Origin: Promethearchaeota archaeon
GTDB lineage: Archaea > Asgardarchaeota > Lokiarchaeia > Sigyniarchaeales > Promethearchaeaceae
Assembly (NCBI GenBank): GCA_016933055.1
Contig: JAFGBS010000009.1
Span: 1 to 32,000, forward strand
Direction of reading: 5' to 3'
DNA: 32,000 nucleotides
Part shown: in pieces, positions 1-32,000 of the stretch
Position numbering within the stretch: position 1 is the stretch's first letter
Layout of the letters: each line of letters begins with the position of its first letter
Program-made: the position numbers and the translations under genes
Notes under the pieces: model-generated
Told to the model about the DNA's origin: nothing
Database searches by the model: none
The model's input: the letters and a program-made list of their open reading frames with translations, nothing else

Positions 1-225
1 GGAGGTCCCCAAGTTGTTCATCGATGGCAAGGGCTTCCTTGTAATAGCGCATTGCTTCATCCCACTCGCCTTTGTCATGGTATAATATACCGATGTTGGT
101 GAGTTCCTTTGATTTGCCCCGAAGATCTCCTAGCTGCTCATCGATGGCAAGAGCTTCCTTGTAATAGCGCCTTGCTTCATCCCATTCGCCTTTGTCGTGG
201 AGTAATCGACCGATGTTTGTGAGGG
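1..225 (-). repeat. 120-bp tandem repeat encoding TPR units of the SIR2-TPR gene
   Basis: tcatcgatggcaagggcttccttgtaatagcgcattgcttcatcccactcgcctttgtcatgg (18-80) recurs with 5 substitutions at 138-200. Confidence 0.9.
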
Positions 226-1330
226 TGATAGATTGCCATCTTTGATTTTTTGTTTCTTGAGCATGTTTCAATAGAATTCTTGCGCAGCGTTCTGCATTGT
301 TTAGAAAACTTAAGTTATCATATATTTCATATGGAATCTGGTAGACTTGATATTCATCGGGAGATTTAATTTGGGAGTTTATGTAGCTTAAGAGATCCGT
401 TTCACTATATGATTGGGAAATTTCTGATTTTCGTTTTATAAACAGTGTTCCGAGGTCAGATGTATGCATTTTTACACGGACCAATTGAGTTCTATACCCC
501 ATTCGATGAACTTCTTGGAAAATGTTGCCTACTTTATCCTTAGGAGAGATCTCGATATCTGAAGAAAATTCCTGAATAATTGGCTTAGTTCCTTTCGGTG
601 CATGTTCAATCCAGATTAGCTGATCAAGAGTGTCTAATAATCTCAAAGTTGGCGTAATATCGAAATCATCGCTTCCCGAATATCCCATTATCACCAATGT
701 GCGTCCATTAGTAATGCTCTCAAATACCGGACGTTTATGGGGTTCCAATTGGAATACGGATTCCCCTTCCTTCCCTGATCCGAATGCTTGAATGGTTACA
801 ACCAGACTATCCTTGGTAGAGGTGTTCGTAATAATATTATGAGGCGAACCGTGGATTTTATATACGGGAAAATAGCCCTTACGGACCACTTTTGGCACAT
901 CGGAATATTTTTTAAAATCTTCTTCGGTAATCACGGGAAGATTACGGTTTTTCTTGACTTTGGATTGCATTAGTGCATGTTCGATAAGGCAATCGAAATT
1001 GGTAGTGAGAACGTAATGCCCCCGCTTCATCATTTCTACCAGAAAAAAGTGGTTTGTATTCGGTTTATCGCACAATCCATAGTAATCAATGAGTTTCAAT
1101 TCCGGATCCAAATAGTCCCGCACAATTTCCACCAATTGCTCGAAACGTAAATTCTCCAACCCGAGAATTTTTTCTACTTCGGATTCTGCACATGTATAGC
1201 GGATAATCACTTCCATCATTTCCCGACCTAAAGGTAAATTCGATGGGGGATCACGGGAAATCCCTGCACCTACTAAAAACGTATATTTTCCCTTTTTTGC
1301 GAATAGATCTTTCAGTGTCAATTCTCCCAT
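1..1330 (-). CDS. SIR2-like (SIR2_2) NADase domain protein with C-terminal TPR repeats; 3' end lies outside the window
   Basis: Manual translation from ATG 1330 is open to base 1 (443 codons): MGELTLKDLFAKKGKYTFLVGAGISRDPP...VLTTNFDCLIE...VYKIHGSP...VIMGYSGSDDFDI, then 40-aa TPRs (ITLTNIGRLLHDKGEWDEARRYYKEALAIDEQLGDL). It is absent from the ORF track because there is no stop in the window. Confidence 0.92.
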   Translation of the reverse strand, partial: MGELTLKDLFAKKGKYTFLVGAGISRDPPSNLPLGREMMEVIIRYTCAESEVEKILGLENLRFEQLVEIVRDYLDPELKLIDYYGLCDKPNTNHFFLVEMMKRGHYVLTTNFDCLIEHALMQSKVKKNRNLPVITEEDFKKYSDVPKVVRKGYFPVYKIHGSPHNIITNTSTKDSLVVTIQAFGSGKEGESVFQLEPHKRPVFESITNGRTLVIMGYSGSDDFDITPTLRLLDTLDQLIWIEHAPKGTKPIIQEFSSDIEISPKDKVGNIFQEVHRMGYRTQLVRVKMHTSDLGTLFIKRKSEISQSYSETDLLSYINSQIKSPDEYQVYQIPYEIYDNLSFLNNAERCARILLKHAQETKNQRWQSITLTNIGRLLHDKGEWDEARRYYKEALAIDEQLGDLRGKSKELTNIGILYHDKGEWDEAMRYYKEALAIDEQLGDL

Positions 1331-1380
1331 GAATCAATTACGGTGTTGGGAAATAAAAAAGTGATGATGGAGGTTTTTTG

Positions 1381-2130
1381 TCATAAATTTTTCAATTTCG
1401 CAATCACACGATGTTCTAATTCGGGATCTTGACGTATTTTTTTTCCGATGCACTCGGGGCAAATTCGCATTCCAAGAACATGCATATATCCTCCTAATCC
1501 TTGTAGCATCTTTTCCCAAGATCCTTGTTTATATCTTTGGTAACCCACATTTACAATATCACTTATAATTCGACCGCATTCCTCACATCGAGAATCTAAA
1601 GAATTTCTTGCCCGATCTATGAGAAATCGTCTGGTTTCTTCATAATGCTCAATCTCTGATGTTTTTGGGAAGGAAGTACTTTTAGGAGTGTATTCTTGAT
1701 AAGATGAATCTGGTTCAACAAATGAACTAGATAAGGCGGTTTGTGGACGTTTAATAATCTCCACGATTTCTTCGGCAACACTTTCAAGGTCATGACTCGA
1801 AAATTTGACGCCCAATTTTGATGACAACAGTGCGGGAATATAATTCTTTTCGATAAATACAGGAATGATGTGTTTTTGTTTCATAAGAGCTGCTTTCCAT
1901 TCCATTTTCACTGAATCTGAGCTTTTCGTGAGGGAGGAACAAAATAATAAGAAAACATCACAATTTTCAATCCCGTAATCCATATATTCTACGATATCAT
2001 ATTTTGTATCTTGTTGCCAAAATAGAACTTTCTCAATTATTGAATAGCGTTCTAATTCTCGTGCTAACTGAGGTATACGAAACTGGTTAGCATCTTCGGT
2101 CACATAACTCATAAATATTATATGTCCCAT
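1381..2130 (-). CDS. TIR domain protein with C-terminal CxxC-x38-CxxC zinc finger
   Basis: N-terminal TIR: IFMSY, CDVFLLFCS, SVKMEW (putative catalytic E77), IIPVF. Ser/Pro-rich linker, then CEEC...CPEC. Confidence 0.88.
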   Translation of the reverse strand: MGHIIFMSYVTEDANQFRIPQLARELERYSIIEKVLFWQQDTKYDIVEYMDYGIENCDVFLLFCSSLTKSSDSVKMEWKAALMKQKHIIPVFIEKNYIPALLSSKLGVKFSSHDLESVAEEIVEIIKRPQTALSSSFVEPDSSYQEYTPKSTSFPKTSEIEHYEETRRFLIDRARNSLDSRCEECGRIISDIVNVGYQRYKQGSWEKMLQGLGGYMHVLGMRICPECIGKKIRQDPELEHRVIAKLKNL

Positions 2131-2155
2131 AATTAATCCCGTTTTTCGTTAGCTT

Positions 2156-2314
2156 TCAACGCACACGCATAACATTTTCACACCCACAGTTCGGACAATT
2201 ATGTGGATCACAGCGTGAGCATACATTAATCATAGCATGACATTTTATACATCGATATTTGTGCATTCCGTAAAATGATGGTTCAGGATTTCCGCATAAA
2301 CTACACCTTTCCAT
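2156..2314 (-). CDS. 52-aa Cys-rich double zinc-ribbon micro-protein (HVO_2753/DUF1610-like layout)
   Basis: Manual translation: MERCSLCGNPEPSFYGMHKYRCIKCHAMINVCSRCDPHNCPNCGCENVMRVR*. It has four CxxC motifs, fills the gap between two co-directional genes, and is below the ORF-track length cutoff. Confidence 0.85.
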   Translation of the reverse strand: MERCSLCGNPEPSFYGMHKYRCIKCHAMINVCSRCDPHNCPNCGCENVMRVR

Positions 2315-2361
2315 AAGTTTATCTCACTAATTTTACCTTTTTTTTTTAAATTGTAGTACTG

Positions 2362-4221
2362 TTACTTCTTAGTTTTCTCTTTCTTGATTTTTTCGTACAT
2401 TTTTTTTGCGCACCGGATAATATTGTTGTGATCAAAAGCTAGATCTATCTGCTCTATTTCAGTCAACGATTTTTTTACAACTGATACTACGTCTGTAGAG
2501 GGACGTAATCCATCGAGACTCTTCACTTCGCATAGATACGCATGAGAAACGATTTTGCCTCGAGGATCGCGATTTGGATCATCGAATAATTTAATAAAAC
2601 GAGCCTTTTTTACTTCCAATCCGGTTTCTTCCCACATTTCCCGTTCTAAAGCTTCTAATTTAGCTTCTCCTAACTCAATAAATCCCCCTGGGAGAGCCAG
2701 TTGACCTTGGAATGGAGGGAATTTTCGTTCTACTAGCACAACAAAATCGTCATAGGTCTCTCTCCCATCTTTTCCTACTATTTCGGAATGTATGATAACA
2801 CCATCCACGGTTTCGCGAAGTATGGATTTTCCTGACTTTTTCGCATAATTAGTCAAGATATAAATTACAATGATAGACGCAAAAATGAGAATAATAAATC
2901 CAACTATAGCACTAAGATAGCTTTCCGTAATCCAATTATTCCGACGTGCTTCAAAATAAGAAAATGCCAGTAACACAAGATCCACGAATAAAGACAGGCC
3001 AAATAAAATTTCTAACAAGAAAGTACTTTTTTGTATAGATTTTTGGTCCTGTTCTTGGATTTGATGATAACGATTTTCTAAAGATTTAGATAATTTGTCT
3101 AATTTCGTATGTAACCATTCAGAAATTCCCTCAATATTAAAAATCTGCATCAGATGATGCAAGATTTTTTTGTAATATCCGGATCGATTTACCTCCAACT
3201 CGTTATATAATTCACTGATTTTTGCGTCAATTTTTCCTACTAAGAATTCATGTTCTGCAATTTGATTTTGGATGGATTGTACCTGCATCTGTGCCGACGT
3301 ATTCATACTAGTTACTAGATCGTCCAAGGAAATACTCAATTCCATCATAGCAAATTTAAGGCTGCGAATTGCACCAACAGTATCCACTAAGGTCTTTTTA
3401 TAATAGAGGTCAAAGAATTTATCAAAATCCTTCTGTTGAATATAAAGAAATGCCGAACCCGATTGAATATAACTCAATTCCGTAGTTTTGTAGCTTAAAT
3501 TTTTCTGTAATTGTTGATTTACCGCTTCTTCTTGAACATCGAATGATTCCCAGCGTCCAGAATAAGGCACAATCCAATGATAAATAGACTTCTTATGTTG
3601 CATAATCGAGATAGGCTCCCAACGAAATTCTGGTTTAACACCTAGTCCCTCTATTTTATCACAAATTGTAGTCACATATAGAGAATCCTCATCTAAGTAG
3701 ATGAATTCGAAATTTTTGGGAGGTGCTTTTATTTCTGTTACCTCACCCTCGTAAAGATCTATGTTTTTCAATATCTTTTTTAAACAATGGATAACATATA
3801 CGGGAAATTCGTGTAAAATCCAAGGACGAAGGGTGCGTTTTTCTTCTGTATTATCTTTAAAATATTCTACTTCAAATTCAATCCATCCCGCTTGATTGAA
3901 TAGGGCTTTTCCGTTCTTAAATGGGAACCCACGTAAAGATGGAAGCCATTTCATCTGCAAGGTAATATGTTTCGAAATATATATTAGTTCATTTAGGAAT
4001 GTATCGTCCCAACTGGCGTTTTCTACTTCTTGCTGAAAAATAGACTGTCGCCATGGACTTTCCACTGTGTCTTGATACAGTTTAATTAATTCTTTTCTCA
4101 ATTTTATGATAATCTCTTCAGGATTCATGATAACTGTATTGAAAAAGGCATTTGCAAACCAGTATTCTTTTCGGTAGATGAACTTCAACGGTTCTTGATC
4201 ATAGTTCACCAATATTTTCAC
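2362..4221 (-). CDS. Membrane protein: large soluble N-domain + helical stalk + 2 TM helices (CorA-like topology) fused to a C-terminal ADP-ribose-pyrophosphatase-type Nudix hydrolase
   Basis: TM1 ~aa 400-423 (TFLLEILFGLSLFVDLVLLAFSYF) and TM2 ~aa 435-458. Intact Nudix box GGFIELGEAKLEALEREMWEETGL (~aa 512-535), plus DPNRDPRG and LAFDH motifs. GTG start. The Nudix call is firm; the CorA-like call is inference. Confidence 0.85.
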   Translation of the reverse strand: MKILVNYDQEPLKFIYRKEYWFANAFFNTVIMNPEEIIIKLRKELIKLYQDTVESPWRQSIFQQEVENASWDDTFLNELIYISKHITLQMKWLPSLRGFPFKNGKALFNQAGWIEFEVEYFKDNTEEKRTLRPWILHEFPVYVIHCLKKILKNIDLYEGEVTEIKAPPKNFEFIYLDEDSLYVTTICDKIEGLGVKPEFRWEPISIMQHKKSIYHWIVPYSGRWESFDVQEEAVNQQLQKNLSYKTTELSYIQSGSAFLYIQQKDFDKFFDLYYKKTLVDTVGAIRSLKFAMMELSISLDDLVTSMNTSAQMQVQSIQNQIAEHEFLVGKIDAKISELYNELEVNRSGYYKKILHHLMQIFNIEGISEWLHTKLDKLSKSLENRYHQIQEQDQKSIQKSTFLLEILFGLSLFVDLVLLAFSYFEARRNNWITESYLSAIVGFIILIFASIIVIYILTNYAKKSGKSILRETVDGVIIHSEIVGKDGRETYDDFVVLVERKFPPFQGQLALPGGFIELGEAKLEALEREMWEETGLEVKKARFIKLFDDPNRDPRGKIVSHAYLCEVKSLDGLRPSTDVVSVVKKSLTEIEQIDLAFDHNNIIRCAKKMYEKIKKEKTKK

Positions 4222-4497
4222 CCGTTTCCATATTAGTGAAAAAAATATAAAAACGTATGGTGAAAATTAAAGTAAATTGAGTTTGCAGTATGAGGAAGGA
4301 CGGAATGCGTTTTACAGAATTTCTTCAACTATCTGCACATATTGCATGAAACTACTAAAAAAATTAATAGGTTTAATAGGAGTTTCAATTCATTTGAGTG
4401 ATAAACGAATTTATACCCATGTACATTAAATACTAAACAAATCACAAAAGTGAGAAAAAAATAAATACTCGATCGATGAATTAATATTGAGAAAATC

Positions 4498-5460
4498 ATG
4501 GGACGAGAAATATCGGGTACTTGGCATTGTATAAACTGTGGTTATACCGCTAAGGGTACAGAATGGAACACGCACATTATTAAGACATTTCAGAAATTTA
4601 TGAGGGAGGGAGCATTTTATCTCTGCCCACAATGTAAAACCGAAACTGAATTATATCGAGGCAATGGTAAAGGTCCCAAGAAAATTTTAGGAACTTGGCA
4701 TTGTGCAAACTGTGGATTTACAACCTCAGGTGAAGTTTGGAATACAAAAATGATTCGATCGTTTCAGAAATTTGGGGACGTGGGAACTATATATCGATGT
4801 CCACAGTGCAATGAAGATACCGAACTATATCGAGGTAAAGGTAGAGGAGGGGGAAAAAAAATTTACGGATATTGGCATTGCGTGAATTGTGGGTATACTG
4901 CAGATGGAAAAACATGGAATGGTTTAATTGTCAAAACATTTCGTAAATTTGGTCATAAAGGAGCAATTTACTCTTGTCCCGAATGTAATAAACATGTTGA
5001 GTTAGATAGGGGTTCAGGAACAGTATTAATGACAAAAAATCTTGCTGAAAAAGCTCCAGTGAAAATTAAAACCGTTTTCTTTAGTCATTCAACCCGAGAC
5101 TTCAAAACATATAACATTCCTGAAATCGCTGAAAGGTTGACAAAATATTTTGATATAAAAGATGCAATATTTTGGGAAGAAGATGCGGGTCATAATATCA
5201 TAGATTTTATGGATAAGACCTTAGGTGTGTGTAATGTGGCAGTTCTATTCTGTTCCGCTAATGCATTAGCATCGGAGAGTGTAAAAAAGGAATGGACTGC
5301 CATTGAGAGTTTAAATAAACCGATAATTCCGGTTTATACAGATCCCGAACATATCCCACCACTTCTTGCTCCACGGCAACGGATTTTATTTGATAGGACT
5401 AAATTTGATAAATTCATTGACGAACTACATGAATTGATTCAAAAAATAGTTGAAGAATAA
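4498..5460 (+). CDS. Protein with three tandem CxxC-x28-CxxC zinc-ribbon repeats fused to a C-terminal TIR domain
   Basis: Three 58-59-aa repeats WHCxNCG(Y/F)T..G..WN...+.F.KF...G..Y.CP.C...EL.RG. TIR: VFFSHS, CNVAVLFCS, SVKKEW (E265), IIPVY. Confidence 0.9.
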   Translation: MGREISGTWHCINCGYTAKGTEWNTHIIKTFQKFMREGAFYLCPQCKTETELYRGNGKGPKKILGTWHCANCGFTTSGEVWNTKMIRSFQKFGDVGTIYRCPQCNEDTELYRGKGRGGGKKIYGYWHCVNCGYTADGKTWNGLIVKTFRKFGHKGAIYSCPECNKHVELDRGSGTVLMTKNLAEKAPVKIKTVFFSHSTRDFKTYNIPEIAERLTKYFDIKDAIFWEEDAGHNIIDFMDKTLGVCNVAVLFCSANALASESVKKEWTAIESLNKPIIPVYTDPEHIPPLLAPRQRILFDRTKFDKFIDELHELIQKIVEE

Positions 5461-5474
5461 TACTCATTCTTTAA

Positions 5475-5480
5475 TTTTTT
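5475..5480 (+). terminator. Oligo-T tract, candidate archaeal terminator
   Basis: T6 within actcattctttaatttttt right after the stop at 5460. Confidence 0.4.
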
Positions 5481-6188
5481 ATATTAGTTACTTGCTGCAA
5501 ATAACCAGACTGCTTCTATCTAATAAATTGAATTCGTCGAATTTATAAAATACTTCTGTCTGGAACCACATATTCAATATACTTCATTACCCCGGATGAT
5601 AATATGGGTAACGTGGTGGTGTATATAATGAAAATTACGTTTAGTTTTCCTTGTGAGTAGTTCCATAGGTGCAGATTCATTAAAATTACTTGTTCACTTA
5701 AACTGAGCGTGCAATTTTCTATGGTCACAGGCATGTTTGAAGAAAATTCCCCTTAAGTAGCATCCTTCATCTTGATAATATTTCGCGATCCGTCTACTAT
5801 AAAACTTTTTCCTTAAAAGAAAAAGGGCTAGTGAAATTTGATAGATCTAAGTCAACAGGTTGGAAATTGGCATGATCTATAAAATTTGAGGATAAAATTA
5901 TTCAATTCCTTAGAAACGGGAATCTTTTGAAGAAAAAATATTCGAAATCAACATTATTCTGAATTTTCAAACCACTACCATTATCATAAATCGGAATAAG
6001 AATGGGAACGTGTGGATTCGTGCAGGTACCTATCATAAACAAATTTAAACTCCCGAAACGGGTATTTTGCGAATGATGATGGAGCACGTGATCCACGAAA
6101 AAATCATTCATACTACAGAAAGACACAAAAAAATAAATCCTTCAATTGAATCTACAAAACCTCTACAAGCAGTAACGTTCGAGTAATT

Positions 6189-6674
6189 TTAAGAATCTTG
6201 AGTTATTATTCCAATAAAAGTTGCTATACGCTGAAACCGTCGTGAAAGACCAAACCAAGCAAAACTCACAATAAATGAGATAATCCCAGACACCACTGAT
6301 GGTATGCTCAGTAAAAAAATACCTAATATCATCGTGGTTATCCCCCCAAGTAATACTATTGCTCCTACTACTTGATAAATATTAGATTTGTTTAGGTCAA
6401 AAGTTATATCTTCTATGTACTGTTTTCTTAGCTTCTCTTTATATTCAAGAGCAACTTGATTTTGCGAATCTTTTTCCAATACCTTATTAAAGCAAAGAGA
6501 AGCATTATATGGATGGTTTAAGAAAAAATGAAGTTTTCCTTTGTTTAACCAAGCATCAATATTATCTGGATTAATCTCAACAATTTGTTCATAACATTTA
6601 ATTGCTTTATACAATTTTCTATTTTCTTCAAATTCTTTTGCTTCATTCATCAGAGAAGATACATTTTCTGCCAT
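6189..6674 (-). CDS. TPR-repeat protein with two C-terminal TM helices
   Basis: AIKCYEQIVEINPDNIDAWLNKGKLHFFLNHPYNASLCFNKVLEKD is TPR-like; a hydrophobic hairpin lies at ~aa 100-142. Confidence 0.8.
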   Translation of the reverse strand: MAENVSSLMNEAKEFEENRKLYKAIKCYEQIVEINPDNIDAWLNKGKLHFFLNHPYNASLCFNKVLEKDSQNQVALEYKEKLRKQYIEDITFDLNKSNIYQVVGAIVLLGGITTMILGIFLLSIPSVVSGIISFIVSFAWFGLSRRFQRIATFIGIITQDS

Positions 6675-6787
6675 TATATACCACCTTTAAATCAGAGATC
6701 GACAATTGTAATATATATCTTTATTCCCTTTCTCCTTATTTTCTCAGATCAACATCTATTCCACCATTTCGGTTAACTAGGTAATCC

Positions 6788-6829
6788 CTTTAACGTAAAA
6801 CTATCATAAAACAACGTCAACCTTATAAA
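6788..6829. repeat. 42-bp dispersed intergenic element, copy 1
   Basis: 35/42 identical to the reverse complement of 27201-27242; the core actatcRtaaaacaacgtcaa is 20/21 identical. Confidence 0.6.
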
Positions 6830-7241
6830 ATTGAAAATTTACAATTTTCCCTATCTACCGATCATTCTGACGAGGAACTAATTCTCAGTGAAGCAGAACT
6901 GCACGCAGACGAAATTCTGTCTTTCCCTTCATCCACCTCCAACGAAATTTCAGAATTATTATCGAAATATACAAATTTTGTAACAAACACTCAACCCAGT
7001 TCCTTATCTTCCCTAAAAAATTTCGCCCAAGGAAGAAAAAGAGTTAAATTAACCAAGTAGTGGGTTGATAAGAATAAAATAAACCACCTTAGAATTCAAT
7101 TGAAGATAGGAAATTGGTGGAGTTGTCCTAATTGTTTGACTGAATATTTACTGTAGATAATCATAAAGAAACTCGAAATACCAGAAACCACATGTTTAAA
7201 TCAAAAACAATTATAAATTTGTACTTCCATCTTTTATCCGT

Positions 7242-7688
7242 TCATTGCATGGAATTTTTGAATGCTTTTGCACAATGTTTGCAACAAAAATTCATCTTCT
7301 TATCGTTGATCGTTTCAATATAAAAATTATCGAATAGCTTTACACCACAACTAGCACATACTTGAAGTTTTGATACAATTGCAGCTTCAATCAGATTTCC
7401 AAATCGTTGCAAAATCCTATCTACAAAATCCTCACCTAGTTGTGTTAATTGGAACCCTTTCGATCTTTTAGATTTAGAAGTTGGAATTGGAAGAATATAT
7501 CCTTCTGCTTGAAGATTAGCTAGAAAATCGTAGATATACGTAGGACTGGCTGTTTTCCCTAAATCCGACTTTAGGCGTTTAATAATATAATATCCTGTTA
7601 CTGTTTTTTTCGTTTTTAATAGGGTTAAAGTATAGAACTTAGTCAAATTTTGCACTTTTATATTTTCATCCATTGAAATTAACTCCAT
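7242..7688 (-). CDS. PadR-family winged-helix regulator with C-terminal TRASH metal-binding domain
   Basis: wHTH TGYYIIKRL...SPTYIYDFLANLQAEGYI...FQLTQLG; C-terminal CASCG...MNFCCKHC. Confidence 0.82.
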   Translation of the reverse strand: MELISMDENIKVQNLTKFYTLTLLKTKKTVTGYYIIKRLKSDLGKTASPTYIYDFLANLQAEGYILPIPTSKSKRSKGFQLTQLGEDFVDRILQRFGNLIEAAIVSKLQVCASCGVKLFDNFYIETINDKKMNFCCKHCAKAFKNSMQ

Positions 7689-7796
7689 GATTAGGTTCTA
7701 GAGAACCCCCCCGAGGAAATTTATATGGAACTTAATTTATAAATATATATTTTATGATAGTAATTTTTAAATATATACTCTTATGTATATATCATA

Positions 7797-7819
7797 GTAA
7801 TCCACTCCAACTGGATTAC
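7797..7819. promoter_or_regulatory. Perfect 8-7-8 inverted repeat, candidate operator of the PadR-TRASH regulator
   Basis: GTAATCCA-ctccaac-TGGATTAC in the divergent intergenic region, 17 nt upstream of ATG 7837. Confidence 0.5.
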
Positions 7820-7836
7820 AAAAAATTGATGAAAAA

Positions 7837-8127
7837 ATGGTACTTGATGAACACCCTCATATGATGGACTGGTGGTTTAATTTATTCGGTCCATATTCAT
7901 GGATTATAATGACATTTGGTTTTGTCGTTTTGCTCTCAATCAGCATCTTAATAGCATATTACGTTCATAAAGATGCAGTTAGAAGGGGAATTGCAAATTC
8001 TGAAGTCTGGTTATTGATTGTTCTAATCTTTAATGTAATTGGATTACTTATTTATTTGCTAGTTAGAGGAAATTACGCTCCAAATTATGAAGAGCAAAAT
8101 ATGACTCGAAATACTCCTTCAAGGTGA
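7837..8127 (+). CDS. Small membrane protein with PLDc_N-like domain and His/Met-rich N-terminus
   Basis: EHPHMMDWW tip, TM helix, then YVHKDAVRRG...WLLIVLIFNVIGLLIYLLVR. Confidence 0.78.
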   Translation: MVLDEHPHMMDWWFNLFGPYSWIIMTFGFVVLLSISILIAYYVHKDAVRRGIANSEVWLLIVLIFNVIGLLIYLLVRGNYAPNYEEQNMTRNTPSR

Positions 8128-8129
8128 TT

Positions 8130-8258
8130 ATGATGTTAGATGGCGGTATGGGACACATGATGGATTGGTTTTTTAATGATTCATTACCTTGGCTCTATAT
8201 TATTAGCGGATGTATGATTTTTATCATAATAATTGCTTTGATAATTTATGTTATATGA
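8130..8258 (+). pseudogene. Truncated paralog of the preceding membrane protein (42 aa)
   Basis: MMLDGGMGHMMDWFFNDSLPWLYIISGCMIFIIIIALIIYVI*. It is preceded by an AGGTGA ribosome-binding site overlapping the upstream stop, shares HMMDWxFN with 7837..8127, and ends exactly where the FEN1 fragment begins. Confidence 0.6.
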
Positions 8259-8664
8259 TCCCCAAGAAATTTACGATACATACAGAATCAATCGGTTTCA
8301 ATTAGTGGATCTTTCTATACTCATCGGGAATGATTATACTCCCGGAATCAAAGGGATTGGTCCGAAGAAAGGTATCGAACTGCTTCACAAACATCGGAAT
8401 CTAGAACAGTTGCCTAATAAGATCCGAGAAAAAATTCCCCTTAATGTATCAGATATTGGGATAATTCGTTCTCTATTTTTAATACCGAATGTTCTAACCA
8501 CAATTCCAGAATTATCATTTACATATCCCAATCGGGGAGGCATTTTGGAACTAATGACAGTAGATCATTCTCTACACCGAGATCGAGTGAGTAAAGGAAT
8601 CAAGCGATTATTAAAAGCCCATTTTTTAATGAAAATTACTCATATTCAAGATAAGAGAAAATAA
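8248..8664 (+). pseudogene. fen1: C-terminal fragment (H3TH and cap) of a FEN1/XPG-family flap endonuclease
   Basis: QLVDLSILIGNDYTPGIKGIGPKKGIELL and RSLFLIPNV...PNRGGILELMTVDHSLHRDRVSKGIKRL match the FEN1 C-half. The N- and I-region catalytic core is absent. Confidence 0.8.
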
Positions 8665-8753
8665 AAACCATAGAATGTAGAATTATGCTGAAAGATAATT
8701 AGGAACTTAATGAGTGGAAGTTCAGATGTACCTATTCGTTCCGAGATGTGGAC

Positions 8754-9854
8754 CTATCTCCAATGTTTCCCTTTTTTTAGTTTTTGCCCCATTAGAAATT
8801 TCTGGAGAGGTCCTTTCTTGTGGTTATAGATGTGCTCATATAATTGATCATAATCTTTCGGAACTGTAGATGGTTTTTCAACGGGTTTTAACGATAATGC
8901 ACCCTGATTACATACGGTAACACAAATGCCACAACCAATACACCGATTTAGATCAATTTTTGCTTTCTTACTTTCTCCATTGATAGTGATTGCATTAACT
9001 TGACAGCTCTTCTCACATAATCCGCATCCAACGCATTTCTCAGTGATTAATTCAGCATAAAAATCATGAGTCCAAAATTCCGCAGGATAAGGTAATTGTT
9101 TTTGTAAGCGTAAAATGCCACAACAACAACCACAACAACTACAAATGAATTCAGGTATTTGTCCACCTGATGGTTGTAGTACTAAACCTTCTTTCTGGTT
9201 AAGTGTTAACGTTTCTATTGCTTCTTGTTGAGTTAATTCTTTTCCAATCCCAGAAAATAATAACTGGCTTGCCATCATTCCCATTGCAAGACATACATAC
9301 TCTCGTGTAGTTTTTTTACAATTTTCTCCTAGTATTTTTTGTCTTTCCCGGCAAACGCATTTTAACAAAGCAAACGGTCCGTTATTTTCATTCACTAATT
9401 TCATTACTTGATTATATGTCGCAATTTTATGCTCTGGAGTGATAGATTCCTCAATAGGGATAGTTCGCATTTGTGATACTTTGGAAGATAGAAATTCTAA
9501 ACCATATGCGGATGTATTGTCATAATCATCATACACTTTTACATATTCAGGAGTAAGTTCGCCACCTTTAAGTTCATATAATCCGATCACAAGTGGAATT
9601 AAAGCATATTGCAGTTCTTCTTGGTCTTTTCTTTGATAGATACAACGTATTCTAGCCATTTCAACTAAAAAGTTTTCCAGTTCCTCTTTAGTATAGAGTT
9701 TTTTCGTTTTCTCATGGATTTGATTAATTGATTGAAATCGAAAACTCAAATGAAGAGCAATTTTCACATGATTCTCTTTGGGGAAATGTAATTGCAATAA
9801 TCGAACATCGGAATCATCCTTTGACTTTGGATATCCTACAGCTTGCTTATTCAA
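8754..9854 (-). CDS. 4Fe-4S dicluster domain protein; natural N-terminus probably extends to 9912 across a 1-nt frameshift
   Basis: CVCR, ICSCCGCCCGIL, CVGCGLCEKSC and CIGCGICVTVC. The upstream in-frame sequence IYRKLQKHL has no in-frame ATG. Confidence 0.85.
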   Translation of the reverse strand: MNKQAVGYPKSKDDSDVRLLQLHFPKENHVKIALHLSFRFQSINQIHEKTKKLYTKEELENFLVEMARIRCIYQRKDQEELQYALIPLVIGLYELKGGELTPEYVKVYDDYDNTSAYGLEFLSSKVSQMRTIPIEESITPEHKIATYNQVMKLVNENNGPFALLKCVCRERQKILGENCKKTTREYVCLAMGMMASQLLFSGIGKELTQQEAIETLTLNQKEGLVLQPSGGQIPEFICSCCGCCCGILRLQKQLPYPAEFWTHDFYAELITEKCVGCGLCEKSCQVNAITINGESKKAKIDLNRCIGCGICVTVCNQGALSLKPVEKPSTVPKDYDQLYEHIYNHKKGPLQKFLMGQKLKKGKHWR

Positions 9855-10173
9855 ATGTTTTTGTAATTTTCGGTAAATACGTGGAACCTTTTCAATGGTT
9901 GAAATAAGACATCCCTTTTTTTCTTGATTTTTAATAAAGTTACTTAATTATGTCAAAGCAAAGGAACTTTATGAGGTTTCTTACTACTGATAAATTTTTA
10001 TATACGGTAAAAATGATTTTACGGAACAAAATCGGTTTTAACGTAATTTAATAGCGCCGTGGGTTAGTTTGAGAATTTATATAACTAAAATTGGAAACTG
10101 TACCATGAGGAAATTTTCATTATTGTTATTTTCAGGTTTAAATACTTCTCTCACTTTCCAACTTTGATAACAA

Positions 10174-10455
10174 ATGACCGAAGTATCTATTGAAGAGAAT
10201 CGACCCAAAATCATAGAATTCATCGAAGCCACGTTTTTCCAATCGTTGAACGTGCTCCCTAATGAATTAGTGAAACTAGAACGAGAAGAGATCACCATGA
10301 AGCAATTCCGTGCATTCATTCTGGAACAGCGAGTATGGTTTGCAGAACGGGTACTTGACTATTGGAATACTACCCATAACAGAGAGACTCAATTGGAAAA
10401 TACATTATTGCATATTGGAAAAGAACTACAGGAAGAAATGAAAGCGAATGACTGA
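10174..10455 (+). CDS. Hypothetical protein (93 aa, helical)
   Basis: ATG ORF with ordinary protein composition, co-directional with hef; no recognisable motif. Confidence 0.55.
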   Translation: MTEVSIEENRPKIIEFIEATFFQSLNVLPNELVKLEREEITMKQFRAFILEQRVWFAERVLDYWNTTHNRETQLENTLLHIGKELQEEMKAND

Positions 10456-10749
10456 ATCCCCCAAGAGGATCGATACTTAAAATGCTTATGTGCGGATCTA
10501 CTTTATAGATATATATGCTGAATTCTAAGAATGAGATTGTCTATGTGGCCAATACTCACAAAGAATCCCGATCATCCATAGGTGCATGGGTAGGGTATAT
10601 TTTAATATTCTATCTATACGAAATGAAAAAGACCAGACTGTGTGAAAATAGTTTGGAAACATTCTTTGACTAATCAAGTAGAGGGATCTTGGAAAATTTA
10701 GCAATTTCATTTTCGGTTTTATAAATAATCATATACTTTCATCCGTAGC

Positions 10750-12969
10750 ATGCACTCTCTAACCTCTCTCCCTATTAATCCATTAGAATCCCCCTATCTC
10801 AAGAAAGAGAAGTTGGAGGTGCGTACATACCAAGTTAAGATTGCCAAAAAATGCATAGGGCAGAACTATTTAGTGTCGATTCTGACGGGTTTGGGGAAAA
10901 CTATCATTGCGATTCTAACTACTGCGGGAATCTTAACCAGATCTTTTCCCAACTCAAAAATCGTGATGGTTGCTCCCACTAGACCCCTAATTCTGCAACA
11001 TGCGAAAATTTTTCAGCAATTCCTCAGCGTAAAAATTAACGAGGAATCGGTCCTCACGGGATCTGTCAAACCCACGAAACGTATTCAAACTTTTCAACAA
11101 CGGCGAATCCTTTTCTATACACCTCAAACTTTACGCAACGATTTGAAAGAACAACGATACAATCTCAAGGATGTGAGTTTATTGATTATCGATGAAGCTC
11201 ATAAAGCGTCGGGAGACTATGCGTATACCGAGATCGCATCCATCTATCACGAAAGCAATCCCGATGGATCGATTTTAGCTTTGACGGCCAGTCCTGGTGC
11301 AGCCAAAGAACAAATCCATACATTGTGCAAAAATCTCTTCATACCCAATAATCACATCGAGTTACGGGATCGAGAAGATGAAGACGTGAAATCCTATGTA
11401 AAACAAATGGCGATAACGAAAATTGGTGTAGATATATCGGATTTTATGAAAGAAATCTTAACGGAATTGAATGAAATTCTCCGAGAACGCATGATCTTCT
11501 TAATGAACTGCGGCTATCTCATCGATTATAATGGGGATCCAATTGAGGACGTCGACCAATTAACTCGTTTTTCCCATCATCTCTCTCTTCAACTTAATAC
11601 TACCTTACTTTCTCGAAGTCAAGAACTCAAGGGTTCCGTTGTTTTACCCGATTCTCAAGATGAGTACCTCTATCAAGCCATATCTGTGAACGCAGAAGTC
11701 TTACGCATCTACCACATGATAAAAACCACCGAATCCCAAGGACTCAATGTACTGTTTGAATATCTCGAACAAATACAGAACAATATTCGAAAATCCACTG
11801 CATCGAAAGCGCTTAAGAATTTAGCATCCGATTCTCGCTTGTACTTACTCTATAAAACCATAAGAGATAAGGCAAACTCTGATTCCAGTGAAGAATTAAT
11901 CCATCCGAAACTGATTCAACTTAAAGATATTCTTACTGAAGAATTGAAGGAGAATCCCCAAGCTCGAATTTTACAGTTCGCGGAATTTCGGGACACCATT
12001 CAAGTAATCTATAATATCTTAAAGAAACTACCGAATCTTTATCCCGTTCGATTCGTGGGGCAAAATACCAAGTCTAAAAAAGATCGGGGTCTATCTCAAA
12101 AAGACCAAGTAGCAATATTGGACCATTTCCGACAAGGTAAATATAACGTATGAGTATCTACCAGTGTTGCCGAAGAAGGATTAGATATTGCGGAATGCGA
12201 TATGGTAATTTTTTATGATGCAGTGCCAACGGAAATACGATTAATTCAACGAAAAGGGAGGACTGCCCGACAGCGAGAGGGTAAGGTCGTTATTTTATAT
12301 AGTAAAGGCACTTCCGATGAGAAAAATTTGAAAAAATCACTCTCCCGACTACAACAGATGCACAATCATCTTAGACCGAAAACTAACGAAAAGAAAAAGG
12401 ATGCAATACAGATCGCTGAAGAGGAATCCCAACAACAAACCATTGAACGCTTTATGGATGCGGTTACACAACCCAAGCAAGATTTTCAAGAATTTCAAGC
12501 ATTTCCACAATTACGACTTGCTTCAACCCCCCATTCTTCAATTATTACTATTTACTCAGACGCAGGAAAAAAATACAAATTAACAGAACTATTCATTCAA
12601 AATTCTATCCCATTCTCTAAGGAAACCCCCACGATTCCATATAATTTTTTAACCCCAATCTTAGCGAATTCAGTAACACTTTTTCTTACCATCCTCTTAC
12701 CTTCGAAACTTCAGCAAGCTCGATTGCGCCAAGATGAATTATACAATGAACTCAACCTTCTTTCATCTAATTTTGAAGTGGTTATTTTAGGAATTGATTT
12801 TCTGAATTATACGGAATTAGTGGCAGGAGGTAAAGAAAACTTAATCCAACCGATTCGGACAATTTCACACGAATTCTCTAACATTGTGCTAATCCCAATA
12901 GATAAGATAAGCGATCTCCACATGGTATTACTTCCCATTCTAATCAATCAACGAAAAGAAGAATCATGA
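10750..12969 (+). pseudogene. hef: Hef/FANCM-family SF2 helicase interrupted by one in-frame TGA (12151-12153); degenerate XPF-like C-terminal domain
   Basis: TGLGKT, APTRPL, IIDEAH, LTASPG and HPKL lie in 10750..12153. The frame continues GKYNV*VSTSVAEEGLDI...IQRKGRTAR to 12969, so ORFs 10750..12153 and 12202..12969 are one frame. Confidence 0.88.
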
Positions 12970-13460
12970 CAGACTATATCGTATTCCAATGCACGAAATG
13001 TAACCAATATACCTATGCAAAAACCACGCAAAAAGGAAAAAAATGTCCGCGTTGTGGTAGGAATCATATTATTAATAAAGTGAACGGTGAATTAGTAAAT
13101 GCTCCAACGAAAGCAATGGAGTTAGTGAAATATAACCAGAATCAAATTAATTCCTCGAAATCATTCAATAGTACAAAGAAGCCGATTCCTATTCGTACTC
13201 CATCCTCTTCTGAACCATTGATTATCCCTATTATTGCACAAGATGCTCAACTCACTAAATTATTACAAAAAGTTATCGAATGGCAACGAAATGAGAACAT
13301 CTCTTTTAAAGAAGGGTTTCCCGAATACATCATTGAGTATATTGTCCAAGAGATCGAACTGGAATCCCGTAGTCGAACGATCTTGATCCGAAAGCTCCAT
13401 CAATTAAAGCAATTTACACGCTTAGAGGGAGGTAATATCTATATTGAAGAAACATATTAA
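12966..13460 (+). CDS. DUF1922-like zinc-ribbon protein with C-terminal helical extension
   Basis: YIVFQCTKCNQYTYAK...KKCPRCG; ATGA overlap with the hef stop. Confidence 0.75.
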   Translation: MTDYIVFQCTKCNQYTYAKTTQKGKKCPRCGRNHIINKVNGELVNAPTKAMELVKYNQNQINSSKSFNSTKKPIPIRTPSSSEPLIIPIIAQDAQLTKLLQKVIEWQRNENISFKEGFPEYIIEYIVQEIELESRSRTILIRKLHQLKQFTRLEGGNIYIEETY

Positions 13461-14010
13461 TCCGGAAGGATTATGGGAACAGCATTATCACTCCAAAATT
13501 ATTCAAATCTATGGGAAAGCGGGATCAGGAAAATCGACCCTAGCGATGCATTTTGTAGGATATATTTTACAACAAGACATAAAAAATAAGGCATTCTGGG
13601 TGGATGCAGAGCGAAAAACCACTTCTAAACGATTGAATGATATCATAGGTAATAATGCACGTTCGATTTTGATTGCTCAACCACGAACCTATGATGAACA
13701 AGAAAAAGTATTCAAAAGCTTATCCACCATGGAATTTCCTATTACTGTGATTGTGATTGACACGATATCTCACCATTTTCGGGAGCTGGAAAAACGAGAT
13801 TCATGGACTTCGTATTCTGACTATCTCCAATTCTTTTATGAAATCCATATCCTCCCTCTACTTATTACTCAAAGATGGATGAATTGTCATCTCATTCTGG
13901 TGCATCAAATAACCTCCCTACCGGAGGAAGAGGATAAACCATATCTCTATAAGGTATTTGAAGAGATCCACTCAGATTGGATTCATCTCGAGAAGGGATT
14001 TGAATCTTAA
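13444..14010 (+). CDS. RadA/RadB-like RecA-family ATPase paralog, possibly C-terminally shortened
   Basis: Walker A GKAGSGKS, WVDAE, Walker B VIVIDTIS, LVHQ. TTG start overlaps the upstream gene. 188 aa. Confidence 0.8.
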   Translation: MKKHINPEGLWEQHYHSKIIQIYGKAGSGKSTLAMHFVGYILQQDIKNKAFWVDAERKTTSKRLNDIIGNNARSILIAQPRTYDEQEKVFKSLSTMEFPITVIVIDTISHHFRELEKRDSWTSYSDYLQFFYEIHILPLLITQRWMNCHLILVHQITSLPEEEDKPYLYKVFEEIHSDWIHLEKGFES

Positions 14011-14040
14011 AATTGACTCACTAATTTTGTATCCTATACC

Positions 14041-14940
14041 TTAGCTCGTACCCAATGAATCTCTGATTAATGAATCCAATTTTTTTTCTATCGATCTAAT
14101 ATTCTCCTGTATTATCTTATAGAAATTAATAATTTTTTCTGTGTCATTCAATTCTTTTATCCACAACCAATAATCCTTTAATTCGGTATTATCTTCATGG
14201 AAATTGATCCATTTATTAATAAAAGCAATAATTTTATCAATTTCTTTTTTTCTAATTTCACCTTCACAATAATTTTCAATTTGCAGTCTTAAGTTTTGTA
14301 TGGCAAATTTCCGATATTGAGAAGGATCCAACTTCCTATAGATGGGATTTTTTTCAAACTTATCTTTTGGAACTATGGTTTCATAGTTTTGAGTAATTGT
14401 AATTCCTCTTTCAATGTATGCTATACCATATATATATTGCCAGATATAAGCAGTAAAACTATCGGGATCGATATTACAAATGATTCCATTTTCATATGCT
14501 TTCTGAATCAACTCTCGAATGATTTTCAAGGGTTTTCCCGGTTCATATGTATCTTCAATGGGACCAATTAGATTTGAGTTCGGTGGTTCAGAAAGAAACA
14601 AGATGTTAAAACCTTCTTCATTTTCACTAGCCCAATTGATGAATTCTTCAGCAATTTCTATGATAAAATCTATAATATTTTTCGTGTTATTTGAAATAAT
14701 TTTTAAGATTAAATTCTCAATAGATTTAAGGTATTTTACACGCATCCCAATAAAGATCTCGCGTTTACTTTGAAAATAATTATAAATATTCTTTGCACTC
14801 ATTCCTGTCTTTCGTGCGATTTCTCGCATAGAAAGCCCATCCATTCCTGACTCTGCATACAATTCAATTGCAGCATCAATGATATCTGATATTTGCTGTT
14901 CTCGCTTATCTATTTTAGAATTTGTAAATGAATCTGGCAT
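14041..14940 (-). CDS. TetR/AcrR-family transcriptional regulator with long C-terminal extension
   Basis: IIDAAIELYAESGMDGLSMREIARKTGMSAKNIYNYFQSKREI. Confidence 0.9.
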   Translation of the reverse strand: MPDSFTNSKIDKREQQISDIIDAAIELYAESGMDGLSMREIARKTGMSAKNIYNYFQSKREIFIGMRVKYLKSIENLILKIISNNTKNIIDFIIEIAEEFINWASENEEGFNILFLSEPPNSNLIGPIEDTYEPGKPLKIIRELIQKAYENGIICNIDPDSFTAYIWQYIYGIAYIERGITITQNYETIVPKDKFEKNPIYRKLDPSQYRKFAIQNLRLQIENYCEGEIRKKEIDKIIAFINKWINFHEDNTELKDYWLWIKELNDTEKIINFYKIIQENIRSIEKKLDSLIRDSLGTS

Positions 14941-15005
14941 TATTGAACTCTTAAAGAAATAACGTATTCTAGATTTTAATTTTTATTCTATTTATAATAG
15001 ATAAA

Positions 15006-15137
15006 TCAACAATGTTGATATTTATATTACACGTCGTTATCATAGATTTTCAAATTCTAATCCACAAGGTTTATATATTAAATGATGTGAATTCAATATT
15101 GTTGAATAGAACTTAGGTATTTATTCAACAATGTTTA
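15006..15137. promoter_or_regulatory. Three copies of the 13-bp palindrome TCAACAWTGTTGA plus a TATA box (TTTATATA, 15070-15077)
   Basis: 15006-15018 TCAACAATGTTGA (perfect), 15093-15105 TCAATATTGTTGA, 15125-15137 TCAACAATGTTTA. They lie between the divergent tetR and C45 genes. Confidence 0.7.
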
Positions 15138-15157
15138 CCAATGGCTGATGAAAAGCA

Positions 15158-16354
15158 ATGCAAAACACTCACAATATGATTTCTCTTGAAGGTACATATT
15201 ATGATGCTGGATTTCAACAAGGAAGGGTAAACAAGGAAAATCTGTGGAAAATGTATAATTTACTTCCACAATTTGGAGATTTTATCTGCCAAAAACCTAA
15301 AGATATACCATTAACCGAATTTATTGAGTCAGTTAAAACAAAAACAACCAAGAAATTAAAAAGTCTTTATCAAAAATTTGCTCCAGATTGCTGGGAATAC
15401 AATTTGGGCATTGTTAATGGAGCAAGTTTACCGATGGATAATCTTCTCTTACTCCAAAATATCGAAATTAGTATACCACAAGTTGATTATATAATTCACG
15501 AAAATGAGGAATTTCCCATATTACGTACTACTGGTTTAGAAGGAGCGTGTACAACTTCATTAACCACTCCAGAATGGTCTGAAACGGGAGGAATTTTAAT
15601 GACTAAAAACTTTGGTTATCCTTTCATCACACTCTTCATTCATTATGGAAAGCGATTACGTCTTAAGGGAAGAAATCAAGTATTAAGTTTTTCATTATCC
15701 CCTCTTGTGGGAGCACCTCATGGAATGAATGAAGCAGGTTTGACAATTTCTTACAATTATGCTTATCCACAAGATGGACCAATTGAAGGATTGCCCATTT
15801 CCACCCTTGTTCAAGAAGCATTATTAAATTTCACTACCGTCAAAGAGACAGTGGATTATTTTAAAAAAATGCCACGAGGGAATGGTGCTATGGTGACCAT
15901 AGGGGATGCTGATGGAAACAGTATATGTTTAGAACTCTGCTTCAAAACAGTTGGAATTAGAACTGCTGAAAAAGGACGTCTCATCGTGACAAATGATCTA
16001 TTAAGTCCTGAAGGGCAATCAGTTGATAAACCTCCTAATGCTCGTTTTTCTGATTCCGCTCATCCTGGTTTGCGTGGAAAACTCATGAATGAATCCTCCA
16101 AATTCCGATATGATAGAATGGATTATCTCTTTTATCGGATAATGAGTAAAGGGAAAATTACAATTAAAGACCTACATCAGATTATGACAGATCACGGTCC
16201 TACGGGATACGGATCAGATAATACTATTTGCCGTCATGGACCTGCTGCGAACACAACAACAGCCATCATATTCGATATTAAAAATCTATGTTTGTATGGG
16301 ACAATCGGTAGTCCATGCAAACACAATCTTAAGCAATACACTTTTCTAAAATAA
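15158..16354 (+). CDS. C45-family Ntn hydrolase (acyl-CoA:6-APA acyltransferase-like, autoproteolytic Cys)
   Basis: EGA/CTT cleavage-site pattern, HGMNEAGLTISYN, VTND, SKFRYDR, TTTAIIFD. Confidence 0.82.
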   Translation: MQNTHNMISLEGTYYDAGFQQGRVNKENLWKMYNLLPQFGDFICQKPKDIPLTEFIESVKTKTTKKLKSLYQKFAPDCWEYNLGIVNGASLPMDNLLLLQNIEISIPQVDYIIHENEEFPILRTTGLEGACTTSLTTPEWSETGGILMTKNFGYPFITLFIHYGKRLRLKGRNQVLSFSLSPLVGAPHGMNEAGLTISYNYAYPQDGPIEGLPISTLVQEALLNFTTVKETVDYFKKMPRGNGAMVTIGDADGNSICLELCFKTVGIRTAEKGRLIVTNDLLSPEGQSVDKPPNARFSDSAHPGLRGKLMNESSKFRYDRMDYLFYRIMSKGKITIKDLHQIMTDHGPTGYGSDNTICRHGPAANTTTAIIFDIKNLCLYGTIGSPCKHNLKQYTFLK

Positions 16355-16383
16355 ATTACAATTAAACATAAAAAGGGATTAAT

Positions 16384-17646
16384 ATGGAAGAAAATATTGA
16401 AGAAACACCACAAATATTTCGGAAAAGAAACTGGAAAAAATCCTATCTCGTATCTGTGGGAAGTTTTTACCTATTCCAAGGTTTATATGCGACGGCGATT
16501 AACCTTTATAAGGACAATTTTTTAGTCAATATTGCAAATGTAGATGTAAGTTTTTTTGGAATATTTACCTTCTTATATGCAATTCCCCTGTATTTAAAAA
16601 TGTTTCCTGGATTATTGAGTGATCGGGTTCCTATCGGAAGATTTGGTAGAAGAAAGCCCTATATTCTCATAGGAACTCTTCTATACATTCCTTGTTTTTT
16701 AATTTTAATGTTTTCGAAACAAACAGATGTCACGTGGCCTTGGTTTTTTTCCCTTTTAGGTGTTCAATGGGTTTGGGTCTTGGTTGACGGGACTCTTGAT
16801 GCTCTAACAGTAGATATTACACCGGAAAACAAGAAAGGAATTATGCAGGGAGTTGCTTGGGGGTCACGGGGAATTGGAGGAGTAATTGCGAGTATAATAC
16901 TCATGATACTGGCTAGTGTTTTAGGGTGGCAAGTTACGATAGCCTTGATCGGATTATTTGCAGTAATTCAAGCATTTTCTGGTTTATTTTTGAAAGAACC
17001 CCCAATTAGGCGCGAAAATCTACCCCCTCTCAAAAAAGTATTTAAACAAACTTTTTTCAATCGACAAGTATTGTTCGGATTTATCTTTTCACTGATTGCG
17101 AGTGTCACCACTGCATCATTTTTGTTTTTCGTACCCGTGTTTTCGGGCATTGGAGGTGTAGTGGGATTGAATTTGGGACTAATTTATGCTGTCGGTATGG
17201 CGGGTTCTTTTTTGGGAGCAGTTGTATTTGGGAAAATTAGCGACAATATCGGAGCAAAAAAAACATTCATCATCACTGCTATATCCTTTTGGATAGGTGT
17301 TGCATTATGGATACCCATTCGACCAGGTATTTCGCTTATATATCTATTTATTATCGCTCTTATTTATGGGATTAACATTGGAGGATTCATGGCTTCCAGT
17401 AATCGTATAGCAATGGAACTTTCAGATGTGGTATTCATGAAAAATGGTGAACCTGGGATCGAAGGTTTCATGTTCTCTACATTTTCTGCCGTTCAAAATT
17501 TTGGAACGCAAGGACTCGGACCACTAATAGTTAGTGCGGTTTCAATATATCTAAATTTGCCTTATGCATTTTTTGTATTGATTCCGTTTACTCTGGTAGC
17601 TATTTTATTATTGAAGTTCGTAAAGCCTTGGATTCCTAAACAATGA
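16384..17646 (+). CDS. MFS transporter (AmpG/BT1-like)
   Basis: About 12 hydrophobic segments; GLLSDRVPIGRFGRRKPY and GKISDNIG motifs. Confidence 0.9.
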   Translation: MEENIEETPQIFRKRNWKKSYLVSVGSFYLFQGLYATAINLYKDNFLVNIANVDVSFFGIFTFLYAIPLYLKMFPGLLSDRVPIGRFGRRKPYILIGTLLYIPCFLILMFSKQTDVTWPWFFSLLGVQWVWVLVDGTLDALTVDITPENKKGIMQGVAWGSRGIGGVIASIILMILASVLGWQVTIALIGLFAVIQAFSGLFLKEPPIRRENLPPLKKVFKQTFFNRQVLFGFIFSLIASVTTASFLFFVPVFSGIGGVVGLNLGLIYAVGMAGSFLGAVVFGKISDNIGAKKTFIITAISFWIGVALWIPIRPGISLIYLFIIALIYGINIGGFMASSNRIAMELSDVVFMKNGEPGIEGFMFSTFSAVQNFGTQGLGPLIVSAVSIYLNLPYAFFVLIPFTLVAILLLKFVKPWIPKQ

Positions 17647-17655
17647 TTTTTTTTT
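17647..17655 (+). terminator. Oligo-T tract, candidate terminator
   Basis: T9 immediately after the MFS stop. Confidence 0.5.
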
Positions 17656-17695
17656 CTTTACTTTAAAAAACATAAGATTTGATTTCCAAAGGATG

Positions 17696-18385
17696 TTAGC
17701 TGTCTTTTTTTAAAAAAGCACTAAAGGAATCATACCTAAAAAAATTATTTTCCTCCCTATATTCCACACAAAATTGTTGAGATATGGGATTTTCGGTACC
17801 AAATTTTTCACAAATCCAGTTTTCCTCATACCAAACGTAATCTTTATTTTCTAGTGCATAAGGGAGTTGTTTTTCCACTTCATTAAGAAATTTCTTAAAT
17901 TCCATTGGATTCATGTCAAGAATCTGTTGAGGTTCCTCTGAGTCCAAATTTATTTAGGGTTTTGCTTCTAAATAAGTATAATCTTGGAAAATTTTATCGG
18001 GAATCGGAATTCCTATAATAATGCAAGATGGGACTGCAAAAAGATCACCCAATCCTGCACCACTTAATGCAGATCCCGCAATGTATATTATATCTGATTT
18101 CCGTGCAAATTGTTCTGCTTCAATTTGAGAGACATAAATCGCATTCGTTAAATCTACTTTATTTCCAATCATCAATACCGGAATATTCCCTGCGTTACTT
18201 TTAATCTCCTTAAGCCACCTATGCCCATGATTGAAACTTTCCCGATTAGTCAAATCGAACATCAAAATTTCACCCACTACTCCCCGAAAGTATAGAGGAC
18301 GGACATTTTGGAATCACTCTAGAGCTCCTATTTCCCAAATTTGGACTTTTACTTTAACTTACTTTTCTGTTTTCTTGGTTACCAT
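17696..18385 (-). pseudogene. Decayed Rab-like small GTPase fused to a degenerate zinc ribbon
   Basis: One frame: MVTKKTEK*VKVKVQIWEIGALE*FQNVRPLYFRGVVGEILMFDLTNRESF...GNKVD...AGSALSG...EAKP*INLDSEE...WICEKFGTENPISQQFCVEY. Internal stops at 18361-18359, 18316-18314 and 17956-17954; G1 P-loop absent. Covers track ORFs 17954..18277 and 17696..17947. Confidence 0.8.
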
Positions 18386-19296
18386 TTATTAAAATTATGG
18401 TCTAATTTTCCAACTCCATTAACTGGTATAGCTTGCCCATCTTTTGAAATAGTTCCCTTTACTTCTACCAAGATTTCTTGATAATCGATGTTTACTATTG
18501 GCCAGATTTTCTTGCGTGTGAAATGTACATAATGAGGTACACATATAAGATCGATTCCCGGACCTTTTACAGTAAATGGTTCATTCGATGTATCAGGATG
18601 GTAACTATAATGAACTTGCCCGGGTAAATAAAATCCGGCGTCATTGTGCCAAAAATAATTGTATGCATGTGGGATTCCTGCATCGTAACGACAATCCATA
18701 ACAATTCCGGTAACGTTTTCAGACCAGAAATGCAACCAATTTGTTGTTGAATGACCCGGTTGAACGCCCCAATTATGTTCGCAATATCCATATCCATCTA
18801 TAATAAATTCGGATTTAGAATCGGTTTTAATTTTGATTTTTCCTTGCATTTCATTGCGTATGAACTGAGTTACCCAATAATTGATATGTTTTGTATATAA
18901 TCGGTTTATGTGTTGAGGAATTTTAGGGTTTTGAGAAATTTCTGCATATATATCTTTGGTGTTTATTTTAACTGTCCAACCCTCATTTCCTGATCCTTTG
19001 AAATGAAAGGATCCCCATTCACCTTTTGCAGAAATGTCCATTAAATTTCCTCGTTTTGCCTTAACTGGTGTCATTTTATCCACAGCCCAACGTTCTCCTG
19101 AGCTGTAATTGACAGCAGTCAAAGAAATATAATCTGTAGGTCGCATCTTCATTGCATTAAATATATAATAGATCTTCTTATTTGGGTCCAATCCTTCAAA
19201 GTACCACCATTGTTTTTGACGTCTTCTTGCTCCTAGACCGTGTTTTTTCCATGGAACGGTTCGAAATCCTTCAGATTGTTCAACAAAATTTTCCAT
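18379..19296 (-). CDS. AttH/tocopherol-cyclase/CrtC-like double lipocalin-fold protein
   Basis: QWWYFEG near the N-terminus, GYGYCEHNWG, WLHFW; beta-rich and aromatic-rich. Confidence 0.6.
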   Translation of the reverse strand: MENFVEQSEGFRTVPWKKHGLGARRRQKQWWYFEGLDPNKKIYYIFNAMKMRPTDYISLTAVNYSSGERWAVDKMTPVKAKRGNLMDISAKGEWGSFHFKGSGNEGWTVKINTKDIYAEISQNPKIPQHINRLYTKHINYWVTQFIRNEMQGKIKIKTDSKSEFIIDGYGYCEHNWGVQPGHSTTNWLHFWSENVTGIVMDCRYDAGIPHAYNYFWHNDAGFYLPGQVHYSYHPDTSNEPFTVKGPGIDLICVPHYVHFTRKKIWPIVNIDYQEILVEVKGTISKDGQAIPVNGVGKLDHNFNKW

Positions 19297-19439
19297 GCTT
19301 AGATATTAGATCCATGGTGTCTTAAATTATACTGAGAATCAACTCTGAACCATGGAGAATCGATCTTAAGGGAAAATCGATCGTCGACTTGCGATGTATC
19401 CTATCCCCGCAGCAGATATTAAAGAAAAAAAGATCGAGG

Positions 19440-20906
19440 TTACATACCCATTTCTTTGAGTATGCGTTTATTTTCTGCTACTTTTTCTGGTTTAAGTCTA
19501 TAGAGAATCCAAAACAAGATTATTGTGATCAATATAAAACCTGCTGGAATCAGAGAAGAGTGCAAGCGGATTCCGAGAAGAGCAATATCAAAATCCATAA
19601 TATTTCCAGTAACCCCAGTAGTCTGCCAAAATAGTTCAGATCTGCTCTCCGATGCAACATATCCAGTTAGGATATGCACTACTGTAAAAATTAACGCCTG
19701 AAAAGTGCCTCCAAATCGAATTATGAATGTTTGAAAACCATAATAATTGGAATAATCTCGTCTTTTTGTTTTCACGGTTACTTCATCCAATACATCTGCC
19801 AGAGTCGGTGGATCAATAAACCACTGACCTCCAAGAGCGACCCCAAATATACAGACGGATGCAATCCAATGCCACAATTCTGTTGAGAAAAACATCGGAA
19901 AATATGACACAAACATGATAATTCCTGCTGCAAGACTCATATTCTTATTATTATTCACTTTATTCGAAATAATTGTCCAGATAGGGATGGATACTATTGC
20001 TGCAACTAACATGCCAGCTAACATTAATGTCGAAAAATTCAGGGGTAAATCCAATAGAAACGTGATAATATAAAACGTACTGGCCTGTAATGTTAAAGCT
20101 GAGACTTGATATCCAAAATGAAAAATAATTTTCCCTACAAAATTCCTATTTGAGAAAACTTCACCAACCATTTTAAAAAATGATCGTTGTTGCCGGGTAT
20201 AATTTTCCTCTATATGTTTGTATCGAGATCGGAGGTGCTTATCTTCAAAAATTCCAGGGATAATAAAGAGAAACAGAATGAATCCAATTCCGACGCTGAT
20301 AAATGCCGCAGATCGAAAGGAACCTGCATTATCATTTGACACAAACATCGGTGGTACGATTCCTGCAGCGACAATTCCAATGATTCCGAGAATAGTACCC
20401 CACATTTGAGCAATCCTTCGTTCATTTGAACCACGGAACTTATCTGGGTAAAGTGCCATAACATTCACTTCATAAAGTGTTAGAGTGGTGTCATAGATAA
20501 ACAAGCTCAAAACATACCACGTAAAAATGTACCATTGCTCCACATTATCTGCCGGATTCCAATCTAACGGTACTAAGAAAATTAATAGGTATGACGCAAG
20601 CCAGAGAGGACCCCCAATTATCATAGGAATAAATCTTCGAAAGCCCCATTTCTTCTGTCCTGGAAGAACTTTCGCATTTTCCATCACATACCCCATTAAA
20701 GGGTCATTCACAGCATTCCAAATGGTATACGCTATAAATGCCGTCCCTGCTAAAAATGGGTCCAATCCAATCACATTTTCATAAAAAAAATACACCATAA
20801 ATCCGAATGCTCCACTAATCCATTGACCAAAAAGCTCTCGGGAGCCATAGGATGCCATAATTCCCCATGAGTATTTATGAGAGTCTTTTGTTTTTGTCGT
20901 TTCCAT
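19440..20906 (-). CDS. GPH-family (MelB-like, MFS_2) transporter
   Basis: IWNAVNDPLMGY, GFRRFIP, ALYPD...ERR, LADVLDE...RRD, plus about 12 TM segments. Confidence 0.9.
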   Translation of the reverse strand: METTKTKDSHKYSWGIMASYGSRELFGQWISGAFGFMVYFFYENVIGLDPFLAGTAFIAYTIWNAVNDPLMGYVMENAKVLPGQKKWGFRRFIPMIIGGPLWLASYLLIFLVPLDWNPADNVEQWYIFTWYVLSLFIYDTTLTLYEVNVMALYPDKFRGSNERRIAQMWGTILGIIGIVAAGIVPPMFVSNDNAGSFRSAAFISVGIGFILFLFIIPGIFEDKHLRSRYKHIEENYTRQQRSFFKMVGEVFSNRNFVGKIIFHFGYQVSALTLQASTFYIITFLLDLPLNFSTLMLAGMLVAAIVSIPIWTIISNKVNNNKNMSLAAGIIMFVSYFPMFFSTELWHWIASVCIFGVALGGQWFIDPPTLADVLDEVTVKTKRRDYSNYYGFQTFIIRFGGTFQALIFTVVHILTGYVASESRSELFWQTTGVTGNIMDFDIALLGIRLHSSLIPAGFILITIILFWILYRLKPEKVAENKRILKEMGM

Positions 20907-21452
20907 GTCATCAGCTCGAATCTTGTGTAAAATTAATTCAAATTCACCTTAGGAATTTATAAAATTATAGAAGATTGTAATTTCAGAAAAAGGGTGTTTT
21001 GGTATATCGCATTTGCGAACGAATAGGATGAGCTTGAATCTGGTTTAGGAAGTTTTAAACTTTCGAATTTATCCCATAGACTTATTATCTTATATCTCAT
21101 ATACCCCGGTTGTCTAATGGTTATATCCGTAGCTGCTCTCCCTTACTCAAATTTCATAACTCCCATTAAAAATGCATCTACCAACATTTAAATGGAAAAA
21201 TCATCGAGAAATCGAATTTAGTTTACATGCAGCAGCAATCAGAAAAGAATCTCCAAAAATGTTATTAGTTTATTATATCTTATACGATAAATCTTCAAGT
21301 ACTCGTTTTCATCGCTTTTTGTCGAATAATTTATAGCTGGATCTCTAACAGTGAAGCAAATTTCCCTCGAATTCCCCTTTTGCTTGCGGAGAAAGATTTT
21401 AAATGGGAATCTTGCTTTTGATCTACCTTACCATAAAAAGTGGTAAATTCAC

Positions 21453-23390
21453 ATGGAAGACATAGAGATTCAGAGAGTATATGAACTCAAAACAGGTAAA
21501 TCAGCGGTAACTTCCGAGTATTTCGAATGGAAGAAAAGGTTTCAGGAAGAGGTTTGCCAGATCTGGGAGGAGAGATACTCTTTCCTTTCACATTGGAATC
21601 TCCATCTCATTGCTAGGTATGATCTTCAAGCAAGGAGACAAAAATTAATCCTAAAGGCATTCGATCCGAATAATGGGAAACTATTATCTGAAAGTGTAAT
21701 ACATTGCATTCATACAGCTATAGTGGACATACCCGCAGAGAGTATAGAAGGTCGGAAATCAGATCCGGAATTTCTAGACGAAATCTTACAACTTCGATCC
21801 TCTGAAAAAGCCCGTCCCCTTGAACTGGCTCCTAAGGATGAATTTTTCGCGTTAAAATCATGGGTTCAAGGAATTGCCGAAGCGGGATTCAATGCGATTG
21901 CGATTCAGCGAAATATTGAATCCTATGCACACCTTATGTATCCCATTTCCCAATTTTTATTTAAAGCAATGCTCGAAATTAATATCTACATAGTAATTGA
22001 TTTTATTCATTGGATTAAGAAAAAATGCATCTTTGAAGAGGGACCGCACATACCCAGTATTGCTGCGAACCTCTTGCACATAACCGAAATGCTATTCATA
22101 AACATAACCCCACGATCTTTTAAATGGGAAGAATATTCCCCTATTATTACTGAATTGATGGAATTGATATCCTATTCTCTCCAGAATCGTCTTGAGAACC
22201 AGAAATTCTTTATGAAACCCATTGCAAGAATCTTAAAATTCATTCTAAAACAAGAACAATACCAATTTGCAAATCAATTCATGCAGTGGATTTGTGAGAT
22301 CTTTGAAGTAAAAAACTTGACTGAAGTAGAGCCGTTGATGGAGTTTATCGCTCCCTTGTTAGATACTTTCTCAGCCCATTATTGGGTATTACAGAAATTA
22401 TATCAGTACCTTAAAGAATTCGAAGAAAATCCATCGGACGGTACGATCAATGTAATTAATGTTCCTTCCCTTGTCAATGAATTGGGAGATTTGGGGATTT
22501 CCCCAGAGGAAATATATGCTCTTTTACTAAAATACAAAAAAGAAGGTCTTCTCATCAAGTTGAGTGATATAATAAAGTCAGAAAAAGGAAAAATTGTGAT
22601 TTCCCCATCTTATCTTGCTGATTTGAAAAACAGGATTAGGATAACTAAAAGTCTGGCAGTTAGTTCGGTAAATTGCATTCCCTCCCCATCATTTTTCCTC
22701 AGACACCGTAAATTTAGTTTTCTGCTTGAAGATATTGTTAAAGACGATGAGGAGATAAAATTTTATCTGAGCCATTGTGTAACCATTCGAGGAGGCCGCT
22801 ATTTTTGCATCCTAAATTTCAACGATAATCCGGATGATATTGCATTAGATTTGTCTCATTTGCATTTAACCAGCTTAACGGAAGTTGATTGGTTCGAAGA
22901 CATTGCAGACAAGATCACCCATATAGATCTCTCGAAAAATCCTATTGATCATCTGGAAGAACTGTCCAAATGCACGAAATTAAAAGTACTGAACCTAAAA
23001 GATACATATATTCGGGATTTGGAACAAATTAGATGCATTATAGAAAATTTACACTGTTTACATACGATTATTTGTGATTATCATATACTCAAACCCATTA
23101 TTACTTTTCTTTTTGACTCTGATGAGCAAAATGTAACCGCACTCTTATCAAAGTTTCAAAATTATGGTGAGATTGAGCATCAAGAGAATACTGATAAGGA
23201 AAGCATATATAAAGAACCTAGAGAGCAATGTGAGCGCCTTTTACGTGCATTCAGTTCCAATAGCGTAAATATCCAAGATTGCGTAGAAATTCCCGCAGAA
23301 TTTACCATTGTGACGCTTATTCGAAAATATTATAGGTATCGGGATAATTATAGAGAATTTTGGACGAAAACGGGGGTTATGAGCCAGTAA
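21453..23390 (+). CDS. Leucine-rich-repeat protein with long uncharacterised N-terminal helical region
   Basis: LDLSHLHLTSL, ITHIDLSKNPIDHLEELSKCTKLKVLNLKDTYIRDL, LHCLHTIICDY. Confidence 0.78.
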   Translation: MEDIEIQRVYELKTGKSAVTSEYFEWKKRFQEEVCQIWEERYSFLSHWNLHLIARYDLQARRQKLILKAFDPNNGKLLSESVIHCIHTAIVDIPAESIEGRKSDPEFLDEILQLRSSEKARPLELAPKDEFFALKSWVQGIAEAGFNAIAIQRNIESYAHLMYPISQFLFKAMLEINIYIVIDFIHWIKKKCIFEEGPHIPSIAANLLHITEMLFINITPRSFKWEEYSPIITELMELISYSLQNRLENQKFFMKPIARILKFILKQEQYQFANQFMQWICEIFEVKNLTEVEPLMEFIAPLLDTFSAHYWVLQKLYQYLKEFEENPSDGTINVINVPSLVNELGDLGISPEEIYALLLKYKKEGLLIKLSDIIKSEKGKIVISPSYLADLKNRIRITKSLAVSSVNCIPSPSFFLRHRKFSFLLEDIVKDDEEIKFYLSHCVTIRGGRYFCILNFNDNPDDIALDLSHLHLTSLTEVDWFEDIADKITHIDLSKNPIDHLEELSKCTKLKVLNLKDTYIRDLEQIRCIIENLHCLHTIICDYHILKPIITFLFDSDEQNVTALLSKFQNYGEIEHQENTDKESIYKEPREQCERLLRAFSSNSVNIQDCVEIPAEFTIVTLIRKYYRYRDNYREFWTKTGVMSQ

Positions 23391-23812
23391 ATCGACAGTT
23401 TTTCATGCGTAACCCTCATTTTTTTATCCTACATTACATTTTCTTTTACTTTTAATACCAGTAATTAGTTTTATGCTAAATTTTGACATTTATCCCTGCA
23501 GTAGTATAGTAAGGTATAGATAATTTTGATTATTTCGTAGGAAAGCGACATTCAGCTTACTGAATACTTGTTAGACTAGATAACAATGCCTTTCCGAAAG
23601 GAGAACTCAGAACAACAATTAGTTTTGGTTTTGATAAAACCCCTAAGGTAATTTGTCCTTTATTATAAGTTCTACTTATGAGAATATTATATGCAGAAAA
23701 GAGTGGTTCTATGAAACGGCAAAAAATAACCGTCAAAACCCCTTTTATTTCTTTCTTTAGCGAGTTTTCCCGATATCAACATAACTTTCAACTCCAAATA
23801 CCTTTCAAAACC

Positions 23813-23820
23813 TTTATATA
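23813..23820 (+). promoter_or_regulatory. TATA box TTTATATA with purine-rich BRE-like sequence upstream
   Basis: caaaaccTTTATATAaa. It implies a TSS near 23845, favouring ATG 23888 over GTG 23837 as the start. Confidence 0.5.
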
Positions 23821-23887
23821 AATCTAGGATCTAATTGTGGATACCTTTTTGAAGGAAATTACAGTTAGAAAAAAAGGGGTACTAAAA

Positions 23888-26800
23888 ATGAGAAAATTAC
23901 AGAAAACCAAACTAATTTTACTTCTAATTTTTGTGCTTTTAATTCCCAATTTTTTGATAATACCGTCAAAAAATAACTCCCTTCTTTCTGATGAAAACAA
24001 TTTCATAATTTCTAATGATGGATTTGGTACATCTGACATGCTACCGGATTTTAACACAGCCGTAAAAGTGATCGGATCGGGTACTCAACATGATCCTACT
24101 GAATTTGACTATACCTATATACAATCTGACGATGGATTGGTGGATGATACAATGTTTTCTCCCGGATGGGGAGATACTCTTTTACGTGATGTAGCAGATT
24201 ATGGTGTAGTGGATTACACTGGGGCATTTGGAAGTACGGATGCAGGATTATGGCATTTTACGGATGCGTATCGAAATAATGATGGAAAATATCTCTATCT
24301 AGATAGTACATGGGGTAATGATTATCCCGGATGGATTTTCATGAAATGGGGGGCTTATGGAAACATTCCTACAGATGCCCACCCACACGTGAATCAAATT
24401 CGAATATCCTATGAAGTATGGGGAGACTCTGCCCTTGGTGTATTAGATCAATCAACTAATCTACGAATATACGCATTTGATGATTTAGGTAATTCTCAGT
24501 GGTATACAATCGCTTCCAATCCCCAACATCGAGTACATTATGAGGGTACATTCACTCTTACTTCTGGAACTGTATTTAATCGTGTACGAGCCGGAGGGTA
24601 TGTCAAACATCTTGCAGTATATATGTACAGTAATGAAGAACTCTGGACTCACACCTGGATAAATGTAGATTACGTTAAGATTTATTATGACTTTGACAAG
24701 CCAGATGTGAATTTTGCCTATTATTTTGATTTCAGCGGTTACGGTCTCACTACGGTTACACAATTTCAGTTAGAATTCGAAGTGACCGAATTAGTCCCAG
24801 GTACAAATGTGTATTTGTATGATTATACCACTTCTAGTTGGGACTTGGTAATGACTATCAATTCAGCGGGTACATATGCAAAGAATATAACCATTGACGC
24901 AGATCACTATTTTAGCGGAACAAAAGTATTTGTAATTGATTTCTCCCGATTTAATTATTATGATGGAAGACCCTACACTCAATATCATATTAAAATCGAT
25001 TATGTGACCGTAAAACTTCCCCCTCCTGATCCTCCTGCAAACTTACATTTAACTCAAGATATCCTCCAAATCCGACTTGATTGGGATCCTCCCAATTCCT
25101 ATGGAGCGTTAATCACCCATTACAATATATATCGTGGAACCATAGCGGGGGGGTCAAAAACTCTTATTGATACAACACCATTAACTGCTTACAATGATAC
25201 TACGGGTACTGTAGGAGTTGAATATTACTATATGGTAACAGCAGAAAGTGTAGAGGGGGAAAGTGAGAATTCAACTGAAGTGTCGGGAAAATCCTTTGAT
25301 CAACCCTTCGTTAGATGGACCAGTCCCGAAGACTATGCTTCGGTGGTTTTTGCCAAAGGGGAACCCGTCACCTTCTCTTTTGACTATGATTGGGGTAATC
25401 TTCAAGATGTTGAATTGATCATAGAAAAAGGTGTTTTTAGCGTCAATCATGGAAGCGTATGGAATAAAACTTCCATTGATATCTATGAAATCAACTATCT
25501 TGATGGAAGTGTAACGTGCACGTTAAATGGATATAACAACAGTATTTTGGTTTCCTCTGATGTTAGGGAATTCACTTTTGTCAAAATTGTGATTGAAGTA
25601 GGGGAACTCATAAATTCTAGCACAGAAATTCTGGGAAAACAGTTGTACATGATTCTTCATGATCCCCACGGGGATAATAGTTATTCGTTTTTTGAACAAT
25701 CAACTCAATTATCTTTAGGAGTTGGAATGGAACTTATTACTGCCGTAGGAGTAAACATCGAGGTGGGTGAGACTTTTGAACTTTTTGGAGTTGAAACAGG
25801 AGCATCCTTGGCATTAAGCTTTAAGACCACAATGGAGACGGGGTATGACTTCCGGTATGAAATTACCGATACCACGTCTTTGACATCAAGCCAGGTGACA
25901 GATAATCCCGATTATATAGGACCCGGATACGGAGATCGATATTGGGGTGAGAGTTGGATACTTAAATGGGTTTTAAATGCAACATATAGAGTATATTCGA
26001 ATGGAACTGATCGATATGAGGATCCGAAGTACTACTGGGGGATTATTCGGGACGTTGATACATTTTGTAGTCATGAACATGCACCTGAAGCATGGCGGGA
26101 GCAAAATCCTGTATATAATCACACACTCCCGGTACATTGGTTGGGGACCGAGCAAAGAAGTGGTGGAGCACCTTTCAACTTTGAGCATGAGGTGACATCT
26201 ACCGTTGCAAGGAAACAATCTTTAAGTATTGATGTCGGGACTGATTTCCAGACAAAATTCCCCGGAGTAGAAACATCCTTTACATTTGAATTCAGTATGA
26301 AAAGTTATGTAGAAGCAGGGGCATCTAGCACGTTTACAGTGGGATATTCACTTTATGATGATGATCCAACTGATTTCATTGTTCATGGAGTAGGAATTGA
26401 TAAAAGATTCGGGACGTATATTTTTAATTCCTCCGAATTCATGTGTGAGACCTCAGGTCCCTATGAATATCACACGTTCGATTACCTCCCTCCCGAAATT
26501 ATGCTTCCCGAAATTGAATTAGATCCAGATGGAGATGGTATTAGTCCGAGTCCTGACGATTCACCTATAGTAAATGTAAGAATCTTTGAAGAGGATGAAT
26601 TACAAGAGGTTATTATCAAATATTCTATTAACAATGGCACCGATTGGAGTATAGCGTACATGTCGGAACTCCCCGGAGACCCTGGTACATGGGAAGGGAT
26701 GATTCCCTCTCAAGCTGCGAACACCACCGTTCTTTGGTTTATACAAGCATGGGATATGCAAGGTCATAATGCTACACGATATAACTCATATCTTGAACCG

Positions 26801-26932
26801 TTTAGTTACGTAGTAATTGCTAAACCTGAACCAGATCGAAAGATCCCCGGATATCCACTGCAATTTCTTACTCTAGCAGCGGTTGCAGGTTCCATATGGC
26901 TGATTCATTCTTACCGAAAGCTCAGAAAATAA
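23888..26932 (+). CDS. Large secreted, Loki-CTERM-anchored multidomain protein (beta-sandwich domains, FN3, Ser/Thr/Gly beta-rich domain, Ig-like domain)
   Basis: Signal peptide MRKLQKTKLILLLIFVLL. FN3 PPANL...DWDPP...HYNIYRG...YYYMVTA (~25020-25285). Tail KIPGYPLQFLTLAAVAGSIWLIHSYRKLRK. The track start is GTG 23837. Confidence 0.85.
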   Translation: MRKLQKTKLILLLIFVLLIPNFLIIPSKNNSLLSDENNFIISNDGFGTSDMLPDFNTAVKVIGSGTQHDPTEFDYTYIQSDDGLVDDTMFSPGWGDTLLRDVADYGVVDYTGAFGSTDAGLWHFTDAYRNNDGKYLYLDSTWGNDYPGWIFMKWGAYGNIPTDAHPHVNQIRISYEVWGDSALGVLDQSTNLRIYAFDDLGNSQWYTIASNPQHRVHYEGTFTLTSGTVFNRVRAGGYVKHLAVYMYSNEELWTHTWINVDYVKIYYDFDKPDVNFAYYFDFSGYGLTTVTQFQLEFEVTELVPGTNVYLYDYTTSSWDLVMTINSAGTYAKNITIDADHYFSGTKVFVIDFSRFNYYDGRPYTQYHIKIDYVTVKLPPPDPPANLHLTQDILQIRLDWDPPNSYGALITHYNIYRGTIAGGSKTLIDTTPLTAYNDTTGTVGVEYYYMVTAESVEGESENSTEVSGKSFDQPFVRWTSPEDYASVVFAKGEPVTFSFDYDWGNLQDVELIIEKGVFSVNHGSVWNKTSIDIYEINYLDGSVTCTLNGYNNSILVSSDVREFTFVKIVIEVGELINSSTEILGKQLYMILHDPHGDNSYSFFEQSTQLSLGVGMELITAVGVNIEVGETFELFGVETGASLALSFKTTMETGYDFRYEITDTTSLTSSQVTDNPDYIGPGYGDRYWGESWILKWVLNATYRVYSNGTDRYEDPKYYWGIIRDVDTFCSHEHAPEAWREQNPVYNHTLPVHWLGTEQRSGGAPFNFEHEVTSTVARKQSLSIDVGTDFQTKFPGVETSFTFEFSMKSYVEAGASSTFTVGYSLYDDDPTDFIVHGVGIDKRFGTYIFNSSEFMCETSGPYEYHTFDYLPPEIMLPEIELDPDGDGISPSPDDSPIVNVRIFEEDELQEVIIKYSINNGTDWSIAYMSELPGDPGTWEGMIPSQAANTTVLWFIQAWDMQGHNATRYNSYLEPFSYVVIAKPEPDRKIPGYPLQFLTLAAVAGSIWLIHSYRKLRK

Positions 26933-26944
26933 TCTAATTTCTTC

Positions 26945-26952
26945 TTTTTTTT
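26945..26952 (+). terminator. Oligo-T tract, candidate terminator
   Basis: T8 12 nt after the stop at 26932. Confidence 0.45.
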
Positions 26953-27200
26953 ATTCTATCAACATCAATTCCGTGATTCCCAAAAATGTTACGTTAGGTG
27001 AATAGGGGGCATATCGTAAGAAGTTCTGTCAATTTGCCTATCTATGATAGGTGATTGTAGATTCATGCTAACATGAATAAGCCTCATGATTCTACTACAT
27101 ATTCGGCTTTTGACATCCTCCCACGTTCCCGCACCAAGGAACGACCTATTCTACATTTGTAAGGGCACTAAATTGGTGTAAATTCGTAAATTGATTCTGA

Positions 27201-27242
27201 TTTATGGGTTTGACGTTGTTTTACGATAGTATCATGTTAAAG
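27201..27242. repeat. 42-bp dispersed intergenic element, copy 2 (inverted relative to copy 1)
   Basis: tttatgggtttgacgttgttttacgatagtatcatgttaaag; its reverse complement is 35/42 identical to 6788-6829. Confidence 0.6.
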
Positions 27243-27413
27243 AACTTCAATCTTAGATGGATAGAGCCGTATATCTGTTGATTAGCTAGTTTAAACGAAT
27301 TTCTTTGGGGGTTCATATCCTTAGAATACGTAAAGCACCCAAAACTCCAGTCTATTTTACTAATCAATCTTTGCACTGTATTTATTCTTCACTACAAGAG
27401 ATTGTCGAAAAAT

Positions 27414-27664
27414 CTATCCTAATTTTTCTTTTTTCTTTATTCTCCTACACAAATTTTCCGCAGTTCTGCGAAATCTCGCAACCGAAGCAGTCTTCTTACA
27501 TAACTTCAAAAAGGTGCGCACAATCCAGTTGTGTGGTCTAATTCGGATTCCAGAGGTTCAAATGTAAGAGAACATAAACAGCTTAAATGAAATTTAGCCA
27601 TAGTTTCCTCCCGTACTTCGTCAATCGTTGCGACATAGTTCGCATCATTCACATTTTCACTCAT
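27414..27664 (-). pseudogene. Frameshifted gene remnant with strong ribosome-binding site; identity unknown
   Basis: AGGAGGGAGGTG 6 nt before ATG 27664. MSENVNDANYVATIDEVREETMAKFHLSCLCSLTFE, then a shifted frame TSGIRIRPHNWIVRTFLKLCKKTASVARFRRTAENL...* (27557-27414). Confidence 0.35.
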
Positions 27665-28036
27665 CGTCAACACCTCCCTCCTTTCGTCCAAGAGTAATAT
27701 AAAGTGTTATAGTTTCCTCATCTTATTCCCCTCAATTCAAGATTTCCCTCCCAACCGGTATTTCAGCGACTTTTTGTTGTTGCACTTAAGTCATGATTGC
27801 GCGCTACAAGAAAACCATCCCCATCCCCACACTCTTCTACTTCATGCAGTTAATAAGCATTTGATAAACCTTAACCGCTAATTCTTCTCTTTTGAACGGG
27901 TTTTCTAAGTCATTATCTTGCTTTTTTCTAAACGCAAATATAGGAAAAAAGGATATGAATTGCGAATAAAATTTAACTAAGTTTTATTAAATTCAATATC
28001 GAACATTTAATAGACAAATTTGTTTTAAAGAAGAAG

Positions 28037-30043
28037 GTGGATATGGTGAAGACACTATGGAGAAAGATCACGTTCGGAGTAGTCTGTTTGTTCATGATTT
28101 TACCGCTTTATCTTGCATTACCAGATAAAGATGGCGTATTAATTACAACAACAAATAAACTACAAAGACCTATTGCAGCAGGTTCCGATGATTTTATTTC
28201 GGTGTGGGATACCTCATTGACAAGCTCGGGATCAAGCAACTCAAACCAAGTGAAATTACCGCTACAATCAAGCGGAAAGTATAACTTTTTGGTGGAATGG
28301 GGGGATGGGAAAAGTGATACCATTACCTCATGGAATCAAGCAGAAGTAAATCATACGTATACATTTGAGGGAGTTTACACGATTAATATTACAGGCAGCA
28401 TTGAAGGTTGGCGTTTCAATTACGGAGGAGATAGACTAAAACTTCTTGAAATCCAACAGTGGGGTTGTTTACAATTAGGGAATGATGGATCGTTTTTTTA
28501 CGGATGCTCAAATTTGAATCTAACGGCTAAAGATAATTTGGATTTGACTGGAACGACCTCTTTGTATAAGGCCTTTCGGGATTGTAATAACTTGGGCAGT
28601 AATGGCAATTTAAAAGGGTGGGATGTATCCCACATAACGAATATGGAATCTATGTTCCATGGTGCTTCTTCATTCAATCAAGATATCGGAGCGTGGAACG
28701 TATCCAGTGTAACGAATATGGAATTTATGTTCCATGGTGCTTCTTTATTCAATCAGGATATTGGAGCATGGGATGTATCCAGTGTAACGAATATGGTCGC
28801 TATGTTCTATGGTGCTTCTTCATTCAATCAGGATATCGGAGGTTGGGATGTATCCAGTGTAACGGATATGGATTATATATTCTGCGGGGCATCATCGTTC
28901 AATCAGGATATCGGAGGTTGGGATGTGTCCAGTGTAACGGAAATGGAATCGATGTTCGAACGTGCATCTTCATTCAATCAGGATATCGGAGGATGGGATG
29001 TATCCGCTGTGACGGTTATGTATTCTATGTTCGAAGGCGCATCTTCATTTAATCAGGATATCGGAAGTTGGGATGTATCCAGTGTGTATTTTATGCGAGA
29101 AATGTTTTTTGGGGCATCATCGTTCAATCAAGATCTCGGAAGTTGGGATGTATCCAGTGTAACGGATATGGTCGCTATGTTCGAAGGGGTGGAACTTTCT
29201 ACGGAAAATTATGATAGTTTGTTACTGGGTTGGTCCCAACTCTCTTTGCAATCCAATGTAGATTTTCATGGAGGTGCCTCCTACTATAGCATTGCTGCTG
29301 CCACAGCTCGTAAATCCATTATAGATACGTATAGTTGGACAATAACTGATGGGGGACCCGAACCTGAAACCTTGACTATCAGCACTCCTCTTGCAACTAG
29401 TTCGTGGGAAACTTCTTCTACGCAAACCATCACATGGGATTCTACGGGGGTTGTTGCTTCAGTTAACTTGGAATTACATCGTAATGAGATTTATGTACTA
29501 TCCATAGTTCAAGGAACCGTAAATGATGGGAATTTTGCATGGGAACTTCCCTCGGAATTAGAAGATTCAATACTCTATCAAATCAAAATCGTAGATGCGT
29601 CGAATGAGACGGTGTATGATCTTAGCGAATATTTCGAGATTTTTAATCCCACTATAACCGTTACCGCTCCTACCGAACTCTCTTCTTGGGAAACCGGTAC
29701 CTCCCAAACGATTACATGGACATCCACCGGGACAATTACCTCAATGAACATCGAATTATACAAAAATGGAGTGCTCGTACAGACGATTATTACAGAAACT
29801 GATAATGATGGAAGTTACTCATGGACTTTACCCGCGAATTTAGAAGATTCCCAGTATCAAATCAAAATCGTGGATGCATCGGATGAAACGGTGTATGATT
29901 TCAGTGATGGATTCGAAATACTTACGGACCAAAAAAGAATTCCAGGATATAATATATTCATAGTTCTGGCGACACTTGCTAGTGCCATCATTATGCTATT
30001 TCGAAAATCATATAATAGCAGGCACAAGTCGTTAGTCGTCTAA
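28037..30043 (+). CDS. BspA/DUF285-repeat surface protein with PKD-like N-domain, two Ser/Thr-rich (Kre9/GPI-anchored-family-like) Ig domains and Loki-CTERM
   Basis: Signal anchor, [10 protein letters not shown], 8 WxVS repeat units, two ITW..TG...NDG...W.LP...YQIKIVDAS domains, and tail [25 protein letters not shown]. The start may be ATG 28043. Confidence 0.9.
28610..29209 (+). repeat. 75-bp tandem repeats (25-aa DUF285 units, 8 copies, last one partial)
   Basis: Recurring ttcaatcaRgatatcggagNNtgggatgtatccagtgtaacg. Confidence 0.92.
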
Positions 30044-30058
30044 AACTCATTCTTTCCC

Positions 30059-30065
30059 TTTTTTT
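30059..30065 (+). terminator. Oligo-T tract, candidate terminator
   Basis: T7 within actcattctttcccttttttt after the stop at 30043. Confidence 0.45.
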
Positions 30066-30669
30066 CAGTCCAAAACCATCCATTATAAGGGTTGAACCAC
30101 AGTCACGTTAAGGAAATGCCGAATTTGAAAATAAATACAATTAATCTCTCAAATATTGATATTTTCTTTCCTCATAACATCACGACAGTAAAACCTATTT
30201 TTTCTGATTAAGGTTGTTGTACGTAGTAATTGAAAATGTTTTTTTCTCCTTATAATACAGGTACTGATATTCTTATCCTTCGCATAGATATATGTTGATT
30301 AAAAATTATCCTCTCATTTGTTTACTGATTATTCGGTTAACGAGCTAAAATGTTTTGATGAGGAGAATATATTAACTATCTCACCATCGTTCTATCGTGC
30401 ATTTCTAGGTTCAAAAAAAGAAGAAAATTGTTGATAGAAGAGAATCATTATTTTGATTAGTCAACATGTGTCGTTCGATTTAAATCATTTTTCCTCATTC
30501 AACACATGTTAAAGGGGTAACAGTATAGTTCGAATAGGCAACTATATAATATTAAACGGTTCGTGCGGGTAGGTAGTACGGATAAAGCCTCATATCCATA
30601 GAATTAAAAACGTAATCAAAAATGCACAATCACTTCACAGATATTGATTTATAAAAAGAAAGAAACCAT

Positions 30670-31602
30670 TTATTTCCTCTTTTTAATTCTCAGAGTGACA
30701 GCAACGATTGAAATGGTACCCACAACAATAACTAATATAGAATTATAACCAGGTATAAAGTTACCAATCTCAAATTCTTCACTAAACGCATAGATGCTGG
30801 AGTTCGAAAAATCCACAATTTTTATTCTATAGGTTCCTTTATAATAATCAGGGATGTTCCAAGTATAAGTTCCCTCGTTATTTATTCCAGATGTAATGTA
30901 ATCAACTTGATCTTCTCCACTATAAACGTAAAGTGAAATTTTACTAATTGTGCCAGTTGTTTCCCACGTAATTTTCAATTTATCCCTGCAAATCTTACCA
31001 CTTGTCGGGGAGGTTATTGTAAAATCGACCTCTTCGAGGTAATACCAAAATAATCGGGGTTTTGAATAGGACGACTCCTTGCTCCAAAATCTAACATATC
31101 TATTTACATGATTATAAATACAAATGTTTAAGTAATCCCCGGTTGCAACAGCGGATGTAACATTTATTTCAACCATTATATCCGATGCCGAAACAGTCAC
31201 ATTAGTGATGAAATCTCCTTTGGCGGGTTCATTGGTCCCACTTATGGTTGATTCTTCCCAGTCTTCCGTAACATAACATACTGTCAAATTCATTTCCCCC
31301 TCAATAATACCATTATAATCCACGTATAATGTGATAATTACGTTTTCATATTCTTCTGGTCTATCAAGCAGACTAAATCTCATAAAGATTTCCCTTTGTG
31401 CGGAAAGTGCGAGTCCTGCCTGAATAGTATCAGCAGATCCATAGTTTTCTGCGCTACCATCAATCGTTGTTGCATCAGCATCGGCATACACAACGATACT
31501 TTGGACTTTCACGAAAGCACTTCCGTTTGATGTGAAAAGTAATTGTGCAAGTGCGAGAAAAAGTAAACTTGTCACTATTAATGATCTATATTTTAACTTC
31601 AT
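30670..31602 (-). CDS. Secreted DNRLRE/CBM96-like domain protein with Ser/Thr-rich Ig domain and Loki-CTERM
   Basis: Signal peptide; ADADAT...NYG...REIFMRFSL...WEESTI...RFWSKES...KPRL; ITW.T.G...NEGTYTW; tail FIPGYNSILVIVVGTISIVAVTLRIKKRK. Confidence 0.85.
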   Translation of the reverse strand: MKLKYRSLIVTSLLFLALAQLLFTSNGSAFVKVQSIVVYADADATTIDGSAENYGSADTIQAGLALSAQREIFMRFSLLDRPEEYENVIITLYVDYNGIIEGEMNLTVCYVTEDWEESTISGTNEPAKGDFITNVTVSASDIMVEINVTSAVATGDYLNICIYNHVNRYVRFWSKESSYSKPRLFWYYLEEVDFTITSPTSGKICRDKLKITWETTGTISKISLYVYSGEDQVDYITSGINNEGTYTWNIPDYYKGTYRIKIVDFSNSSIYAFSEEFEIGNFIPGYNSILVIVVGTISIVAVTLRIKKRK

Positions 31603-31807
31603 TTCATTTTCCCTTGTATCAATTTTGGATATTTACTTAAAACGTTGTTATGTTAAATAAATATGATTATTGGACGCAATTAACGAAAGGTAGTAATTTA
31701 TCGTGAGAACTCTCCATCCATAAAAGCAGCCTGTGGTTCCCATAAAAGAGATGTGTTAAATAAGTACATCGGATTTATTTATTAAATCAATTTACTAACA
31801 ATTCTAT

Positions 31808-32000
31808 ATGAGGAAACCTTTCATATTTCTTATTTTTATTCTCTCAGGATTATTTTGGCATCCTATTCCTTATTATGAAGAAGTTTATTTGTACGATCAG
31901 GCGTACATTTATATACTGAGTGCTGGATTAGGGAAGTCAACCTCTATAGAATTATCCGGAGTCACAAATATATCACTGGAGCTAGAAATTTCCTCTGAAA
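31808..32000 (+). CDS. Hypothetical secreted or membrane protein, 5' part only
   Basis: MRKPFIFLIFILSGLFWHPIPYYEEVYLYDQAYIYILSAGLGKSTSIELSGVTNISLELEISSE is open to the window end and has a signal-peptide-like start. Confidence 0.55.
   Translation, partial: MRKPFIFLIFILSGLFWHPIPYYEEVYLYDQAYIYILSAGLGKSTSIELSGVTNISLELEISSE

Follow-up and report, generated by a model that had tools for sequence, protein, structure and literature searches.

The window analyzed here is a stretch of 32,000 nucleotides from Promethearchaeota archaeon (GCA_016933055.1 JAFGBS010000009.1:1-32000), the first 5,460 of which hold four genes on the minus strand and a fifth gene, transcribed divergently, on the plus strand. 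The first gene from the left edge (2..1330, minus strand) encodes a SIR2_2-TPR protein of which 443 aa are visible and whose 3′ end runs off the start of the contig. Next are TIR-Zn (1381..2130, minus strand; Pfam TIR_2, 1.5e-14), a TIR protein of 249 aa with a C-terminal CxxC-x38-CxxC module; an orphan open reading frame for a Cys-rich micro-protein of 52 aa with four CxxC pairs (2156..2314, minus strand); and a Nudix fusion membrane protein of 619 aa (2362..4221, minus strand; Pfam NUDIX, 1.9e-15). On reading of the sequence, an AT-rich intergenic region of 276 nt (4222..4497) separates the Nudix fusion from Zn3-TIR (4498..5460, plus strand; Pfam TIR_2, 4.2e-12), a protein of 320 aa in which three tandem CxxC-x28-CxxC zinc-ribbon repeats precede the TIR domain. 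Promoters for both the Nudix fusion and Zn3-TIR are presumed to lie within this region. An earlier note on the same DNA had described four co-directional genes separated by 47, 25, and 50 nt plus a divergent TIR gene, and the open reading frame calls agreed with it exactly. CxxC modules were likewise found in three of the five proteins, as the note had counted, with six pairs in Zn3-TIR, two in TIR-Zn, and four in the micro-protein. Moreover, the motifs that it had called intact were located at their positions, namely, TIR glutamates E77 and E265, SIR2 motifs TTNFD and KIHG, and the Nudix box, and SIR2 GAGIS and the RDPRG and LAFDH motifs of the Nudix domain were located as well. Near-identical pieces of the locus are also present in a 2017 hot-spring metagenome.

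The four-gene run contains sequences that may divide it. A T-rich tract, TTTTTTATTT, previously pointed out between the TIR-Zn and SIR2 genes, was confirmed, and a TATA-like sequence, TTTAAAAAAAAAA, is located ~30 nt upstream of the micro-protein gene. Judged by these two tracts, one before SIR2 and one before the micro-protein, separate transcripts may arise from the run. A scan for bacterial-type promoters and terminators, which is not an applicable type of scan in archaea, found sites no more numerous than in shuffled sequence, and an Rfam scan of the window at the gathering threshold returned no matches.

The two TIR proteins of the window are 34% identical over 124 residues. The CxxC pairs of TIR-Zn are positioned at residues 182 and 224, and Zn3-TIR also matched several zinc-ribbon families in Pfam. 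In an alignment of TIRs adjoining the Nudix fusion (alignment A3, n=19), the column that holds the catalytic glutamates E77 and E265 was invariant, and it was at least 90% conserved among 25 TIRs. Both TIR proteins of the window are predicted to be NAD+-cleaving enzymes.

The Nudix domain of the fusion protein spans residues ~466 to 612 of 619 and comes after the second transmembrane helix (TM2). Within the protein, the Nudix box starts at residue 510, RDPRG at 551, and LAFDH at 594, and the box residues of the GX5EX7REUXEEXGU pattern (G513, E519, R527, E528, E531, and E532) all occur in the window copy; 59 of 61 members of the family keep the box intact. A profile of the domain compared with the PDB matched 2yyh (7.8e-28), 2qjt (1.8e-18), and 3gz8 (5.3e-18), and the RDPRG and LAFDH motifs are common to the window Nudix domain, 2yyh, and 3i9x. 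Fold comparison returned 3gz8, the structure of an NrtR Nudix domain with ADP-ribose, at Z 21.6 and rmsd 1.6, followed by 2qjt (Z 17.6) and 2qjo (Z 17.1); the closest solved Nudix structures are those of NrtR with ADP-ribose and of NadM-Nudix. NrtR and NadM being the nearest relatives by both profile and structure, the assignment of the domain to the ADP-ribose type in the earlier note was upheld. The note had also cast the domain as a binding module taking the place of SLOG or Macro, and the near-universal conservation of the box argues instead for a hydrolase that is probably active and more than a SLOG/Macro stand-in. We conclude that the fusion protein probably carries, as predicted from its sequence, an active ADP-ribose-type hydrolase.

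The fusion protein had been named 2TM-Nudix, a name that is right about the two transmembrane helices and the Nudix domain but incomplete, as there is also a conserved N-terminal domain of ~400 residues with a stalk. This N-terminal part (residues ~1 to 400) consists of a conserved alpha/beta domain and long stalk helices, and a hydropathy scan placed TM1 at residues ~401 to 424 and TM2 at residues ~432 to 458. The fusion protein was modeled by AF2 with a pLDDT of 84, and the model compared with CorA had a pLDDT of 83.8. Fold searches with the full model gave Nudix matches only, and the N-terminal part was folded separately for the comparison with CorA. The separately folded part aligned with CorA 4ev6 at Z 8.0 (234 residues, rmsd 5.5, span 16 to 455), with ZntB 5n9y at Z 7.5, and with MRS2 at Z 6.7, all values in a range where common helical arrangements can match. 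The structural matches to CorA, ZntB, and Mrs2 cover residues 13 to 458, and ~40 of the top 50 Foldseek matches of the N-terminal part were CorA, ZntB, or CmaX, with a best E-value of only 1.9e-3. The GMN motif (or GVN/GIN) was absent from the end of TM1; the TM1 region of the window copy reads LLEILFGLSLFVDLVLLAFSYFEARRNNW, and the family consensus, LN.LFGAG...D, has no GMN either. In the family alignment, TM1 begins with this conserved, polar stretch, and TM2 varies. None of the 61 family members matched Pfam CorA at an E-value of 0.1 or better, and a Pfam scan of the 61 N-terminal domains returned noise only (e.g., H-NS_N and DUF2207_C). We conclude that the modeled membrane part weakly to moderately resembles the CorA/ZntB/Mrs2 fold and that homology to CorA is supported at the fold level only.

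To place the locus among its relatives, the Nudix fusion family was surveyed by gene neighborhood. The family was found in Asgard MAGs only and splits into clade A, clade B, and a separate lineage that contains the window copy. Members of clade A adjoin the quinolinate synthase gene nadA, head-to-head, in 33 of 57 loci. In clade B, 16 of 22 loci have TIR genes no more than three genes away, and when only species representatives are counted, 13 of 17 loci have them at a distance of up to 3 kb; the remaining 6 of the 22 loci have no TIR gene nearby, and neither does a paralogue of the window copy on contig C35. Gene orders and orientations differ among the clade B loci (14>13T>N>, N>14>13T>, 13T<14<N>, N>96T<66T<63T<, and 464T<N>, where N is the Nudix fusion, T is a TIR gene, and numbers are gene clusters). 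The window copy and its C35 paralogue form a branch of their own, outside clades A and B, with support of 100/100, and thus the TIR genes that flank the window copy count as an independent case. As most of the supporting genomes come from one taxonomic family (three genera), however, the linkage counts overstate independence.

The linkage was also compared with the number of TIR genes per genome. Genomes with the fusion carry 3 to 14 TIR genes each, about a quarter to two thirds of which are beside the Nudix fusion (TIR_2 matches of 3, 4, 12, 14, and 3 per genome, of which 1, 2, 4, 3, and 1 flank the fusion), against a background in which a 12-kb neighborhood is ~0.3% of a 4-Mb genome. The caution raised earlier, that TIR genes appear to be expanded in Lokiarchaeia and that some may adjoin by chance, does not hold here because the window's genome has only three to four TIR genes, two of which flank the Nudix fusion. 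A neighborhood search had been named by the earlier reader as able to refute the proposal, and the linkage it uncovered was repeated and nonrandom. Genomes without a full-length Nudix fusion still carry 3 to 12 TIR genes, and the coupling is not obligate. Nudix-less relatives of ~400 to 450 aa (P0021 and P0029) had no TIR, SIR2, or Nudix neighbors on their contigs and were uninformative. P-type ATPase neighbors were seen at two loci only (C35 and L062). Direct observations are the domain identities, the intact catalytic motifs, and the TIR genes found again and again, in differing arrangements, beside members of the fusion family. We conclude that TIR proteins and the CorA-like Nudix fusion are in a real and undescribed association, upon which a mechanism, and any role in defense, would be built by inference.

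The TIR proteins that adjoin the Nudix fusion belong to at least five TIR subclades, in which they are mixed with nonadjacent TIRs. Their sensor parts are varied and some are receptor-like, with zinc ribbons in the window and WD40 arrays or receptor-like ectodomains elsewhere. Some have the topology of Toll-like receptors, with a signal peptide, an ectodomain (beta-helix, LVIVD, propeller, or solute-binding), one transmembrane helix, and a cytoplasmic TIR domain. Two neighbors were considered as hidden TIR proteins, an 825-aa WD40 protein after the Nudix fusion copy of a same-family genome and a 304-aa protein after the SIR2-TPR gene on C35, and profile comparison found neither to be TIR-like. 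Genes for a permease, a radical SAM protein, PAC2, and enoyl-CoA hydratase occur at the TIR-linked loci; because loci of the family are situated among housekeeping genes and not in defense islands, a defense role stays putative. Furthermore, tRNA genes were found neither near 15 loci of the family nor in the window, and thus there was no sign of an insertion hot spot.

The SIR2-TPR gene has a narrower distribution. The protein matched Pfam SIR2_2 (PF13289, 8.2e-10) and TPR_12 (2.2e-21), with the NAD-binding glycine motif GAGIS at residue 21 and the catalytic Asn and His in TTNFD at 109 and KIHG at 158. The first base of the window is also base 1 of contig C17, and the gene is therefore truncated there. 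An open TPR frame of 85 aa was found at the end of contig C6, which matches window bases 1 to 62 at 90%, and the missing 3′ end probably continues in that frame. A SIR2-TPR paralogue (822 aa, 32% identical) is encoded on C35, where ~5 kb of unrelated genes separate it from the Nudix fusion, and both strong SIR2-TPR genes of the window's genome are within ~6 kb of the two Nudix fusion paralogues. Elsewhere, no SIR2 gene was found beside the Nudix fusion in ~140 loci by BLAST, and Pfam SIR2_2 had no match near the Nudix fusion in four other genomes. Thus, SIR2-TPR did not hold up as a general partner of the Nudix fusion, being linked to it solely at the two paralogous loci of the window's genome. 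SIR2-TPR thus appears to have been added in this lineage specifically, and it would supply a second enzyme that consumes NAD+, equipped with a TPR sensor of its own. A word-based search found no homologues of the micro-protein. Of 26,149 small open frames in the window's genome, only 5 had four or more CxxC motifs, a rarity that makes the micro-protein probably a real gene, and we propose an accessory role for this orphan zinc protein of 52 aa.

One way in which these components could work together is as a Thoeris-like signaling circuit, the conserved core of which would be the TIR protein(s) and the two-helix, CorA-like membrane protein with its Nudix domain, a reading to which we give about even chances. 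The variable part of each TIR protein would sense a cue, upon which the TIR domain would cleave NAD+ to ADP-ribose or a cyclic or modified ADP-ribose. The nucleotide would then bind the Nudix domain just under the membrane and shift the state of the CorA-like pore such that ion flux is altered, and hydrolysis of the nucleotide by the Nudix domain would end the signal. NADase activity, the identity of the nucleotide, pore gating, and the choice between antiviral defense and ordinary cell signaling are elements that we infer.

The intact Nudix box is as compatible with an enzyme that does no more than clear ADP-ribose as with a gated sensor. One alternative to signaling is a housekeeping role in NAD metabolism. 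A membrane-anchored Nudix enzyme would clear the ADP-ribose made by TIR or SIR2 proteins to AMP and ribose-5-phosphate, would be co-located with nadA for coregulation, and would use its CorA-like part as an anchor or a supply of Mg2+/Mn2+. The head-to-head arrangement with nadA in clade A is consistent with such a role, as are the housekeeping neighbors of the fusion and the wide and largely syntenic occurrence of the family, a pattern that cellular genes would show and mobile ones would not. A gene after the Nudix fusion copy of a same-family genome is weakly isochorismatase-like and possibly a nicotinamidase, which also fits. Clearance of ADP-ribose would nonetheless leave unexplained why a hydrolase of the soluble type should be joined to a CorA-like module that is large and highly conserved and why at least five TIR lineages with sensor or receptor domains were repeatedly placed beside one clade. 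Moreover, most of these genomes already encode Nudix enzymes of this type in small, separate genes, detected as short matches, and we consider the housekeeping role possible but somewhat unlikely. If the TIR and SIR2 proteins were instead toxic NADases, the Nudix protein could be an antidote or brake that destroys their product, with no gating of a channel. The catalytic residues are intact in TIR and SIR2 and the Nudix domain is predicted to be of the active type, messenger-degrading enzymes accompany CorA effectors in type III CRISPR, and in plants Nudix enzymes limit TIR-dependent immunity (NUDT7 and EDS1). Hydrolysis of ADP-ribose, however, gives no rescue if depletion of NAD+ is the toxicity, TIR genes occur in genomes that have no Nudix fusion, and the membrane module again has no explanation; we consider self-protection improbable.

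The five genes could also be independent of one another and clustered by chance or by local expansion of families, particularly SIR2-TPR and the micro-protein. A same-family genome has an enlarged set of SIR2_2 genes (15 matches) and none is near the Nudix fusion outside the window's genome, the micro-protein has no homologue, possible promoter and terminator tracts interrupt the gene run, and unrelated genes intervene between SIR2-TPR and the Nudix fusion on C35. For the TIR genes, by contrast, chance is excluded in practice. SIR2-TPR is found near both Nudix fusion paralogues, within ~6 kb, in pairs diverged to 32% and 41% identity, for which the probability of chance is ~5e-5 if the two cases are independent; if SIR2-TPR and the Nudix fusion were duplicated together in a single ancient event, the two linkages reduce to one. 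We think it quite unlikely that the neighborhood as a whole is a loose one. Finally, the locus could simply belong to one of the described Thoeris types (I to XI) or to another cataloged defense system. Only domain-level similarity speaks for such membership, as the Pfam ThsB_TIR match was weak (8.5e-4) and PADLOC, in which no model fit beyond the domain level or matched at full length, gave ThsB at 0.039 and 0.035 for the TIRs and ThsA at 8.7e-4 on part of SIR2. SLOG, Macro, and other known Thoeris effector domains were absent from all five proteins in Pfam, and the main text of a recent survey of Thoeris types I to XI names neither Nudix nor CorA. Ordinary membership is very improbable, and the statement in the earlier note that it knew of no described system with such a gene set stands with respect to the PADLOC models and the main text of that survey.

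TIR-based nucleotide signaling is known in bacteria, plants, and animals, and we know of no complete Thoeris system recognized in Asgard archaea. The present locus suggests an undescribed module for NAD-based signaling or defense in these archaea. A recent study of the Asgard defensome found a viral Tad2-like anti-Thoeris gene for which no host counterpart was seen (PMC13700489). This Asgard Thoeris gap would be filled in part by a conserved TIR partner that escapes standard tools. Such a partner would also add a new design of TIR effector, in which a CorA-like pore carries its own Nudix off-switch, and offer a simple archaeal model of ADP-ribose-gated ion flux. In its most specific form, which we put forward as a rather doubtful proposal, the system would be one of Asgard membrane signaling, in which TIR proteins turn a cue from outside or inside the cell into an NAD-derived nucleotide that opens the CorA-like channel via the Nudix domain, which in turn destroys the signal. 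If true, the archaea most closely related to eukaryotes would have a TIR effector of a new class, and their pathway would be the prokaryotic equivalent of the route that leads in eukaryotes from NADase via ADP-ribose to TRPM2. Whether such a system serves immunity or ordinary cell signaling is a question raised by the nadA linkage and by the receptor-like TIR proteins.

Among known systems, Thoeris is alike in its TIR gene(s), conserved catalytic glutamate, variable sensors, and adjoining protein with a domain that binds ADP-ribose-type nucleotides, and the survey of types I to XI includes membrane-spanning effectors in some types. The present loci differ from Thoeris in being archaeal, situated among housekeeping genes, and matched by no PADLOC Thoeris model, and the partner here combines a CorA-like body with what appears to be an active Nudix hydrolase and has no SLOG, Macro, or other described effector domain. 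The defense SIR2 proteins (ThsA, DSR1/DSR2, SIR2-HerA, and SIR2-APAZ) similarly combine SIR2_2, with GAGxS, TTNxD, and K(I/L)HG, with a large repeat sensor, whereas the window has no SLOG, HerA, or Argonaute partner and the link of SIR2 to the Nudix fusion is confined to one genome. The best PADLOC match of SIR2-TPR was likewise weak (PDC-S65, 3.4e-8, over ~40 residues). The closest solved Nudix domains, those of NrtR and NadM-Nudix, share with the fusion family a link to genes of NAD biosynthesis, which for the fusion is nadA. In NrtR, however, the Nudix box is degenerate and is accompanied by a DNA-binding domain, and in NadM-Nudix the fusion partner is an adenylyltransferase, whereas the fusion here joins an intact box to a membrane module.

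Two further systems resemble the proposed mechanism. In type III CRISPR, a CorA-family effector is gated by a nucleotide messenger, and the enzyme that degrades the messenger, NrN or SAM-AMP lyase, is paired with or fused to the effector (PMC10600005 and PMC12255297). The same logic is proposed for the CorA-like body and the Nudix domain, except that the messenger there is made by Cas10 from SAM and ATP and here would be made by TIR from NAD+; moreover, the neighborhood has no cas genes and the CorA homology is supported at the fold level only. The second system is TRPM2, an ion channel with a C-terminal cytoplasmic NUDT9-homology Nudix domain that binds ADP-ribose and that, in some invertebrate orthologues, is still catalytic (a "chanzyme"). 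TRPM2 is a six-helix TRP tetramer, in contrast to a CorA-like protein with two transmembrane helices, and the Nudix domain here is of the NrtR/NadM clade. We conclude from the two helices and the CorA-type fold matches that the likeness to TRPM2 is functional and would be convergent rather than by descent.

Five open reading frames occupy the start of the window, which comprises the opening 32 kb of contig C17 in a genome of 3.76 Mb that is 91% complete. Four lie on the minus strand: a SIR2-TPR gene (2 to 1330, open at the contig end; Pfam SIR2_2 and TPR), a TIR-Zn gene (1381 to 2130; Pfam TIR_2), a gene for a 52-amino-acid Cys-rich micro-protein (2156 to 2314) and a gene for a 619-amino-acid protein here called the Nudix fusion (2362 to 4221; Pfam NUDIX). 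The fifth, Zn3-TIR (4498 to 5460; Pfam TIR_2), lies on the plus strand. ORF calling returned exactly the coordinates and the gaps of 47, 25 and 50 nt between co-directional genes that an earlier note had claimed, Pfam confirmed its SIR2, TPR, Nudix and two TIR domain calls, and the motifs it quoted were found at the residues it named. The T-rich tract that it reported ahead of SIR2 is also present and a TATA-like tract, TTTAAAAAAAAAA, precedes the micro-protein gene, and because of these two tracts the four genes might be transcribed as one unit or as several. A homologue search with the micro-protein returned none. A pattern of four CxxC pairs like its own occurs in just 5 of the 26,149 small frames in the window's genome, and thus the micro-protein gene is probably real.

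The earlier note had described the 619-amino-acid product as a two-transmembrane (TM) Nudix protein. Alignment of 61 homologues upheld the two TM helices and the Nudix domain and added a strongly conserved N-terminal region of about 400 residues. AlphaFold modeled the whole protein confidently (pLDDT 84), and residues 1 to 465 alone gave a pLDDT of 83.8 and a pTM of 0.78. The Nudix domain superposed best on an NrtR Nudix domain with bound ADP-ribose (3gz8; Z 21.6, rmsd 1.6) and next on other NrtR and NadM-Nudix structures, with which sequence profiles concur. Of the 61 members, 59 retain an intact Nudix box, so the domain is probably an active hydrolase. No Pfam family was assigned to the N-terminal part, the fold matches of which were almost without exception CorA, ZntB, CmaX and Mrs2 and extended from an alpha/beta domain via a stalk into the TM helices (Z 8.0 over 234 residues for CorA 4ev6; Z 7.5 for ZntB). 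The Foldseek list was mostly CorA (best E-value, 1.9e-3), and AlphaFold DB clusters contributed uncharacterized proteins that share this build, some of which are annotated as CorA or as magnesium transporter. Because the fold scores are modest and the GMN motif is absent from the N-terminal and TM region, we call the Nudix fusion CorA-like in its modeled architecture and not a CorA family member. TM1 begins with a conserved, polar stretch and TM2 is variable, as would be expected of a protein whose pore is lined by TM1.

Predicted structures also give a hint of a broader class of CorA-like membrane proteins coupled to enzymes. AlphaFold DB clusters D5E559, A0A1G4RWX9 and B7KH80 combine the same CorA-like build with different modules at the N-terminus, N-acetyltransferase for instance, or carry the label DUF155. 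Nudix-less versions of about 400 to 480 amino acids occur in metagenomes (P0021, P0022, P0023, P0029 and others), and the family as a whole is rare, numbering 114 representatives in a set of 1.84 billion proteins.

Across 400 searched genomes of the phylum, about 100 full-length homologues of the Nudix fusion were recovered, all in the window's class. Among species-representative genomes, a further scan placed the family exclusively in Promethearchaeota (Asgard) MAGs, apart from a few records labeled as other taxa. The homologue tree contains three groupings: clade A (30 rows) and clade B (22 rows; support, 100/100), which are paralogous and both within one archaeal family, and the window copy together with its paralogue from contig C35 of the same genome. 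The latter two are 41% identical, group at 100/100 and, judged by sequence, are a duplication within their own lineage. Neighborhoods were analyzed for about 9 kb on each side of 60 homologues, and 80 loci from the species-representative scan were re-analyzed. Recurrent linkage to TIR genes, which the earlier note required of its proposed system, was found in clade B, where 16 of 22 loci had a TIR gene no more than three genes away and 13 of 17 had one no more than 3 kb away.

The TIR partners are of three types, and their order and orientation differ among loci: a cytoplasmic WD40-TIR protein of about 1,220 amino acids, paired in ten loci with a 146-amino-acid four-TM protein; proteins in which a signal peptide and an ectodomain (beta-helix/NosD, LVIVD/TSP3, propeller or solute-binding) are joined through a single TM helix to a TIR domain on the cytoplasmic side; and a four-TM TIR. 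The 146-amino-acid protein, without a Pfam family, is encoded immediately upstream of the WD40-TIR gene (L076:18-458, L046:4537-4977 and eight others), whatever the orientation relative to the Nudix fusion. The receptor-like proteins have the topology of Toll-like receptors (L085:5779-8982, L088:3749-5383, L060:10957-15231 and L070:14432-18646), in which the chain opens with a hydrophobic signal segment at the N-terminus and, after a large region of ectodomain type (LVIVD/TSP3, WD40/PQQ propeller, beta-helix/NosD or periplasmic binding protein) and a single TM helix, ends in a TIR domain. At L036:8596-11860, in a same-family genome, two same-strand genes come after the Nudix fusion: one for an 825-amino-acid WD40-containing protein, rejected as a TIR because it is not TIR-like, and a weak isochorismatase-like gene, possibly a nicotinamidase.

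Five clade B genomes encode 3, 4, 12, 14 and 3 TIR genes (whole-genome Pfam TIR_2), of which 1, 2, 4, 3 and 1 lie beside the Nudix fusion, as do 2 of the 3 to 4 TIR genes in the window's genome. Since a 12-kb neighborhood is about 0.3% of such a genome, the flanking position of 13 of 39 TIR genes is far beyond expectation, even after kinship is discounted. In a tree of 50 TIR domains, those adjacent to the Nudix fusion were interspersed with non-adjacent domains at no fewer than five positions, at least three of which are forced by starred branches, and therefore several TIR lineages came to lie, or stayed, beside the Nudix fusion. No tRNA genes or other signs of insertion hot spots were found near the loci. 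Genomes without a full-length copy still carry 3 to 12 TIR genes and some clade B loci have none, so the TIR proteins do not all depend on the Nudix fusion; clade A-only genomes carry 0 to 2. We note a weak TIR_2 match (21 bits, below cutoff) in a 269-amino-acid frame 4.7 kb past the window end (C17:36716-36955) and a 1,352-amino-acid TIR protein on contig C19 that was found by a custom TIR profile and not by Pfam TIR_2 at an E-value of 0.01 or better.

The inclusion of SIR2-TPR in the system, as the earlier note had it, held at both Nudix fusion loci of the window's genome and, among the loci analyzed, in no other genome. Both strong SIR2-TPR genes of that genome are about 6 kb or less from the two paralogues, a pairing that is suggestive but may trace to a single ancient duplication. 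The C35 locus (C35:17944-27101; L004:3945-13102) encodes, in order, an 822-amino-acid SIR2-TPR, a 304-amino-acid protein of no known family starting 20 nt downstream, PNPOx, a sulfatase, a 3-hydroxyisobutyrate-dehydrogenase-like protein, VapBC, the 578-amino-acid Nudix fusion paralogue and a convergent P-type ATPase; thus, unrelated genes separate SIR2-TPR from the fusion. None of the 15 SIR2_2 genes in a same-family genome adjoins its Nudix fusion copy. Judged by sequence, the window's SIR2-TPR gene very likely continues into a TPR frame with which contig C6 ends; this contig end matches window bases 1 to 62 at 90%. The assembly break falls within near-identical TPR repeats (window 1 to 230; C6:426712-426971), and a repeat-type joint (223 back to 1) in a hot-spring metagenome contig indicates that the assembly shortens the true TPR array. 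Six consecutive ORFs of 106 to 419 amino acids without a Pfam family (C6:420564-426670; L005:564-6670) would sit just past SIR2-TPR if the contigs join.

The main rival reading is housekeeping, in which the Nudix fusion clears ADP-ribose in connection with NAD synthesis. Clade A is head-to-head with the quinolinate synthase gene nadA (Pfam, 1.8e-103) at 15 of 30 and 33 of 57 loci, a link for which housekeeping accounts, as it does for the intact Nudix box. The spacing is 27 to 166 nt (L038:7964-8905 and about 33 further loci, L099 to L178), and genes encoding an LRR and an HTH protein are frequent on the far side of nadA. The remaining neighbors across loci are themselves housekeeping genes (permease, radical SAM, CCG/Fe-S protein, PAC2, enoyl-CoA hydratase and nadA). 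Housekeeping nonetheless leaves unexplained both the conserved membrane module and the repeated recruitment of TIR genes. The comparative and modeled evidence is best fit by a Thoeris-like arrangement, in which the TIR proteins would make an NAD-derived nucleotide that the CorA-like-Nudix protein would receive and then destroy. The output of such a Thoeris-like arrangement may be either defense or general signaling.

The loci matched no known defense model, PADLOC models giving weak domain-level hits only. Nudix and CorA are both absent from the main text of the survey defining Thoeris types I to XI, and a full-text literature search for CorA, Nudix and TIR combined found no paper. An Asgard defensome study reported no complete Thoeris in putative hosts of a virus carrying a Tad2-like gene (PMC13700489). 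We rate TIR signaling as known and the putative effector design as undescribed, on support that is comparative and structural. A functional parallel to the proposed receiver is eukaryotic TRPM2 with its NUDT9-homology domain. The closest established precedent for this receiver is the type III CRISPR CorA effector, which responds to SAM-AMP and has as its partner NrN or a SAM-AMP lyase, by which the signal is removed (PMC10600005, PMC12255297).

What the first reader, a model, noticed from the sequence alone, without database searches (positions are those of the whole stretch)
2362..4221. CorA-like membrane protein fused to an ADPR-type Nudix: possible prokaryotic functional analogue of the TRPM2 chanzyme
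SEEN: about 400-aa soluble region ending in a long amphipathic helical stalk, two closely spaced TM helices with a short loop, then a Nudix domain. That topology puts both soluble parts on the same side of the membrane. The CorA GMN selectivity motif is absent. ESTABLISHED: CorA channels have a cytosolic domain-stalk-2TM layout, divergent CorA-family proteins are second-messenger effectors in some type III CRISPR systems (SAM-AMP), and TRPM2 is an ADPR-gated channel with a C-terminal Nudix-homology domain that is catalytically active in invertebrate orthologs. INFERENCE: an oligomeric pore gated by ADPR or a TIR product, with a built-in off switch. Any likeness to TRPM2 would be analogy, not homology.
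Basis: partly seen in the sequence, partly recalled or inferred. Interest (0 to 1): 0.85.

Follow-up and report, generated by a model that had tools for sequence, protein, structure and literature searches.

The report
Membrane protein–Nudix fusion beside TIR genes
An Asgard archaeon encodes a two-pass membrane protein fused to an intact ADP-ribose-type Nudix enzyme; it sits between NAD-cleaving TIR and SIR2 genes and looks like an undescribed NAD-derived signalling or defence effector, but I found no evidence that it is a CorA relative.

Summary
Window 2362-4221 (-) is a 619-aa ORF. It has a cytoplasmic alpha/beta domain, long helices and a stalk, two TM helices (398-425 and 430-461), and an intact Nudix domain (469-618). 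No GMN motif is present.

The Nudix domain is of the ADP-ribose type. Its best matches are the NrtR Nudix domain bound to ADPR, NadM-Nudix and the MJ1149 ADPRase.

CorA kinship is not supported. The CorA Pfam model does not match, and a profile-profile comparison with CorA gave 4% probability. The best structural match for the N-domain is the uncharacterised protein MJ0711, not CorA.

The fusion is not unique. 105 species-level genomes carry it, nearly all of them Asgard archaea. It was found in 64 of 301 Asgard genomes sampled, with a patchy spread. Nudix-less forms also exist.

The link to NAD-cleaving enzymes (NADases) is strong. The genome's only two clear TIR genes flank this gene. Both strong SIR2-TPR genes lie near the two paralogues. 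In a separate clade, at least 10 of 16 members have a TIR gene within 1.5 kb. Nudix-less members pair with SIR2 genes.

My best reading (0.45) is a Thoeris-like membrane effector that responds to an ADPR-type NADase product, with the Nudix domain as a built-in signal hydrolase. Pore formation and gating were not tested.

This scan has flagged the same family before on other DNA (e1-5393013, e1-4942378, e1-2536758).

The parts
2362..4221 (-). Whole gene, called 'T' in this report: 619 aa, N-domain + stalk + 2 TM + Nudix
   Evidence: ORF and translation; AF2 model with pLDDT 89.9; family found by HMMER and in 105 genomes
3436..4221 (-). Cytoplasmic alpha/beta N-domain (aa 1-262). It matches no Pfam family. 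Its most conserved stretch is aa 201-262, family consensus W..YSG.W.DY...R...NLSNR.SELH..NS.F.YM.
   Evidence: Model; column conservation; best fold match is MJ0711, Q58121, E 2.9e-8, TM 0.60 by hit. The window copy departs from near-invariant residues: Y229V, R237Q, N244Y, R245K, H250S, N255G.
3031..3435 (-). Helical region and stalk (aa 263-397): helices 263-308, 314-344 and 348-360, then the start of the 363-427 helix
   Evidence: AF2 secondary structure, pLDDT mostly above 90
2947..3030 (-). TM1 (aa 398-425). The family motif is L-N-x-L-F-G-x-G-x-x-x-D/E; this copy has E404, G408 and D414.
   Evidence: Hydropathy; conservation N404 102/119, G408 103/119, D/E414 103/119
2839..2934 (-). TM2 (aa 430-461), followed by the basic stretch YAKKSGK
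   Evidence: Hydropathy and flank charges
2368..2817 (-). Nudix domain (aa 469-618) of the NrtR / NadM-Nudix / ADPR-pyrophosphatase type. The Nudix box is at aa 513-535 (nt 2617-2685). RDPRG and LAFDH motifs lie downstream.
2156..2314 (-). 52-aa Cys-rich (four CxxC) micro-ORF between T and the TIR gene; membership in the module is unproven
1381..2130 (-). TIR protein (249 aa): TIR domain at aa 1-125 (nt 1756-2130) and a C-terminal Cys-rich tail. It lies on the same strand as T, 231 nt downstream.
   Evidence: Pfam TIR_2 E 1.5e-14; invariant Glu in the V-K-x-E-W motif
2..1330 (-). SIR2_2 + TPR protein, cut off by the contig end. Same strand, 50 nt after the TIR gene.
   Evidence: Pfam SIR2_2 and TPR; it is one of only two strong SIR2_2 genes in the genome
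4498..5460 (+). Divergently transcribed protein with three zinc ribbons and a TIR domain (320 aa; TIR at nt 5068-5433)
   Evidence: Pfam TIR_2 E 4.2e-12 plus zinc-ribbon hits; same TIR subfamily as the other T-linked TIR domains

Best explanation
T is the membrane-acting partner, most likely the effector, of an NAD+-cleaving defence or signalling module of the Thoeris kind.

Shown here by computation:
- T is a two-pass membrane protein. Its large conserved N-domain and its catalytically intact ADPR-type Nudix domain both face the cytoplasm.
- Its family is an accessory gene of Asgard archaea.
- In several independent clades, family members sit directly beside TIR or SIR2 NADase genes.

Inferred:
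- The neighbouring TIR proteins (sensor domains: zinc ribbons here; WD40 or beta-helix elsewhere) and the SIR2-TPR protein cleave NAD+ when triggered. The product is ADPR or a TIR-made ADPR derivative.
- That product is bound by the cytoplasmic part of T. The conserved aromatic/Arg/Asn/His-rich site of the N-domain is the more likely receptor, because Nudix-less family members also pair with NADases.
- Binding is passed through the long stalk helix to an oligomeric TM1/TM2 assembly carrying conserved Asn and Asp/Glu residues. This changes membrane permeability.
- The fused Nudix domain hydrolyses the ligand to AMP-type products. That sets a threshold and switches the response off, as NrN does for the CRISPR CorA effector.
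For: Architecture and model.

ADPR-type Nudix domain with a complete box:
-.
- REUxEE is kept in about 74 of 80 Asgard homologues, so catalysis is under selection.

Linkage to NADases:
- In this 3.76-Mb genome PF13676 finds three sites. The only two above cut-off lie 231 nt and 276 nt from T.
- The two strongest SIR2_2 genes lie 1.3 kb from T and 7 kb from its paralogue.
- Across 84 loci, 11 of the 12 TIR ORFs found within +-8 kb lie within two genes of a T gene.
- A well-supported 12-member clade has TIR neighbours in 8 members. The window copy belongs to a different clade and is also TIR-flanked (tree).
- In a 301-genome sample, at least 10 of 16 members of that clade have a TIR gene within 1.5 kb. 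Chance expectation is roughly 1-2% per gene.
- The T-linked TIR domains form one subfamily with an invariant Glu.
- Nudix-less T genes sit 16 bp upstream of a 940-aa SIR2 gene (L121) or next to SIR2-TPR genes (L004, L080).

Other support:
- Patchy distribution typical of accessory or defence genes: 64/301 genomes, 19/70 genera, 10/22 within one genus.
- Conserved polar residues in TM1.
- Precedents: CorA effectors obligately paired with, and sometimes fused to, a signal-degrading enzyme (PMC10600005); Nudix domains as ADPR sensors (PMC2330246); Thoeris effectors with TM helices or ion-channel annotation (bioRxiv 10.64898/2025.12.03.692087).
Against: - No experiment and no structural test bears on oligomerisation, a pore, ligand binding or substrate.
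- The largest clade (about 59 of 99 tree rows) has no NADase neighbour. It sits in conserved synteny with housekeeping genes (nadA, gamma-carbonic anhydrase, ThiF, Roadblock, LSM). The family therefore also works without a dedicated TIR partner.
- Homologue contexts P0005, P0007, G011 and G008 show no defence genes.
- The window copy has lost several near-invariant N-domain residues, so its ligand site may differ or be impaired.
- An intact hydrolase fits a pure signal-degrading role as well as it fits a gated effector.
- NrtR-type Nudix domains are dimers, which sits awkwardly with a pentameric CorA-type pore.
Confidence: 0.45

Rival explanations
1. T is a signal quencher or immunity factor, not an effector. 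It is a membrane-anchored ADPR (or cADPR-isomer) hydrolase that removes basal TIR/SIR2 products. This prevents self-activation or resets the system. The N-domain and TM part serve only for localisation or regulation, and there is no pore.
For: - The Nudix catalytic residues are strongly conserved.
- T is tightly linked to NADase genes.
- Degradative enzymes are obligate partners of signalling effectors elsewhere (PMC10600005).
- The window locus already holds a candidate effector, SIR2-TPR.
Against: - Nudix-less family members keep the N-domain and 2-TM core, and they still pair with SIR2 genes. The core therefore has a function of its own.
- The N-domain motif and the polar residues of TM1 are the best-conserved parts of the family. 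That is more than an anchor would need.
- In the TIR-clade loci no other effector candidate is present apart from a small 4-TM protein.
Confidence: 0.2
2. T is a housekeeping NAD/ADPR-recycling protein. It would be a membrane-associated ADPR pyrophosphatase, possibly coupled to sensing or transport of an NAD-related metabolite. It is kept beside nadA in most Asgard genomes. TIR and SIR2 genes would then simply tend to insert next to it.
For: - In 31 tree rows T is divergently adjacent to quinolinate synthase nadA, within a conserved gene order.
- ADPR pyrophosphatases and NrtR belong to NAD regulons in bacteria (PMC2330246).
- This genome has only four Nudix genes, and two of them are T paralogues.
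Against: - The other syntenic genes (gamma-carbonic anhydrase, ThiF, Roadblock, LSM, LRR) share no common function, so the order may be inherited rather than functional.
- T is missing from many complete relatives, for example 12 of 22 genomes of one genus. A core recycling enzyme would not be.
- TIR adjacency recurs in two separate clades and at sites away from nadA, including this window.
Confidence: 0.2
3. T is a true but very divergent CorA/MIT-family divalent-cation channel. The Nudix domain merely modulates it or uses the imported Mg2+/Mn2+.
For: - The layout resembles CorA: a cytoplasmic alpha/beta domain, long helices, a stalk running into TM1, a short loop and TM2.
- A protein-language-model search lists an automatically named 'CorA-like protein' cluster at score 0.90, and a cluster in which 11% of members carry PF01544 at 0.88. 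These are leads only.
- An acidic residue is conserved in TM1.
Against: - PF01544 finds two canonical CorA genes in this genome but not T.
- hhalign of the T profile against a 21-sequence CorA profile gives 4% probability.
- There is no GMN motif.
- No CorA, ZntB or Mrs2 entry appears in the listed rows of the PDB, AFDB-cluster, Swiss-Prot or Atlas fold searches, whereas MJ0711 does.
- The gene context is NADases, not metal homeostasis.
Confidence: 0.05

Closest known systems
Type III-B CRISPR CorA effector with NrN/DEDD phosphodiesterase or SAM-AMP lyase (Chi et al. 2023, PMC10600005)
   Same: Both combine a membrane effector (large cytoplasmic ligand-binding part plus two C-terminal TM helices) with an enzyme that degrades the signalling nucleotide. 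In some genomes the two are fused into one protein.
   Different: The signal there is SAM-AMP made by Cas10, whereas here the neighbours are TIR/SIR2 NADases. The degrading enzyme is DHH/DEDD/lyase rather than Nudix. The CRISPR protein has detectable CorA similarity in its TM region, and T has none.
Thoeris systems (TIR ThsB plus effector). Closest are type II (Macro-domain effector with TM helices, His-ADPR signal), type VII (SLATT) and type X (predicted ion channel). Sources: bioRxiv 10.1101/2024.01.03.573942, PMC11204291, bioRxiv 10.64898/2025.12.03.692087.
   Same: One or several TIR genes with varied sensor domains sit beside a single effector gene that joins an ADPR-family binding fold to TM helices. 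Distribution is patchy and island-like.
   Different: No listed Thoeris effector carries a Nudix domain or the MJ0711-like N-domain: there were no 'Nudix' or 'CorA' hits in the main text or the held supplements of the 29-type survey. T's putative ligand-handling domain is a competent hydrolase. The hosts are Asgard archaea. Many family members have no TIR partner. Defence has not been tested.
NrtR / NadM-Nudix / MJ1149-type ADPR pyrophosphatases (PMC2330246; PDB 3gz8, 2qjo, 2qjt, 2yyh)
   Same: These are the nearest sequence and fold relatives of T's C-terminal domain. NrtR shows that this Nudix subtype can be fused to an output domain as an ADPR sensor. Members with an intact signature are active ADPRases.
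   Different: The output here is a membrane module rather than a winged-helix DNA-binding domain or an NMN adenylyltransferase. AraR, of the same subgroup, binds arabinose, so the ligand cannot be read from subgroup membership alone.
TRPM2 chanzyme (ADPR-gated TRP channel with a C-terminal NUDT9-homology domain)
   Same: Both fuse a membrane-permeability module to a C-terminal ADPR-type Nudix domain on the cytoplasmic side. This is my own knowledge of TRPM2 and was not tested here.
   Different: There is no homology in the membrane part (2 TM against a 6-TM TRP tetramer). The Nudix subfamily differs: the best hits are NrtR/NadM/MJ1149, and NUDT9 is not among the listed rows. This is analogy only.
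MJ0711 (Q58121), uncharacterised protein of Methanocaldococcus jannaschii
   Same: It is the best fold match for T residues 14-410: E 2.9e-8, TM 0.60 normalised by the hit, 418 aligned columns. A protein-language-model search also lists the MJ0711_N family.
   Different: It is 322 aa, only 11% identical, and the match ends where TM1 begins. It has no Nudix domain. No paper mentions it, so it gives no functional information.

Membership tests
CorA / MIT metal-ion transporter family (PF01544) | Match to the family HMM | tested here: not met
   Pfam scan of T gives no CorA hit. None of 40 family members hits CorA at E<=0.001. A whole-genome PF01544 search finds two canonical CorA genes at C17:139912 and C17:286300 but not T.
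CorA / MIT metal-ion transporter family (PF01544) | Profile-profile similarity to CorA | tested here: not met
   hhalign of the T N-domain+TM profile (102 sequences) against 21 CorA sequences from related genomes: probability 4.3%, 16 aligned columns.
CorA / MIT metal-ion transporter family (PF01544) | GMN (or G-x-N) signature at the end of TM1 | tested here: not met
   TM1 of T ends ...AFSYFEARRNNW. GMN occurs in 2 of 121 family members, and there it lies before the TM region.
CorA / MIT metal-ion transporter family (PF01544) | CorA fold of the cytoplasmic domain and funnel | tested here: inconclusive
   The secondary-structure order is broadly CorA-like. All fold-search lists are filled by Nudix hits. 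The N-domain rows that do appear are MJ0711 and unnamed proteins, not CorA.
CorA / MIT metal-ion transporter family (PF01544) | Homopentameric pore | not testable with these tools
   At most four copies can be modelled, and there are no experimental data.
Nudix hydrolase superfamily (PF00293) | HMM match above cut-off, complete Nudix box GX5EX7REUXEEXGU, and Nudix fold | tested here: met
ADPR-type Nudix subgroup (NrtR / NadM-Nudix / MJ1149 ADPRase) | Nearest relatives by sequence and fold are ADPR-binding or ADPR-hydrolysing members, with shared downstream motifs | tested here: met
   NCBIfam top hits are NadM-Nudix and NtrR. The PDB sequence search gives 2yyh, 3i9x, 2fml, 2qjt and 2qjo, with RDPR and LAFDH aligned. 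Foldseek/VIA top hit is 3gz8, NrtR+ADPR. Swiss-Prot top hits are MJ1149 ADPRase and NtrR.
ADPR-type Nudix subgroup (NrtR / NadM-Nudix / MJ1149 ADPRase) | ADPR is the preferred substrate or ligand | not testable with these tools
   This needs an enzyme assay. AraR, of the same subgroup, binds arabinose.
Thoeris-type TIR signalling defence system | TIR gene(s) with a conserved catalytic-type Glu adjacent to a non-TIR effector gene, with the pairing recurring across genomes | tested here: met
   Two TIR genes flank T. The pairing recurs in two T clades and in at least 10 further genomes. A Glu is invariant in all T-linked TIR domains.
Thoeris-type TIR signalling defence system | The effector is activated by the TIR-made nucleotide, and the system protects against viruses | not testable with these tools
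   No biochemical or infection data exist. No paper describing this pairing was found.
TRPM2-type chanzyme | TRP-family 6-TM channel with an NUDT9-homology domain | tested here: not met
   T has only two TM helices. The nearest Nudix relatives are NrtR, NadM and MJ1149. This is analogy only.
MJ0711_N-like domain family | Fold similarity over the whole N-domain | tested here: met
   Q58121 aligned at 2-319 to T 14-410, E 2.9e-8, TM 0.60 by hit. The Pfam model PF27233 named by the Atlas is not in the local library, so no HMM test was possible.

The most novel reading that the evidence does not exclude
T and its family are ligand-gated channel-enzymes of Asgard archaea. ADPR, or a TIR-made ADPR derivative produced by neighbouring NADases, would open an oligomeric two-TM pore. 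Some of those NADases are receptor-like, with outside beta-helix or WD40 domains. The fused Nudix domain would then hydrolyse the ligand to close the pore. This would be an independent invention of the TRPM2 logic and a new Thoeris-type effector class in the closest prokaryotic relatives of eukaryotes.
Probability: 0.3. Interest if true: 0.9.

Novelty: new variant of a known kind. Interest (0 to 1): 0.72.

Why it matters
TIR- and SIR2-based NAD+ cleavage is a shared immune principle of bacteria, plants and animals. How it operates in Asgard archaea, the closest known relatives of eukaryotes, is almost unexplored.

This family is common there (about a fifth of sampled genomes). It has no described function, and it is repeatedly wired to NADases, some of which are receptor-like membrane TIR proteins. 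If it is an ADPR-responsive membrane effector with a built-in hydrolase, three things would follow:
- It would add a new effector class to TIR signalling.
- It would give a prokaryotic counterpart to the TRPM2 channel-enzyme design.
- It would provide a small, tractable single-protein system for studying how NAD-derived nucleotides are read out at a membrane.

Even under the more modest reading, a membrane-bound signal quencher, it would be the first Nudix-based regulator assigned to such systems.

Tried and rejected
1. AF2 with only two sequences gave a useless model (pLDDT 42). It was replaced by the 66-sequence run.
2. The search for homologous proteins, with the single protein and with the alignment, returned only the protein itself and one homologue. 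The exhaustive HMMER search and the genome scan were needed to find the family.
3. All fold searches with the full-length model are dominated by Nudix hits: pdb, pdb_via_wide, afdb_clusters, afdb_swissprot and atlas.
4. Complex prediction with four copies of residues 258-468 returned no verdict (score 0.26, mark 0.42). This is not evidence either way.
5. The Atlas holds no model of T or of the Nudix-less member P0027, so no structure-based Atlas search was possible.
6. PF27230 is not in the local Pfam library.
7. I considered nadA synteny as a functional clue. I set it aside as probably inherited gene order, because the other syntenic genes are functionally unrelated.
8. The contexts of homologues P0005, P0007 and P0006, and of the G011/G008 copies, show no NADase or defence genes.
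9. Literature searches found no description of this fusion or pairing: Nudix+TIR+Asgard, Thoeris+Nudix, MJ0711, and the held supplements of the Thoeris survey.
Full report
**What is there**

The finding's coordinates hold a single ORF on the minus strand, 2362-4221, of 619 codons with a GTG start. A TATA-like T/A run lies about 35 nt upstream. The start may be up to four codons later, because the database copy has 615 aa.

Hydropathy gives exactly two TM segments, 398-425 and 430-461. The flanks on the N- and C-terminal sides are more basic than the short loop, so both soluble parts should be cytoplasmic.

Pfam recognises only a C-terminal NUDIX domain, 491-598, E 1.9e-15. The Nudix box is complete at 513-535.

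With a 66-sequence alignment AF2 gives a confident model, mean pLDDT 89.9:
- an alpha/beta domain at 12-260;
- helices at 263-308, 314-344 and 348-360;
- a 65-residue helix at 363-427 that becomes TM1;
- TM2 at 431-463;
- the Nudix fold at 469-618.

**The Nudix domain**

All lines of evidence place it in the ADPR-type subgroup.
- NCBIfam: the best matches are NadM-Nudix and the ADPR-responsive repressor NtrR.
- PDB sequence search: 2yyh (E 2.6e-19) and 3i9x are the best matches, and NadM-Nudix 2qjt/2qjo are also listed. The printed 2yyh and 3i9x alignments share the downstream RDPR and (L)AFDH motifs.
- Swiss-Prot models: the top hits are the M. jannaschii ADP-ribose pyrophosphatase and NtrR.

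In the NrtR family an intact Nudix signature goes with real ADPR pyrophosphatase activity, and the domain can also act as an ADPR sensor (PMC2330246). Among Asgard homologues REUxEE is retained in about 74 of 80, so catalysis is under selection. A few distant members have degenerate boxes. The substrate itself cannot be read from sequence: AraR, of the same subgroup, binds arabinose.

**Is it CorA-like?**

Only in outline.
- The CorA Pfam model does not hit T or any of 40 relatives.
- The same model finds two canonical CorA genes elsewhere in this genome.
- A profile of 102 family members compared with a profile of 21 CorA proteins from related genomes gives 4% probability.
- Every fold-search list is saturated with Nudix hits.
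- The N-domain rows that do surface are the uncharacterised MJ0711 (E 2.9e-8, TM 0.60 by hit, T residues 14-410) and unnamed proteins, never CorA, ZntB or Mrs2.
- A language-model search lists an automatically named 'CorA-like' cluster at 0.90. That is a lead only.

An earlier follow-up in this scan on another genome calls the family 'CorA-fold' (e1-5393013). I could not reproduce that here.

**The family**

An exhaustive HMMER search with the N-terminal 470 residues found 66 representatives. About 20 carry the same C-terminal Nudix domain, and others of 400-480 aa lack it.

A scan of one genome per species found 105 matches. The 80 loci kept are nearly all Promethearchaeota and other Asgard lineages, plus a few Myxococcota. 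They match over residues ~10-605, that is, including the Nudix domain.

In an even sample of 301 Asgard genomes the family is present in 64 (30 of 90 high-quality genomes; 19 of 70 genera). It is patchy even within genera: 10 of 22 in one genus, 27 of 28 in another, 0 of 4 in two more. That pattern fits an accessory gene.

The best-conserved part of the whole family is a stretch just before the long helices, rich in Trp/Tyr, Arg, Asn, Ser and His (consensus W..YSG.W.DY...R...NLSNR.SELH..NS.F.YM). A TM1 motif with Asn, Gly-x-Gly and Asp/Glu is also conserved. The window copy and its nearest homologue depart from several of these near-invariant residues: Y229V, R237Q, N244Y, R245K (the homologue keeps Arg here), H250S, N255G and N404E. 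Their site may therefore have a changed specificity.

**Context in the window**

On the minus strand, T is followed by:
- a 52-aa Cys-rich micro-ORF;
- a 249-aa TIR protein;
- a SIR2_2-TPR protein that is cut by the contig end.

The gaps are 25-50 nt, so this is plausibly one operon. A triple-zinc-ribbon TIR protein is transcribed divergently, 276 nt upstream.

In the whole 3.76-Mb genome:
- PF13676 finds only three sites, and the two above cut-off are these two genes.
- The genome has a second T paralogue (578 aa, 41% identical) on another contig.
- The two strongest SIR2_2 genes lie 1.3 kb from T and 7 kb from that paralogue.

**Context elsewhere**

I called ORFs in all 84 loci and clustered them.

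The largest T clade sits in a conserved order: nadA (divergent), T, gamma-carbonic-anhydrase-like protein, ThiF, Roadblock, LSM. These genes share no theme, so I read this as inherited synteny. The nadA adjacency is still worth noting for an ADPR-type enzyme.

A separate, well-supported clade of 12 members (about 575 aa) has TIR neighbours in 8. The partners are cytosolic WD40-TIR proteins or receptor-like proteins (signal/TM, then beta-helix or WD40, then TM, then TIR), often with a small 4-TM protein in between.

Eleven of the twelve TIR ORFs found anywhere in the +-8 kb flanks lie within two genes of a T gene. Where a genome has two T copies side by side (L017, L027), the TIR gene flanks the copy of this clade, not the nadA-linked one.

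I then cross-matched two phylum-wide searches. At least 10 of 16 genes of this clade have a TIR of the same subfamily within 1.5 kb. These genomes carry 1-14 such TIR genes in 3-4 Mb, so chance gives roughly 1-2% per gene. Two loci have four TIR genes within 8 kb of T.

The window's T belongs to a third, more divergent clade, so its TIR linkage arose separately. All T-linked TIR domains form one subfamily with an invariant Glu in a V-(D/K)-x-E-W motif.

Nudix-less members also pair with NADases:
- In a genome of the same family as this one, a 443-aa T lies 16 bp upstream of a 940-aa SIR2_2 protein.
- L004 and L080 have SIR2-TPR neighbours.

Other copies have no such neighbours.

**Interpretation**

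The recurrent, independent coupling to two unrelated NAD+-cleaving families, together with an ADPR-type Nudix domain, makes a role in handling an NAD-derived nucleotide the best-supported statement.

Nudix-less forms keep both the NADase linkage and the conserved N-domain site. I therefore infer that the N-domain-stalk-2TM core is the responding unit, and that the Nudix domain is an added hydrolase that sets a threshold or resets the response.

This mirrors the type III CRISPR CorA effector, which is obligately paired with a signal-degrading enzyme and sometimes fused to it (PMC10600005). It also mirrors Thoeris systems, whose effectors include TM proteins and a predicted ion channel.

I found no paper describing a Nudix-bearing or MJ0711-like Thoeris effector. 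The 29-type survey does not mention Nudix or CorA in its text or its held supplements.

The pore, the gating and the substrate are all inference. Rival readings remain open: a pure signal quencher, a housekeeping ADPR enzyme, or a divergent metal channel.

**Verdict**

The ADPR-type Nudix assignment and the TIR link hold. CorA kinship is not shown. The TRPM2 comparison is analogy only.
- Relative to the literature this is a new variant of a known kind: a TIR/SIR2 NADase module with a new effector or partner.
- The same family has already been flagged by this scan in other Asgard genomes and in this genome's second copy.

Noticed in passing
G000:C35:25398-27100 (locus L117:9966-11702): This genome has a second paralogue of the same fusion, 578 aa and 41% identical (equal or near-equal to P0004). 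It lies beside a VapBC pair and a copper-type P-type ATPase, with an 822-aa SIR2_2-TPR gene 7 kb upstream.
   Followed up: partly
L022:3516-7790, L081:73-4287, L060:6059-7690, L081:9878-11920: Several T-linked TIR proteins look like receptors. They have an N-terminal signal or TM segment, a large beta-helix or WD40 region, a second TM segment and then a C-terminal TIR domain. Others (1220-aa WD40-TIR proteins) have no TM segment.
   Followed up: partly
L051:3504-3944, L022:9899-10318, L063:5137-5553, L027:15488-15928: In four loci a conserved ~140-aa protein with about four TM segments and no Pfam match sits next to the WD40-TIR gene of the T module: between it and T in L022 and L063, on its far side in L051 and L027. 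It may be a third component.
   Followed up: no
window 2156-2314 (-): A 52-aa ORF with four CxxC pairs fills the gap between T and the TIR gene, with an AG-rich stretch upstream. It may be a zinc micro-protein. I did not check whether it is conserved in other loci.
   Followed up: partly
L121:1684-5853 (G006:C395): A Nudix-less T (443 aa) is followed after 16 bp by a 940-aa SIR2_2 protein, in a genome of the same family as this one. It looks like a two-gene operon and matches earlier scan note e1-2536758.
   Followed up: partly
window 8248-8664 (+): A 138-aa ORF matches only the C-terminal third of archaeal flap endonuclease FEN1 (model positions 215-326 of 338). It is either a truncated gene or a gene fragment.
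   Followed up: no
window 6189-6674 (-): A small TPR protein has a weak C-terminal match to the cyanobacterial TRADD-N-associated 2-TM domain (PF20712, E 0.007). It lies 700 nt beyond the divergent TIR gene and could be another conflict-system component.
   Followed up: no
G246:C114:3600-16400 and G025:C4:16500-25500: These are TIR-rich islands: four TIR genes of the same subfamily lie within about 8 kb of a single T gene. This resembles Thoeris loci that carry several thsB genes.
   Followed up: no
L005-L084, nadA-linked clade: In about 30 Asgard genomes T is divergently adjacent to quinolinate synthase nadA and is followed after ~13 bp by a gamma-carbonic-anhydrase-like gene. Whether T and nadA share regulation is open.
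   Followed up: partly
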